Assembly (NCBI RefSeq): GCF_009914755.1
Contig: NC_060941.1
Length of the DNA stretch: 64,000 nt
Strand: one strand, 5' to 3'
Origin: the human T2T-CHM13v2.0 reference genome, Homo sapiens
The notes under the pieces were generated by a model. It was not told the origin of the DNA. It saw only the letters and a list, made by a program, of their open reading frames with translations, and ran no database searches. Every line of letters begins with the position of its first letter. The stretch's first letter is position 1. Below, in pieces: positions 1 to 64,000 of this stretch. The translations under genes were made by a program, and so were the position numbers.

Positions 1-809
1 CTACCTAGAACCTATGATGTTCTTGGAAAATGTATTCAAAATGAGTTGCAGTTACAGCTAATATGTATGTCTAACTGAATGGATATATATTCTCTCACAC
101 TCTCTCATTTAGCTCAGCGGTAGCAAAGATCAAAGTCAGGTGGATAATGAAATTTCCATCATTTCATTCTAGGAATAATTTCACTTAATCCTCTGGTACT
201 GCCACCAGTGCACTTTCAATATTAAATTGGAACCTGAATTTCCAACAAAACTTAATGAAGATAGTTCTTATATCCTTGTGGGTGGCTTGCTTATATATAA
301 GAATTAAGAGACCTGGCACCTTCTCTTTGCTTTCAAAGGCAGTAAGAGGAGACTTAAAATAGTATATTTTCAGATAATTAAAAGTTTAATGTGAATCTGA
401 AAAACTTAAAAGAAAAATAGATGTGTCCTTATAATTTTATAATTTACATTCCTTTAACTGAACACAGCTAGTTGTAGGAGATGTGCCTGAATGTCTTAAA
501 GGTCAAAATAATCCAATTAAAGAGACATAGATGGATTTTATGTGAGTTCATTTCACCAGATATGAAATATGCTATCTCTTATGTTGCAGTATGAAAATGT
601 TAAACAGACATTTCTGATGGTGACTTAGGATGGACATGGCAAGGGTGGGTAAGATTAGGCAGTTGTAGTAACTAGCAGGCTGAATGCCTTCCAAAACCTT
701 GCCAGGATTCATGAGGCATATGCAAGTCAGAGGATGAAAAGGAAGTCAAGGAGGCGTGTGATATTTTATTAAGATAACTGCTTAGTAAAAAACATTATTT
801 CACTTCATT

Positions 810-1420
810 TTCACTCACATTTATTTATTCATTTACTCATTCAATTTTCATTGAGTACTTAGGTTTAGGGCACTATGCTAGGTCTTAGAAAAGATATATA
901 GATAATAATATACTATTTCTGTTCTCCAAGTGCTTACAGACTTAGTTTGGATATTAAAAATACATCAAAGAAGAAAAAAGAAAAAGAAAAATGGAATTCA
1001 AAAGGTGGAAATATGTGGTCTTTCTTTTTTTATTTTTATTTTTTATTTTTTATTTTTTAATTTTATTATTATTATACTTTAAGCTTTAGGGTACATGTGC
1101 ACAACGTGCAGGTTTGTTACATATGTATACATGTGCCATGTTAGTGTGCTGCACCCATTAACTCGTCATTTAGCATTAGGTTTCAGTGCAGTCAGAATTG
1201 TTTTGTTTTTGTTGTTTAGTGAGGAAGTTCAGAAGTTTCTTAGTGGAGAAATGAATTTGAGTTGCAAATCTGAATGAACGAAGAAATGAATAAACTATCT
1301 AGAAATGTAGGATAAAGCCCTCTAAGCCATGAGGACAGTATGAAAAAAGTATAGAGGTAAGAGAGCCCAAAGAGTGTATAAAAACACCAAACTGTTCAAA
1401 TTTAGTTGTATTGAATATTA
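810..1420 (-). mobile_element. L2 LINE 3' region, degraded, interrupted by an L1PA fragment
   Basis: Starts with (cattt/attc)n, then attgagtactta..ggcactatgctagg..tgttctccaagtgcttacag, typical of an antisense L2 3' end; L2-like sequence resumes ~1220. Confidence 0.55.
1021..1181 (-). mobile_element. Young L1PA (PA2-PA4-like) 3' terminal fragment with T-rich tail
   Basis: T-rich tail then ttattatactttaag..gggtacatgtgcacaacgtgcaggtttgttacatatgtatacatgtgccatg..cacccattaactcgtcatttagcattaggt. Confidence 0.92.
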
Positions 1421-1655
1421 AGGAGAAAAAAAAGACAAAGATTGAAAAAACTCTGAAAATGTTCTTATGTTCTGTTTATATGTACTGTACCACCTAATGG
1501 AGTGTAAATTGGCTAAATTGTTTTCAAAATATCCATTTTTTTAATGGTTTGGATGTGGGTTACAATGCAAAAATCAAAGTTTCTGCTGAGGTTAAACAAT
1601 TTGCCTCAGCATTGGGCCCAGAATACTTACTTGACCATCCAATTGGCACGAACCC

Positions 1656-2099
1656 TGTAATGGTTAATTTCACACATTAACTTGACTTGACTGGGCCACA
1701 GAGTGCCCAGATATTTTGTCAAACATTATTTTGAGTATTTTGGTGAGGGTGTTTTTGGATGAAATTAACATTTAAATTGGTAGACTGAATAAGGCTGATT
1801 ACCCTCCCTAATGTGAATGGGCCTCATCTAGTCCGTTTAATAAGGCATTAGCCTGATCCTCTTCCAAGTAAGAGAGAATTCTCCTGCCCCATGGCCTTTG
1901 AATTAAAACATCAGCTCTTCCTGTTTCTGCAGCAGAGTCTGGCATTTGTAGCCAAACTGGGACACTGGTCTGCAGATTTTGGACTTGCCAGTCTCCATAA
2001 TCATGTGAATCAAAATTCCTTATAAATGTGTTTACACACACACACACAGACACACACACACACACACATCCTGTCAGTTCCCTGGAGAAGACTAACACA
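1656..2099 (+). mobile_element. MLT2 (ERVL) solo LTR, MLT2C/D-like, with internal (CA)n
   Basis: Begins tgtaatggttaattt, contains tgcccagatattttgtcaaacattatt..gggtgtttttggatgaaattaacatttaaat, ends actaacaca; near-TSD aaccc/aacct. Confidence 0.85.
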
Positions 2100-3594
2100 A
2101 ACCTTGTAGGATTCTGAGTTCTCATATACACAAAAACGGGATCTCTATGAGCCCCTTGGTATGAAAAATAGTGGTTAAAAATCAGTGCCATTTCTTCCAG
2201 GTAAGAGCCCCACTTCTGCCAGCCAATGACCATTTCTCAGTCTCTGACACTCCAGCCTGGCAAAAGGAAACGATGGCTTTTGCAGTGCTAAGGAAAGAGC
2301 CTTGTTCCAATTGTTCACCCTGACCATTTCCATCTCAAGGCCATATGGTTGGCTGTTAAAAATATTCGTTGCACTCACATTGGCAAATATTTTGTTTCTC
2401 CAAATCAGATCTAGAGTCATAAATACCTGTATGTAGCTTAGCTGTTAAAAATAGCTCAATAGCATCCTGCAAACAGTACATACTTCCTGTTGAACCAGAT
2501 GGAGAAATCCGCACACACCAAGCCAATGTGGAGAGAGCAACAGCAGTCACTGGAACCCAGCCACTTATGCCAGAGGAGCTGGCAAAGGTCTGCATATAAA
2601 ATGTAGTCTAGACCTGGTCAAGCCTTTAGCTCTTCCAGGAACCCGAGCTCGAAGTGAGGAATTTGGGCTTTTATTTTCCCTAGTGGGAAAACACTTAGAG
2701 ATCATTCATATGATACTAGATGATTATGTGTAAAAATAATGTTTTTATTTTCCTTCTTTAAACTCCTTGCATTACTTTTCTCTTTGGAACCCTCAGTTCA
2801 ACTTTATTTTTCTAAGTGCATTCATTCAACAAACATTGAGCATCCTTTGCATGCCTATACCATGTAAGGTCCTCATTTACAGTCTCTGAATGCAAATTGA
2901 TCTATTTCTTCTTGGTCATTGTCTTTCTCTGATACTTCAAACTACAACCTTCTGGTCACTTGACTGCTTCTTACTCATCTTCTTTTCTTTTCTCTGGCTT
3001 GATGATTTGTCCCTTTCTCCCTCTCTGGTCCAAAGGAACTTGACATAATGTGGCAACTATTTCCTTTACATAATGATGGGTTGGGAAGGAAGAGGTGGGT
3101 TAACTTTCCTAATAGTCAGCAACTGGAAGGAGTCACCTCTACCAATGTCAATTGGCTCTTCTCCTTAGTCTTGATTTTTTTTTTTTAAGTGTATGGCAAC
3201 AGGGAAAGGTCTGTGCCTTTACTAACTTTTTTTTCAAGTAAATAAATTAAGAGGAATTATAATGGATTCTTCAGATTTTTCTCCATTTGTCTTGCAGAGA
3301 ACACCTGCTTTTCTTGGTCTGAGGGTTAGGGAAAATTCTGTGTCCCTTGCCTTTGAATTTGCAGCTAACCAAAAAGTAGGAAAAGGAGATAATATAATTC
3401 ATCTAGGTACTTGTTTGACAAGCATGTTCCAAGTCATAATGAATGACAAGTTTTTCATGAATAAAATATTTTTTTATATACTCATTGAATCCCAGAAGCT
3501 GAACAACTCAGATGATGTTAGATATAGAAAATATTTCCAAATTAATCAGTGGCCCACACTTTTGCCAAAATTTAGCAGTAGAGTCATTTTAGGA

Positions 3595-3795
3595 CAGGGT
3601 CTGGCAAATTTTCCCTTTAAGTGTTCAGATAGAAAATATTTTCTGCTTGTGTTGGCTATGCAGTCTTTATTGCAAATATTCAACTGTGCAGTCATAAAAC
3701 CAGGCATAGATGATGCAGAAATAGGAGGGATTGTGTTCTAATTAAACTTTATTTATAAAAGCAGACAGCAGGACCACTTTGGCCTGAGGCTTTTG
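3595..3795 (-). mobile_element. MER58A (hAT-Charlie)
   Basis: cagggtctggcaaattttcc..aaatatttt..aaactttatttataaaagcag..tttggcc. Confidence 0.7.
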
Positions 3796-3919
3796 TTTTA
3801 TGACAGTAAGTTTCGACCAATAAAATAAAATCCATAGAATATCATTTAGAAAGGTATTTCTTAAAGGAAATATGATAAAAAAAAAAACATGTCTTAGAGA
3901 TACCTAGAATGAATGCTGT

Positions 3920-4045
3920 AAATGCAGGTTCAGAGCTCCTGTCTCAGACTTCAAGTTTGTGGATGTCTAACAGAGAAAACCTGGAAATCTGCATATTAAT
4001 AATCATCCCTGGAGACCATTTTGTACAAACTTGAGAACTCCTACC
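3920..4045. mobile_element. MER5-like fragment
   Basis: aaatgcaggtt..ctggaaatctgcatattaataa..ccctgg..ttgagaactcct. Confidence 0.4.
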
Positions 4046-4192
4046 ACTACAGAGCCATAAATGCATAGGTTAGCTTACCCACAAAGCAGAAAACCTAGGA
4101 GGCAAGATGTTGACTGGGTAGGCACTTTCATTCTTGCTGTGTTGTGTTTCTTTTAATTCAAGGTGTGATTGATTGGTTAAGAGAATGGGTTT

Positions 4193-4525
<333 letters not shown>

Positions 4526-5044
4526 TCAGATGCAGAATATGTCACTTTCTAATTGGGAGAAGTTTGTTGGTGAAATTGAGCTCATACCTATGATATATCT
4601 AGGATAATGTGAGGAATTAATGAATGAAAGAGTGAAAAGTGTTTAGCATTCTTCCAGTTTCATCGTCAGCAGTCACTTTGTAGGAGATATTTTGATGCGG
4701 TCATTATCCACTTCTGTGGTTAATAGGAGCTTATTCTGTTCAGGATTGTGAAAAGAGCATATATGATGGTAAGGGAATGTTCAAACTGTTCCGCCTCTGG
4801 CCTAGAAATCACATAAACACAGAGTGAGCACCTTTCTCTTTTGTCCTTCAATGCGAAGTGACTTGATTTCAGATTAAATGAAAGCAGAGTAGATTTCCTG
4901 ATCGCTCACCCAGTTAGACAAAGAAAGCAGAAACAGATGAGCGGTTCATGAGTTAGGCCTCTTAAGAATGCTCTCTTCACTTATTTCAGAAATAAAGTTC
5001 TTTAATTTTAAGAGAATATGTGTAGAATGTTTGAATCTTAGAAT

Positions 5045-5250
5045 CATAATACTATTGACCCCTTATTATGTGGCAGGTGCATTTCATATCTCGCCTTAAT
5101 CCTTATAACACCAATACGTGGTATGTGCCATTTATGCCGCATCATTGGTAAGGAAAATAAAGGTGGAGAATTTGTGGGTTTCATCAAAGTCTATGCAGTT
5201 GGTAATATCAGAACTGATATATGCACACAAACTGCCAGTCCCAAACCTTC
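5045..5250 (-). mobile_element. MIR
   Basis: cttattatgtggcagg..ttaatccttataacacc..gtaaggaaaataaagg..aaagtctatgcagttggtaa. Confidence 0.55.
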
Positions 5251-5257
5251 TCTGATA

Positions 5258-5450
5258 TCATCATTTTCAACACTCGCTGTCCATTATAATCAATCCCAGA
5301 AGTTTAAAAACAGTAACACTGCTTCCCGAATTTGATTCATTCCCAGGGATTCTGATTTAATTGGTCTTGGGTGGGAATCAGGCATTTGCATTTTTAAAGA
5401 ATAGTCTCCCCTGTTACTGCCTATTGTGTGTCACGGTTGAAAAGTACTGC
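5258..5450. mobile_element. MER5A/B
   Basis: gattctgatttaattggtcttgggtggg..ggcatttgcatttttaaa..ggttgaaaagtactg. Confidence 0.65.
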
Positions 5451-6162
5451 ATTTCATACTTGTGTGTTATTTAAAACTGCATGTTTTCTTCATATAAGTG
5501 ATCCTCTCTCCTTGTATGTGTCAACGTTATTAACTACAATATCTATAAACATCTCAAATGTTAAATTGAGAGCAAGCCAAATACTAGGATATTTAAAAAC
5601 CTTGTCTTGACGTCAAGCATGGAAGATCAAATACACTAACTTTGTGGTTGCTAGTAAGCGTTCCCAGTGTTTGTCTAGCTCCAGAAAAATCATCGTATTT
5701 GTTTTTTGGCATCTAAAAACAGTCAGTTCCACAAACCACGTTTGCTTTTGATCAAAGGCAATTCTAGGTCACTGACTGAATGGGATGGGTACAGCTAGTA
5801 TTCCCAATAAGATGGTATCATCCACTCTGAAGAAGGTAGACACAAAATTAAGCAGTGTTTGGTGAGTTAATATGACTGAACTCAATTAGATACCTGGCCC
5901 TGTTAGACTTTTGTTTTTCTAGTCTACTTTAGCCTGAAGACTCTTAAGAAAGAGCATGGGATATGTAACAGCAACCTAAGAATTGAGGAAGGGTGAACAG
6001 ATGAGGTCATTTTTGGCTTCTGTAAAATGCTAATGGCAAGAGATGAGACTTTATCTGAAAGTGAAGTTCTGGGAACACTGGGATGTAGAGAAAGTGGTGT
6101 GAAACTTTGAGCTATATTTAGCTGCATTTGGTTTTCCTTCGTTATGACGTGGGTATGTTAAC

Positions 6163-6522
6163 TGATATAGTTTGGCTCTGTGTCCCCACCCAAATCTCAT
6201 CAAGATGGTAATCCATATGTACTGAGAGAGGGACCTGGTAGATGGAGATTGGATCATGGTGGCCATTTCCCCTATGCTGTTCTCCTGATAGTGAATGAGT
6301 TCTCACAAGAGCTGATGGTTTTAAAAGTGTGGCACTTACTCACTCTTGCTGTCTTCTACCACCTTGTGAAGAAGGTGCCTGCTTCTCCTTTGCCTTCCAC
6401 TATGATTGTAAGTTTCCTGAGGCCTCCCCAGTCATGTGGAACTATGAGTCAACGAAACCTCTTTTGTTTATAAATTACCCAGTCTCAGCATCTTTGTAGC
6501 AGTGTGAAAATGAACGAATACA
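6163..6522 (+). mobile_element. MaLR solo LTR (THE1D/MSTA-like) within MIR-like sequence
   Basis: tgatatagtttggctctgtgtccccacccaaatctcatc..gattgtaagtttcctgaggcctccccag..ataaattacccagtctcag..gaataca. Confidence 0.9.
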
Positions 6523-7320
6523 TTAGTCAATCTGTTTAACAAACCTATATTGTTATAATTCAACTGGAGAAAATAATAACCTACTTCTCAAAGTTATGAG
6601 CCTTAGTTTTGGAGACCATGAAGGAGACAGGATTGGACTTCAATAAGGGATGGTTGTTATGATTATGCATATCATACTTTTTACTGGGTGAGATGTTTAT
6701 ATGACAATTATTTGCTGCCTTAGCTATTGGTTTAAAATAACTAATTTTTGTTAATTATATTGCCATGACACTACGATTTTGTTAATATTTTTGTTAAATA
6801 GAGCATAAAGGTTTTGAGTAGTAAAAAAGCTGAACTGATAATATTTAGAGCATATACCTTAGTCTTTCATATCTTGGATTGATTTAAAATATTTTAAAAT
6901 GAGATTATCTTTTTTCTTCAGGGATAATTTATACTTTATTTTTGGTTTCCTATGAAATTCTTTTCCAGATTTGCGGGGAAAGTATCTTTGTTATACGTGG
7001 TAGTCATTGAACCTGTAATTTATTTATTCACACTGAAAACAGAAAATGTAGCTAATATTGATAATACTTTCATAAGTTATTGAAGACTACCAAGAAATTT
7101 AATGATGGCACATAAACTGCATGTTAATGGTTAGAGTTTTTTATTTTGTATGAGTATATATTTGAGTGAAATAACATTCCAGTTCCTTGTTAGGGAAGAA
7201 ACTAGAACAATCAAGGTGATTGAAGATTCTCTAAAGGCTTTGCATTTGATTCTATTGAAATCAATTATCCTGAGTGGGTCTGAAGGGACAATTGTGCTTC
7301 CTGGGTTGTAGGTTACTTGG

Positions 7321-7818
7321 TTTTAACAGCTTTATTGAGGTATAATTGATATCCCCCCAAAATTACATGTTTAGTGTATAAATTTGGTGAGTTTGAACAT
7401 ATACACATTCCCATGATATCATCAAAATATTAAACGTATCTATCACCTCCAAACGTTTTATTGTTCCCCTTTGTGTTTTTGCATGTGTATGTGGGAACAC
7501 TTAATATGAGATCTAACCTCTTAACAAATTTTTGACTACACAATGCCATATTGGTGAAATAGAGGGCACTATGTTGTACATCAGATCTCTAGAATTTATT
7601 CATTGTGCATAAATAAAACTTTACACCCATTAAACTACTTTCCACTTCCCCCTCCCTTCCAGATCCTGGCAACCACCATCCTGTCCTCTGTTTCTATAAG
7701 TTTGACTATTTCAGATAAAAAAAATTCTACTGTTTGTAACAACATGGATGAACCCAGAGGACACTGTGCTAAGTGAAATAGGCAACCCAAAATGACAAAT
7801 ACTGCATGATTCCACTTC
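7321..7818 (-). mobile_element. L1MA9/L1MB-type 3' end with inverted 5' portion (7716-7818 on +)
   Basis: ttttaacagctttattgaggtataattg..ggcaaccaccat..gtttgactattt, then the expected continuation in reverse complement (acaacatggatgaacc..gctaagtgaaatagg..aaatactgcatgattccactt). Confidence 0.8.
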
Positions 7819-7841
7819 CGGTTTCCTTTTGTAGGTGGCTC

Positions 7842-8064
7842 CTAGGGTTTCTTGACCTGGACATAACTGACATTTGTGGTTGCATGATGCTTTATTGCAG
7901 GGAGGAAGGCTGTCCTGTGCATTGTAGGATGTTCAGCAGCATCCCTGGTCTCCCCTCTCTAGATGCCAGTAGCACCCTTCCCCAGTTGTAACAACCCAAA
8001 ATGTTTCCAGACATTGCTAAATGTCTCTTGCAGGGCAGAACTGCCCACCCACTGAGAACCACTG
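7842..8064 (-). mobile_element. MER20 (hAT-Charlie)
   Basis: ctgtcctgtgcattgtaggatgttcagcagcatccctgg..ctagatgccagtagcac..ccagacattgc..gagaaccactg. Confidence 0.9.
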
Positions 8065-8564
8065 TATAAAGGGAGGTGAACTTTCATCCCCAGAGAAAAT
8101 GTTCTTCTTTACTGGTTATGACTGTTTGGACCAGGAGTATGGAAGTCCTTGTCCCGAATAGTTCTTAATTAGATAAGAGGGTTACATGCTAGTTGGAAGC
8201 TATAGTATAATGGGGATTTAATTCAAGGTTAGAATTGGAAGATGGAGAGAGAGTGTTATGCTTTAGAAGGAGTGAGGGCAATGTATCCACAAAAGGCAAT
8301 AGTTCTGAGTGGATCCTTATCTGTGCTATAAGATGTCTTAAGAGTTCATTGACCTCATCATGTATTATACACCTACATTTCTATTGTGATTGATGGAGAA
8401 ACCAACGTTGTGTGTTTAGCCGAATTACCTAGAATGCACAGGTAATGAAGGCAGGAGTCACATCTCTCTTCCTCGTCTTTTCAAAGCTCTGGAAGGGTCC
8501 ACTTCATAAAGTAGTACTTAGTAAGTATTTGTATAGAAAAGTGAATGGATTAAAAAATAAATGA

Positions 8565-8894
<330 letters not shown>

Positions 8895-10062
8895 TGAGAA
8901 GACTTCTTATTCTACCGCCAGCTTATTGTGCAAGTCACTTCACCTTCCTGAATATCTTGATCTAAGAAATGGATAGTGTGTTAGGTGATCTTGAGAGTTT
9001 CTTCAGGCTGTGAAATATCATGGCTCTGACAAGATTACAGAATGTGTTGCATAATTGTGATATTAAAATTATTTGGTAACTTGAGCTATGAAAACTTGTG
9101 TGTGGAGCAAGTTGGTCTCCCTAGTGAGAGTCTGTTTCACCAAAAGCGATCAGAGAATGTTGATCATAGTTACCCAAAAGAACACATGCTACAGGTGGAT
9201 ATGAAATGAGGAATGGACAAAAACAAGCTGCTAGAGCACATAACTTTTCATTATGTATGTTAGGTATTTCTTTCTTTAATAAGGGTGAAATACTGAAGAT
9301 CTAGTAAAAAGAGACTATTAACCAACAACTAAATTGTCTGGAATCAGGAGGGAGTAATCTCATACTAAGAAATAGTCCTATTCACATGTGAATTAAACAT
9401 TAAGTTATTTCTTTGCAGGTATTTTGGAAATAAGTAATACATTTTCAATACACCTTTTAAGATATATCTTGTGGTAGAAATAGATTAGTCCTAAAAGGTG
9501 TTATTTTTTCCTACCATAGGGGCTGGTTGTTAACAATGCTCATAATATTATAACAAGCATGTTCAGATGATTAATTAATGTTGGAAATTCATCTTTCACC
9601 CAGACTCTAAACCAGAGAAACTACTTCCACAGGAAGCCTAATTACCACTCAGATAAACTAGTCAGTAAAAGTGACAGAAGTTTTACACCCCTGCAACTTG
9701 GTAAGGTAGAATACAAGCAGATTGCAAAAAAAAAAAAAAAAAAAGCTGCCCATACTCTCAGAGCAAATCCAGGTGTAAAACCAATTTATGTTTCAAGTGC
9801 CTACCCATGCTGATCTAGCCAGGGTTATATAGATAATGTTAAGTGTAATTTATGGTTGAGGCAGATTTGTTTGGCAATACTGAAGGTTTTCTGTGGGAAG
9901 TTAGAAAAGATAGAGGCCTCCAAAAGCTATCACGACTTTAGGAAAAGTTTGGTTGATGACAGGTACAGAAGATGTGGTTTTTCACTCTTAGCTAAGAGTG
10001 CCTAAGTAGGCATGGCATCCAGGATTAGCTCTATGTGTGGCAGTGTGGTGACAGTCACGTGG

Positions 10063-10399
10063 TGATATGGTTTGGTTTTGTCCCACCCAAATCTCATCTT
10101 GAATTGTAACTCCCACAATTTCCATGTGTTGTGAGAGGAACCTGGTGGGAGGTAAATGAATCGTGGTGGGGGGCGGGGGGGGTCTTTCCCATGCCATTCC
10201 CATGATAGTGAATAAGTCTCGCAAGATCTGATGGTTTTATAAAGGGGAGTTTCCCTGCACAAGCTCTCTCCTCTCATCTGCCACCATGTGAGACGTGACT
10301 TTCATCTTCTGCCATGATTGTGAGGCCTCCCCAGCCATGTGGAAGGCATACCAAGTCTCGGGGATGTCTTTATCGGCAGTGTGAAAATGGACTAATACA
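10063..10399 (+). mobile_element. THE1B-like solo LTR with perfect 5-bp TSD (CGTGG) and internal deletion
   Basis: tgatatggtttgg..cccaaatctcatcttgaattgtaactcccacaatt..gtgaaaatggactaataca; CGTGG at 10058-10062 and 10400-10404. Confidence 0.93.
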
Positions 10400-10957
10400 C
10401 GTGGCAATTCTAGAGGAGCAGAGAATCAAGCTATAGACTTTAGCAGGAAACTACTGGGATGGCAGGAAAATGACTGCAGTTCTGATGGCATTGGGAAGAG
10501 AGGGCAAGGAACAAAAGAAGACAAAACTCAGCAAGGCTCAGAAGCTCTAGTACTGGGGCAGCTGTTGAAAACAAAGAGCATCTAACCATGGTGTATGGCA
10601 CTGGAGGGACAGTTATGAACTGAGATCATGAGGGAAATTCTGTCAAAAACAAAGCACAGATCTTCAGAAATTTCCAGACTCTAGAGATATGGAAAAGAGA
10701 GAAGATCATAAGCTGGAATACAGAAAAGGACCCCTCCAGTATCCAGCACTCTGGGGCTGGCAGGCCAGGTAAATCCTGGGAATATAAGAGACCAGGTTGG
10801 TTAGAATCTGGTTGGGCAAGAAGGATGACTACCCCAGAAATAATCAAGAGTTGCAGAACTTGTTTCACTCAATAACAAAAATCTGCTGAGTCTTTACTCT
10901 AAGCACCATGGTAGGCTCAGAGACGATAAAGATTAAATCAGAAATAATCTCATTCTT

Positions 10958-11190
10958 CCAGCATGGGCTACATAGTGAGATCCCATCTCTACAAAAATAT
11001 TTTTAAAAAATGAGTCTAGTAGGCATGGTGGCTTATACCTAGAGTACCAGCTATTCAGAAAACTGAGGCAGGATGATCGCTTGATCCCAGGAGTTTGAGG
11101 TTGCAGTGAGCCATGATTGCACCATTGCACTGTAGCCTGGCTGACAGAGCAAGACTGTGTCTCAAGGAAAAAAAAAAAAAAAAAAAAAAA
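10958..11190 (+). mobile_element. 5'-truncated AluJ
   Basis: ccagcatgggctacatagtgagatcccatctctacaaaa..ggatgatcgcttgatcccaggagtttgagg..poly(A). Confidence 0.88.
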
Positions 11191-11372
11191 AGAAACATCC
11201 TTATTCTTGAGAAGTACATTTAATCTAAAAAGGGAGGTGGCAGAGGCATAAATGTCAAATATCAAAATGCTACAGAGGGGCTACCTAACTTAACTTAGAA
11301 CAATCAAGGAAGGCTTCCTAGAGGAAATGGCACTTGAATTAAAACTGGAAAGAGGATTAATAAGAGTAAAGT

Positions 11373-11691
<319 letters not shown>

Positions 11692-13112
11692 GAGAGAAAG
11701 AGTAAAGAAGTGAGAAAGTACTGTAGTTAAAAGTGACATAAGCAAAGGAAAAAATATTGCAAATAAATATGTGAGATGTATATGTGTGCTTGTGTCAAGG
11801 AATGGGAAAGACTGAAATTTGTTGGGTATTTGGATATAAATTCAAGGCAGGAAGTAGCACACGAAGTGGCATAAACATGAATGGAATATACATAGGGGGA
11901 ATACCTGAAAGCAATTATTATGTCATGCTAAGGAGCTTGGTTTTATCCTATAGTAGGTGATAGGGAAAGGTTATGATCAAGGTCATTCCTTAGATGTGGC
12001 TATTGAAGAGTGTGGAAGACAATTTGAGGTCAACAAGGCCAGAGGCAAAGAGATCAGTTGGGTGGTAGTCCTCGAACTCAAGCTTGGAGCAAAAGAATGA
12101 AGATGAAGTTGAAAAATAGTTAAGCAGTTAGGAGGTAGCATAACCAGGACTATGATTCAATGTTCCCTTGAGGGACAAGGCTGCCTTACAATGGGTATCT
12201 GGTTTCCAGCTCAGGGAACATTAGTTCCATTGATTGAAATAAAAATGAATGAGGAAGAATGGGTTATAGGGTAGGAAAGATAATGCTGAGATTCTCATAA
12301 AAATCACAAAATTGTGCATTGAACAGTTGAATACAAGAGTATAAAACTCAATAAAAAGCTCAACTACGGAAAGCAGATGTGAGTCAATGAGAAATGAATA
12401 ATTATTTGGGCATAAAGTATTTGTGATGGTTTTTTCAAACTGAAGGTTTTTTGGGGAAGAGGGTAAAACCTCTAGCAGTCCTACCCATATTGAACTTTGC
12501 TAGCTACAGTGGAGAGATGAGTAGTTGGATGCTTATTCTACTTGGCAGAGGCGAGGACTGGTGCAAGAGATGAACATCGCAATCATTTAACAATTATAGG
12601 TAAACAAATATCGATCAGCAATTATAATTTAACAATTATAGATTGCCCTGGAATATGGATTGATAAAGGAATGTAAATATTATTCTAATTAGAATCCTAA
12701 ATGATTCCATGCCCCATTGAGTCCTGCAAAAATTGCATGATGATGATTTGGAAGCAAATGTACTTTTCAACATTGGGAGTGTTTAAGAATAAGCTATATA
12801 ATTGCTGAGCAGGGTTGTTACCATAGAAATCTCTGCTAGAGAACAGAGTAGGTAATTATTTAATGGACCATTAAGTAAGAGCATCATAAATTCCGGACAA
12901 ATTTTAGGAACTATTATTTTCTGATTCATTGACTTTATATAAAATATCAAAGGTGTAGAGTTAAGTCACATATTTTAAAAATCTAATAAGTCAAATTTAA
13001 ACAATTGAATAAATCACTATGTGCATTAAAGCAGGCTTGTCTTAGTAAGTAATTACAATAACTTTCAAGATTGTTTTCCGCTATAAGATTTGCTGTTGAA
13101 TCCCCTGATTAG

Positions 13113-13406
<294 letters not shown>

Positions 13407-13521
13407 ACTATATATCCAAGTACTTGGTTACATGGGACAGATAGAGCAAGAAACAGCTAAGAAGTCAGCTAGAATTGTTCATGCATTAGGGGAGGCCAGG
13501 TATAATATAAGCTGGAGAGAG

Positions 13522-13893
13522 TACAGTGTTGGTGGAGGGGCCTGGTGGGAGATGATTGGATCATGGGGATGGAGTTCTCCTGAATGATTTAGAACCATCC
13601 CTTTTGTGGTGTTCTTTTGATAGAGTTCTCATGAGATCTGGTTGTTTAATGGTATGTGTCACCTCTCCCCTCTCTCTCTTTCTCCTGCTCTGACCATGTG
13701 AATTACTGGCCTCCCCTTTGCCTTCTGCCATGATTGTAAGTTTCCTGAGCCTCCTGCCCCCAGAAGCTGAGTAGATGCCAGTATCGTGCTTCCTGTACAG
13801 CCTGCAGAACCATGGGTCGATTAAATGTCTTTTCTTTATAAATTACCTGGTCTCAGGTATTTCTTTATAGTAAGATGAGAATGGACTAATATA
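13522..13893 (+). mobile_element. MSTA-like LTR (5' truncated)
   Basis: gtgttggtggaggggcctggtgggagatgattggatcatgggg..cttcctgtacagcctgcagaacc..ataaattacc..gaatggactaatata. Confidence 0.88.
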
Positions 13894-15010
<1,117 letters not shown>

Positions 15011-16019
15011 ACAAACTACTCTTATGATCAGAAGGAATATACAGTATAAAGGAATTTGTGTGACATTTATGGTGTCTTTTACATCATAGTCTATGACCCT
15101 ATATTGTTATTATAAAGCTCCCACACCATTAAATAATGGGGACAATGCCCATTAACCAGCTGCCTTTTATTTCTCATTTGGACAGTAATTTAGTTAGTCA
15201 ATTGGAAAAGACATTTACATTTACTTTATTCTTCTTCATGGAAATAAAAATAAAAGCAGAACTTCTAACTTCTAGAATCCTCATAAAAATGGTACTGACT
15301 GAAGGACCTGAAGGCATTCTGTAGAATTCTAAGATAACCTGTAATCTCATATGTATATATGTATGTGTATATGTCAATATACAGGACTATCTATGTATAC
15401 ATCTATAGCTGCATCTGTATGTCTAGGTCTCTATCTATAAAACCATCTTCTAGAATTCATTACAGTATCACTATAGACATTTATAAGCCAAAGTGGCAGA
15501 AATATTGAAATAAAGAACTATAATATTGGAACTCTGATCAACGTTTTACTAGTATAGTCCTTTCATAATTCTGTGCAGATTTCTCTAGCTAGTATATATT
15601 AAGAAATAAGTCGTATTTAAACCAACAGAATAAGTTGGGAATCCGTATATAAGCAAATGATAACTGGAAACATATTTTTTGAACTTAACAATTACATCAG
15701 AAATACACTTATTGAGAATGAGCTGCATTCCTGGTAATGAGAAGGCAAAGAAAGATTCTGCAAGATTTGGCTCTACTAGATCTCCTTTTGGCAATTTAAG
15801 GTCATTCTCTACCCTTAGTGACTTGGAATTTCAGAAAGTATATGTCTTCTTTTCAAGGAGAAGGAAATTAGAAGGTACTTAGATTGGTTTAATTTGCTTT
15901 AGTTGAAAGGGCATAAGGACATCCAATGTTTACAAATTCACCTTCTTTTAGTTTCCCTGTGCTTTGCACAGGGAAATGAAATGGACTTTGACATTGTATA
16001 GCCTTAATTTGTAAAACAA

Positions 16020-16210
16020 CTCTTCTACTTATTATTTCATAATAAGTACTTAAACTTGCCAATTTTTAGTTTCTCATTCTTTACAATGAAGAAAAATATC
16101 TTACAGGATTGTTGTAAGAATTAAATTAAATTGAATTAAATTAAATAGCAGCGTAGGAACCCTGACACAATCGTTGGGTCATAATCATTCTCAATACACA
16201 TTAATTTCAT
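16020..16210 (+). mobile_element. MIR
   Basis: aagtacttaaactt..tagtttctcattctttacaatg..acaggattgttgtaagaattaaat..cctgacaca..ctcaata. Confidence 0.55.
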
Positions 16211-16469
16211 TAATCATGCCTTACTCCACAGGAACTACCCTTAGTTTATTACTCAAAGGTGTTTCTATATGGACAAATAGAATAAGAATTGCAAACAGTA
16301 AGGGAGAATTTTTATGGACTTGAGAAAGCTGTAATGAGGAATATGTGGCAGCCTAATGGAGAACTGAAATAAGTTTGAATTTTTACTACTTATAGCAAAT
16401 ATGTTATTGTAAGGATTAGTATTATCGTAGATTTAAATAATAGGTTTGCGTTTATATATCTTTATATAT

Positions 16470-16580
16470 TTTAATTGTATTCATGATCATCATCTCACTG
16501 AATCTTCACAGTACCCTGTGAGATAAAATTATCATTCTCATTTTACAGATGGAAAAGTTGAGATTCAAAGGTGTTAATTT
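16470..16580 (-). mobile_element. MIR core fragment
   Basis: atctcactgaatcttcacagtaccctgtgagat..attatcattctcattttacagatggaaaagttgag. Confidence 0.7.
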
Positions 16581-17269
16581 ACATTGCAAATCATATATTC
16601 TTTATATTTGTCAGGAACAACCATAAATGATTTGAAAGTGGATATGTGATCTGTGGGTGTCCTTTCAATGAAATGTTGAGTGTTTTTTGTAAAGGAATCT
16701 GAGCCTTTTATCGACTCAGCCACTTTACAACTCTGTAAATTATGGAAAACTGAAAGGAACACAAATGATTCTTGTGTGTTTACAGGCAAATGAATTTTGT
16801 CTGGCAGGTTTATAATTGACTTCTACTCTGTAGAATAGATCATTCAAATATTATCTGTTTTTACTGGTAGATAGTGATCCACTTTGCATCTATTAGCAAA
16901 ATTATTTCAGAACTTGTGATTACCTGTATTTGCATCTGTGTTTAGATTTTCTTTTGGACTGATTTTAACATCTTATGAGTTTCCTCATTAGTTAATGAGT
17001 TAAAAAATTGACACAAATGTTTATTGTATATTTTTACAAAAGTCATAATTTTATCCTTCTGAAAATTATCTTATAACATACTTGAATTAAGGTCTTCTGT
17101 TTCTAATCCCAGGGTTTATAAATGGAAATTCAAAGGAGCTAGATAAACCTTGCCTCTGTCAACTGTAAATTCCACAAAAGATTAGCCAAAACACATTGAT
17201 CAAACCTATTGCAATAAGAAAAAATGCCACTTTGCCAACAAAAAATTTTTACACATACACACAGGGAGA

Positions 17270-19180
17270 CTGGAGAAACAGAAAATTGTTTTTATTCACA
17301 AAGGCATGACTGTGTAAGTAGACAGTACATAAAAATGTACAGATAAAGAATTTACATTAAGAAGCTATTTTATCAAGGTCTCTGGATACAACAAGTAAAT
17401 AGAATAAAAAAGATTCCATTTATAATTGAACCAAAACAAAATATTTAGGAATAATGTACAAAATGTCTATACGGAAAGCTGTAAAACATCAGCGAGAGAA
17501 ATAAAGAAGACCTAAATTAATATATACATATTTGGAAGAGTCAATAGTTTACAGATTACAGTTCATCCTAAACGGATCAATAGGTGGAATGCAATCACTG
17601 GATGTGCTTTCTGAAAATTGGTAAGCTGATTCCAAAATTTATTTGGAAATGCAAAGGGCCAAAAATAACCAAGAAAATCTCAAAGAACACCAACCAAGTT
17701 GGGGATGCATAGTTTCAGATATTAAGAGTAATAATGCTGTAATGTTTTTTGAAAGTGTGGTATTGGTGTAAGGTAGACAAATAGAACAAAATGAGAAGCC
17801 TATAAAAAGAACACACATTTACAGTTATTTGATTTCTTACAAAGGAGAGACTGCAGTAGAGTTTAGAAAGAGTGGCCTTTTCAGTTATTAGGCCCAAGTC
17901 AGTTTGGTTTTCTAAGTAGATAAACATCTTTCTTCTCTGTTGTCAACTCCTAAAAAGACCATCAAAGAACTCACTGATTGAGCAAAGTTTATTAGATTCT
18001 ATTTGACAAAAGTCAGAGAGAAGTATTTGGGACTTTGGGTTTGGGTCTAAGTGGTTAAAGCAAGACGTTTCAAGACTAGGAACTGACTGAGATTAGGAAA
18101 ATTCAGATTCATAGGAGTTTAGGATTGGTCAACACAAAGACAGGCTTGAAATAAGTCTCGATAAGGAAACTGATTTTTGATACATGAGCTGCTTGCGCTG
18201 TTAAGAAATCAATTATCCTGACAGAAGAGGTACTCTCGTACTTAAAGAAAGTATTTTTCAGGGAGAAATTGGTTTGCAAGAATTCCCTGGAGCAAATAGT
18301 TACATCACGTCACAGGTGCCCTCAGTTCTCTGTCCAGCTGACTAACTACGTGAATGCAATTGTCTCTACTCCACCCTCTACCTCACTAAAGTCACTGTAC
18401 ACAAAAGTCAACTCTAGATGAAATGTAGATCTAAATCTAAAATGAAATAAAGCTTCTAGAAGAAGAAACAGGAAGGTATTTTTGTGATCTTCAAGTTGGC
18501 AAAGCTTTTTAAAATCAGGCCCAAAAACCTCCTTAACCATAATGGGGAAAAGGTGGGTAAATCAACCTACATTAAATTACAACTCTGTTCATTCAAAATA
18601 AACCATTAAGAGAGTAAAAGGGCAAAAATACAATAGAAAAGTGAGAATAAGGTTTGAATAAGAACTTGACAAAGAGGGCATTCAAATGGTTATTAAAGCT
18701 GAGAAAATTATATTTTATAATTCAGCAATTATATTTCTCTAAGTATATACCCAAAAGATGTACATACACATGTTCACCAAAAAATGTATATGATAATTTT
18801 TATTAATAGAAGAGTCTATAAATAAAGTTGCTGTATATCCATACAATAGAGAATGAATAAGCATGAACAAATTATTGTGACAGGCAGCAACGTGGATTAT
18901 GCCTACAAACATAATGCCAGACAAAATGAAGCCAAACCCAAAAGAAAATAGACTAGGTGTTTCTCATTCTATAAAGTTCAAATGTAGGCAAATTTCATCT
19001 ATGTTATTACAACTCAGAACAATGTTGACCTTTGGTAGTAACTGGAAGAGGACATCCAGAACTTCTGCAATGTTAGAAATTTCCTATTTTGTGATCTGAG
19101 TGCTGATTATACTTACAGGCTTATTTTGTGAAAATTCAGCAAACTGTTTTTTCTATACTTTCAATGAAGTTTACAAGAAA
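17270..19180 (+). mobile_element. Old L1M (L1MC/ME-type) ORF2 to 3'UTR fragments, interrupted at ~17930-18350
   Basis: agagaaataaagaagacctaaat..ttggaagagtcaata..tttatttggaaatgcaaagggcc..gtgtggtattggtgtaagg..gaaatgtagatctaaat.. Confidence 0.7.
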
Positions 19181-20138
19181 GCTGTAAAGAAGGGCAGGAG
19201 AAAGAAGAAGCACATAAGGAAAGGCAGAAAGGAGGAAAGAAAGACTAAAGGAAGAGTTACTTTCTAGGGATCTACAATCTAATAGTCATTATCATGACAT
19301 GGAAAACAATATGGAAAAAGAAGAACCTAAACCGATTCCTTTTCACAGTAACCAAAACAAATTGAAGAATGAGAATGGTAATCTGGAGTGTGTGTAGCTT
19401 GTTCACCTCTTTCAATTCTTAGAATTCTCCACTGGAAATTTTTTCTTGGTGACAAGCTTAGTTCTTCATACCTCATTAAAGAAGAATTTACAGCTGGATG
19501 ATTGCTATTTCTCTTCACATGGAGCCAAATTTAGATTTTAATTGACAGCCCAGACCCTGTTCTCTTTATTTCCTATGTGCAATTAGAAAGCGAGAGCATA
19601 TGTTCTGAAGTCGAAGCTCAGGAATGGGATGTTTGGAGTTCCTAAAGTCATTCTTCACTCTGTGAAACCTAAATTCGTCCCACTCCCTCTTGAATGCACA
19701 TGTGCAGTGGAACATTTGCTGCAAGGTGACTCTAACATGAGCTTCAGCTGACATCCTTTCTGCTAGTTCCAGAAATACAAATTAGCCTGTGTTGGCAGAA
19801 GATTAGGGACTGCTCTTTAAGCAGTCTTTCATTCTGCAGTTTTATTTTCCATTCATCTTGCCAAGAGAGTATCTTTTTCCAGAAGTTTCTCCTCTGCTCT
19901 CCCCTGCCCTTTTCTTCTTTTTTTTAAGCTCCTTTTTTCTCTCCCAGATCCAACTGTATCTTTACTACAGCCTCTTGCTGTTTCTTATCCTCATATTTTT
20001 ATACTGCCAATTGCTTTCCTCTCTGTACTTCGCTTATTTTGAATTTTTTGGCCAGTAGTAATACCATATAAATTAAGAACAATCCATCAAGTGGGTAAAT
20101 TGCCTGTTTTGTTCAATAACATTTTATTTACCATTTAG

Positions 20139-20463
<325 letters not shown>

Positions 20464-20860
20464 TGAACGCTTTACGTTTGAGATGTGGGATATTAAACTA
20501 ATTACAATCATTAGCAAATATTGATTACTTATATCCTGTCTATAATGACAGTTTTATTTTCCCTTAAGTCATAGAAGTATCAATAAGAGGATACAACCAT
20601 CTTCCATATTCCTCTACCTTTTAAATTTAGCTTCTCCAAGAATATACTATTTTATAACATCTATCTAGGAAGCCTAAGTATAATTAACCCATTACCTAAT
20701 GCATTCGTGTGTGTAAAGGAAGCTCTCTTTGGCCTTAGCAGCAGTGGAATGGGAAGAAGCTGGGGCCAGGTGTGCTACTGACTCTCCATTCTCATTTCCT
20801 TCTGATTCTGCCGTAGTAGCTCTTGATTTTTCTTGTTTACAATTGTTGAGCTTTGGACAT

Positions 20861-20972
20861 CTCTTCTTCCTCTTCCTCTTTCTCTTCCTCTTCCTCCTCC
20901 TCCTCCTCCTCTTCCTCCTCCTCCCCCTCCCCCTCCTCCTCCTCCTGCTCCTCCTCTTCTTCTTCTTCTTTT
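20861..20972. repeat. (CTT/CCT)n polypyrimidine microsatellite derived from an Alu tail
   Basis: ctcttcttcctcttcc..cctcctcct..cttcttcttctttt directly abutting an antisense Alu. Confidence 0.95.
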
Positions 20973-21205
20973 GAGAGGGAGTCTCACTCTGTTGCCCAGG
21001 CTGGAGTGCAGTGACACGATCTCAGCTTACTGCAACCTCTGCCTCCCAGGTTCAACCAATTTCTGGCTCATTTTTGTATTTTTTTCAATGGAGACTGGGT
21101 TTCCCCACGTTGGCCAGGCTGGTCTCAAACTCCTGACCTCAAGTGATCTGCCCACCTTGGCCTCCCAAAGTGCTAGGATAACAGGCATGAGCCACCACTC
21201 CGAGC
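20973..21205 (-). mobile_element. AluS with internal deletion in the right arm
   Basis: gagtctcactctgttgcccaggctggagtgcag..ggttcaaccaatt|tctggctcatttttg..ctcctgacctcaagtgatctgccc. Confidence 0.92.
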
Positions 21206-22073
21206 TGGATGTTTCTTTATTATCAAAGGCCTTGCCACTTATGCACAGGAAGGATGACTGTGCAGTGCTGGGGTCTGTGGTTGACCTGCGCTATTTGGAT
21301 ATCACCAGGGAGGGAAGAAAGAATAGCAGCTTGGGGTCCTCTGGAAACTCTGCCTAAGGACCTAGAACCCAGGCATTCATTAAGACTTTTTGTGGCATTA
21401 GCTCACAGCCTTCTAGTTTAAACTTTTTAAAACATTCTTCTTTTTGTTGTTGTTTTCTATGAGGTTAAAATATCCAGACTTCACCACTAAGGCATTAATG
21501 TTTGCTCTTTTCTTGATATGAAGTTTAAATGCATTCCTATTCTTGAACACACAATATGTATCTTTCTGAAGTTATGGGCAAGTTCAATAACAGCTCTCTC
21601 CAAATCTTTGTTTTATTTCCACTCTATTAGAAGCGATTAAGGCTTCTATGGAGTTCTCCCAAATGACTAACATTTTATAACTTTTATTTTCCTTTACATG
21701 TTTTATTTGTAGTACCACTTGAACCTAATTCAGTTATAAAGCCAATAAAAGGGGGATGGATTTGGATTTGGGCATACTTGGCTAGAATTAGAGGTTCTAG
21801 TCTTAATGTCCATTATATTTTAAACATTAATGAGTTATATGTTTTTAATCTGGACAAGTCAGTGGCCTAGAAATTCAGGGAATTGTTAGAATTGAAATTT
21901 CAATTCTCTATTTATCTGTTAAAGGGTTTCTATTCATTTTCAGGGGGAAAAACCTTAGTTAAGATCATGACACTAAATGTAACAATGTCATTTGGGTTCC
22001 AGTCCGTGAGTTGTAGGAGAAAGGAGTTTGCCGTCCATTTTTTTTTTTTTTTTTTTTGTTTAGTTCTATCCTT

Positions 22074-22283
22074 GGAAGAAGGAGAAGGAGAAAGAGGAGG
22101 AGGAGGAGGAGGAGGAGGAGAAGGAAGAAGAAGAAGAAGAAGAGGAGGGGGAGGGGAAGGGGGAGGAGAAGGAAGAATAAGAAGAAGAAGAAGAGGAGGA
22201 GAAGGAGGAGGAGAGGGGAGGGGGAGGGGGGAGGAGGAGGAAGAAGAAGAAGAAGAAGAAGAAGAAGAGGAGAAGAAGAAGAG
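22074..22283. repeat. (GGA/GAA)n polypurine tract, ~210 bp
   Basis: Almost pure purine run of GGA, GAA and GGGGA units. Confidence 0.97.
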
Positions 22284-22566
22284 CAGCAGCTCCATCATAC
22301 TTGCTCCAACACAGTGAAATGTTACAATAGTCTAGGATCTTATTCCTCTCAGTGTTGCTTTTAGAAAACACTGTTGTAAATAAACACAAATTCTCTCTCC
22401 AAACAACAACAAAAAATATTTTTTAAGTAAAATGAAATGGGTGTGAAATAGGTGAATGAGCAATTGTCCACATGAATGCGTCTGTTCAGGGGTGGGCTCT
22501 GGTTAGAGAAGGAAGCAGATGAAAATGCTCACCTGGATTTAGAGTGAATCGTTTTATGCTTATCTA

Positions 22567-22648
22567 TTAGGTTGGTGCAAATGTAATTGCGAGTTTTGCC
22601 ATTACTTTTAATATGACAAAACCTGTAATTATGTTTTCACAAACCTAA
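22567..22648. mobile_element. MADE1 (Hsmar1-derived MITE)
   Basis: ttaggttggtgcaaatgtaattgcgagttttgccatta..aaaacctgtaattatgttttcacaaacctaa; ~80-bp palindromic element preceded by TA. Confidence 0.9.
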
Positions 22649-22839
22649 TCTATTACCTATCTCTTAATTTTCCAGTTTCTCTAACTTTCATCCTCCAGAG
22701 GGACAAATAAATGGTCACTTAATGGGAGTCTAGAACCATATACATCATTGTAATTCTGATTAAGCTTTACTTAAAATGTGCTTAAGTTTTCAATGTGTGA
22801 AGCTTGAGAGTTACAGTTTTATTAATAATTTTTACAATA

Positions 22840-23050
22840 ATATTTTATGGCTAGTACTTTGACATCAACTGAACATATTTCTACATATTATATCATTTGA
22901 GCCTCAAAACGATCTGGAGATGTGGGTAAAAAGCAGGTACGATGATTTATATCCTAAAAATAGAAACTTGAGGGTTCAAGGTGTTGTGACTTTTCCATCT
23001 CCAAGGTCACATATCTATAAAATAGTGGCCTATGTGTTAGCATTTTGGCA
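22840..23050 (-). mobile_element. MIR
   Basis: acatattatatcatttgagcctcaaaac..agaaacttgagggttc..ccaaggtcacata. Confidence 0.55.
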
Positions 23051-25254
23051 TCTTTTCAGTATTACTTGCTCCAGAATTATTAACTTTAGAAATTTTAAGA
23101 ACATTTTTAAAAATTCCATTTACTTTTTAAAATTATCCACCCCACCAAAAAAAGAAATTCTCTTTGACCAGTTGGTAATTGAATTCATTACCTGGAACTA
23201 ACCAGAGAAAAAACAAAACTAAACCAAACCAAACCAAACCAGCTGAAAGAAAAAAAAAAAAGAAAATTGTAACCCTCTTTAACTGAATTGATTTAAGACA
23301 TAACAAGGGAAATGAAAAAATTGGACTATCCTGACAGATAACTTTGTTTGCCAAACTGCAGGCAGATCAGGATCTAAGAGGCTTACTCTTAAACTCCTGG
23401 AAAATAAGAAAATGCTTCCAACTGGAATTTTTTTTAAAATGACTTTTTAAAGTAGGGCACTACAGATCAGTGAGATGGTACAAATACAAAAGTTAATAAA
23501 GAGACTATCATTGATTGGACTCTAGGCACACTTACCAACATATCTAACAGAGCTCTATGTGTGTTGATAGTCATTGTTCTGACCAATGGTGCAAAAATAT
23601 TATATGCCCTCCATAGTTTCAAATGTTCTCTTCCAGTTTATGATTTACTAAAACCCACTGAAGTCCATGGGGCTGCAGTATAAACACAGATATATAAACA
23701 TGCATGCATTAAATGTCTTCACCAGCGACAAAAATGTTAAATCGATTTTATGAGAAGTTGGTTTTCCAGCCACTGAGTGGCTGTAAATGTTAAGTGTTTT
23801 TACAGGTTGTTGCTTTCCCAGCTGCTGAGCTGTTTTAAATGTTATCTGTCACACGCACACACATATACACATATCCTTGCTTTGCCAGCTGTTAATCCTC
23901 TCTGCACATTTTTATAAAGTTTTTCCCCCTTCTTTTACTTGCTAAATCTATTTATATTTTACTCACATAAGCAAGTGCAAAATTGTCTTGGCATCACCTA
24001 ACTTTTATTTTTATTGAATTGTTTTAACTACAAATAAAAATTCCATCCCTGTTTCAGTGCTTTCCAGAGAGTAGGGGCTGTAGTTATAATGAATCCAAGA
24101 TGAGCATTACGAGTTCATCTCAAAATTTAGATACCACAAAAGCACTCTACTTGCGGTATGCTCAGTGGAAACACTGTTCTTGCGGTATTTCCATTGGAAA
24201 TATTGTACTTGGTGGTATTTTTCAATGGAAAAACTATTACTGTAGGATTACTGAGTGCTGCAGGAAATGCTGGCTGGAGTCTTCTAACAAATGGCCCATA
24301 GAAGAGGGAAGCAAGACAGTTAAAGTAGCCACCAATGGAAGCCAGGAGTGATGATGATGATGACAATATTTTATTTAAGAATTCCAAATTAACCCCAGTT
24401 GCATTATCTATGAGGAAAGGGAGGAATTCATTTCTAATAAGGAAAAGTTTTGTAAAACCCCTAAGATTAAAATGTGAGTGAGAAACTAGACTGATAGCAG
24501 AATAAAAATAATAAAAACAAAAGACAAGTGAGATCATAAGCCATTTTGGGAGGGGGAAAGGGGGATGTGCATTATAACTCTCTCCTAGTGTCTGTTCACA
24601 GACTCTAGAAAAAAAGTGCCCAAGGGAAAAAGACACCAAGTAAAAGCTCAAAAGAAAAAGACATGATAATTTTCTGAAGGATTTTCCCAATCAAGTTGGA
24701 GGCTGGATTGTACTGAAGTAAACCAGCTTAAAATAATTACCTAGCTCTCTAGTCTGTCCTGAGTCTGGCTGGGACTTGCTTTTCTTTATTACCCAGCACA
24801 GCTCAGCAGGATTCTCTGCTTCTGTTGGGCAGAATTTTCACAATTTCCCACTGATGCCTGGCCTTTTTTTTTTTTTTTACATTGACTTTCTGCTCATGAT
24901 CATCCTGCCTGCTGGGATACCCATCACTTATCTAAATCCCTCCCAGGCTACCTTGAAGGTCAAAGTTCAACTTATCAAATGAAGCCTTTCATGGCTCATC
25001 CTTCAGCCTTCATAGATCAACTACTTTAAAAAACTGTCAAATAGAGAGGTACTTCTCCACACTTCAGCATTTAATGGTGTCTTTATGGTCTGTGCCTTAC
25101 AAGCAATATTGAAATCAGACACTGTGCTTTCTATTTCTTTGTAATTTACAGCACCGAGAACAGATCTGAACACTGAGTAAATGCTTATTAACTAGTAATT
25201 GCTTACCTGAGGTAAAGCAAATATGATACCTTGGTTTCTCTGAATCCTCATTGA

Positions 25255-26099
25255 TTGATTATTTTAGCTATAATAGTATAGCTGTTATAACACAAAATCC
25301 CCCAAATTGCAGAGCTTAAAACAATAATCACTTACTTCTCATTCATATCATATTTCTGTGTGGGCATTTCTGGTGGAGTGGGTCTTCTCCAAGTAGTGAC
25401 TCAGGGATCCAGGATCCTTCCATTGTGTGGCTTTACCACATGGCTTCCAAGATTGCCCAGAGGGTGGTCTCTATCCTGGTCATCTGGAAAGGGAAAAAGA
25501 GACTAAAGGACTGTGTGTATAATGTGTACGTAGAATTGAACTGAAAGTAGTATTTGTGACTCCTGCCCATGTTTTATTGGTCAAAACTCCATTGTATGAT
25601 GTATTGGGTTGACTTTTATTCCCCCAGGGTCATATGTTGAAGTCCTAACTCCCAGTACTTCAAAACATGACTGTACAGTACTTGGAGATAGGGCCTTTAA
25701 AGAGGTACTTAAGTTAAAATGGAAGTTATTAGGTGGAACCTAATTCAATATAACTCGTGTCCTGAGAAGAAGAAATTTAGACACAGATAGGTACAGAGGA
25801 AAGACAATGTGAAGACATAGGTAGAAGTCAGCCATCTACAAGCCAAGGGGAGAGACCTTAAAAAACCAACCAGCCCTTCCACTACCTTGATCTGAGAATT
25901 CTAGCCTCCAAAATTGTGAGAAAATAAATTTCTCTTGCTTAACACAGTATCAGTCTGTGATACTTTGTTATAGCAGCCCCAACGAATTAATACACATGGC
26001 AACATTTATCTGCAAGGGAAGCTGGGACATGTAGTCTTGCTGTATGTCGAGGAATAAAAGGAAACAGGTTTTGCTGAACATACAGCAATTTCTGCCACA
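25255..26099 (-). mobile_element. Old MLT1J/K-type LTR, split by an MLT1B insertion
   Basis: gtgactcagggatccagg..ttccattgtgtggct..cctgcccatgttttattggtcaaaactc || tggcaacattt..tgcaagggaagctgggacatgtagtc..tctgccaca. Confidence 0.7.
25600..25994 (+). mobile_element. MLT1B solo LTR
   Basis: catatgttgaagtcctaactcccagtac..ttggagatagggcctttaaagagg..gccatctacaagccaag..tgtgagaaaataaatttc..ttaataca. Confidence 0.88.
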
Positions 26100-26329
26100 G
26101 TACTAGAACTGGGTAGGGTATTAGGGGTCATCTACTCCAATATTCTCTTTTCTTTCTGAAGATCAAGATAAAGTCCGCTAAATGAACTGACTCACTCAAG
26201 AATCCTCTGGATATGTAGTAACACCTAACTAGTGACTGCATTGTTCATCTAATTAATTGGATCAAAAATTTGCTAATGATTATTGTCCACCAATGTTCCA
26301 CCTATCCCCCTACCCTTTAATGAGAGCCA

Positions 26330-26525
26330 CCTAGATTGGCTATGTAATTGTGAGGCCTAATGCAACAAATAAAATAGAGAAGGAGAGAGAGAGAGAGAGA
26401 GGGCCTTTGTTAAAATTAAGAATTCCAAAAATAGTGACAGTAGATCATTAGACCATGCACAGGACCTTTCTAACTATAGGGCTCTGTGTGACTGCACAGG
26501 TTGCATGCCCATGAGGCTGGCCCTG
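26330..26525 (-). mobile_element. MER91A-like (hAT-Tip100)
   Basis: Ends gggctctgtgtgactgcacaggttgcatgcccatgaggctggccctg, the reverse complement of the MER91A terminus. Confidence 0.7.
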
Positions 26526-26744
26526 GTGCCACATATATCACCAACACTACCACTACCATGGGTCTTGATGGCTTGAAATTGACATTAGAAGGTTGGAGAG
26601 ATATTTGAAGAGTTAGTCCACCCCCAGTCCATGTTGGATAGACTATCAATAAGAGGTTGGTGATGCTCAGTCTAAAACATTGGTGTGTAAACATAGGTCT
26701 GCTTTCTGTCACCAAACTTCTTATGTTAGAATCACATGGAGGAG

Positions 26745-27060
<316 letters not shown>

Positions 27061-28069
27061 ATATTTTTATTTTTTTTAACATATAGAGATTCAAATGAAA
27101 TTTATTGGGACAAAGGTAAGATATTCTTTTCAAGTGCCCACAGCTGATTCTGTTGCCCAGGCCAGGTTTGGACAGTACAGGTTATAACAACTTGAAATCT
27201 TATGAGTCTGTTGACTTTAACCTACCTAACACCCCCCCAATTTGTCATTCCTTACTTTCCTTACTCAGAGAAGGATTTTATCTGTAGATAATATTTCTTT
27301 GGATAAGATTTGAGAATGTTAATAAGTCGAGATTTCCTCCCAAAAGTTCTAGTTTTCAAAATTAATTTTCTGGTATCCATCTCAATTGTCCCTAACTTCC
27401 TTCCGTGGTTCTCTCTGGTGACCTTATGAAAGATGTAGTGTGTTCTTGTTCTGTCTGTATTCTGAGTCATCAAAATTATTCTTAGGAAAAGGTCTAGTAA
27501 ATGTGTTTATAATAAAACATTAAAGACAGATATGAATTGATATAGCAATTCTTGTCAGAATCTTTTCTTTCCAAGCGATAAAAGGATTTAAGCCAAAATA
27601 ATAAATCTTTCATTGCAGAATTTCAGGTACTGATGAAATTTTAATGCGCCAAATGTAAATGTTGTGAAGTTTTTATTTTATTCACTCATTGACTTATTTA
27701 TATTTTTAAAATATATTTAATTTTAAAAGAGAGATTTCATTCTTAAGTAATCCCTACATTTAAGGAAATCTTATTTTAAAAAAGTACATATACATATTAA
27801 AAGAAAATATAGAAAGTGCTGTTCATGTATACTTGTATTTATTCTATTTTTTTATACCTATCTGTCTATCTCTTATCTATTTTCTATCTATCTATCTCTA
27901 GGGAAACCCAGGAAAAGAAGTAACGAATTCTGTCTGAAACCAACAGAAAAGATGTAGACAGTAGGTGTGTGGTTTGAACTGAATCCTGAGGCAGCATGGT
28001 ATAAATTTTAGTGTAAAACGTGAATGTCTACCATTTGTTTAGTAAAATCAGTTTGGGGAAATTACTTAG

Positions 28070-28275
28070 TTCAGGGTAAACACTCTGGAGTCAGACTGCT
28101 GGGGTTTGAACCCAGCTCCATGACTAACTGTATAGCCTGGGGTGATTTATGTAATATCCCTGTTCCTTATTTCTTCATTTATAAAATGAGAATAAAAATA
28201 AATAGATCTGACCACATTGGTTTTGTGAGAGGATTAAAGAATTAACTCATGCAAAACATTGAGAACAGGGCTTCT
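28070..28275 (+). mobile_element. MIR
   Basis: actctggagtcagactgctggggtttgaacccagctcc..ttcttcatttataaaatgagaataa..tgtgagaggattaaa. Confidence 0.85.
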
Positions 28276-29116
28276 ATTACTATTATAAATTTCGTTATAA
28301 CCCAGTTTATTCTCTCTAAGATGAGAATAATAATATATGCCTTTAAGACTGATCTGGGCATTATATTGAATAATGTATGCAAAATATCTAGCCAGTGTAC
28401 TCTAAATAGTAACGTCGACTCAGAAAACATTGTTTACTCAATGATTCACTCAAGAGACATTAATGTAAATTACATCTATATATATTACCTTTTCCTTTTA
28501 CATAGGTTACCTTTTGTTGATTAATTTAACTTTATACAGATTAGTATTTGAGTGCTAGAAAAAGTGAGCATAGATAGCATATTTAGTGTTTTCATGTCCT
28601 AGAATTGGTTATTTTGCTTTTCATTCAAATATGTCTTTATGATTACACCAAACAATTCAAATTAGGCTATCTGAATCAGTACACCATGAATAAGTATATA
28701 AAAGTGTTTCCTCTCTAATTAATAACCTTTGCAGTTTTCAGCTGAAAGATATGATGACAGAAAAAAATAATTGCTCGTTCAGGCTCTTTTATGTTTTTAT
28801 ATCAATTTTGGGATTGTTTTTTCTAATTCTGTAAAAAAATGATGTTGGTATTTCTATAGAAATTGCATTGAATCTGTGGATTGCTTTGGGCAGTATGATC
28901 ATTTTAATGAATGTAAATTAGTACAGCTTCTATGGAAAACAGTATGGAGATTTCTCAAAGAATTAAAAATATAACTACCATTAGATCGAGCAATCCCACT
29001 ACCAGGTATCTACCCAAAGGAAAAAGATACCTGCACTTGTATGTTTATCAAAGCACTATTCACAATAGCAAAGGTATGGAATCAGCCTAAGTTTCTGTCA
29101 ACAGATAACAGATAGC

Positions 29117-29664
29117 TGTATTAGTCAGGATTCTCTAAAGGGGCAGAACTAGTAGGATAGATGAATATATGAAAGGGAGTTTATTAGGAGAATTGACTCA
29201 CACGATCACAAGGTGAAGTCTCACAATAGGCCGGCTGCAAGCTAAGGAGCCAGGAAGCCAGTGCAAGTCCCAAAACCTCATCAGTAGGAAAGCCAATAGT
29301 GCAGACTTCAGTCTGTGGCTGAAGACCTGAGAGCCCCTGACAGATCACTGGTGTAAGTCTGAGAGCCCAAATGCTGAAGAACTTGGAGTCTGACATTTAA
29401 GGGCAGAAAGCATCTAGCATGGGAGGAAGATGGAGGCCAGAAGACTCGGCCAGTCTAGTCCTTTCAGGTTCCTCTGCCTGCTTGTATTCTAGCCATGCTG
29501 GAGCTGATTAGATGGTGCCCACCCAGATTGAGGATGGGTCTGCCTCTCCCATTCCACTGACTCAAATGTTAGTCTCCTTTGGCAACACCCTCACAGACAC
29601 ACTCAGTAACAATAATTTGCATCCTTCAATCTAATCAAATTGACACTCAATATTAACCATCACA
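29117..29664 (-). mobile_element. MLT2A2-like (HERV-L) solo LTR, ~548 bp
   Basis: tgtattagtcaggattctct..gggagtttattaggagaattgactcacacgatcacaagg..ttgacactcaatattaaccatcaca; near-TSD atagc/ataga. Confidence 0.92.
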
Positions 29665-29695
29665 ATAGAATAAAACTGTAGATAAAGAAAATGTG

Positions 29696-29827
29696 GGGCT
29701 GGGCATGAAGGCTCATGCCTGTAATCCTAGCAGTTTGGGAGGCTAAGGCAGGAGGATCAATTGAGCTCACAAGTTCAAGACCAAACTAGGCAACATAGTG
29801 AGATGTCATCCCACCAAAAAAAAAAAG
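29696..29827 (+). mobile_element. Alu left monomer (FLAM/AluJ fragment)
   Basis: ggctgggcatgaaggctcatgcctgtaatcctagc..ggcaggaggatc..agttcaagacc..ggcaacatagtgaga..poly(A). Confidence 0.82.
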
Positions 29828-30086
29828 CCATATGTGGAGGTGCACATTCTCACTTGTAAGTGGGGTCTAAATAATAGGTACACATGTACATGGAGTGTGT
29901 AATAATAGACAATGGAGACTTGGAAGGGTGGGGGCATGGGATGGGGGTGATGAATGAGGAATTACTTAATGTATACAATGTATATTATTCAGGTGGTGGT
30001 TACACTAAAAGTCCAGTCTTCACCACTATGGAATCTATACATGTAACAAAACTGCTTTTGTACCCCTTAAATTTATACAAAATTAA

Positions 30087-30420
30087 TGATATGGTTTGGC
30101 TGTGTCCCCACCCAAATCTCATCTTGAATTGTAGCTCCCACAATTCCCATGTGTTGTGGGAGGCACCCGGTGGGAGGTAATTGAATCACAGAGGTAGGTC
30201 TTTCCCTTGCTAGTCTTGTGATAGCGAATAAGTCTTATGAGATCTGATGGTTTTATAAAGGGGAGTTTTCCTGCACAAGTTCTCTTCTCTTGTCTGCCGC
30301 TGTGTGAGACATGCCTTTCACTTTCCACTGTGATTATGAGGCCTCCCCAGCCATGTGGGACTGTGAGTCCATTAAACTCTCTTTTGTACACTTTCTTTTG
30401 TAAATTGCCCAGTCTCAGGT
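30087..30420 (+). mobile_element. THE1B LTR (last ~30 bp missing)
   Basis: tgatatggtttggctgtgtccccacccaaatctcatcttgaattgtagctccc..gtgagtccattaaac..gtaaattgcccagtctcaggt. Confidence 0.93.
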
Positions 30421-30522
30421 GCAAATATATACACACACACACACTCAGAGTGAAGAGGGTCAAGCAATCAAGCAATTCTATAGCTCTCTTTAGTATGCCT
30501 TTTTCAGAATTATTTTTAGTCA

Positions 30523-30930
<408 letters not shown>

Positions 30931-31859
30931 TTATACTATAGTTAAAGGTGGACCACAAAAAATGGTTCTGAGATTCCTAGCAGGCAGACCAAAAAGGAAA
31001 ATCGATCAGATTCATAGTGTCTATCAGATAAAAGCAAGCATGTCAAAAGGCAGTTTTATTACAGCTCAATTGTTTCACCATCCAAACACTTTCTGAACTC
31101 ACAGACACTTTACCTAAACCTCTTTTCTGCATGCATCTATCTTTAACTTATGTTTAGGCATCTTGATCCACTACAAAACCATGTGAACCATAAAGACAGA
31201 GGCCTCAGCATATTAATTTTTTATAACACTGTGCTTCACACAAGACAGGATTTCCATTAAATGTTTGCACAATAAATTAATCAATGACATTTTAAGATGT
31301 GTGTCAAAAGAAAGAAACCTGTTTGGGTGAACTTCACACTTTCAAAACACACTGGCTGGGAAGACAGGCTGACAAATTGTGTTGAGAAAAATGAAGGTTA
31401 TAAGTGGATTTGTGTGTATATGGGAAGAATTATTATGGCAATTTATTATCATTTTCACATAAGGGAAATAGAATGGAGGGGTTGAAGAAGATAGCTTGAA
31501 AAGAAGGGAGAAACTATTGAATACAGATTCTTCATTACAAATTTTTATCAAAATCTAAATCTCAGTAGAATAACAATCTGAAGTCACTGGGCAAATGGTC
31601 TTCATTCACTTTAAAATTAATGATTATATTATTTTTAAGTTACAAGTTTCCCATTAATTTAGGTGCCTTTAAGTGTATTCCAACAATTTATAATGCTCGC
31701 TAACGCATTTTATTGTATCCAAAGTTTAGAAGTATCTAGACAAATCACTGTATTTGTTATATGGTAATCGGTATTATCTTGGTCTTTAATTCCAGAATTC
31801 TATGTAACACTTATCTAAGTGGGGGTTACATTGGGTATTTCATGCGATTTCCTTTTTAT

Positions 31860-32200
31860 TTGTATATTTATTCAGCAAGCACTTACTATTGTTCACAATG
31901 TGTCAGCACTGTGGGTGAGAAAGAAACATGGTACCATTAATCAAGGAACTTACAGTCAAGGGGGAGGAATAATTACAGCAGAGGAGTGCATATTTGTACC
32001 CAGCAAGGAATGGTGCAGAGTCCTCTAGGAGATGGAGATCATAAAAGAAAAAGAGCTAACTTCTTGGATTGATCTAGGGAAACATGGTGGAGGAGGTGGC
32101 ATTAGATCTAGTCGTAAATAATATGTAAACTTGGGATTCCTATTAAAGGGCACATGTGGAAGTAGGGGGGTGCAAAATTGTTGGATGGAATTTAGGCTGA
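31860..32200 (-). mobile_element. L2 3' fragment
   Basis: tttattcagcaagcacttact..tgtgtcagcactgtg..tcaaggaacttacagtcaagggg. Confidence 0.55.
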
Positions 32201-32414
32201 AGCATCTTAACCTCAAACCAAAGAGCAACGGAAACAGTTGTATAAGGGGAGAGGAAGGGAAGAGAAGAGAGTGTTAAAATCTTGATGAAAGGGATAGCAA
32301 AATTGGAGTAAGATATGACGCGAATTATCGATGGAGGTGTACAGGAAAGAATGCACCACATTTCAATTTCTTTCAATACATCCGGCAGAACAATGCCAAC
32401 TAGAAGTCGAAGCA

Positions 32415-32618
32415 CATTGTCCAGAATAGGCAAATGTACAGAGAGAGAAGGTAGAGTAGGGATAGCCAGAAGCTGGAGCGAGGGGGAACTAGGGAGTGAC
32501 TGCTCATGGATATGTTTTTTTTCTTGAGGTGATTAAAAATGTTCTGAAATTAGGTTGTAATGATGGTTGTGTGGCTTTTGCAAGTGTTTAAAAAGTCATA
32601 TATTCTCCACTTTAAAAA
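32415..32618 (+). mobile_element. L1MB-type 3'UTR fragment
   Basis: tgtccagaataggcaaat..agagagagaaggtaga..gggagtgactgctcatgg..aaatgttctgaaattag..cactttaaaa. Confidence 0.75.
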
Positions 32619-33314
32619 CAGTTCCCACTTAACCTTTTCATATGTGTTTAGATACAGCTTGTTCATTGGTTGTCCTTATTTATGCTCTGTTTTGATTTAG
32701 TATTGGCCCATGTTTTATGCTTTATGTCCTCCTCAGATTAGCAATCTTGTTTTGTATCACAGTTTTGATGGTGGCCTTGCTCCAGGATACTACTTCAGGT
32801 CTTGTTGCTATTATTTCTACTATGGATAACAAGAGCCCCATCCTAGCAGATAGGACACTGCCCTCCTGAAACTATTCTCCACCTGGCTCCAAGCCTGAGG
32901 GGGCAGGGGAATTATGCAGATACATTCAATCAGAGTCATGAAAATCAATTAGGCAGCATTTTAGACGGGTTATAAATTGCTAAGGCTTAACTTAGAATGG
33001 GGTAGGATTGAGAATGAAAAAGAAAGGAAAGAGATCTTGTGCAAGAATGGGCAGGGTGTTGTTTCAGATTACACCTGGAATAGAGTCAGAGTAACCAAAG
33101 ATAAATCACATTTTAATTCCCAAGTGACACAACTTTTTGTCACAGTTCCTTGGAATTTCTACTGGAGGGTTATATATTATGATATAACACTTTACACAGT
33201 GCTTGGTATACAGTAAATCTAGGTAATGGTTTTGGCAAGGATTTTATGTTTATGTTTTGTTTTTACTTCTTCCCAGGAGACTCCTGCTTTCAAGTCAGTT
33301 CATTAATCATTATC

Positions 33315-33460
33315 ATTCTCATCTACAGGAGGTAGGAATTAGTATCCTCATTTTGTAAATGAGACTACTGAAGATGAATGAGATTAAATGATTTGCCCAA
33401 GGCCTCCATGTTGGACTGTGATTTTGTAAAAAGGCAGAGCAAATTCTGTTAGTTCTACAT
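33315..33460 (-). mobile_element. MIR
   Basis: gaggtaggaattagtatcctcattttgtaaatgagactactgaag..aaatgatttgcccaagg. Confidence 0.7.
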
Positions 33461-34261
33461 AGGAGACGGGAGATCACAGCAGGTTGATAGAATCTAGAAG
33501 GGGCAAAATGGAGATGAGAACTTAGAAGTAGAAATGGAAACAATGAAGATGTCAAGAAAGGCAAAGTCAAGACAGGTGAGAGCAAGACCCAGCTTTGGGG
33601 ATTTGGATTGGCAGGGCCAACCCTGCAAACCAGCTCAGCCAGAAGAGGGGCAAGGCACCTTCATTATGGGTCAATGCTTTGGAGTTTGAAGGGGGAAAGT
33701 GGAGAGTCCCTGGGAACCTAAGCAACCCAGGAAGAAGAGGGTCAACGATAGCAGATCTCATGGAAAAAGTATTTATGGAAGTATGTTTTTTACCTACTGC
33801 CATTGTGAATTGTCTGACAGTTTCACCATGAGGTACAGAGAAGCAGGAAGGCTACTCAGAATCAATCTCATTTCTAGGGTGAAGACTCTTGTATGTCCTG
33901 ATGGGATGACTTTCATAGAAGAACAGCCTGCAGATAATAATGGGTTACAATAAACTTACTGCTCCTGAAAGAACCAGCAACTAGTTTGTCCTAAAACCAA
34001 TCTTCCCTTCTGATAAGTCCCAATGCCATGTAACCATTGGATACTTATCATTTGTTATATAATGAGTTACGTTTTCATATATTTATGCTAACTCTCTAAC
34101 TTGACTATATATTCTACCAAGATAGAAGTAAATATTCCTTCCTCATTTTCCTATGGATATAAATTTATACATTGTACCTATTTAATCAAATATTTGACTG
34201 GTTGGATGCCTGCATCAAATGCAGACATGACTCCCGCCAAAATGGGCTTTGTAGGAGCCTA

Positions 34262-34690
34262 TGTGGCAAAGATTAGGGTTCCTGGGAAGCCGAATCTGAG
34301 ATGAAATTAAGAGCTCGTTATGTTAATTAAGGTGCATCCTTGGATTCAACACCTCTCGAGTTAGGGGAAGGAAGCAGACAGGGCAGAGAAAGAAGTTGAG
34401 CTTCCACGGAGACCCATCACAGCTTCAGTGAATCTCATAGAGATTTCTAGAGCTAGAATGACCCTTCAGCATTTTCTCAGGTTGATTTGCAATGAACAGG
34501 CCCTTACACTCCCTCCTTGATCAGTTTTTGGATGTGGGCTCCCTGCAAAGGGATGTGTCCTTGGGCAAGGCTGCTCTGTGTAACAGAGGCAATCCTTGGA
34601 AGGGCAGCCAGCTTATGGCCATCTGCCAACAGCTGAAGAGCAACAAGTTCTTCAGTGAAGGAAGGCCTGGCCAGTGCAGCACTGGGCTCA
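34262..34690 (-). mobile_element. ERVL-type LTR (LTR33/LTR16-like)
   Basis: gggttcctgggaagccgaatctgagatg..ttggattcaacacct..ggggaaggaagcag..gggcagagaaagaagttgagct..gacccttcag. Confidence 0.65.
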
Positions 34691-35147
34691 TTTATATTAG
34701 GTAACTCCAGGTAAATGTAAGTGCATTTCTTAGAGGTGGGATGAGGTACTTTGAAGTACCTCACTGAGTTTAAAGGCAAAGGTATTGATACCCACAGTTA
34801 TATTCATTATTTCTGGTTGAGTTCAATTACACTGAATTTGAGATGGCAGTTTGAAAATTTACTGTCAGTAACTACCAAAAAAAAAAAAAAAAAAGAAAGA
34901 GCAGAGCATTGTCTTCGCGATTATGCTGGGACACTTTCAGAGTAAGTCCCCAAGATACAAGGTCCAAAAAAAATACTGATGTGGTACTCAATTGTGGTTC
35001 TTTGTAGTCTCTTTCTAAGAGAACTTCAGCTGCATGTTGGATGGAAAACAATATGAAACAAGGGAGAGAGAGAAGAAACAGAGTTTGTTAATATTCTCTG
35101 CTAGATTCTGCAGAGGAATCACTTTATTTTGCAGTTGCAACTAGCTT

Positions 35148-35177
35148 AAGTTATGTAGCTAGAAGTTATGTAGCTAG
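35148..35177. repeat. 15-bp perfect tandem duplication (aagttatgtagctag x2)
   Basis: Read directly from the sequence. Confidence 0.95.
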
Positions 35178-35231
35178 AAAGCTGACTTGCACACTTAAAG
35201 CTAATGAAGAGAAATGCAGGTTTTCCGGGGT

Positions 35232-36029
35232 AGGTTCTTGGCACTTCTCTGCAAATAGGTAAAAGGGAATGGCAGATATTCAAGCTTAGGGAGCAAGCAG
35301 CAAGGACAGAGCCTTCCCCCTCTCTGTGTGTTGAAGTCAGCAGATAGCACACCTGCTGCTGCGTGAGTTCCTTCTGCCAAGCAGAGCAGCACAGCTGCAA
35401 GACACCCTGCTTCTGGCTCTGAGCTTTGCTTGTCTTCAGGGATGGAGCCCCTCCCAAGGCAAGTTCAACTGGGTTCTTTGGCAGCCGAAGTCTACACGGA
35501 CCCTGCAGGGAGCGGTGGAGAAAAGTGAGTTTGACATGCTTGGAAATATTTAGATCTTGGATGTAAACTTCAAGGAAAATATTTACTCTGTTTGTTTTAA
35601 TACCACAGAGGTTTGGATCCCGGGAATCTTAGGTTCTTGGCACTTCTCTGCAAATAGGTAAAAGGGAATGGCAGATATTCAAGCTTAGGGAGCAAGCAGC
35701 AAGGACAGAGCCTTCCCCCTCTCTGTGTGTTGAAGTCAGCAGATAGCACACCTGCTGCTGCGTGAGTTCCTTCTGCCAAGCAGAGCAGCACAGCTGCAAG
35801 ACACCCTGCTTCTGGCTCTGAGCTTTGCTTGTCTTCAGGGATGGAGCCCCTCCCAAGGCAAGTTCAACTGGGTTCTTTGGCAGCCGAAGTCTACACGGAC
35901 CCTGCAGGGAGCGGTGGAGAAAAGTGAGTTTGACATGCTTGGAAATATTTAGATCTTGGATGTAAACTTCAAGGAAAATATTTACTCTGTTTGTTTTAAT
36001 ACCACAGAGGTTTGGATCCCGGGAATCTT
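35232..36029. repeat. Perfect 399-bp tandem duplication of unique sequence (35232-35630, 35631-36029)
   Basis: I found no mismatch between the copies; junction gggaatctt|aggttcttgg; 1-bp (T) microhomology; the same peptides appear twice in the ORF track. Confidence 0.97.
35440..35524 (+). other. Candidate 85-nt exon (second copy at 35839-35923)
   Basis: Acceptor ctttgcttgtcttcag|G, donor AAA|gtgagt; higher GC/CpG than flanks; ATG in gggATGg context. Confidence 0.4.
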
Positions 36030-37705
36030 CAGAGTACAAAAGGCTCTTGCCAAGGCACCAATTTAACAATTTGGTCAGTGACAAAAGGGCATCCTGTTTA
36101 ACTAGTCTGAATTTAAATAGCATGTTTCCAATGTATTAGCATGTCTGTCTCATCTGTTTACAGAACTGTTTTCTTTAACCCCTGAATTTTGTGTTTGGTT
36201 TATGAATTTGCACAGAATCAAATACAGTTTTTTAATAGAAAGCAAGCAAAAAAGCGGATCATCACATAGTTGAAAGAGTTGCTACCCGGGCATTGACAAT
36301 AAACTTCCCACGATTACTTGACCATTCAGAGCAACCAGATCCTTGTAGAAGGCTACAAGCTCTCTTTACTCATGGCTCTTGGTGAAAAATTCCTTACTGT
36401 CTCTTTGCTGGTGCTGAGAAATACTGCAGAATGCTAAAGGACTGTCCAATTATATTTTTGGCGAGTGAATTATGATAAAAGAGAAGCCTTTTGTAAATGT
36501 GACTTGAAAAGTGGCGTATTTTGTGTCCTCTCTTTGTGTTTTATGCAGAATCCCTACTGCAGGACACAACTTTCAGGACTCACACTGATTTCCCTTTAGT
36601 TTTCTGTTTTTGTTAGTCTGCAGCAGAGTGGGAAATAGTTACTGTAAAGGGAAGTCTTAAGAAAACATATCAGTTATGTGCACAATATGTGTACATATAT
36701 GGAGGAAAAATAGACAAAAAAAGGAAACTGGCATCACAATGCTCTCTCTAAGGGCCTATAAGGGATGAACTGGGACTCCTTCCTGCCTTCGGATAGCACA
36801 TCAGGCAGAGAAAATGTTAACCATTTTTCAACTCTCAGAAAAGCAGATTTCATGATGTCATACAATGTCCTATTCCACTGTCAGATTGCTTCCCCACTTT
36901 GGCAATTAAAAATAATTACACTTTTTTTTTTTTTTTTTTTTGCTGTACTGCCAAGCCAATTTCTCCTATACAATTGTTTTTAGACATGGCGAATGAACAG
37001 CTGCTTTTCAATTATTGGACACAGTTGTATTTCAATTCTCTTTTAACAGCTGTGAAACAGAATTCCTATTCAGAATTTTATAACAGTAAACCACACAAAA
37101 AGACTACTGTTGTCTCTCTGCTAATGGAGATTTTGTGTCCCACTTCTTTTTCAGTACCATTTCCCAGATGCTGTCTATTATCTTTCCTCCATCTTTGCTT
37201 GACTGTTACTACCATGTGTATGATTCCAACCAAGTCTGATGTCTGCTGATTAAACTTTCTTTACAATACCTTGGTCATTTTTTCCCTCCATCAGAAGAGA
37301 AAGTTATCCCACTTCTCCTAACCAGTTGACAATTAAGTGAAGAAAGAATTTTAATACCTAAATGGTCATTCTGTCACTACCCACTATTGTCACATTTCTT
37401 CTTAGTTGGATATCAGTCATAAGAACAATTAGAGTGGGAAAAAGTCAAACATGTAAAAATTTATATTTGCTAATAAACTAATTTGCGTGGGAGCCATTAG
37501 AGAAATATAGACTCATCTGCTTTACAGCAGCTTAGAACAGACAGAGATCTACCAGGCCAGTTAGTATAACTCTAATGCCTTTCATCTTGGAGAAAGGAAA
37601 ACAAGCTAGAGTGGTTAAGTAATTTTTGTTTTCAGATAAATCATCTGTGTTGTAGCTTAGATATCCTAGAGCTCAATTCCCCAGTTTTAGTAGCTTCCTT
37701 ATTCT

Positions 37706-38027
37706 GTTTTTTGGTGTGTTTTTTTTGGACGGAGTCTCGCTCTTGTTGCCCAGGCTGGAGTGCAATGGCTCATCTCAGCTCACTGCAACCTCTGCCTCCT
37801 GGGTTGAAGGTTCAGGTGATTCTCCTGCCTCACCCTCCTGAGTAGCCGGGATTACAGGCAAGTGCCACCACTCCTAGCTAATTTTTTTTTTTTTTTTTTT
37901 TTTTTTTAGTAGAGACGGGGTTTCTCCATGTTGGTCAGGCTCGTCTCAAACTCCCAACCTCAGGTGATCCACCCGCCTCGGCCTCCAGAAGTGCTGGGAT
38001 TACAAGCGTGAGCCACTGCGCCCAGCC
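37706..38027 (-). mobile_element. AluSp/Sq-like with long central T tract
   Basis: gagtctcgctcttgttgcccaggctggagtgcaatgg..tttctccatgttggtcaggct..cctcaggtgatccacccgcc; imperfect TSD cttccttattct/cttccttactct. Confidence 0.95.
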
Positions 38028-38384
38028 ATCTTCCTTACTCTTTAACAAATGGTAATCTAAAATCAGAGAAAGCATGGTTCTGAAACATTGGAAGGTAAAG
38101 TAAGAGAACTATATGTTGCCATTTAGCTGTAATAATAATTCTCCTAGTCTCTAGGCCAGACTGAATTTCCATCTGGTAGAGATTTATGCATTAACTGTAA
38201 TACTTGATTTCCCCTTGAAGTTCAAATCTCTTTGGGAGGTATTAATTTTATCTTATTTAGGCATTTATACAGAGTATGAACTAACAATCTGAGAGTATGT
38301 TTTGATAGGCTGAAAGGAGGAGATGCATGAGGGATTTATACAATGCCATTTAATTTAAACTTATAAATGTAATGTTAATGGCTG

Positions 38385-38898
38385 TGTATTAGTTTTCTAT
38401 TGCTGCTGTAGCAAATTACCACAAACTTAGAGGCTTAAATAATACAAATTTATTATCTTCTTGCTCTTAGGTTAGATGTCTGAAGTGTTTTTCATTGGAC
38501 CAAAATCAAGGCGTTGGCTGGGCTACCTTCCCTTCTGGAGACTCTAAGGAAGAATCCATTTCCTTGTCTTTTCCAGATCCTAGAGGCTACCTGCATTCCT
38601 TGGCTTTTATCCCCAATCTTCCATCTTCGGAGCCAGCAACAGTGAGTTGAGTCCTGATATGGCATCACTGTGATCTCCTCTGCTGCTCCTTCTTCCATTT
38701 TTAAGGGCCGTGTAATTACATCGAGCCTACGTGGATAACCCAGGATAACCCCTCTCTTCTAATATCAGCTGTCAAGCAACCTAAATTCCATTACAACCTT
38801 AATTTCCCCCATTCAGCCATATAACTTAATATATTCACAAGTTCCAAAGATAAGGAAGTGGACATCTTTGAGGGTGTGTCATCATTCTGCTTAACACG
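38385..38898 (-). mobile_element. MLT1D/C solo LTR
   Basis: tgtattagttttctattgctgctgtagcaaattaccacaaacttag..ctggagactctaaggaagaatccatttccttg..ggacatctttgaggg. Confidence 0.88.
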
Positions 38899-38899
38899 G

Positions 38900-40789
38900 A
38901 GTGTAAGAGAAAAGCTACAAATATCAATGACTTAACTAAATAATAAGTTTATCTCTTATTAACATTGGGAGTTTCTGGTAGAGCAATCCTCTAAGTGACT
39001 ATTCAGGGACTTAGGCTCCTTTCATCTTCTGCATCTGCCTTCCTACTGAGCTTGAAAGCCTTCCCTGTCCGGTTAATACATGAAGAAACAGAGAGAGGCT
39101 TTTGTGTGTGTGGTTTTATGCACCAGGCTTGGAGGCAGTGAAAATTATTTCTACCTATATTTTCATTGACAATACTCAGTTATGTGGCTATACCTAAGTA
39201 CAGTGGAAGTTAGGAAATATAGTCTATCTATGTGCTTGGGACATGAAGAAAATACATTTGATGAAGAGCTAGTCAGTCTGTGCCAATTCTGTCCATTTGT
39301 TCACCAAACATCTATTCCATTTTTCCTGCCACACATGGAACACACGGGTGTCCTTTCTGAAGGTGGAAAACTAAAGGTCCCAACAAGTCATTGCAGAAAA
39401 CTTAAAGTCCAGCATCCTTGAGTGATGCTCATCTCTCTAGACCAGAATTGAAGTGGCTTCTTTGAGCCTACAAATGATATATATTTATACACACACACAC
39501 ACACACACACACATGCACACAAACACACACATGCATACATATACCATGCAGGGAAGATACATAGATACGGGAAAACATTTTAGACACCTGTTTGGTAAAG
39601 GAAAAAATGAGAGGCATGCAGCTGTTACTGAACCATAGCAATTTTGAAATCATGTTAGGCACATATTAAGGGTCCTATTATTTGGCTGGGAAAAAATCTT
39701 TCGTTTATTCCTAAATTATGCTCCCTAGAATCTCCTTTCTTCACTGTTCTCCATGGTTACTGATTCCAGCCTCTGAGAGATTCTTCTTTGTCTATCTTTC
39801 CCATGACCTTCAGGAAGTGGGATTGGAGATTATGTTTGGTGCTGATAAAAGTTGGGGGACCCAGCACTAATCTTAAAGCTTAAGAAGTCAATACTTTCAG
39901 TCCATGCTCATAGAATCCTTAGGGAAACAATTTTCCCCAAACTAACAGAAATTGAAATTGTCTTGTTTCTAGTCAATTACATGTGCCAATAACTACATTT
40001 GAAGTTTTCTCAATGTGATAATTCTCATGACTGATTTATTTTTTGCTTCCTCATATACACCATTCTAAGCCACTCCCAACCTCCCTGAAGCTATCTGAAA
40101 TAATATTTTTGAATACTGTTTCCTTAGTCTAATCCTTATATTAAATTGTCTGTTTTTTAACAATAATTTTATTTGATTGTTGTCATTCAGAGCCTTTTTC
40201 AATTTATCTTAATTAGGATGCAGAAGCACTCAGGTTTATTAACTCTAAAAGTTATTGATCTCTGGATACATATCCATTTCAATTTGTGCTTCAAAATAAG
40301 TCTGTTTTTGTCTGTGCTCATCTCTTTCTTGTAATACATTGCTAAGAAAGGCCAATAGTAGCAAATAGGCACTGTTACTCTCATATCAATCTCTTGTCCT
40401 CACGTCCAAAAACTACAGGCTTATAGGCTCATGAGGTGTGTTGTGCCTTTCTATTTAATGTATGAAGTGGTTTTACCATATGTTTTGCCATGAAACAACA
40501 TGACCTGAACCTTCATTGTTCCAACCTCATCTATCAGCCTCCATGAGGCCATCTGAAATAATATTTGTGAATACTTATTTCCTTAATCTGATCTCTATCC
40601 TAAGGCTGCGTTATAGGTTCTGGGATCCTTCCCTTTTCAGGGACAAATGGAAAAAAACAACAAGGATCACTTGTGGGATATTGTGATAAAATGGGCCTGA
40701 AATTGATTAACATCTTTTCTGCCCACATTCTGTTGGTCACAATTAAGTCATATGGCCATATTTAATTGCAAAGTGTGATAGAAAATGTA

Positions 40790-40822
<33 letters not shown>

Positions 40823-40873
40823 CCAGTGGGAAATGGCAATGGATTTTAGTGCATATGTGCAGTCTCTGTCACA
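38900..40873 (-). mobile_element. Ancient MLT1J/K-type provirus remnant: LTR (~38900-39285), internal, partial LTR (~40600-40873)
   Basis: Two segments with the same LTR terminal motifs (..tatgtggctatacctaag..gaaatatagtc..gtctgtgcca; ..catatggccatatttaattgcaaag..gtctctgtcaca) flanking MLT1-int-like sequence. Confidence 0.5.
40793..40821. repeat. (TG)n microsatellite
   Basis: Uninterrupted gt repeat. Confidence 0.95.
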
Positions 40874-41451
40874 CCAAAAAGTACAAAACTAAGTATCTGG
40901 GTATGCCAAATTCAGCTATATTGTTAGACGGTATTGCTTAGAGCATTATGAACTATTATTGATAGTTACTGAACATTTAACAGCAAAAGATCTGTTGATA
41001 GTATGATATCAATGTGCAGACGATTTAAAAATCTTGAGGCATTCCAACTATCATACACAAATCAGAGGCAATTCATTTACTTAAGCTCATTATTGACTAC
41101 CTATTATGTATTGGACTTTATGTTATGTGCTATGCAAAGAAAAAGCACAGGATATATCTGTAACCTCAAAAAGCTCTCAGTATTCCAGAAGAGGCAAACA
41201 TACACACAAGTAACTAAAACACATTTTTTTGTTCTATTATGCAGTTATAAACATTATATAGGAGCACAGAAGAGGGAACTACTATGTCTAGTCTTATTTA
41301 AAAACAAAAGAAAACAGAGACAGCAAGAAAATAGTAACTATTAAGAATGCTGTGGTTTGTTTTTGTTTTTGTTTGGTTTTACTATGTAAATGAAGTATCT
41401 CATCAAATAAGGAAGACTTTATGAGCAGGGAGTTATCAAAATGCTGAACAT

Positions 41452-41778
<327 letters not shown>

Positions 41779-44700
41779 GTGCTGAACATGCTGCCCTGAA
41801 GAAGCAAAACCCAAAGGTGTTCAAAAAGGTCAGTGGTTTGTCTAATTCAATGTTTTGGGGAAGATATCTTGAAATCTTAAAATCCAGAACAATATTTAAA
41901 GTAAGAAAAGAAGCAAAGCCATTTTTTCCTCTTTGGTGGTTGTTATTGTTGACGTTGAAGAGTAACTGGAAAGAATAAGTTAAATGGTCAAAAGTTTGTT
42001 TTTGAGATGCCTGCAGTATGGCACTTGGGCAACCTCCCATGATGCTAGATCCCTGTTGGGTCTGACGAAGGCAGACATTCATTAAGCCTCTCACCACCAG
42101 TGGTTGGATCCCATCCACTTCATGCAAGTAGACAACCACAAGTATTTTATTCCGTATATCAGTACCAGAAGCTAGGAGCATGGAATGCACACAGTATGCT
42201 TTGAACCTCATAATTGTTCCTTGTAATAATAAATTTTTACATTTGAACCTGTGAGTTATCAAGGAAAAAAAAACAAAAAGCCACTTTGGTTAAGGGATAG
42301 ACTTAAAATAACAGGAATTATGGAAATGGAAAAATACCACTTTTCTTTGTTGGCTCAAGGATTTATGTGTGGGGAAAAAATGATTCAGAGGTGATGGCCT
42401 TTCTTGGACATTAACAAACTGTAGAGGAGTTTGCGTCCCTGACAATGGATGGTGTGTAAAATCTAATGGTGGTGGGGGTGGGAGGAAGAGGCTGGATGTG
42501 GCAGAAAAAGAGAGGCTGAGCTTAGGCAGTTTTATACTTACAAAGGGAGAAATTGTTTGGATTTTTTTTCTTTTTTGGAAAGAATATCTATTGTTAAAAG
42601 TCACTTCAGCCTTTGCTAGAGAGTGAGAATAATTGGGCTTTAAAATATTAATAGAATATGAATATTGATGAAAAGTGAAATATCCTACAAACAACAGGCT
42701 TTTTCCAGCCAATTTGTTATACTCAACTCATGCCGATCGGATTCTGAGCTTTATACAAATAAACTTTAGATGGAAAATAAATCAAACATTTAAACATTAG
42801 AAATCTCATGACAAAAGAATAGAGAAACAAATAGACATTTCTTTCCTAAGAGTTGAAATTAAAGAAAAAATTCACAGTTGAAATTTCAATACATTAAAAA
42901 ATTTCTAATGTAAAAACTTATTTTCTGTTGAAATGCAAACCACATATTACAGTGATAGTTACATTACATAGGGGATTGAGTTCATCTCTTAATGCCTCAT
43001 GCAAATTTATAAGAAAATAATTAGCATAATTAACAATAATTTATTGGTCGATGTTATAGTAAATGTATAAATGAACAAATAAAAATAGCAGATATGCTAA
43101 TGGAAACTGTTTAATTATGCTAATAATAAGAAAGTATCATAAGTTAAGATGTTATTTCACATATTAAATTATGGTAAACACAGAAAGAGAATGTTTAAAG
43201 CTAGCAAGAGTATCATCGGCCTGATTATCCTTCACTGATGATGATGTTATAAATTGGTAAAACTGTTTTAGGATGCAACTTGAAAACGTGTGTATTTGTT
43301 GATTGAATAAGCTGAATTTAGTGGATGAAATTGTGAAATGATTGTATTTTTCTTCTGCAACAGCCTGTTAAATTCTGTGTTGAATTTTCCATCCTTGCCC
43401 CCCGACAAAAACTTCTGATAAATTAATCAGTAGAGCTGATTACCAGTAGAGCTGATGTACAAAAGCCTAGTCAAAATTAAGAAACAAAACAAAACCAAAC
43501 CACAAAATCTTTTATTGTCTCATCCTCTTTTAAGCTTCTCCCCTGGACCCCTGATGTGGGACTTGGAAAATTACAGTAAGGAAAGTAGATACTTCATTAT
43601 TTTCCCACTTTATTCTTTCATCTTCCCTTACTCAAGATGTTATTTCTTGACCCCGTCTTGGTGATGTTGGGTAGATAAGAGAAACCAGGGTGGAAAAGTT
43701 ATTTATCAATCAACACAGTTGTAATCTGGAGCCAGACAGATACCTAAATGCTGTCTTCCTACTGAAGATATTTTGTAGGTTCTTCAAAAAAGCCAGTGAA
43801 AACAATCTGCTATATTATTCACTGTCTTGGGCAGTGCCCCAACTAGCTGGCTATGAATGCCATCCACCTGAACCTCTGCTTCTTGGGTAATCTTTCTATA
43901 GCCTCTTAGTGCTGTTGTCTGTTAGCCCTCGCAGGTAAGCCACATGTTGGGATCCTTTCTAGGTAATTTATGCCTCGCTACCCTCTGTAGGGTCCACACT
44001 GGCTCCACTTTTTCTCCGTGTTCAGCCATCAAGACTATTTCCAGCCAATCTCCTGTCTTTAAATTTTGCAGGCAAGAGCTGGCCTCTTTGTTTTCCAAAT
44101 CCCTCACATATCAAGATCTAAATTCCCTCACTTGGCCTGAGGTTAGTTAAGAAAGTATGAAGGAAGGAAAGAGAAATGCTGAGTAATGCTGACAACTGTT
44201 CCAAAAAAATAATTGATCAATTCCCCTAATGAATGCTTACCTTTTGTTGTATAAGGGAAGGCAGGTGATGGACTAAGAGCAGCTGAATCTGTTTTGGGAA
44301 AGCCCTTTTGCAGCTCACATTTAAAAGATCGGGCATCTCTCTTCAGAAGGTACAGTAATTATTGCATACACTTTTGAGCTTTGAAATCGTAGCCCAAACT
44401 GAGACAATGGAAAAGTCCCATTTAGATGTTACACATTTTAAAAAATCTTCAGAATTTCCAAACTTTTAGCCTCTAGGGGAAGAAAACAGAAACAACTAAA
44501 TTATGTAAAAGCTTGGTGCGTTAAGATAGTAATTATAGTGTTAATTTGAAAACTATAAAATTTGAAAATGAGAATTTGAAAGTAATCCAATATCTCATAA
44601 TAGGAGAATAGTTAAGAAAGGGCATATCTAAATTAAAGAAAACCTGCCTTCTAAAATAATGAGCTATGTTATTGTGCAGGAAAATATAATACAACATTGA

Positions 44701-45977
44701 GTTGGAAAAATGAGACATAAAATTGTATTTACACTATGTTTATAACTATGTAAGGTACATATTTAAGAGGTTTGGGTCAGGAAATAAAACAGCTAGTTGT
44801 CTATCACAGCCCTGGAACTTGGTAGCTCGGTAACCTTAAGGACATTATTTAAAGTCTCCAACTTATCTCTCTAAAAAGAAGATAATACTTTCTGTTGTTT
44901 TCATGAGACTTACATGCGCTAAAGCATTGCCTGGCACTTAGTAATTAATTAAAAAGCTCTATTGAAAGACTGAAAAGGACACACAAAAATGAAAATAGGA
45001 GTGATGTTAAAATGATTTAAAATTCTTTTACATTATTTGTAATCTTCCCATAATGCTGTTTTGTTACTTCCATAATTAAAAACAAACTAAAAAAGCTAAA
45101 CAGTAGGGGGACAATATATTGGTGACACCAACCCACAAACATGTAGGACATCTAAACAGGAGGTTGCACCAAATTGAGGCTTCCTCATATATCACAGACA
45201 AAATTGTTTTCCCAAGATACTGTGTTAACCAATCAATTCAATGCTCATTCCAACCAATTGGCATGTTCTAGTAACCTTTGTATCACCTGGGTATCATTGG
45301 CATAGATTTTAAACATACGTTACAGCAGTTCACTTTGCTTTCTTTGTAGTCCATTTCTGTCAAGTTACAAAACCCAAATAAAATATTTCAGAAACAAACC
45401 AGGGCTATTATCCAGTTTATGAGCATTTAGATAAAAAGGGAAAAATCACAACCCCCTGAAGTAGGCTTAATTCAAACAAGAGAGTATATCTTGCAAACCA
45501 TTCGATAATTTTTATTACAGTTTTTGATATGCACTTATTATCTAGACTATAATCTGCAAATGAATTGGGTATTAAAGTAAACCACTTTTGAAAGTTTGCA
45601 AATAAACTATCTCCCTATATATTATCACTCTTTTATTTGCTCTTATTTGGACTAATAAAGATGAAAACATTATGTGCCTTATTTCAAACCAATAAGAGAG
45701 CCAAAGAGAACTTTGAAAAATGATGTAAAGGTTGAAAATTTAAAAGTGCTTCCTTTAGTGGGTTTTGGACAAGAACCTTGACCATATCCCAGAAATATAT
45801 AATTGATTCACCTAAGCTTGTTTCTTAAAGACTAAGTAAAACTATTATTCACATATGTACTTCTCATATGGCTTTATGCTGTTGCTTCTCGTGATAACTT
45901 AAAATAATTTTTAAAATCCATATTCTCAGATTTGAGGTGAAATCTGAACAAGTGCAATTACGTGTCTTTCTTCATAG

Positions 45978-46270
45978 TTACACGTGGATAAACTACTAAA
46001 AATAAACCCCAAAATAAAAACATTTTAAACGTAATATTGGAGAATTTTCTTCCATTAACTCTTTATTACTTAAAAGACGGTGAATTTTGTCTGGAACCTT
46101 GTGGTCAACTATTTTAAAATGAACATAGAATTGGGGGTAGTAGGTCATTGATATTTCTGATTTTTAAAAATTTGAGTTCAGTAGTTTATCCATCAAATGT
46201 TGCTAGAAAACATTAAGATCTGAGTGTCATACAACTATAAGCATTGATTTCTGAGTTACGGCAGCTGGGT
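45978..46270. repeat. Diverged direct repeat, copy A (~290 bp)
   Basis: Aligns by eye to 46911-47118 plus 47497-47587; shared identical core tgaattttgtctggaaccttgtggtcaactattttaaaatgaacataga. Confidence 0.9.
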
Positions 46271-46274
46271 GGGA

Positions 46275-46581
46275 AGGGTACATCTTGGCTGAGATCAGCT
46301 GGTCTTTGGTTCCAGCCACGTATTTGGATCAGTTTTGCTCCAAGTGTTCTCAGCTTTTGAGAGTAGTAGGCTGGATGGGGAATGTTCTCATGATGTGGGA
46401 TGAAAGGTCCCAAAGGTGATGAGAGAAAAAAAAATGCCACTTAAGGCCTAGGCCTGGAATGTAGGCCATTCCCATCCCATTATTGTAAGTTACATGCCCA
46501 AGTATTGCTAATGCCTATTCCTCTCTGAGAGATGAGAAAGAATGGAATGACCATTCCTGAATAACAATTTAATCTCCCACA
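46275..46581 (-). mobile_element. MLT1H-like LTR fragment
   Basis: ttggctgagatcagctgg..aatgttctcatga..cttaaggcctaggcctggaa..aagttacatgcccaag..taatctcccaca. Confidence 0.5.
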
Positions 46582-46910
46582 AGTGATACATATTGTACTT
46601 CATGTTCCTACAATGTTGTCATAAACATTTCCACCCAATGACTAAATTCTCCTGCTTCTTTTCTCTTTAATGTCTCTTCCTACTTCTCTAGTTTCTTGGG
46701 TTACGAATGCCACATATCTCCCTTAAACTATTCCAATGATCTCCTTCCCTGTGCTTTCATGGACTTAACCTTCATCTTCTAAAATACTGTCGTTAACTCT
46801 GTATTGTAAAATTGGGGCATATTATTCTATTCCTTATAATTCAGTGACTCCTTATCATAATAGGTGGGCAAATTTTCTTAAGGTGGAATAGGTGACCCAG
46901 TCAAACTAAC

Positions 46911-47587
46911 TTATACATGGAAAAATGACTAAAAAATAACCCCCCAAATAAAAACCTATTAAATATAATATTTGAGAATTTTCTTCTGTTAATTCTTTAT
47001 TACTAAAAAGACTGTGAATTTTGTCTGGAACCTTGTGGTCAACTATTTTAAAATGAACATAGAGTTGGGGGTATTAGGTTATTAACATTTCAGATTTTTA
47101 GGAATTAGAGTTCAGTGGTATATTAGTTTGTTTTCATACTGCTATAAAGAACTGCCTGAGACTAGGTAATTTACATAGGAAAAGAGGTTTAATTGACTCA
47201 TAGCATGGCTGGAAGGCCTCAGAAAACTTACAATCATGGCGGAAGGTGAAGAGGAAGCAAAGCACCTTCTTTACAAAGTGGAAGGAAGGAGAAGTGCTGA
47301 GCAAAGGGGGAAGAGCCCCTTATAAAACCATCAGATCTTGTGAGGACTCACTCACCATCATGAGAACAGCATGGGGGAAACTAACCCCATGATTCAATTA
47401 CCTCCACCTGGGCTTTCCCTTGACACGTGGGAATTATGGGGATTACAATTCAAGATGAGATTTTGGGTGGAGACACAGCCAAACCATATCAAGTGGTATA
47501 TCAATCAAGTTTTGCCAGAAAACAATAAGATCTGAGTATCATATCATACAAATATAAGCATTGATTTCTAATTTATGGCAGCTGGGT
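46911..47587. repeat. Diverged direct repeat, copy B (interrupted by THE1D)
   Basis: See copy A; homology resumes after the LTR with agtggtatatcaatcaag..aagatctgagt..ggcagctgggt. Confidence 0.9.
47119..47491 (-). mobile_element. THE1D-like solo LTR with perfect TSD AGTGG
   Basis: tattagtttgttttcatactgctataaagaactgcctgagact..acaatcatggcggaagg..gacacagccaaaccatatca; AGTGG at 47114-47118 and 47492-47496. Confidence 0.93.
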
Positions 47588-47774
47588 TAGAGCTTCTGCT
47601 CTAATTTCTGCATTACATTTTAGACATCCATGATCCTCTCATGATTTCATACACCTTGATGCCCCTGTCTCTGCAATATTATCTATCTGTAGTGTCTTCT
47701 TCCAATGGTCCATGAGTCAAAGTACTCCTGATCCTCCAATTCTACCTCTTGTCTGAAATTGAACCAGTCAGGAG

Positions 47775-48123
47775 ACACTAGGTTAGGAAGCAAATGACAG
47801 TGGCTTATAACCACAAACATGTATTTCTTGCTTACATTACATCCCCATTGCTGACTGGTTTTAGAACTCTTCATTCCAGGACCCAGACTAATGGAGTAAA
47901 TCTTATCTATTTATTTCACCTTAGGGAAAATAAACATAGTGAAGCACGTTCTAGCTCTTAAAACTTGTGTTTGCCACTACCACACTCATATTTCACTGGC
48001 TGAGGCAAGTCACATATACATGTCAGAGTTCAACAGGATGAAGGTGTAAAACTCTTCCTCAAGAGAGAAGGACATCTCAATGTGAGGCAGTAAATATTTT
48101 GAAGAGTATCAAAATCTACCACA
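47775..48123 (-). mobile_element. MLT1I/J-type LTR
   Basis: cagtggcttataaccacaaacatgtatttcttgct..cattccaggacccagact..ctagctcttaaaactt..gcaagtcacat..atctaccaca. Confidence 0.6.
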
Positions 48124-48536
48124 GAAGTGGCCCTTTTGTCTTCCTGTTAAAGATTTCTTTTACTATGTTACAACAATAATTAATATAACTATCACTTGCT
48201 GAAATATCTATTTTTATTGATATCTATATATCTTTATTGATCACTCAGTTCATTGAGTACTTTTTCTACTTCCCACATAACTTCAGGCAAAAGCATTACT
48301 AATTTTTTTACTACAACATAATGAATTCCCTCTTTCTCTAGTTTCCAACATTTGCTTCATTTACCTGTGAGCCCTCACCTGTAGCTTTAGGAAAAACCAC
48401 AAGGCTTCTATTGACGGTGTGTTCGAGGCACTACAGACTGTCACTAACCCTTTCGTCAAAGCCCATTGCTCAGTTCTAAAGCCACTTCCACATTGTGGGT
48501 TGGTATTTTGCCACCATCTCACTGTTAATATTAACA

Positions 48537-49070
48537 TATGATAGTTACATGTTGCTCTGTAACAAATTACTACAAAACTTAGCAGCTTAAAACAGCAAAC
48601 ATTTATTATTATCAGTTTCTGAGGGTCAGGAATCCAAGAGTGGATTGGCTAGCTGCTTCTAGCTCAACGTCTCTTGTGAGGTTGCATTCAAGCTGTTACT
48701 GGGCCGCAGTCATCCGAAGGCTTGACTGGGGCTGGGAGATCTGCTTTCAGTATCACTCATGGGGTTGTTGGAAGGCCTCAGTTTCTGCTGAGTGTTATCC
48801 AGAGGCTCCAGTTCCTCACCACATGGGTCTCCCCACAGTGCTGCTTGAGTGTTCCTCAAGACCTGGCAGCTGGTTTCTCCCAGGATGAGAAATCTGAGAG
48901 AGATGTCCAAGAGGGAAGCTTCAGCCTTTTATAACTTAGTGTCAGAAGTACCAACTATCAATTCTGCCATATTCTGTTGGTCACACAAACTGTGATACAG
49001 TATATGGAAGGACTATACAATATTAGGAGATAAGGATCATTGGGAGAACAATATGGTAGGCTGGCTTTGA
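48537..49070 (-). mobile_element. MLT1F/E-type LTR
   Basis: gtaacaaattactacaaaacttagcagcttaaaacagcaaacatttatta..cagtttctgagggtcaggaatcc..gaaggcttgactggggctgg..ctgccatattctgttggtcacaca. Confidence 0.82.
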
Positions 49071-49281
49071 CAAATAGTATTTTTTTCAACCTTGAAAATC
49101 CAGAGCTATCAGAGAAACAAAAATGACTTTAATGTGACTAGTTTAGTTGACTATTTATATAGTTATTTAAAAAAATCTCTTTTACCTGTGTGCCAGCCCC
49201 TATGATAGCTGCTGGTCATGTAGAAATGAAAATGTTTCTTTCTTTGAGGACATTACAAACTATTAGGGAAATAAACATACA

Positions 49282-49614
49282 CAGTTATGTATCATAATTT
49301 TGTTTCATCAACAATAAACTGCATATACAACAGTGACCCCATAAGATTACAATAGTGTATTTTTACTGTACTTTTTCTATGTTTAGATACACAAATACTT
49401 ACCACTGTGTTACAATTACCTACAGTTTTAAGAACAGTAACATGCTATACAGGTTTATAGCCTAGAAGCAGTAGGCTAAACCATATAGTCTAGGGGTATG
49501 GTAGGCTATGCAATCTGGGTTTTTTGCGAGTACACACTATGATGTTTAGATAACATCATCGCCTAATGATACATTTCTCAGAATGTATCCTCATCATAAA
49601 GGGATGCACCACTG
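49282..49614 (+). mobile_element. Tigger3a (MER7A)
   Basis: cccataagattacaatagtgtatttttactgtac..ttagatacacaaatacttaccactgtgttacaatt..atttctcagaatgtatcc..cactg. Confidence 0.88.
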
Positions 49615-49687
49615 TGCAGAAGTTAAAAATTACTTTATACATTAATTGCTGTAATAGAGTACCTACATATCATAATGAGAGTCAAAA

Positions 49688-49870
49688 TTACAAGTGGTTA
49701 AAGACTTCGACTTTTGGAGTCAGATCACAGAATTTTGATTCCAAGCTTCACCATTTATTAGTTGTAGTACCTTTAGCAAATTACTTTACCTTTCGTGACT
49801 CAATTTTTTCATTCACTAATACAGAAAATAATAGTGTTTTCCCATAGGGTTGATACAAATTTTAAATGAC
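49688..49870 (+). mobile_element. MIR, followed by (GATA)n at ~49880-49930
   Basis: agtggttaaag..cttttggagtcaga..caccatttattagttgt..gcaaattacttt..ctcaattttttcatt..catagggttg. Confidence 0.75.
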
Positions 49871-50469
49871 TTCTACAGAGATAGATATATAGGAAGGTAG
49901 GTAGATAGATGATAGATAGATAGACAGATATGCTTGCAGGTATGTGAGTCAAAAGTTATTTCAATTTGAAAGAAGTGGTGTTCTTGTCATGCAGTGGTAG
50001 CAAATTTAGAAACATTGTCATTTGCAGTTACATATAAAATAGAATATATGTGCAATAAATTTGATAATCCAGCTAAGTTGTGACAATGATGACGTCAATT
50101 GCATGCATGGGTGGAAGAGGATACAAAGGCAGTTTTAGATAAAGAATTTCATCACTTATTGGAATAGGCATTTCCAATTTCTTGCTTATTCCCAACATTT
50201 GAGCTTATAATAGAGGATCAAAGAGGAACTTTTTTTCTCTTTATAAAAATAATGCCTTTAATTATCTGAAGAATATAAATGTGAAATGGATAATTTACTG
50301 TGTGGATATTTGTGCTTGTTAAAGTAAGAGTCTGGATATGATTGAAAATTAGCCATGCAACAATTCTAGTCTTTCTTATTGCCATCTAGCCTGCTTTGGC
50401 CAAGATTGTCATAAAAAGCTAGAAACATTGCATAGCCACTGTGATAATCTGTTCTGGTGGACCATCTAT

Positions 50470-50499
50470 TTGCATGACCTTGGTTATAAGGTCATGCAA
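50470..50499. promoter_or_regulatory. Palindrome with everted nuclear-receptor half-sites (ER8: TGACCT-n8-AGGTCA)
   Basis: ttgcatgacctt-ggttat-aaggtcatgcaa; 12-bp perfect arms. Confidence 0.35.
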
Positions 50500-53400
50500 T
50501 GTGCTAGAGTTGGTGGGGAAAAACTTGTGCCTTTGAAATTTAAGAGCACTTTTTATTCCCTCTGGTAGTTTTCCTGAAATTCCGTGAGTAGGACTTACCT
50601 AGCTTGATTCTTCGTTACTTGGAAATCCTGAATAGTTTCTCTTGGAAGTAACCTGATGGAAAAAATTAAAAATGTTTCAGAAGAACTATTAATGCTGGGT
50701 GTTTTCTTTTTCTGAAGCATTTTATTTTTATTTAGACTTAGATCAAGAACACTTATGAGATTAAAGTTAGCTGATCCAGCATGACAAAAATTGTTTTTAT
50801 CAGAATTTCAAACCATAGCTTTATGCATCGGTAGGCTTGACTCTGTTTTTAACAATTGTCTTTACCTTTCTTGCACTTTAAGAAGATAACAAATTAAAAG
50901 CTTTTTACTACAATTTTGCTTCAAATGGCATGTTATTGCCTTAAAAAATAATAGTTTCTGAGGAATGTTAAGGGAATGTTTTAAGAAAGCACTGACACGG
51001 TCTCCAGAATCTTTTCATAGCGGACATTTAGTCCCATTCTTATTACCCTTAATGGTTGTTCCTTTTTAAAGAACAAGTACCAAATGTATGATGGGGACTT
51101 CCCAGAGAAAGACTAGGTTCTATTACTGGGTTTCTGCAGGAAAAAAAACAATCTATAGGAATATAATGAATAAACCCAAAGGAATTCCATTTTTTTAAAT
51201 AATTTTTTTTTGTAAACACATACTATAGTCCTATCAACAATTAGATAAAATTTACATGTTGAAATTCTCAAAATCCACCCATGGAAAAACATTTGTAAGA
51301 TTTCAATGGTGTGGACAATGCTGTGGATTGGACAAAGGAAGAGCAGGCTTCTAAAGTCCAAGGAGATCGCCAAGTAATTGGATGCTCTATGATGTGATTT
51401 AGTGCCTCTGCCAGAACAAGGCATCCAGGAATTAGTGTTGCCCTCTTTTAGTTTTACATAGGAGAATTTGTGGTGTAGAAAGAAAAGAAGAGACTTTGGA
51501 ATAAGCAGACCTGAGTGCCATTGATTAACACCTTCAACTTCCACAGACTTCTGAATTGCCCCAAACATCTGGTTTTTTCACTTCTGAAACAAGGACAGAA
51601 ATTAAAGGGATGTTGGGAAGTGAAATATCTAGCAGGGCTCTCACCAAGGTTAGTTGCCTTCCACTTGCTGTTGGTGTTTGTATGAGTTAGATTTATATCT
51701 AATTTCTTAATGTAATTCACCAGAAGGTTATAGTTTTCTCCATGCACAAATAAGCTCCACAATGACACAGAAAAATTTTATCCTCTGTGAAGAAGACAAA
51801 GGTCTTAGAAAGGTAAATTTTAACCTGTTTGAAAGTAGCTGTGGAATAGTGGAAAGAGAAATACTCATGCAATTCTAACCCAAGGCTTAGCCTGTCACCC
51901 TAAGCTGTCAGATCCATGGCTTCCTCCTTTATGTGATGAATTTAGTGAGATAAATTATTCAAAATATAGAAGATGATTAATAAAAGCCCATTATGAAAAA
52001 TGAAAATAAAAATGAACTATAACTAACTGAAAATGAAGGATGCCTTCCCTCCTGATTCATTTTTAACATAAAGTGAACAAAGACACTTAGAACCGTGGGG
52101 CACCTGCGCTCTTTCCTCTGTTTTTATGAATATATAACAGGAAAAGGAGAGGGAGATTGTCATACATCATTTTTTTCTAAGTATGCTTTGTTACAGCAGC
52201 TTCACTAATTAATCCTGCTACAACCCAATATGTGGGTGAATTCTTCTGTTCAAAGCCTTTGGAACAATCAAGTGTGTCCCAACATGTTTTATTTCTCTTT
52301 TCAAGTTGCTACACGCAAGTCCTGATCTGTTTTCTTCTAGTTAGCATGTTGCTGCAGAAAAGGGCTTTATCAGCCTCATGAGTTTCAATATCAGATTGAA
52401 TCTGCTGTGATGCTTACAGACAGATGACAGCAACTCCCAAGCAGCTAATGGTGTGTGATTTTGATCACATTCCCAGGACTGAAAGTGTGTTAGCATGAAC
52501 CATTCCCACACATTCACCTGGTGCTCCTGTGACTGTGTCTTGAGACCAAAGACATACTTTTTGAGGGAGATTATACAGGTCCCATGGGGGGTAACAGGTC
52601 AAGTAAACATCTTGGAATGCAGCTTATGCTAGAAAGTCATTATTAAATTATTTGCCTCTCATGTGAAAGAACCTCAATGGGTGGTTTTAAAGATGTATTC
52701 TAATTATTTTTCAGTCAAATGAAAATCAGTAACCAAGATACAAATTATACAGCAAAGATTCCACAGAAACAAATTAATGGAAAAACTGTGAATATGATCT
52801 TTTTGTGATTAAACATTTCTAACATGAATGTTCAGTTTTATGTTTCTTCATATTTCAGTGATGAAAAAATTTTATTGTCTTTCAATTTTATTGTCCTTCA
52901 AATTTTATATGTCTTTCAAAGTCAGTCAACACTGACTTTGTTCTGAACCTTGAAGGTCTTGTTTGGTGCCCTGGTTTGAAGTCTGAACGAAAAGAAACCA
53001 ATCATTATAAAACAATTTTCACATATTGTAAGATACAGTATTATCTGTACTTTAAGTCACTCACCTTGTTCTTTATTCTGAAATTCTTTGGGAACACAAT
53101 ATCATTTTTAGTAATAAACAAGATAAAGAGAGAAGTGACAATGCCAGAAAATAGAAAATCACTTGTTTACTTGGTTTACTAAATTTATTTATATAATATT
53201 ATTTTCTTCTTGCAGTTTTTGTTTTGCTTTGTTTTAGTTTATACATGAAAGCAAACAAGACATAATACCATGGCTCATAGTTTCAGATCATGCATTCCTG
53301 AAATTCCCAATCTTTTACAACAGGAAAACTTCTAAGATTGTATTTACAGTTGAATTTTACCCGGATAATATATACTGTGACTATAGCGGCTGAAAATGGA

Positions 53401-54623
53401 ACATTCATACAGTTTTTTAAGTCCTGAGCCTATCAATCAAATAAGAAGTATAGTGCAATCATTATTATCAAGTGAACTAACCTGCAAAATATACATTTAG
53501 ATTGCCAAAAGTTTAGATGGAACAAGGGGAACACATAGACAAAAAGAATCATCCCCAGCTAAAATAATTATCTATTTACAAAACTTCAAGCTCAGAGATA
53601 TTTGGCCCAACTCATTGATGGGCAGGTTCAGCATCTCCAGATATTTAGTTCAAGAAGCCCTGGTTTTCTTTTTTATGCTATTGTTTTTTTTAGGAATTGG
53701 CATGTTCAGTTAAAAAAATCCAAATTTTAATATTGGAAAAGCGAATCAAATTGGTTCCTGGAACTATTCTTTAGGCAGCCTCAATTGTTCAGAGAGCCTG
53801 GATGTGGTGAGGTTAACACTGACCTTCAAAGTTGGAGACAAGCTCTTCCAGCCTAGTCTTCCACATGGATAATGATACCTGGAATCAGTGAAGTTACAAA
53901 AGATATACATTATTTGTATAAGTATCTGTACAAGGTTTCAAGAACACCTGGTAGTTTTTAGCTTTTCTTCCCTCACACTGCTGCCCCAGTATATTTTCTT
54001 TCAATGCAGAAACACCTTACGTTACAGAATGATGACAGTATGAAAGCTGTTCAGAACTGTAAATAATGATTTTCCATGCCAGTCTTTTTTTTTTGGTACA
54101 TATATATGATAAGGCTGAGAGGAAACAATTAAAAATAATGTCTATTTTATTGCAACTAAGTTTATAGCCTTTCAATGTAGAAACTCCTGAAAAACTTGGA
54201 GAGGCATTCAAAAGACTCATAAAATGCCCTTACATCTCAGTTCGAAAGTGAATGCATTTGTAGCCTTTCCGTTTTTGCCAAAAAAAAAAAAAAAAAAAAA
54301 AAATGAAAAATTCTGAAACGTTTGCCCTTTTTTTCCCTCAGATGAGAGGTATAATGTCCTAGTTGCTGAGGTCCTCTGGAAATTGAGATAACTTGAAATT
54401 TTCTTATTCTCCCTCATCTAGGAAATTAAATAAACAAATATATCTTTTAGTATGTGGCCGTGGGAACATGAATATATTGACTGATTTTTTGGAGAACTAA
54501 GGTGGAAAGAATGTTCTTTATTTAGCTGCAGGTATCTGATATTTCCCTCTAAATAAACTCAGCCATAGACTTAAGACTTCTTAAAAGTTCATTTGTATGT
54601 CTGCCCAAGTAATACATCTAAAT

Positions 54624-54852
54624 CAGATTTTTTCAGTCTTGACTTTATTGCCATTCTGAGCCAGAATATTCTTTATGTGGGTGAGGGAGTGTTCTGTGCA
54701 TTGCAGAATGTTTAGTGGCATCCTTGGCCTCTATTGACTGGATGCCAGTAGCTTCTCCAAGCCCCACCTCAATCGTGACAACCAAAAATGTCTCCAGACA
54801 TTGTCAAATGGCCCCTGGGGGGGATATAGCCCTTGGATCAGAATCGTTACTG
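54624..54852 (-). mobile_element. MER20
   Basis: ctgtgcattgcagaatgtttagtggcatccttggcctcta..gatgccagtagc..gtgacaaccaaaaatgtctccagacattgtcaaatg..cccctgggg. Confidence 0.9.
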
Positions 54853-55325
54853 TAAATCTTGCAAAACAATAATACTTTACTACTTCTAAGGCTTAATATG
54901 TTAGTTATCTAGGATATATGGATATATATATTTATATTCTCTTATAGATAGTTTTTGTCATTCATATGCAATTCTCTAAGCTCTTTGATTAGTCTACTAA
55001 AAGAAAGTGAAGATTGGCTTAAACGTAATTTTTTTTTCTAACTCTTACAACGTACCGTGTATGTCTGTTATATTTTGAAAACCAATTTTAATGTGTTGGC
55101 TGTCTGTTCATTATTGATAGAAACAATTTCTTGCCTTTACTACATCACTCAGGGGATCTTGGATCTTAGTTCAGGAACAGTGTTTTGCTGGGCCAGCTTC
55201 ATGTGTGATCATGTCACTATTTTAAAATATATTTGCTGATAATACAGTCTTATGTACAGCTGTCCTCAAGAGCTAGCCAACAACTGTCTCATCAGGATGG
55301 GTTTTCCATCTTCTTCTTCTTCCAG

Positions 55326-55455
55326 CACCTTTTTCTTCCTTCCATGATATAGATATATTGATCATGAGGAGAGGGCTCACCCCTCACCCGGAGAAGTAGT
55401 TGGGGAAGCAATATGCGGAAACAAAGCCATGAATCTGACAAGAAATGTACTTAAG
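55326..55455 (+). other. Candidate 130-nt exon (non-coding or 5'UTR with late ATG)
   Basis: Acceptor ttttccatcttcttcttcttccag|, consensus donor AAG|gtaagt; stops in all three frames; gccATG opens MNLTRNVLK up to the donor. Confidence 0.4.
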
Positions 55456-56789
55456 GTAAGTAATAAGATTGGGTTGCATTTTTATGATGTGCTACAAAAA
55501 AAATGTCCTCAAAAAATCTAGCTCTGGAAGCCAACCATTATTCACTTTGGGGGAGCATGCCATGCAAAAGATCTCCTGGTTTTGGGAAATCACACAGTGA
55601 CCTATGTTGTTTCTGCTGCCTACCGAGGAACACGGACGCAGCTTCAGTCTAAGAAAGAACGTTCAATTGAGGCAGTCACTTTCTCTGGGCCAAATTACAT
55701 TCTTCATAATCTCCCAAGTGTTATATTTAATTTACATTTGAAATAGAAAATATGTGAACATAGACTTTGGCTCACGAATTATTTCAGTTTTCTGAATTCA
55801 GGAGAATGTGCTTGTTGAAGCAGATGTTTCTGAATTTTATTTTATTACTGAAATTTCCACAAATATAAATCATTTAAAAATACATGATTTAAGAGTTTAA
55901 TAACCTGAAAATGACCACCCAGCAAAGTTTTTGTATCTTTCCTCAGCATTTCTGATCATGTGTTTTCAAGAAAGCATTGAATTTTTTAGCAAAGCTTCTC
56001 ATGCAGATAATCTCTTAAAGGTTTAAATCTCTTACGGAGCATAAGAAAAATAAACTATTTTTTGACTTCAATCTAAATGGAATTCTGTACTCTTCACAAG
56101 CCCCTGAATATTTCATAACTCTGAAAGATGCAAATGTAAATTTCCTATGAATCCCGATTTTATTCAAAGATTGAAGCCCTATCACCTCACTTAGAACAAA
56201 TTTCATCCATTAACAACTATCTTGCAGGTAAAGGGAAGCCAAATATAAGTAAAGTACTAACAAGGCCAATTACGTTCAGGTGCATGGATGATTAATCATA
56301 AAATTCACAACGGAGGACACTCTGTGGGTAAGGAATATGATTCCTTTTTGCAAATAATGTGGTATATGTATATATTTTTCTTCTCTTCTCCTTTCACATG
56401 CACTGTTTAGATTGTATATATGGAGATGAATACCCATTGTCCTTTGCACTTTCTGGATGATAAATTAGAAAAGAAAAATCCAAAGAATGAAGTTGTGCTA
56501 TTTGTCCTCACTTCTGATTTGGGAAACTAGAGGAAATTAAGATGGTTAGTATTGCTATGATTTTTTTCCCCCTGAACCCTAGGAAATAGGAATTTAAAGT
56601 CCTTAAATATATTTTCTATAATCAACAAATTATAAAGTTATTTTCACTAATCTTTTTGAAAATACAAATATAAGCCAGAGGTTCTTATTCATGGCTCATT
56701 TCTCAGGACTTCATAAGACCATGAAGCACAGTGAAACCCATATATTGAATAGGTCTCATGCAATCTGCCTGCATTGACTAAACCAAACC

Positions 56790-57910
56790 CACTCATTCAA
56801 ACTTTATCAAATATTTTTTATCCTTTACCATGTACCAGAAACAGGACAAGGGACGCAGAATATAGAGGTGAACCAAAGAAACAGTTCTTGTCCTCAAGAA
56901 GCTTATATTTTAGTGTAGCAGACAGAGGCACAAAGAATGTAAACCAATAAAGAGAAAAAGATAATTTAGATGGCAGTAAGTTATATAAGGAAAATTAAAC
57001 AAGGCAATGGGATAGAAAACAATGACCAAGATGTAGAGAAAACTTTGGCTTGGGCTGTCAGGGCGTGACACTCACTAGAGAGATTCCATCTGAGCTGAGA
57101 TATAATAAATAAAAATGATCTAAACATGTCGATTCAGGGAAAGACTACTTCAGGAATTGTAATCACAAAATCCTATTCCTAAGATAGGAATGGGCTGGGT
57201 GTCCTTGATTTAGAGAAGAAAATCAAAGTGCGTACTCTAGGAAGTAAGATTAGGTCCTGCTAGGGACTGAACCGTGTTTCTTAAAAATGTGTATGTTGAA
57301 GCCCTCATCCGCACTGTTACTGCATTAGAGATATGGCCTTTAAGGAGGTAATTAAGATTAAATGAAGACTAAGAGCAGGGCACTAATCTGATATGATGGG
57401 TGTTCTTATAAGAAGAGACACCAGATCTCTCTCTCTCTCTCTCTCTGTCTGTCTTTCCATGCACAGGGAAAAGACCATGTGAGGACACAGTGAGAAGGAG
57501 ACCATATGCAAAGCAGGAAGGAAGATCTCACTGGAACCAAAAACCAGCCCTGCTGGCACCCTGATCTTGGACTTCTAGCCTTTCTCAGAACTGTGAGAAA
57601 ATAAATTTCTGATGTTTCAGCCACTCAGCCTGTGGTCGTTCGTTATGCAACCCTAGCAGACAAACAGGGACCTAGCTTAAGAACTGGTTAAAAATGAGGC
57701 CAGTGAGGAATTTGATACTCTATGGTTGGGAAAGTTTGATTTATTCTAAGTGCAATGGAATGGAGCTGGGGATATAAATTTTGGATTTACTGGCAGGTGA
57801 AACATATTTTAAAATAGACTAAAATTAAATTTCCTAAGGACAGAATGTAGACAGAAAAGAATCAAGGTTTTATGACCAAGATCCAAGTCACTCCAATATT
57901 TAGAGTTCTC
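56790..57910 (-). mobile_element. L2 LINE, split by MLT1A
   Basis: actcattcaa..aaatatttttt..ccatgtaccag..ttgtcctcaagaagcttatattttagtg..ccatctgagctgagat; resumes ttattctaagtgcaatgg. Confidence 0.7.
57258..57666 (+). mobile_element. MLT1A/A0 solo LTR
   Basis: tatgttgaagccct..ggcctttaaggaggtaattaag..ccatgtgaggacacagtgagaagg..ctgctggcaccctgatcttggacttc..gaactgtgagaaaataaatttct. Confidence 0.9.
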
Positions 57911-57914
57911 CCAA

Positions 57915-60062
57915 GCATTTAAAGAAGGCTTACACTGATTCTATGTAGCATCTTCCAAAAAATAGAAATTTTTCACGGCATCTTTCCAAGTCATTATATG
58001 AGGCCAAAATTACCTTGATATTTTAACCAAAGACAGTACGAGAGAAAAAGCTATAGATCAATATCTCACATGAACTTAGACATAACATTTCTAAACAAAA
58101 TATTAGCAACTTGAATCCAGAAATATGTAAAAAAGAATTATGCAACATAGCCAAGTGGGATCTATTCCAGGTATGCAATGCTTTTAAATGTTTGAAAAAA
58201 AGTCAATATAATCTACCATATTAACAGGCTAATCACATGATCATATCAGTTGATGAAGATCAAATCTATGACAAAATTTAACACCTATTTATAATTTTAA
58301 AGAACCTCTCTAAAAATAAAAAATAGAAGGAAATATCCTCAAATTGATAAAGATCATTTACAGAAAACACAAAAGCTAGCATTACACTTAATGGTGAGAA
58401 TCTGAATTAGTTCCCCCTAAGATCAGGACCAGGCAAAGATGTTTGCTATCATCACTCTCATTCCATATAGTGCTGGAAGTTCTCACTGGTGCAATAAGGC
58501 ACACAGTGGAAATAAAGACACTGAAATTTGTGTTAGTTAATTTTGTGTTGCTATAACGGAATGCCACAGAATGGATAATTTATTAAGAAAATTGTTTATT
58601 TCTTACAGTTTTGGAGGCTCAGAAGTTCAAGGTGCAGGGGCCCACATCTGGTGAGGGCCTTCTTGCTGTATCATCCCATGGCAGAAGGCAAAAGGGCAAG
58701 AGTACAAGATAGAAAGAGAAAGAGGGATGGGGGAAGGTTGATATGAGGGAGCCAAACTCATCCTTTTTATCCAGAGTCCACTCCTGAGATAATTAAGTCA
58801 CTTCCGCAATACATCATTAATCCATTCAGAGCCCTCATGACCTAATCACCTTTTAAAGGTTCCACTTAACGCTGTTGCACTGGGGATTAAGTTTCCAATA
58901 CAAAAACTTTGGGGGATGCATTCAAACTATAGCCAGTTTGAATGGAAAAAAATTTAACTGTTTCTATTTCAAATGACCTAATTGTATACATAGAAAATTC
59001 CAGGCAATCTTTTAAAAACTCCCAGAACTAATGTATAAGTTTAGCAAGATCATAGGATCCAAGACCAACACACAAAAATCAATCATATTTTTATACGCTA
59101 GCAATGAATATGTGGAAAACACAATTAAGAATACAAGACTATTTACAATTATTTCAAAAAAGAGAGAAATAATTAGATACAAATCTAATGTACACATAGG
59201 TCCTCTATGCCAAAAATGACAGAACCCAAAGGAACAAATGCAAAGGACCTTTAAATAAATGGAGAGATGACTTTGTAATGGATAGAAAGATTCAACATAA
59301 TAAAGATGTCAATTCTCTCCAACTTCATCAACAGGGGCAATTCAATTCATATCAAAATTCCAAAAAAATTTTTTTGCAGATATAGTAAAATTTATTTTAA
59401 AATTTATATCTCAAGGCACAGGCCATGGACTAAGTAAAATTATTTTGAAATTGAATAAAGTTGGGTAGATTATTATATCCAATGTTAAGACTTAATATAT
59501 GGCTACAATAATCAAGAGAGTGTGATATTGGTTGGGGGAATAGACTCATAGATCAATGGAACAGAAGAGATAACCCGAAACTAAACAACACAAATATGCC
59601 CAGCTGATTTTTGCAAAGGTTATAAAAGCGGTTCAGTGGAAGAACAGTTCTTTCAACAGATGATGTTAAAGCAATTAGATGTCCAAGGGCAAATAATTGA
59701 GTCTCAACCTAAACCTAATACTTCATTCAAAAATTAATTCAAAGTGTATTATAGATTTAAATATAAATGTAAAACTAAAAAACTTTAGCATAAAACAAAG
59801 AAAAATTTTAGGAAGTAGGGCTAGATGAGAAGATCTTAGATATGACACCAAAAGCACAACTCATAAGAGAATATAATTACTCTATTGGACTTCATAAAAA
59901 TTAAAAACTTTTGCTCTGTGAAAGACTACATTTAGAGAATGAAAAGTTAATCTAAAGTTAATCTACAGACTAGAGGAAAATATTTGCAAATCACAAGATT
60001 CAACATAGGGCTTCTACTTAGAATATATAAAGAGCTCTCAAGCTGAACATTAAAAGAAAAAT
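57915..60062 (+). mobile_element. L1M ORF2 (RT and downstream) fragment, degraded, split by an MST LTR
   Basis: aaatattagcaacttgaatccag..ccaggtatgcaa..cacatgatcatatcagttgatg..ccccctaagatcagg..aaagatgtcaattctc..gatcaatggaacagaa. Confidence 0.85.
58529..58934 (-). mobile_element. MSTB/MSTC-type solo LTR
   Basis: tgtgttagtt..tgttgctataacggaat..cagttttggaggct..catctggtgagggccttcttgctg..gggattaagtttccaa..cattcaaactatagc. Confidence 0.88.
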
Positions 60063-60067
60063 AAGCA

Positions 60068-60172
60068 GGCTGGTCTGAAGATAGCGAAGTATCTCAATTG
60101 ATTGTTCACAGTTCGTTAAGGATCTTACTCTTTGTTCTACAATTCCCCCCTTCTCACTACTGCACTTGACTA
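60068..60172 (+). pseudogene. RNY1: Y1 RNA (RNY1-derived) retropseudogene
   Basis: ggctggtctgaagatagcgaagtatctcaattgattgttcacag..tccccccttctcactactgcacttgacta matches hY1 with multiple substitutions; A-rich tail; flanks aaataagca/aaaaagca. Confidence 0.92.
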
Positions 60173-60221
60173 ATAAAAAAGCAATTAAATTAGAAAATTT
60201 ATAAACAAAATTAACAAAAGA

Positions 60222-61322
60222 TTTTTAACTGGGGAGAGATGATATCTCATTTTAGTTTTGATTTGCTTTTCTCTGATAATCAATGATGTTGAATGCGTTT
60301 TCACATGCCTGTTTGACATTTGTATGTCTTCTTTTGGGCAACGTCTATTCAAATCTTTTGCCCATTTTTTAAATCAAATTATTAGATTTTTTCCTGTAAA
60401 ATTGTTTGAGCTCCTTATATATTCTAATTATTAATCCCTCATCAGGTGGGTAGTTTGCAAATAATTTCTCCCACTCTGCACATTGTCTCTTCACTTTGTT
60501 TATTGTTCCCTTCATTCTGCAGAAGCTTTTAAACTTGATTTGACCCCACTTGTCCATATCCAAAAGACAGGCAATAACAAATGCTGGTGAGGATGTGGAG
60601 AAAAGTGAATGCTTGTACACTGTTTGTGGGAATATAAATTAGTATAACCACTCTGAAGAATAGTTTGGAGGTTCCTCGAAAAATTAAAAATAGAGCTACC
60701 ATATGATCCAGCAATACCATTCCTAGGTATATGACCAATAGAAGGGAAATCAATATATTGAAGAGATACCTGCACTCCCATGTTAGCTGAAACACCGTTC
60801 ATAATAGCCAAGATTTGGAAGCAATCTAAGTGTCCATCAATAGATGAATGGATAAAGAAAGTGTGGTACTTATACACAATGGAGAATTATTTAGCCACGG
60901 AAAAGCATGAGATCCTGTCATTTGCAACAACATGGATGGAACCGGAGATCATTATGTTAAGTGAAATAAGCCAGGCACAGAAAGACAAAGATCACATGTT
61001 CTCACTTATTTGTGGGAGCTAAAATTTAAAACGATTGAACTCGTATACATAGAGTGTAGAGGATGGTTACCAGAGGCTGGGAAGGGTAGTTGGGGTTGAT
61101 AGGGAAGATGAAAATAGCTAATGGGTTAAAAAAAATGAAAGAATGAATAATACCTGGTAGTTGATAGCAAAACAGGGTTACTATAGTCAAAATAATTTAA
61201 TTGTATATTTTCAAATAACTAAAAGAATGTAATTGGATTGTTTGTAACACAAAGGATAAATGCTTAAGGAGATGAATACCCCATTTACCCTGATGTGATT
61301 ATTATATGCATTGCATACCTGT
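60222..61322 (+). mobile_element. L1MA2-like 3' portion with 5' inversion (60222-60555 antisense)
   Basis: Antisense piece begins ttttaactggggagagatgatatctcatt; sense piece begins atatccaaaagacaggcaataacaaatgctgg; 3'UTR aattggattgtttgtaacacaaaggataaatgctt. Confidence 0.88.
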
Positions 61323-62003
61323 CATCTGGATGTCCAAGCAGAAGTTTGCTGCAGAGGTGGGGCCTCATGAAGAACCTCTGCTAGGGCAGTGTGGAAGAGA
61401 AATGTGGGGTTGGATGCCCCAGAGTCCCCACTGGGGCACTGCCTAGTAGAGCTGTGAGAAGAGAGCCACCATCCTCCATACTCCAGAACGATAGATCCAC
61501 CAACAGCTTGCACTATGCGCCTGGAAAAGCTGCAGACATTCAACACTAGCCCCTGAAAGCAGCCAGGATGGGGGCTGTATCCTGCAAAGCCACAGGGGAG
61601 GAGCTGCCCGAGGCTGTGGGAGCTCACCTCTTGTATCAGCATGACCTGGATATGAGACATGAAGTCAAAGGAGATCATTTTGGAGCTTTAAGATTTAATG
61701 ATTGCCCCTTGGGATTACAGACTTGCATGGAGTCTTAGCCCTTTTGTTTTGGCCAATTCCTCCCATTTGGAACAGGTATATTTACCCACTGCCTGTACCC
61801 CCATTATATCTAGGAAGTAACTCACTTGCTTTTGATTTTACAGACTCATAAGTGGAAGGGACTTGCTTTGTCTCTGATGATACTTTGGACTGTGAACTTT
61901 TGAGTTAATACTGAAATGAGTTAAGACTTTGGGGGACTGTTGGGAAGGCATGATTGCTTTTGAAATGTGAGAACATGAGATTTGGGAGGGGCCAGGGGCT
62001 GAA
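61323..62003 (+). mobile_element. THE1-int, 3' part
   Basis: ctggatgtccaagcagaagtttgctgcag..ccccactggggcactgcctagt..gtcaaaggagatcattttggagctttaag..gggaggggccaggggctgaa (polypurine tract). Confidence 0.92.
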
Positions 62004-62359
62004 TGATATGGTTTGGTTGTGTCCCCACCCAAATCTCACCTTAAATTGTAATAATCCCCATGTGTCAAGGGTGGGGCCAGGTGGAGATAACTGGATCATG
62101 GGGGCGGTTTTCCCCATACTGTTCTCATGGTAGTGAATAAGTCTTACGAGTCTGATGGTTTTATAAATAAGACTTCCCCATACAAGCTCTCTTTTGCCTG
62201 CCACCATGTAAGATGTGACTTTACTCCTCATTTGCCTTCCGCTATGATTATGAGGGCTCCCTAGCTATGTGGACCTGTGAGTCCATTAAACCTCTTTCCT
62301 TAATAAATTACCCAGTCTTGGGTGTGTCTTTATTAGCAGTGTTTGAACAGACAAATATA
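62004..62359 (+). mobile_element. THE1C-like 3' LTR
   Basis: tgatatggtttgg..tgtaataatccccatgtgtcaagggtggggccaggtggagataa..gtgagtccattaaacctctttcc..ttattagcagtg. Confidence 0.92.
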
Positions 62360-62475
62360 CAAGCACATATTTTTATTTTTGTTTTTTTTTTTTGTGGGGG
62401 GAAAGTTTTAGTTCACAAAAAAAAAAAAAAAATCCCAGAAACAGAATTTAAAGAGAAAAGCAGAATGACCTTAAA

Positions 62476-62838
62476 AATATATGTGTATTTATATATATGT
62501 GTGTGTGTGGGTGTGTATATGTGTGTGTGTAAAATATACATATACACACACATATGTGACTTGTCTTGGATATCAGCTTTTAATTATATATATGTATATA
62601 TACCCATGCTAATATCCATGCTATGTAATACACTATATATAGTGTATTTTATATATATAGTGTATAATATATATAATACATATATAGTGTATATATTATA
62701 TATAGTGTATATATTATATGCAGTGTATATATTATATATAGTGTATATATTATATGCAGTGTATATATATAGTGTATATATTATATATATAGTGTACATA
62801 TTATACACTATACACTATATATAGTGTATAATATAGTG
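62476..62838. repeat. AT-rich (TA/TG)n and ~20-bp-unit minisatellite
   Basis: Repeated atatagtgtatatatt / atatgcagtgtatatatt units. Confidence 0.92.
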
Positions 62839-64000
62839 TGGATATTAGCTTTTAATTAAGTTGAGTTTTAACCCTAAAATTCTTTAAAACATCTTTTCAA
62901 GTATCTTATTACCCGATTTTAGCCAAGATAAACAGCTGATATTTCTGGCCTTTGCACAAAATCCAGAACCATTCTAAAGACAGTTTAAAGAAAGGAAAGT
63001 TTCACCAGCTACAAATGGAGTACAACTCATATGTCTCTCCAGCCATCTTTTCTAGGGGTCTCAGCTTCTCAGCTGTTCATCTACACACAAAGGCCCCAAA
63101 ACATCGTGTGCCTCCCACAGATGGAAGAAGATGGGAAATCAAATACTGTCCAAGGAAGGAAAAAAGATTAATAATGAATTGGTATCCCAAGAGTCACACA
63201 AATATCAAATCAAGAGGGACTAATTCCCTGAGCAGGAAGCTAACCTAAGCCACAATGGGAATTGTAACCAACAGACTACAAAATGGAGCAGTGTCCACTG
63301 TGAACGTTGCATGGAATCCAAAGTGGCCTGTGTGAGTGTAACTTTGTTTTACCTCAGATTTTGCTATTTAATTTAGTTGAAAGAATTTTTAAGGTTTGCC
63401 ATGACACTAATATGATTCTTTTAATACTATCTTCCCATTGTTTGGAATAAGGGATCTCTAAAATTTTATTTTATTTTATTTTATTTCTCATTTTTAGGAG
63501 TCTAATTTAAGGAATGGATCTTTTAGCCATTGAATTTTGAATGGTGTACTTAACTCCAATAGCAACTCAATCCAATACCCTTTCTCAGAGAAGAAGTGAT
63601 TCCAAAGATCAAAGATTCCCCCATTTTCCCAGAAATAGGCTGAGAGAGTGAAACATTCTTTTTGCTATAGACAGTTAAAAATGGTGTTTTCCTCCTGTAC
63701 CCCGAAATTTGTTGGGGGCTGTGAGTCACAGACCAGTTAATCTGTCACATTGGGTAGGCCCTCCTGTGATTAGACTTGCTCAGCACTAACCAGGCAGCAC
63801 AGGTCAAGATGACAAAAGCCCCTTTATGAATGGCACTTCTTATGACAAACTCCCAAGAGCTTGACACGCTTGAAACAGAAAAAGTCACGGATTCCCAGCC
63901 ATTTTCAGACTGGCCACCTGACCTGACCCAGAAATCATGCCCCACGGATGGTGGGAACCAACAGAGAAAGCGCTCACTTGATCACAGGTCGAGTTCTTAA
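62839..64000 (-). mobile_element. ERV1-class (MER4-group-like) internal/leader sequence, running off the window end
   Basis: agcttttaattaag..ttttagccaagataaacagctgatatttctggc..ctcagcttctcagctg..ccaagagtcacaca..ttttcagactggccacctgac; subfamily uncertain. Confidence 0.55.

What the first reader, a model, noticed from the sequence alone, without database searches (positions are those of the whole stretch)
35232..36029. Perfect 399-bp tandem duplication of a unique regulatory/exon-like module
Seen: two identical copies head-to-tail in non-repeat DNA, while the surrounding repeats are all diverged. Breakpoints share only 1 bp (T), with CCGGG just upstream of both ends. The unit is GC/CpG-richer than its flanks and holds E-boxes (CACCTG 35350, CAGCTG 35392), forkhead-like sites (GCAAATA 35251, TATTTAC 35580, TGTTTGT 35589) and a splice-bounded 85-nt segment. 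Inference: a very recent, possibly polymorphic structural variant that doubles a promoter/enhancer and exon. An assembly or construction artefact is equally possible.
Basis: partly seen in the sequence, partly recalled or inferred. Interest (0 to 1): 0.85.

Follow-up and report, generated by a model that had tools for sequence, protein, structure and literature searches.

The report
Tandem-duplicated first exon of LINC01497
The reference genome carries two identical back-to-back 399-base copies of the start site and first exon of the non-coding RNA gene LINC01497, an ordinary kind of structural change that is probably harmless.

Summary
Window 35231-36029 holds two head-to-tail copies of a 399-bp unit, 399 of 399 bases identical, sharing one base (T) at the breakpoints. 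The unit occurs nowhere else in CHM13 and is not masked as a repeat.

The unit is 163 bp of upstream DNA, the whole 131-nt exon 1 of LINC01497, its GTGAGT donor and 105 bp of intron 1. RefSeq annotates only the copy-2 exon (35793-35923). An identical exon lies at 35394-35524.

No homology beyond chance and no hairpins flank the breakpoints. This points to a one-step, non-homologous duplication (end joining or replication template switch), not NAHR.

Zero differences in 399 bp only bounds the age at about 7-9 My (95%). "Very recent" and "polymorphic" are therefore possible but not shown. No other human or ape genome, and no reads, could be consulted.

An assembly artefact is unlikely on published T2T validation. 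The transcription-factor motifs are at chance level.

Only in the duplicated allele does its acceptor-like site gain an upstream donor, which gives a testable new-exon prediction.

This is an ordinary structural variant of low interest, with an annotation and read-mapping caveat.

The parts
35231..35629 (+). Copy 1 of the 399-bp unit. It keeps the native upstream context.
   Evidence: identical to copy 2 at 399 of 399 bases; the unit matches only these two places in CHM13.
35630..36028 (+). Copy 2 of the 399-bp unit. It keeps the native downstream context.
35622..35640 (+). Duplication junction: the end of copy 1 joined to the start of copy 2, with no inserted bases. The shared T (35630, equal to 36029) is the only microhomology. 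This 19-mer is diagnostic of the duplicated allele.
   Evidence: limits of identity; once in the window; once in the genome, 1 forward, 0 reverse
35231..35393 (+). 163 bp upstream of the copy-1 start site (promoter-proximal DNA). Repeated at 35630-35792.
   Evidence: Derived from the annotation (exon 1 starts at 35793) and the period of 399. No TATA-like run near -30 on reading. No CpG island.
35394..35524 (+). Unannotated exact twin of LINC01497 exon 1 (131 nt), followed by the same GTGAGT donor at 35525.
   Evidence: the two exon copies are identical; donor 8.92 bits, 66th percentile of held-out real donors
35793..35923 (+). Annotated exon 1 of LINC01497 (NR_110874.1, NR_110875.1), with its donor at 35924.
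   Evidence: RefSeq annotation given with the finding
35839..35923 (+). The acceptor-like AG before 35839 gains an upstream donor (35524|35525, a 314-nt intron) only in the duplicated allele. It is a candidate cassette exon.
   Evidence: acceptor 8.52 bits, 36th percentile of real acceptors, top 1.1% of AGs in the window; the true exon-2 acceptor scores 8.17; no full yUnAy branch motif, only CTGAG with its A 17 nt upstream.

Best explanation
This is a genuine, simple tandem duplication in the CHM13 genome. It was made in one step, without homology, from single-copy DNA. The ancestral arrangement was left flank, unit, right flank. A break or a stalled replication fork near the end of the unit was rejoined or re-primed at the start of the unit on the sister or template strand, using at most one matching base. 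The plausible routes are classical or alternative end joining, or a replication template switch of the FoSTeS/MMBIR type.

The copied segment is the core of LINC01497's 5' end: 163 bp upstream of the start site, the whole 131-nt first exon, its splice donor and 105 bp of intron 1. The allele therefore has two identical start-site-plus-exon modules 399 bp apart.

A transcript started in either module can splice from its own donor to exon 2 and give the same mature RNA. The most likely outcome is therefore little or no change in RNA product (inferred), with at most a change in dose.

The duplication was most likely inherited through the germline. It is younger than a few million years. Whether it is polymorphic or fixed in humans cannot be told from this sequence.

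Shown: the structure, its uniqueness, the junction, the overlap with exon 1 and the strength of the splice sites. Inferred: the mechanism of origin, germline origin and functional neutrality.
For: - Structure: two copies, 399 of 399 bases identical, no spacer, 1-bp microhomology.
- Uniqueness: the unit matches only these two places in the 3.1-Gb genome. No masked repeat lies between 30800 and 37703.
- No homology to drive NAHR: local alignments of the breakpoint neighbourhoods were equalled or beaten by 550 of 2000, 147 of 2000 and 904 of 2000 shuffles. No other direct repeat of 30 nt or more lies in 34000-37500.
- No hairpins: DNA folds of four stretches (left breakpoint, right breakpoint, duplication junction, nearby 15-bp tandem) gave z-scores from -0.67 to +0.72.
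- Exon 1 and its donor sit inside the unit (annotation).
- The class is common. In 1,019 long-read genomes 17,029 (19.5%) of insertions are duplications and 15,295 (89.8%) of those are tandem. Microhomology of 1-15 bp is read there as end joining or MMBIR (PMC12350158, passages). [quoted passage not shown]
- Assembly quality: three SV-sized errors were corrected genome-wide and 44-47 heterozygous SVs were curated (bioRxiv 10.1101/2021.07.02.450803, passages).
- Older tandem duplications exist as a class. In the 264 kb I could scan, 7 arrays have a period of 50 or more. The other 6 are 77-97% matched and only this one is 100%.
Against: - I saw no reads and no second human or ape genome. Reality in CHM13 DNA, germline origin and the single-copy ancestor rest on literature priors and on the structure itself.
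- The same T2T preprint says two small CHM13 regions look like tandem duplications that arose in the cell line, so that origin is not excluded.
- Neutrality is assumed, not tested. Two start sites in tandem could interfere with each other or add up. A decent acceptor inside copy 2 could change the RNA.
- A second perfect tandem duplication (15 bp x 2.1) lies 52 bp from the left breakpoint. Only 3 small perfect two-copy tandems with a period of 11 or more exist in the 64 kb. This may mean local instability or a more complex event than 'one step'.
Confidence: 0.75

Rival explanations
1. The duplication is functional. The second module adds a working start site. Transcripts begun in copy 1 splice from the copy-1 donor (35524|35525) into the acceptor-like site inside copy 2 (before 35839). 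This includes a new 85-nt cassette exon and changes LINC01497 dose or isoforms in carriers.
For: - Acceptor before 35839: 8.52 bits on a matrix built from 438 AG acceptors, half of them held out. That is the 36th percentile of 219 held-out real sites and the top 1.1% of 4484 AGs in the window. It is slightly above the true exon-2 acceptor (8.17).
- Donor: 8.92 bits, 66th percentile.
- The acceptor has an upstream donor only in the duplicated allele (sequence logic).
- Copy 1, not the annotated copy 2, keeps the native upstream DNA beyond 163 bp, so it may be the main start site (inference).
- The hypothetical RNA has a 121-codon ORF from the first ATG, against 31 codons in the annotated RNA.
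Against: - No full yUnAy branch motif lies within 50 nt upstream. There is only CTGAG, with its A 17 nt from the AG.
- RefSeq lists only two curated transcripts and no predicted model with such an exon.
- No regulatory element is annotated in the window.
- The ORF is weak evidence: the window has 20 mechanical ORFs of 110 aa or more.
- No RNA data could be consulted.
- LINC01497 has no mechanistic study among the 17 papers that name it (listing).
Confidence: 0.15
2. The duplication arose in the CHM13 cell line, in culture or at immortalisation. It is not an inherited human allele.
For: [quoted passage not shown] Perfect identity fits a very young event.
Against: Such events are few: tens genome-wide. 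Individuals carry a median of 22,636 SVs (bioRxiv 10.1101/848366, abstract in the listing). I could not see the preprint's list of heterozygous sites, because supplements are closed.
Confidence: 0.07
3. It is a false duplication made by assembly or polishing. The real CHM13 DNA has one copy.
For: Perfect identity is what a false duplication would also show. I could not inspect reads.
Against: A 798-bp structure in unique DNA lies well inside single HiFi or ONT reads (recalled read lengths). Self-alignment SV calling with at least two technologies found only three SV-sized errors, all fixed, and rare or false duplications were screened by k-mer copy number. That screen averaged copy number over 1-kb windows, so it may not resolve 399 bp. 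No cloning step exists in this assembly (recalled). The BamHI-like and SmaI-like sites near the unit's end are within the chance expectation for palindromic hexamers (my arithmetic, not a call).
Confidence: 0.03
4. It is an old duplication, shared with apes or fixed early in the human lineage, whose copies are kept identical by gene conversion or unequal exchange.
For: Identity of 399 of 399 does not exclude millions of years: P(no difference) is 0.12-0.13 at 6 My. Two perfect 399-bp copies are a substrate for homologous exchange; NAHR needs more than 100 bp of perfect homology (PMC10904011, passage).
Against: The other 6 of 7 arrays with a period of 50 or more in the 264 kb scanned have drifted to 77-97%. 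No direct evidence for conversion exists.
Confidence: 0.1

Closest known systems
Simple germline tandem duplications found as insertion or deletion SVs in long-read human population studies (PMC12350158; PMC10904011)
   Same: Head-to-tail copy placed next to its template in unique DNA, with little or no breakpoint homology. Its size sits in the usual SV range.
   Different: Its population status is unknown here. This one happens to sit in the reference itself and to cover a gene's start site and first exon.
Minisatellite or VNTR loci
   Same: Tandem arrangement. The two perfect 399-bp copies could now change in number by unequal exchange (inference).
   Different: Only 2.0 copies, no divergence and no evidence of variable copy number. 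The origin is not slippage within an existing array.
Tandem exon duplication as a source of alternative splicing (PMC9741552, abstract seen in the listing)
   Same: An exon is duplicated in tandem together with a splice site, so new splice choices become possible.
   Different: Those events are internal coding exons and, per that abstract, mostly ancient and highly expressed. This one is a young duplication of a non-coding first exon with its promoter. Only part of the exon could be reused, through an internal acceptor.
False or cell-line-born duplications in reference assemblies (bioRxiv 10.1101/2021.07.02.450803)
   Same: Perfect tandem copies in a reference assembly.
   Different: The published cases are few and were screened. 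Nothing in the sequence marks this one as such. It cannot be tested without reads.

Membership tests
Simple non-homologous tandem duplication (structural variant) | Two adjacent head-to-tail copies with no spacer | tested here: met
   period 399, 2.0 copies, 399 of 399 bases identical, no inserted base at the junction
Simple non-homologous tandem duplication (structural variant) | The template is otherwise single-copy DNA | tested here: met
   2 matches in the whole genome, both at this locus; not masked as a repeat.
Simple non-homologous tandem duplication (structural variant) | Junction with zero to a few bases of microhomology and no long flanking homology | tested here: met
   1 bp; breakpoint alignments equalled or beaten by 550, 147 and 904 of 2000 shuffles.
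Simple non-homologous tandem duplication (structural variant) | A single-copy allele exists in other humans or in outgroups | not testable with these tools
NAHR-mediated duplication | Direct repeats of about 100 bp or more at both ends of the duplicated segment (threshold from PMC10904011) | tested here: not met
   no such repeats flank the unit. The nearest Alu-like pieces lie about 1.7 kb or more away (37704-38032) and about 4.4 kb upstream.
VNTR / minisatellite | An array of several units whose number varies among individuals | tested here: inconclusive
   Only 2.0 copies. Variation among individuals is not testable here.
Segmental duplication | Length of at least 1 kb with at least 90% identity (recalled definition) | tested here: not met
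   The unit is 399 bp.
Dispersed repeat or LTR-derived promoter | Many related copies across the genome; masked by repeat annotation | tested here: not met
   only the two local copies at E <= 0.001; unmasked; no Rfam match inside the unit; the matches with E below 0.01 in 34000-39000 are Alu-related, at 37747-38026
Tandem exon duplication | An exon duplicated with functional splice signals | tested here: met
   the identical 131-nt exon and its GTGAGT donor (8.92 bits) are present in both copies
Tandem exon duplication | Both copies are used in transcripts | not testable with these tools
   No RNA data. RefSeq has only two curated transcripts, both placed on copy 2.
CpG-island promoter | High CpG observed/expected ratio (about 0.6 or more, recalled criterion) | tested here: not met
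   CpG observed/expected 0.21, 5 CpG, GC 48.9%
Assembly false duplication | The junction is not supported by raw reads | not testable with these tools
   Reads are closed. The literature prior is low.

The most novel reading that the evidence does not exclude
The duplication is a segregating human allele that does more than copy DNA. It places a splice donor upstream of an acceptor-like site that is silent in the single-copy allele. This creates a new 85-nt internal exon and a second start site for LINC01497, and the resulting RNA has a 121-codon ORF. One paper says LINC01497 is enriched in fetal cervical perichondrial cells and is linked to stature and bone mineralisation (PMC11579336, passage). 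Such an allele could therefore tag or contribute to those association signals. It would be a caught-in-the-act example of exon birth by promoter and first-exon duplication.
Probability: 0.07. Interest if true: 0.5.

Novelty: new member of a known kind. Interest (0 to 1): 0.2.

Why it matters
There are three practical points.

1. **Annotation.** LINC01497 exon 1 could equally be placed at 35394-35524. That copy, not the annotated one, keeps the native upstream DNA.

2. **Read mapping.** On T2T-CHM13, short reads from the LINC01497 promoter and exon 1 map equally to two places. Only reads crossing the unit's ends or the junction are unique. Pipelines that filter for unique mapping will therefore under-count RNA-seq, CAGE and chromatin signal exactly at this start site (inference).

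3. **Population genetics.** If the site is polymorphic, it is a clean natural experiment on doubling a lncRNA promoter and first exon, with a specific predicted new splice junction. It lies near reported height and bone-density associations.

None of this is surprising to a specialist. Tandem duplications are one of the commonest SV classes.

Tried and rejected
- **Dispersed repeat or LTR origin.** Rejected: 2 of 2 genome matches are local and the stretch is unmasked.
- **NAHR.** Rejected: no flanking homology.
- **Hairpin-driven or palindrome-driven breakage.** Not supported. Four DNA folds gave z-scores of -0.55, +0.72, +0.40 and -0.67. The 9 inverted-repeat pairs found are 10-15 nt and 80-100% complementary. 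The 100% pair is the same 10-nt palindrome in both copies, and none sits at a breakpoint.
- **CCGGG as a breakpoint signal.** Chance level.
- **Transcription-factor motif enrichment.** Not beyond chance: 7.7% and 9.5% of tiles do as well.
- **Structured RNA.** Rfam at E <= 1 over 34000-39000 gave 4 matches. None lies in the unit. Three are Alu-related, at 37747-38028, and one is a weak sRNA match at 34562-34659.
- **Hidden coding exon.** A mechanical 164-aa ORF on the minus strand spans copy 2. The unit is open in that frame and the junction itself makes the stop. But 5 of the 20 ORFs of 110 aa or more in the window are at least that long. Pfam gave only a 10.8-bit match at E = 0.51 against a cut-off of 27, and nothing for the 46-aa plus-strand ORF.
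- **A second, older tandem duplication at 40077/40535.** Only 85 aligned columns at 78% identity, so it was not pursued.
- **Background rate of perfect tandem duplications from 400 kb of flanking chromosome.** Not obtained (see below). I used the 264 kb already held, which is too little for a rate.
- **Literature on this locus.** A full-text search for LINC01497 found 17 papers. From the listing and three sets of passages, these are expression signatures and lists; none concerns a structural variant. Searches were for context only. Supplementary tables were closed and may list this site. These include the SV call sets of PMC12350158 and the heterozygous-SV list of the T2T preprint.
- **Mutation rates.** The values 1.25e-8 per base per generation and about 1.2e-7 at CpG sites are recalled, not from a call.

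Full report
**1. The observation.**
- The sequence, Tandem Repeats Finder (35231-36029, period 399, 2.0 copies, 100% matches, no indels, score 1598) and an exact comparison agree. Copy 1 is 35231-35629 and copy 2 is 35630-36028.
- The period-399 identity ends exactly at 35231 and 36029. The two breakpoints therefore share one base, T, and nothing is inserted at the junction.
- It is the only tandem array with a period above 29 in the 64-kb window.
- In the 264 kb I could scan (the window plus 20 gene-dense 10-kb pieces of chr17), 7 arrays have a period of 50 or more. The other 6 are 77-97% matched. This is the only perfect one.

**2. What the unit is.**
- A search of the whole CHM13 genome with the unit found two places, both here.
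- The stretch 30800-37703 carries no masked repeat of 100 bases or more.
- Rfam finds nothing in the unit.
- The mechanical ORFs over the unit are unremarkable and have no Pfam family.
- The RefSeq annotation supplied with the finding places exon 1 of LINC01497 (NR_110874.1 and NR_110875.1, curated) at 35793-35923, wholly inside copy 2.
- The unit is therefore 163 bp upstream of the start site, the 131-nt exon 1, the donor AAA|GTGAGT and 105 bp of intron 1. Copy 1 holds an identical exon at 35394-35524 with the same donor.
- The aligner's choice of copy 2 is arbitrary. Copy 1 is the copy that keeps the native DNA further upstream, and copy 2 keeps the native downstream intron.
- The unit is GC-richer than its surroundings: 48.9%, reached by 3.0% of tiles. 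It is not a CpG island: observed/expected 0.21.
- RefSeq lists no enhancer, silencer, promoter or CAGE feature anywhere in the window.
- The gene lies in the desert between MAP2K6 (about 375 kb upstream) and KCNJ16 (about 85 kb downstream).

**3.
- All five motif positions are right. However, 7.7% of other 399-bp tiles of the window have at least as many E-boxes of this class, and 9.5% have at least as many forkhead cores. The motifs say nothing either way.
- CCGGG does lie near both breakpoints. Local alignments of the breakpoint neighbourhoods are no better than shuffles, which matched or beat them in 550 of 2000, 147 of 2000 and 904 of 2000 trials.
- To test the 85-nt 'splice-bounded' segment, I built splice-site matrices. 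They came from the 422 GT donors (of 427 donor sites) and 438 AG acceptors of MANE-select transcripts in 20 fetched 10-kb loci. Half were held out for the score distributions.
- The donor after 35923 scores 8.92 bits, the 66th percentile of 211 held-out real donors.
- The AG before 35839 scores 8.52 bits. That is the 36th percentile of 219 held-out real acceptors and the top 1.1% of 4484 AGs in the window. It is slightly above the true exon-2 acceptor (8.17).
- The segment is therefore real as a pattern. It is the 3' part of exon 1, not a separate exon.

**4. How the duplication arose (inferred).**
- The evidence is unique DNA, a 1-bp microhomology, no inserted bases, no flanking repeats and no unusual DNA secondary structure at either breakpoint or at the junction (z from -0.67 to +0.72).
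- This is the signature of a homology-independent event. It fits end joining after breakage, or a replication template switch back by 399 bases.
- The literature reads such junctions the same way. [quoted passage not shown] These routes cannot be told apart from one junction.
- NAHR is excluded as the origin. It becomes possible now that two perfect 399-bp copies exist, so reversion to one copy or growth to three is expected at some rate (inference; threshold).
- A perfect 15-bp x 2.1 tandem lies 52 bp upstream of the left breakpoint. Only 3 small perfect two-copy tandems with a period of 11 or more occur in the 64 kb. The proximity is mildly surprising and unexplained.

**5. Age and population status.**
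- With recalled human mutation rates, the chance of no difference between the copies is 0.97 at 0.1 My, 0.84 at 0.5 My, 0.70-0.71 at 1 My and 0.12-0.13 at 6 My. The 95% bound is 7.4-8.7 My.
- Perfect identity over only 399 bases does not show a 'very recent' event. It does not decide between a segregating allele and one fixed in humans. I put these at roughly even odds (judgement).
- No other human assembly, no ape genome, no reads and no variant table could be consulted. Supplements that may list the site were closed.

**6. Artefact or cell-line event?**
- The T2T validation preprint (passages) reports SV calling from self-aligned reads of at least two technologies. It found three SV-sized assembly errors genome-wide, all corrected.
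- It curated 44-47 heterozygous SVs and ran a k-mer copy-number screen for rare or false duplications. That screen averaged over 1-kb windows.
- It also notes two small regions that look like tandem duplications born in the cell line.
- Individuals carry a median of 22,636 SVs (10.1101/848366, abstract in the listing). In 1,019 genomes 19.5% of insertions are duplications, 89.8% of them tandem.
- On these priors I put an inherited germline allele far ahead of a cell-line event (about 0.07) and of an assembly artefact (about 0.03). None of this was tested directly.

**7. Consequences (inferred).**
- Either module can start a transcript and splice from its own donor to exon 2 (38471), giving the same mature RNA. 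The default expectation is no change in product.
- Two departures are possible. The first is a change in dose, or interference between tandem start sites.
- The second is a new isoform. In a copy-1 transcript the donor at 35524|35525 lies 314 nt upstream of the acceptor-like site in copy 2. The 85-nt segment 35839-35923 could then be included as a cassette exon. In the single-copy allele this site has no upstream donor.
- For the new isoform: the site scores.
- Against it: no full yUnAy branch motif, only CTGAG with its A 17 nt upstream. There is also no RefSeq or predicted transcript with such an exon, and no RNA data here.
- The hypothetical RNA would open a 121-codon ORF, against 31 codons in the annotated RNA. 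I treat this as chance-level.

**8. What is known of the gene.**
- Seventeen papers in the library name LINC01497 (listing).
- Those I opened give it as a member of expression signatures or tables: PMC9109328 and PMC6321575 (passages).
- None mentions a structural variant at its promoter.

**9. Verdict.**
- This is a real, simple, homology-independent tandem duplication of the LINC01497 start site and first exon. It is a new instance of a very common kind of structural change.
- Its practical value is an annotation and read-mapping caveat on T2T-CHM13 and one specific, cheap prediction about splicing.
- Interest is low (0.2).

Noticed in passing
window 35148-35179: A second perfect tandem duplication (AAGTTATGTAGCTAG x 2.1, 100%) lies 52 bp upstream of the left breakpoint of the 399-bp duplication. 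Only 3 small perfect two-copy tandems with a period of 11 or more occur in the 64 kb. It could mark local replication instability or be coincidence.
   Followed up: partly
window 35629-36123, minus strand: A mechanical 164-aa ORF spans all of copy 2. The unit (399 = 133 x 3) is open in this frame, and the stop codon is created by the duplication junction itself. It is not exceptional in length (5 of 20 ORFs of 110 aa or more are as long) and has no Pfam family.
   Followed up: yes
window 35394-35524: An exact twin of LINC01497 exon 1 with the same donor is not annotated. RefSeq places exon 1 only on copy 2, although copy 1 keeps the native upstream DNA.
   Followed up: yes
window 56411 and 55353: Two annotated LINC01497 acceptors score very low on the chr17-derived matrix. 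The exon-4 acceptor scores -0.27 bits (0th percentile of real sites). The alternative exon-3 acceptor scores 3.67 bits (4th percentile).
   Followed up: no
window 20860-20970 and 22077-22282: Long polypyrimidine (TCC/TCTTCC) and polypurine (AGG/AGAAGG/GAA) microsatellite tracts lie about 13-14 kb upstream of the duplication.
   Followed up: no
window 37704-38032: An Alu element (a below-threshold SRP-RNA match at 37910-38026 on the minus strand, 60.8 bits, plus a masked stretch) lies in intron 1, about 440 bp upstream of exon 2. Weak miRNA-family matches inside it fall below the gathering scores.
   Followed up: no
window 40063-40144 and 40519-40603: A short direct repeat with a spacing of about 456-458 bases, 78% identical over 85 aligned columns. 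It is too short and too diverged to call an old tandem duplication.
   Followed up: partly
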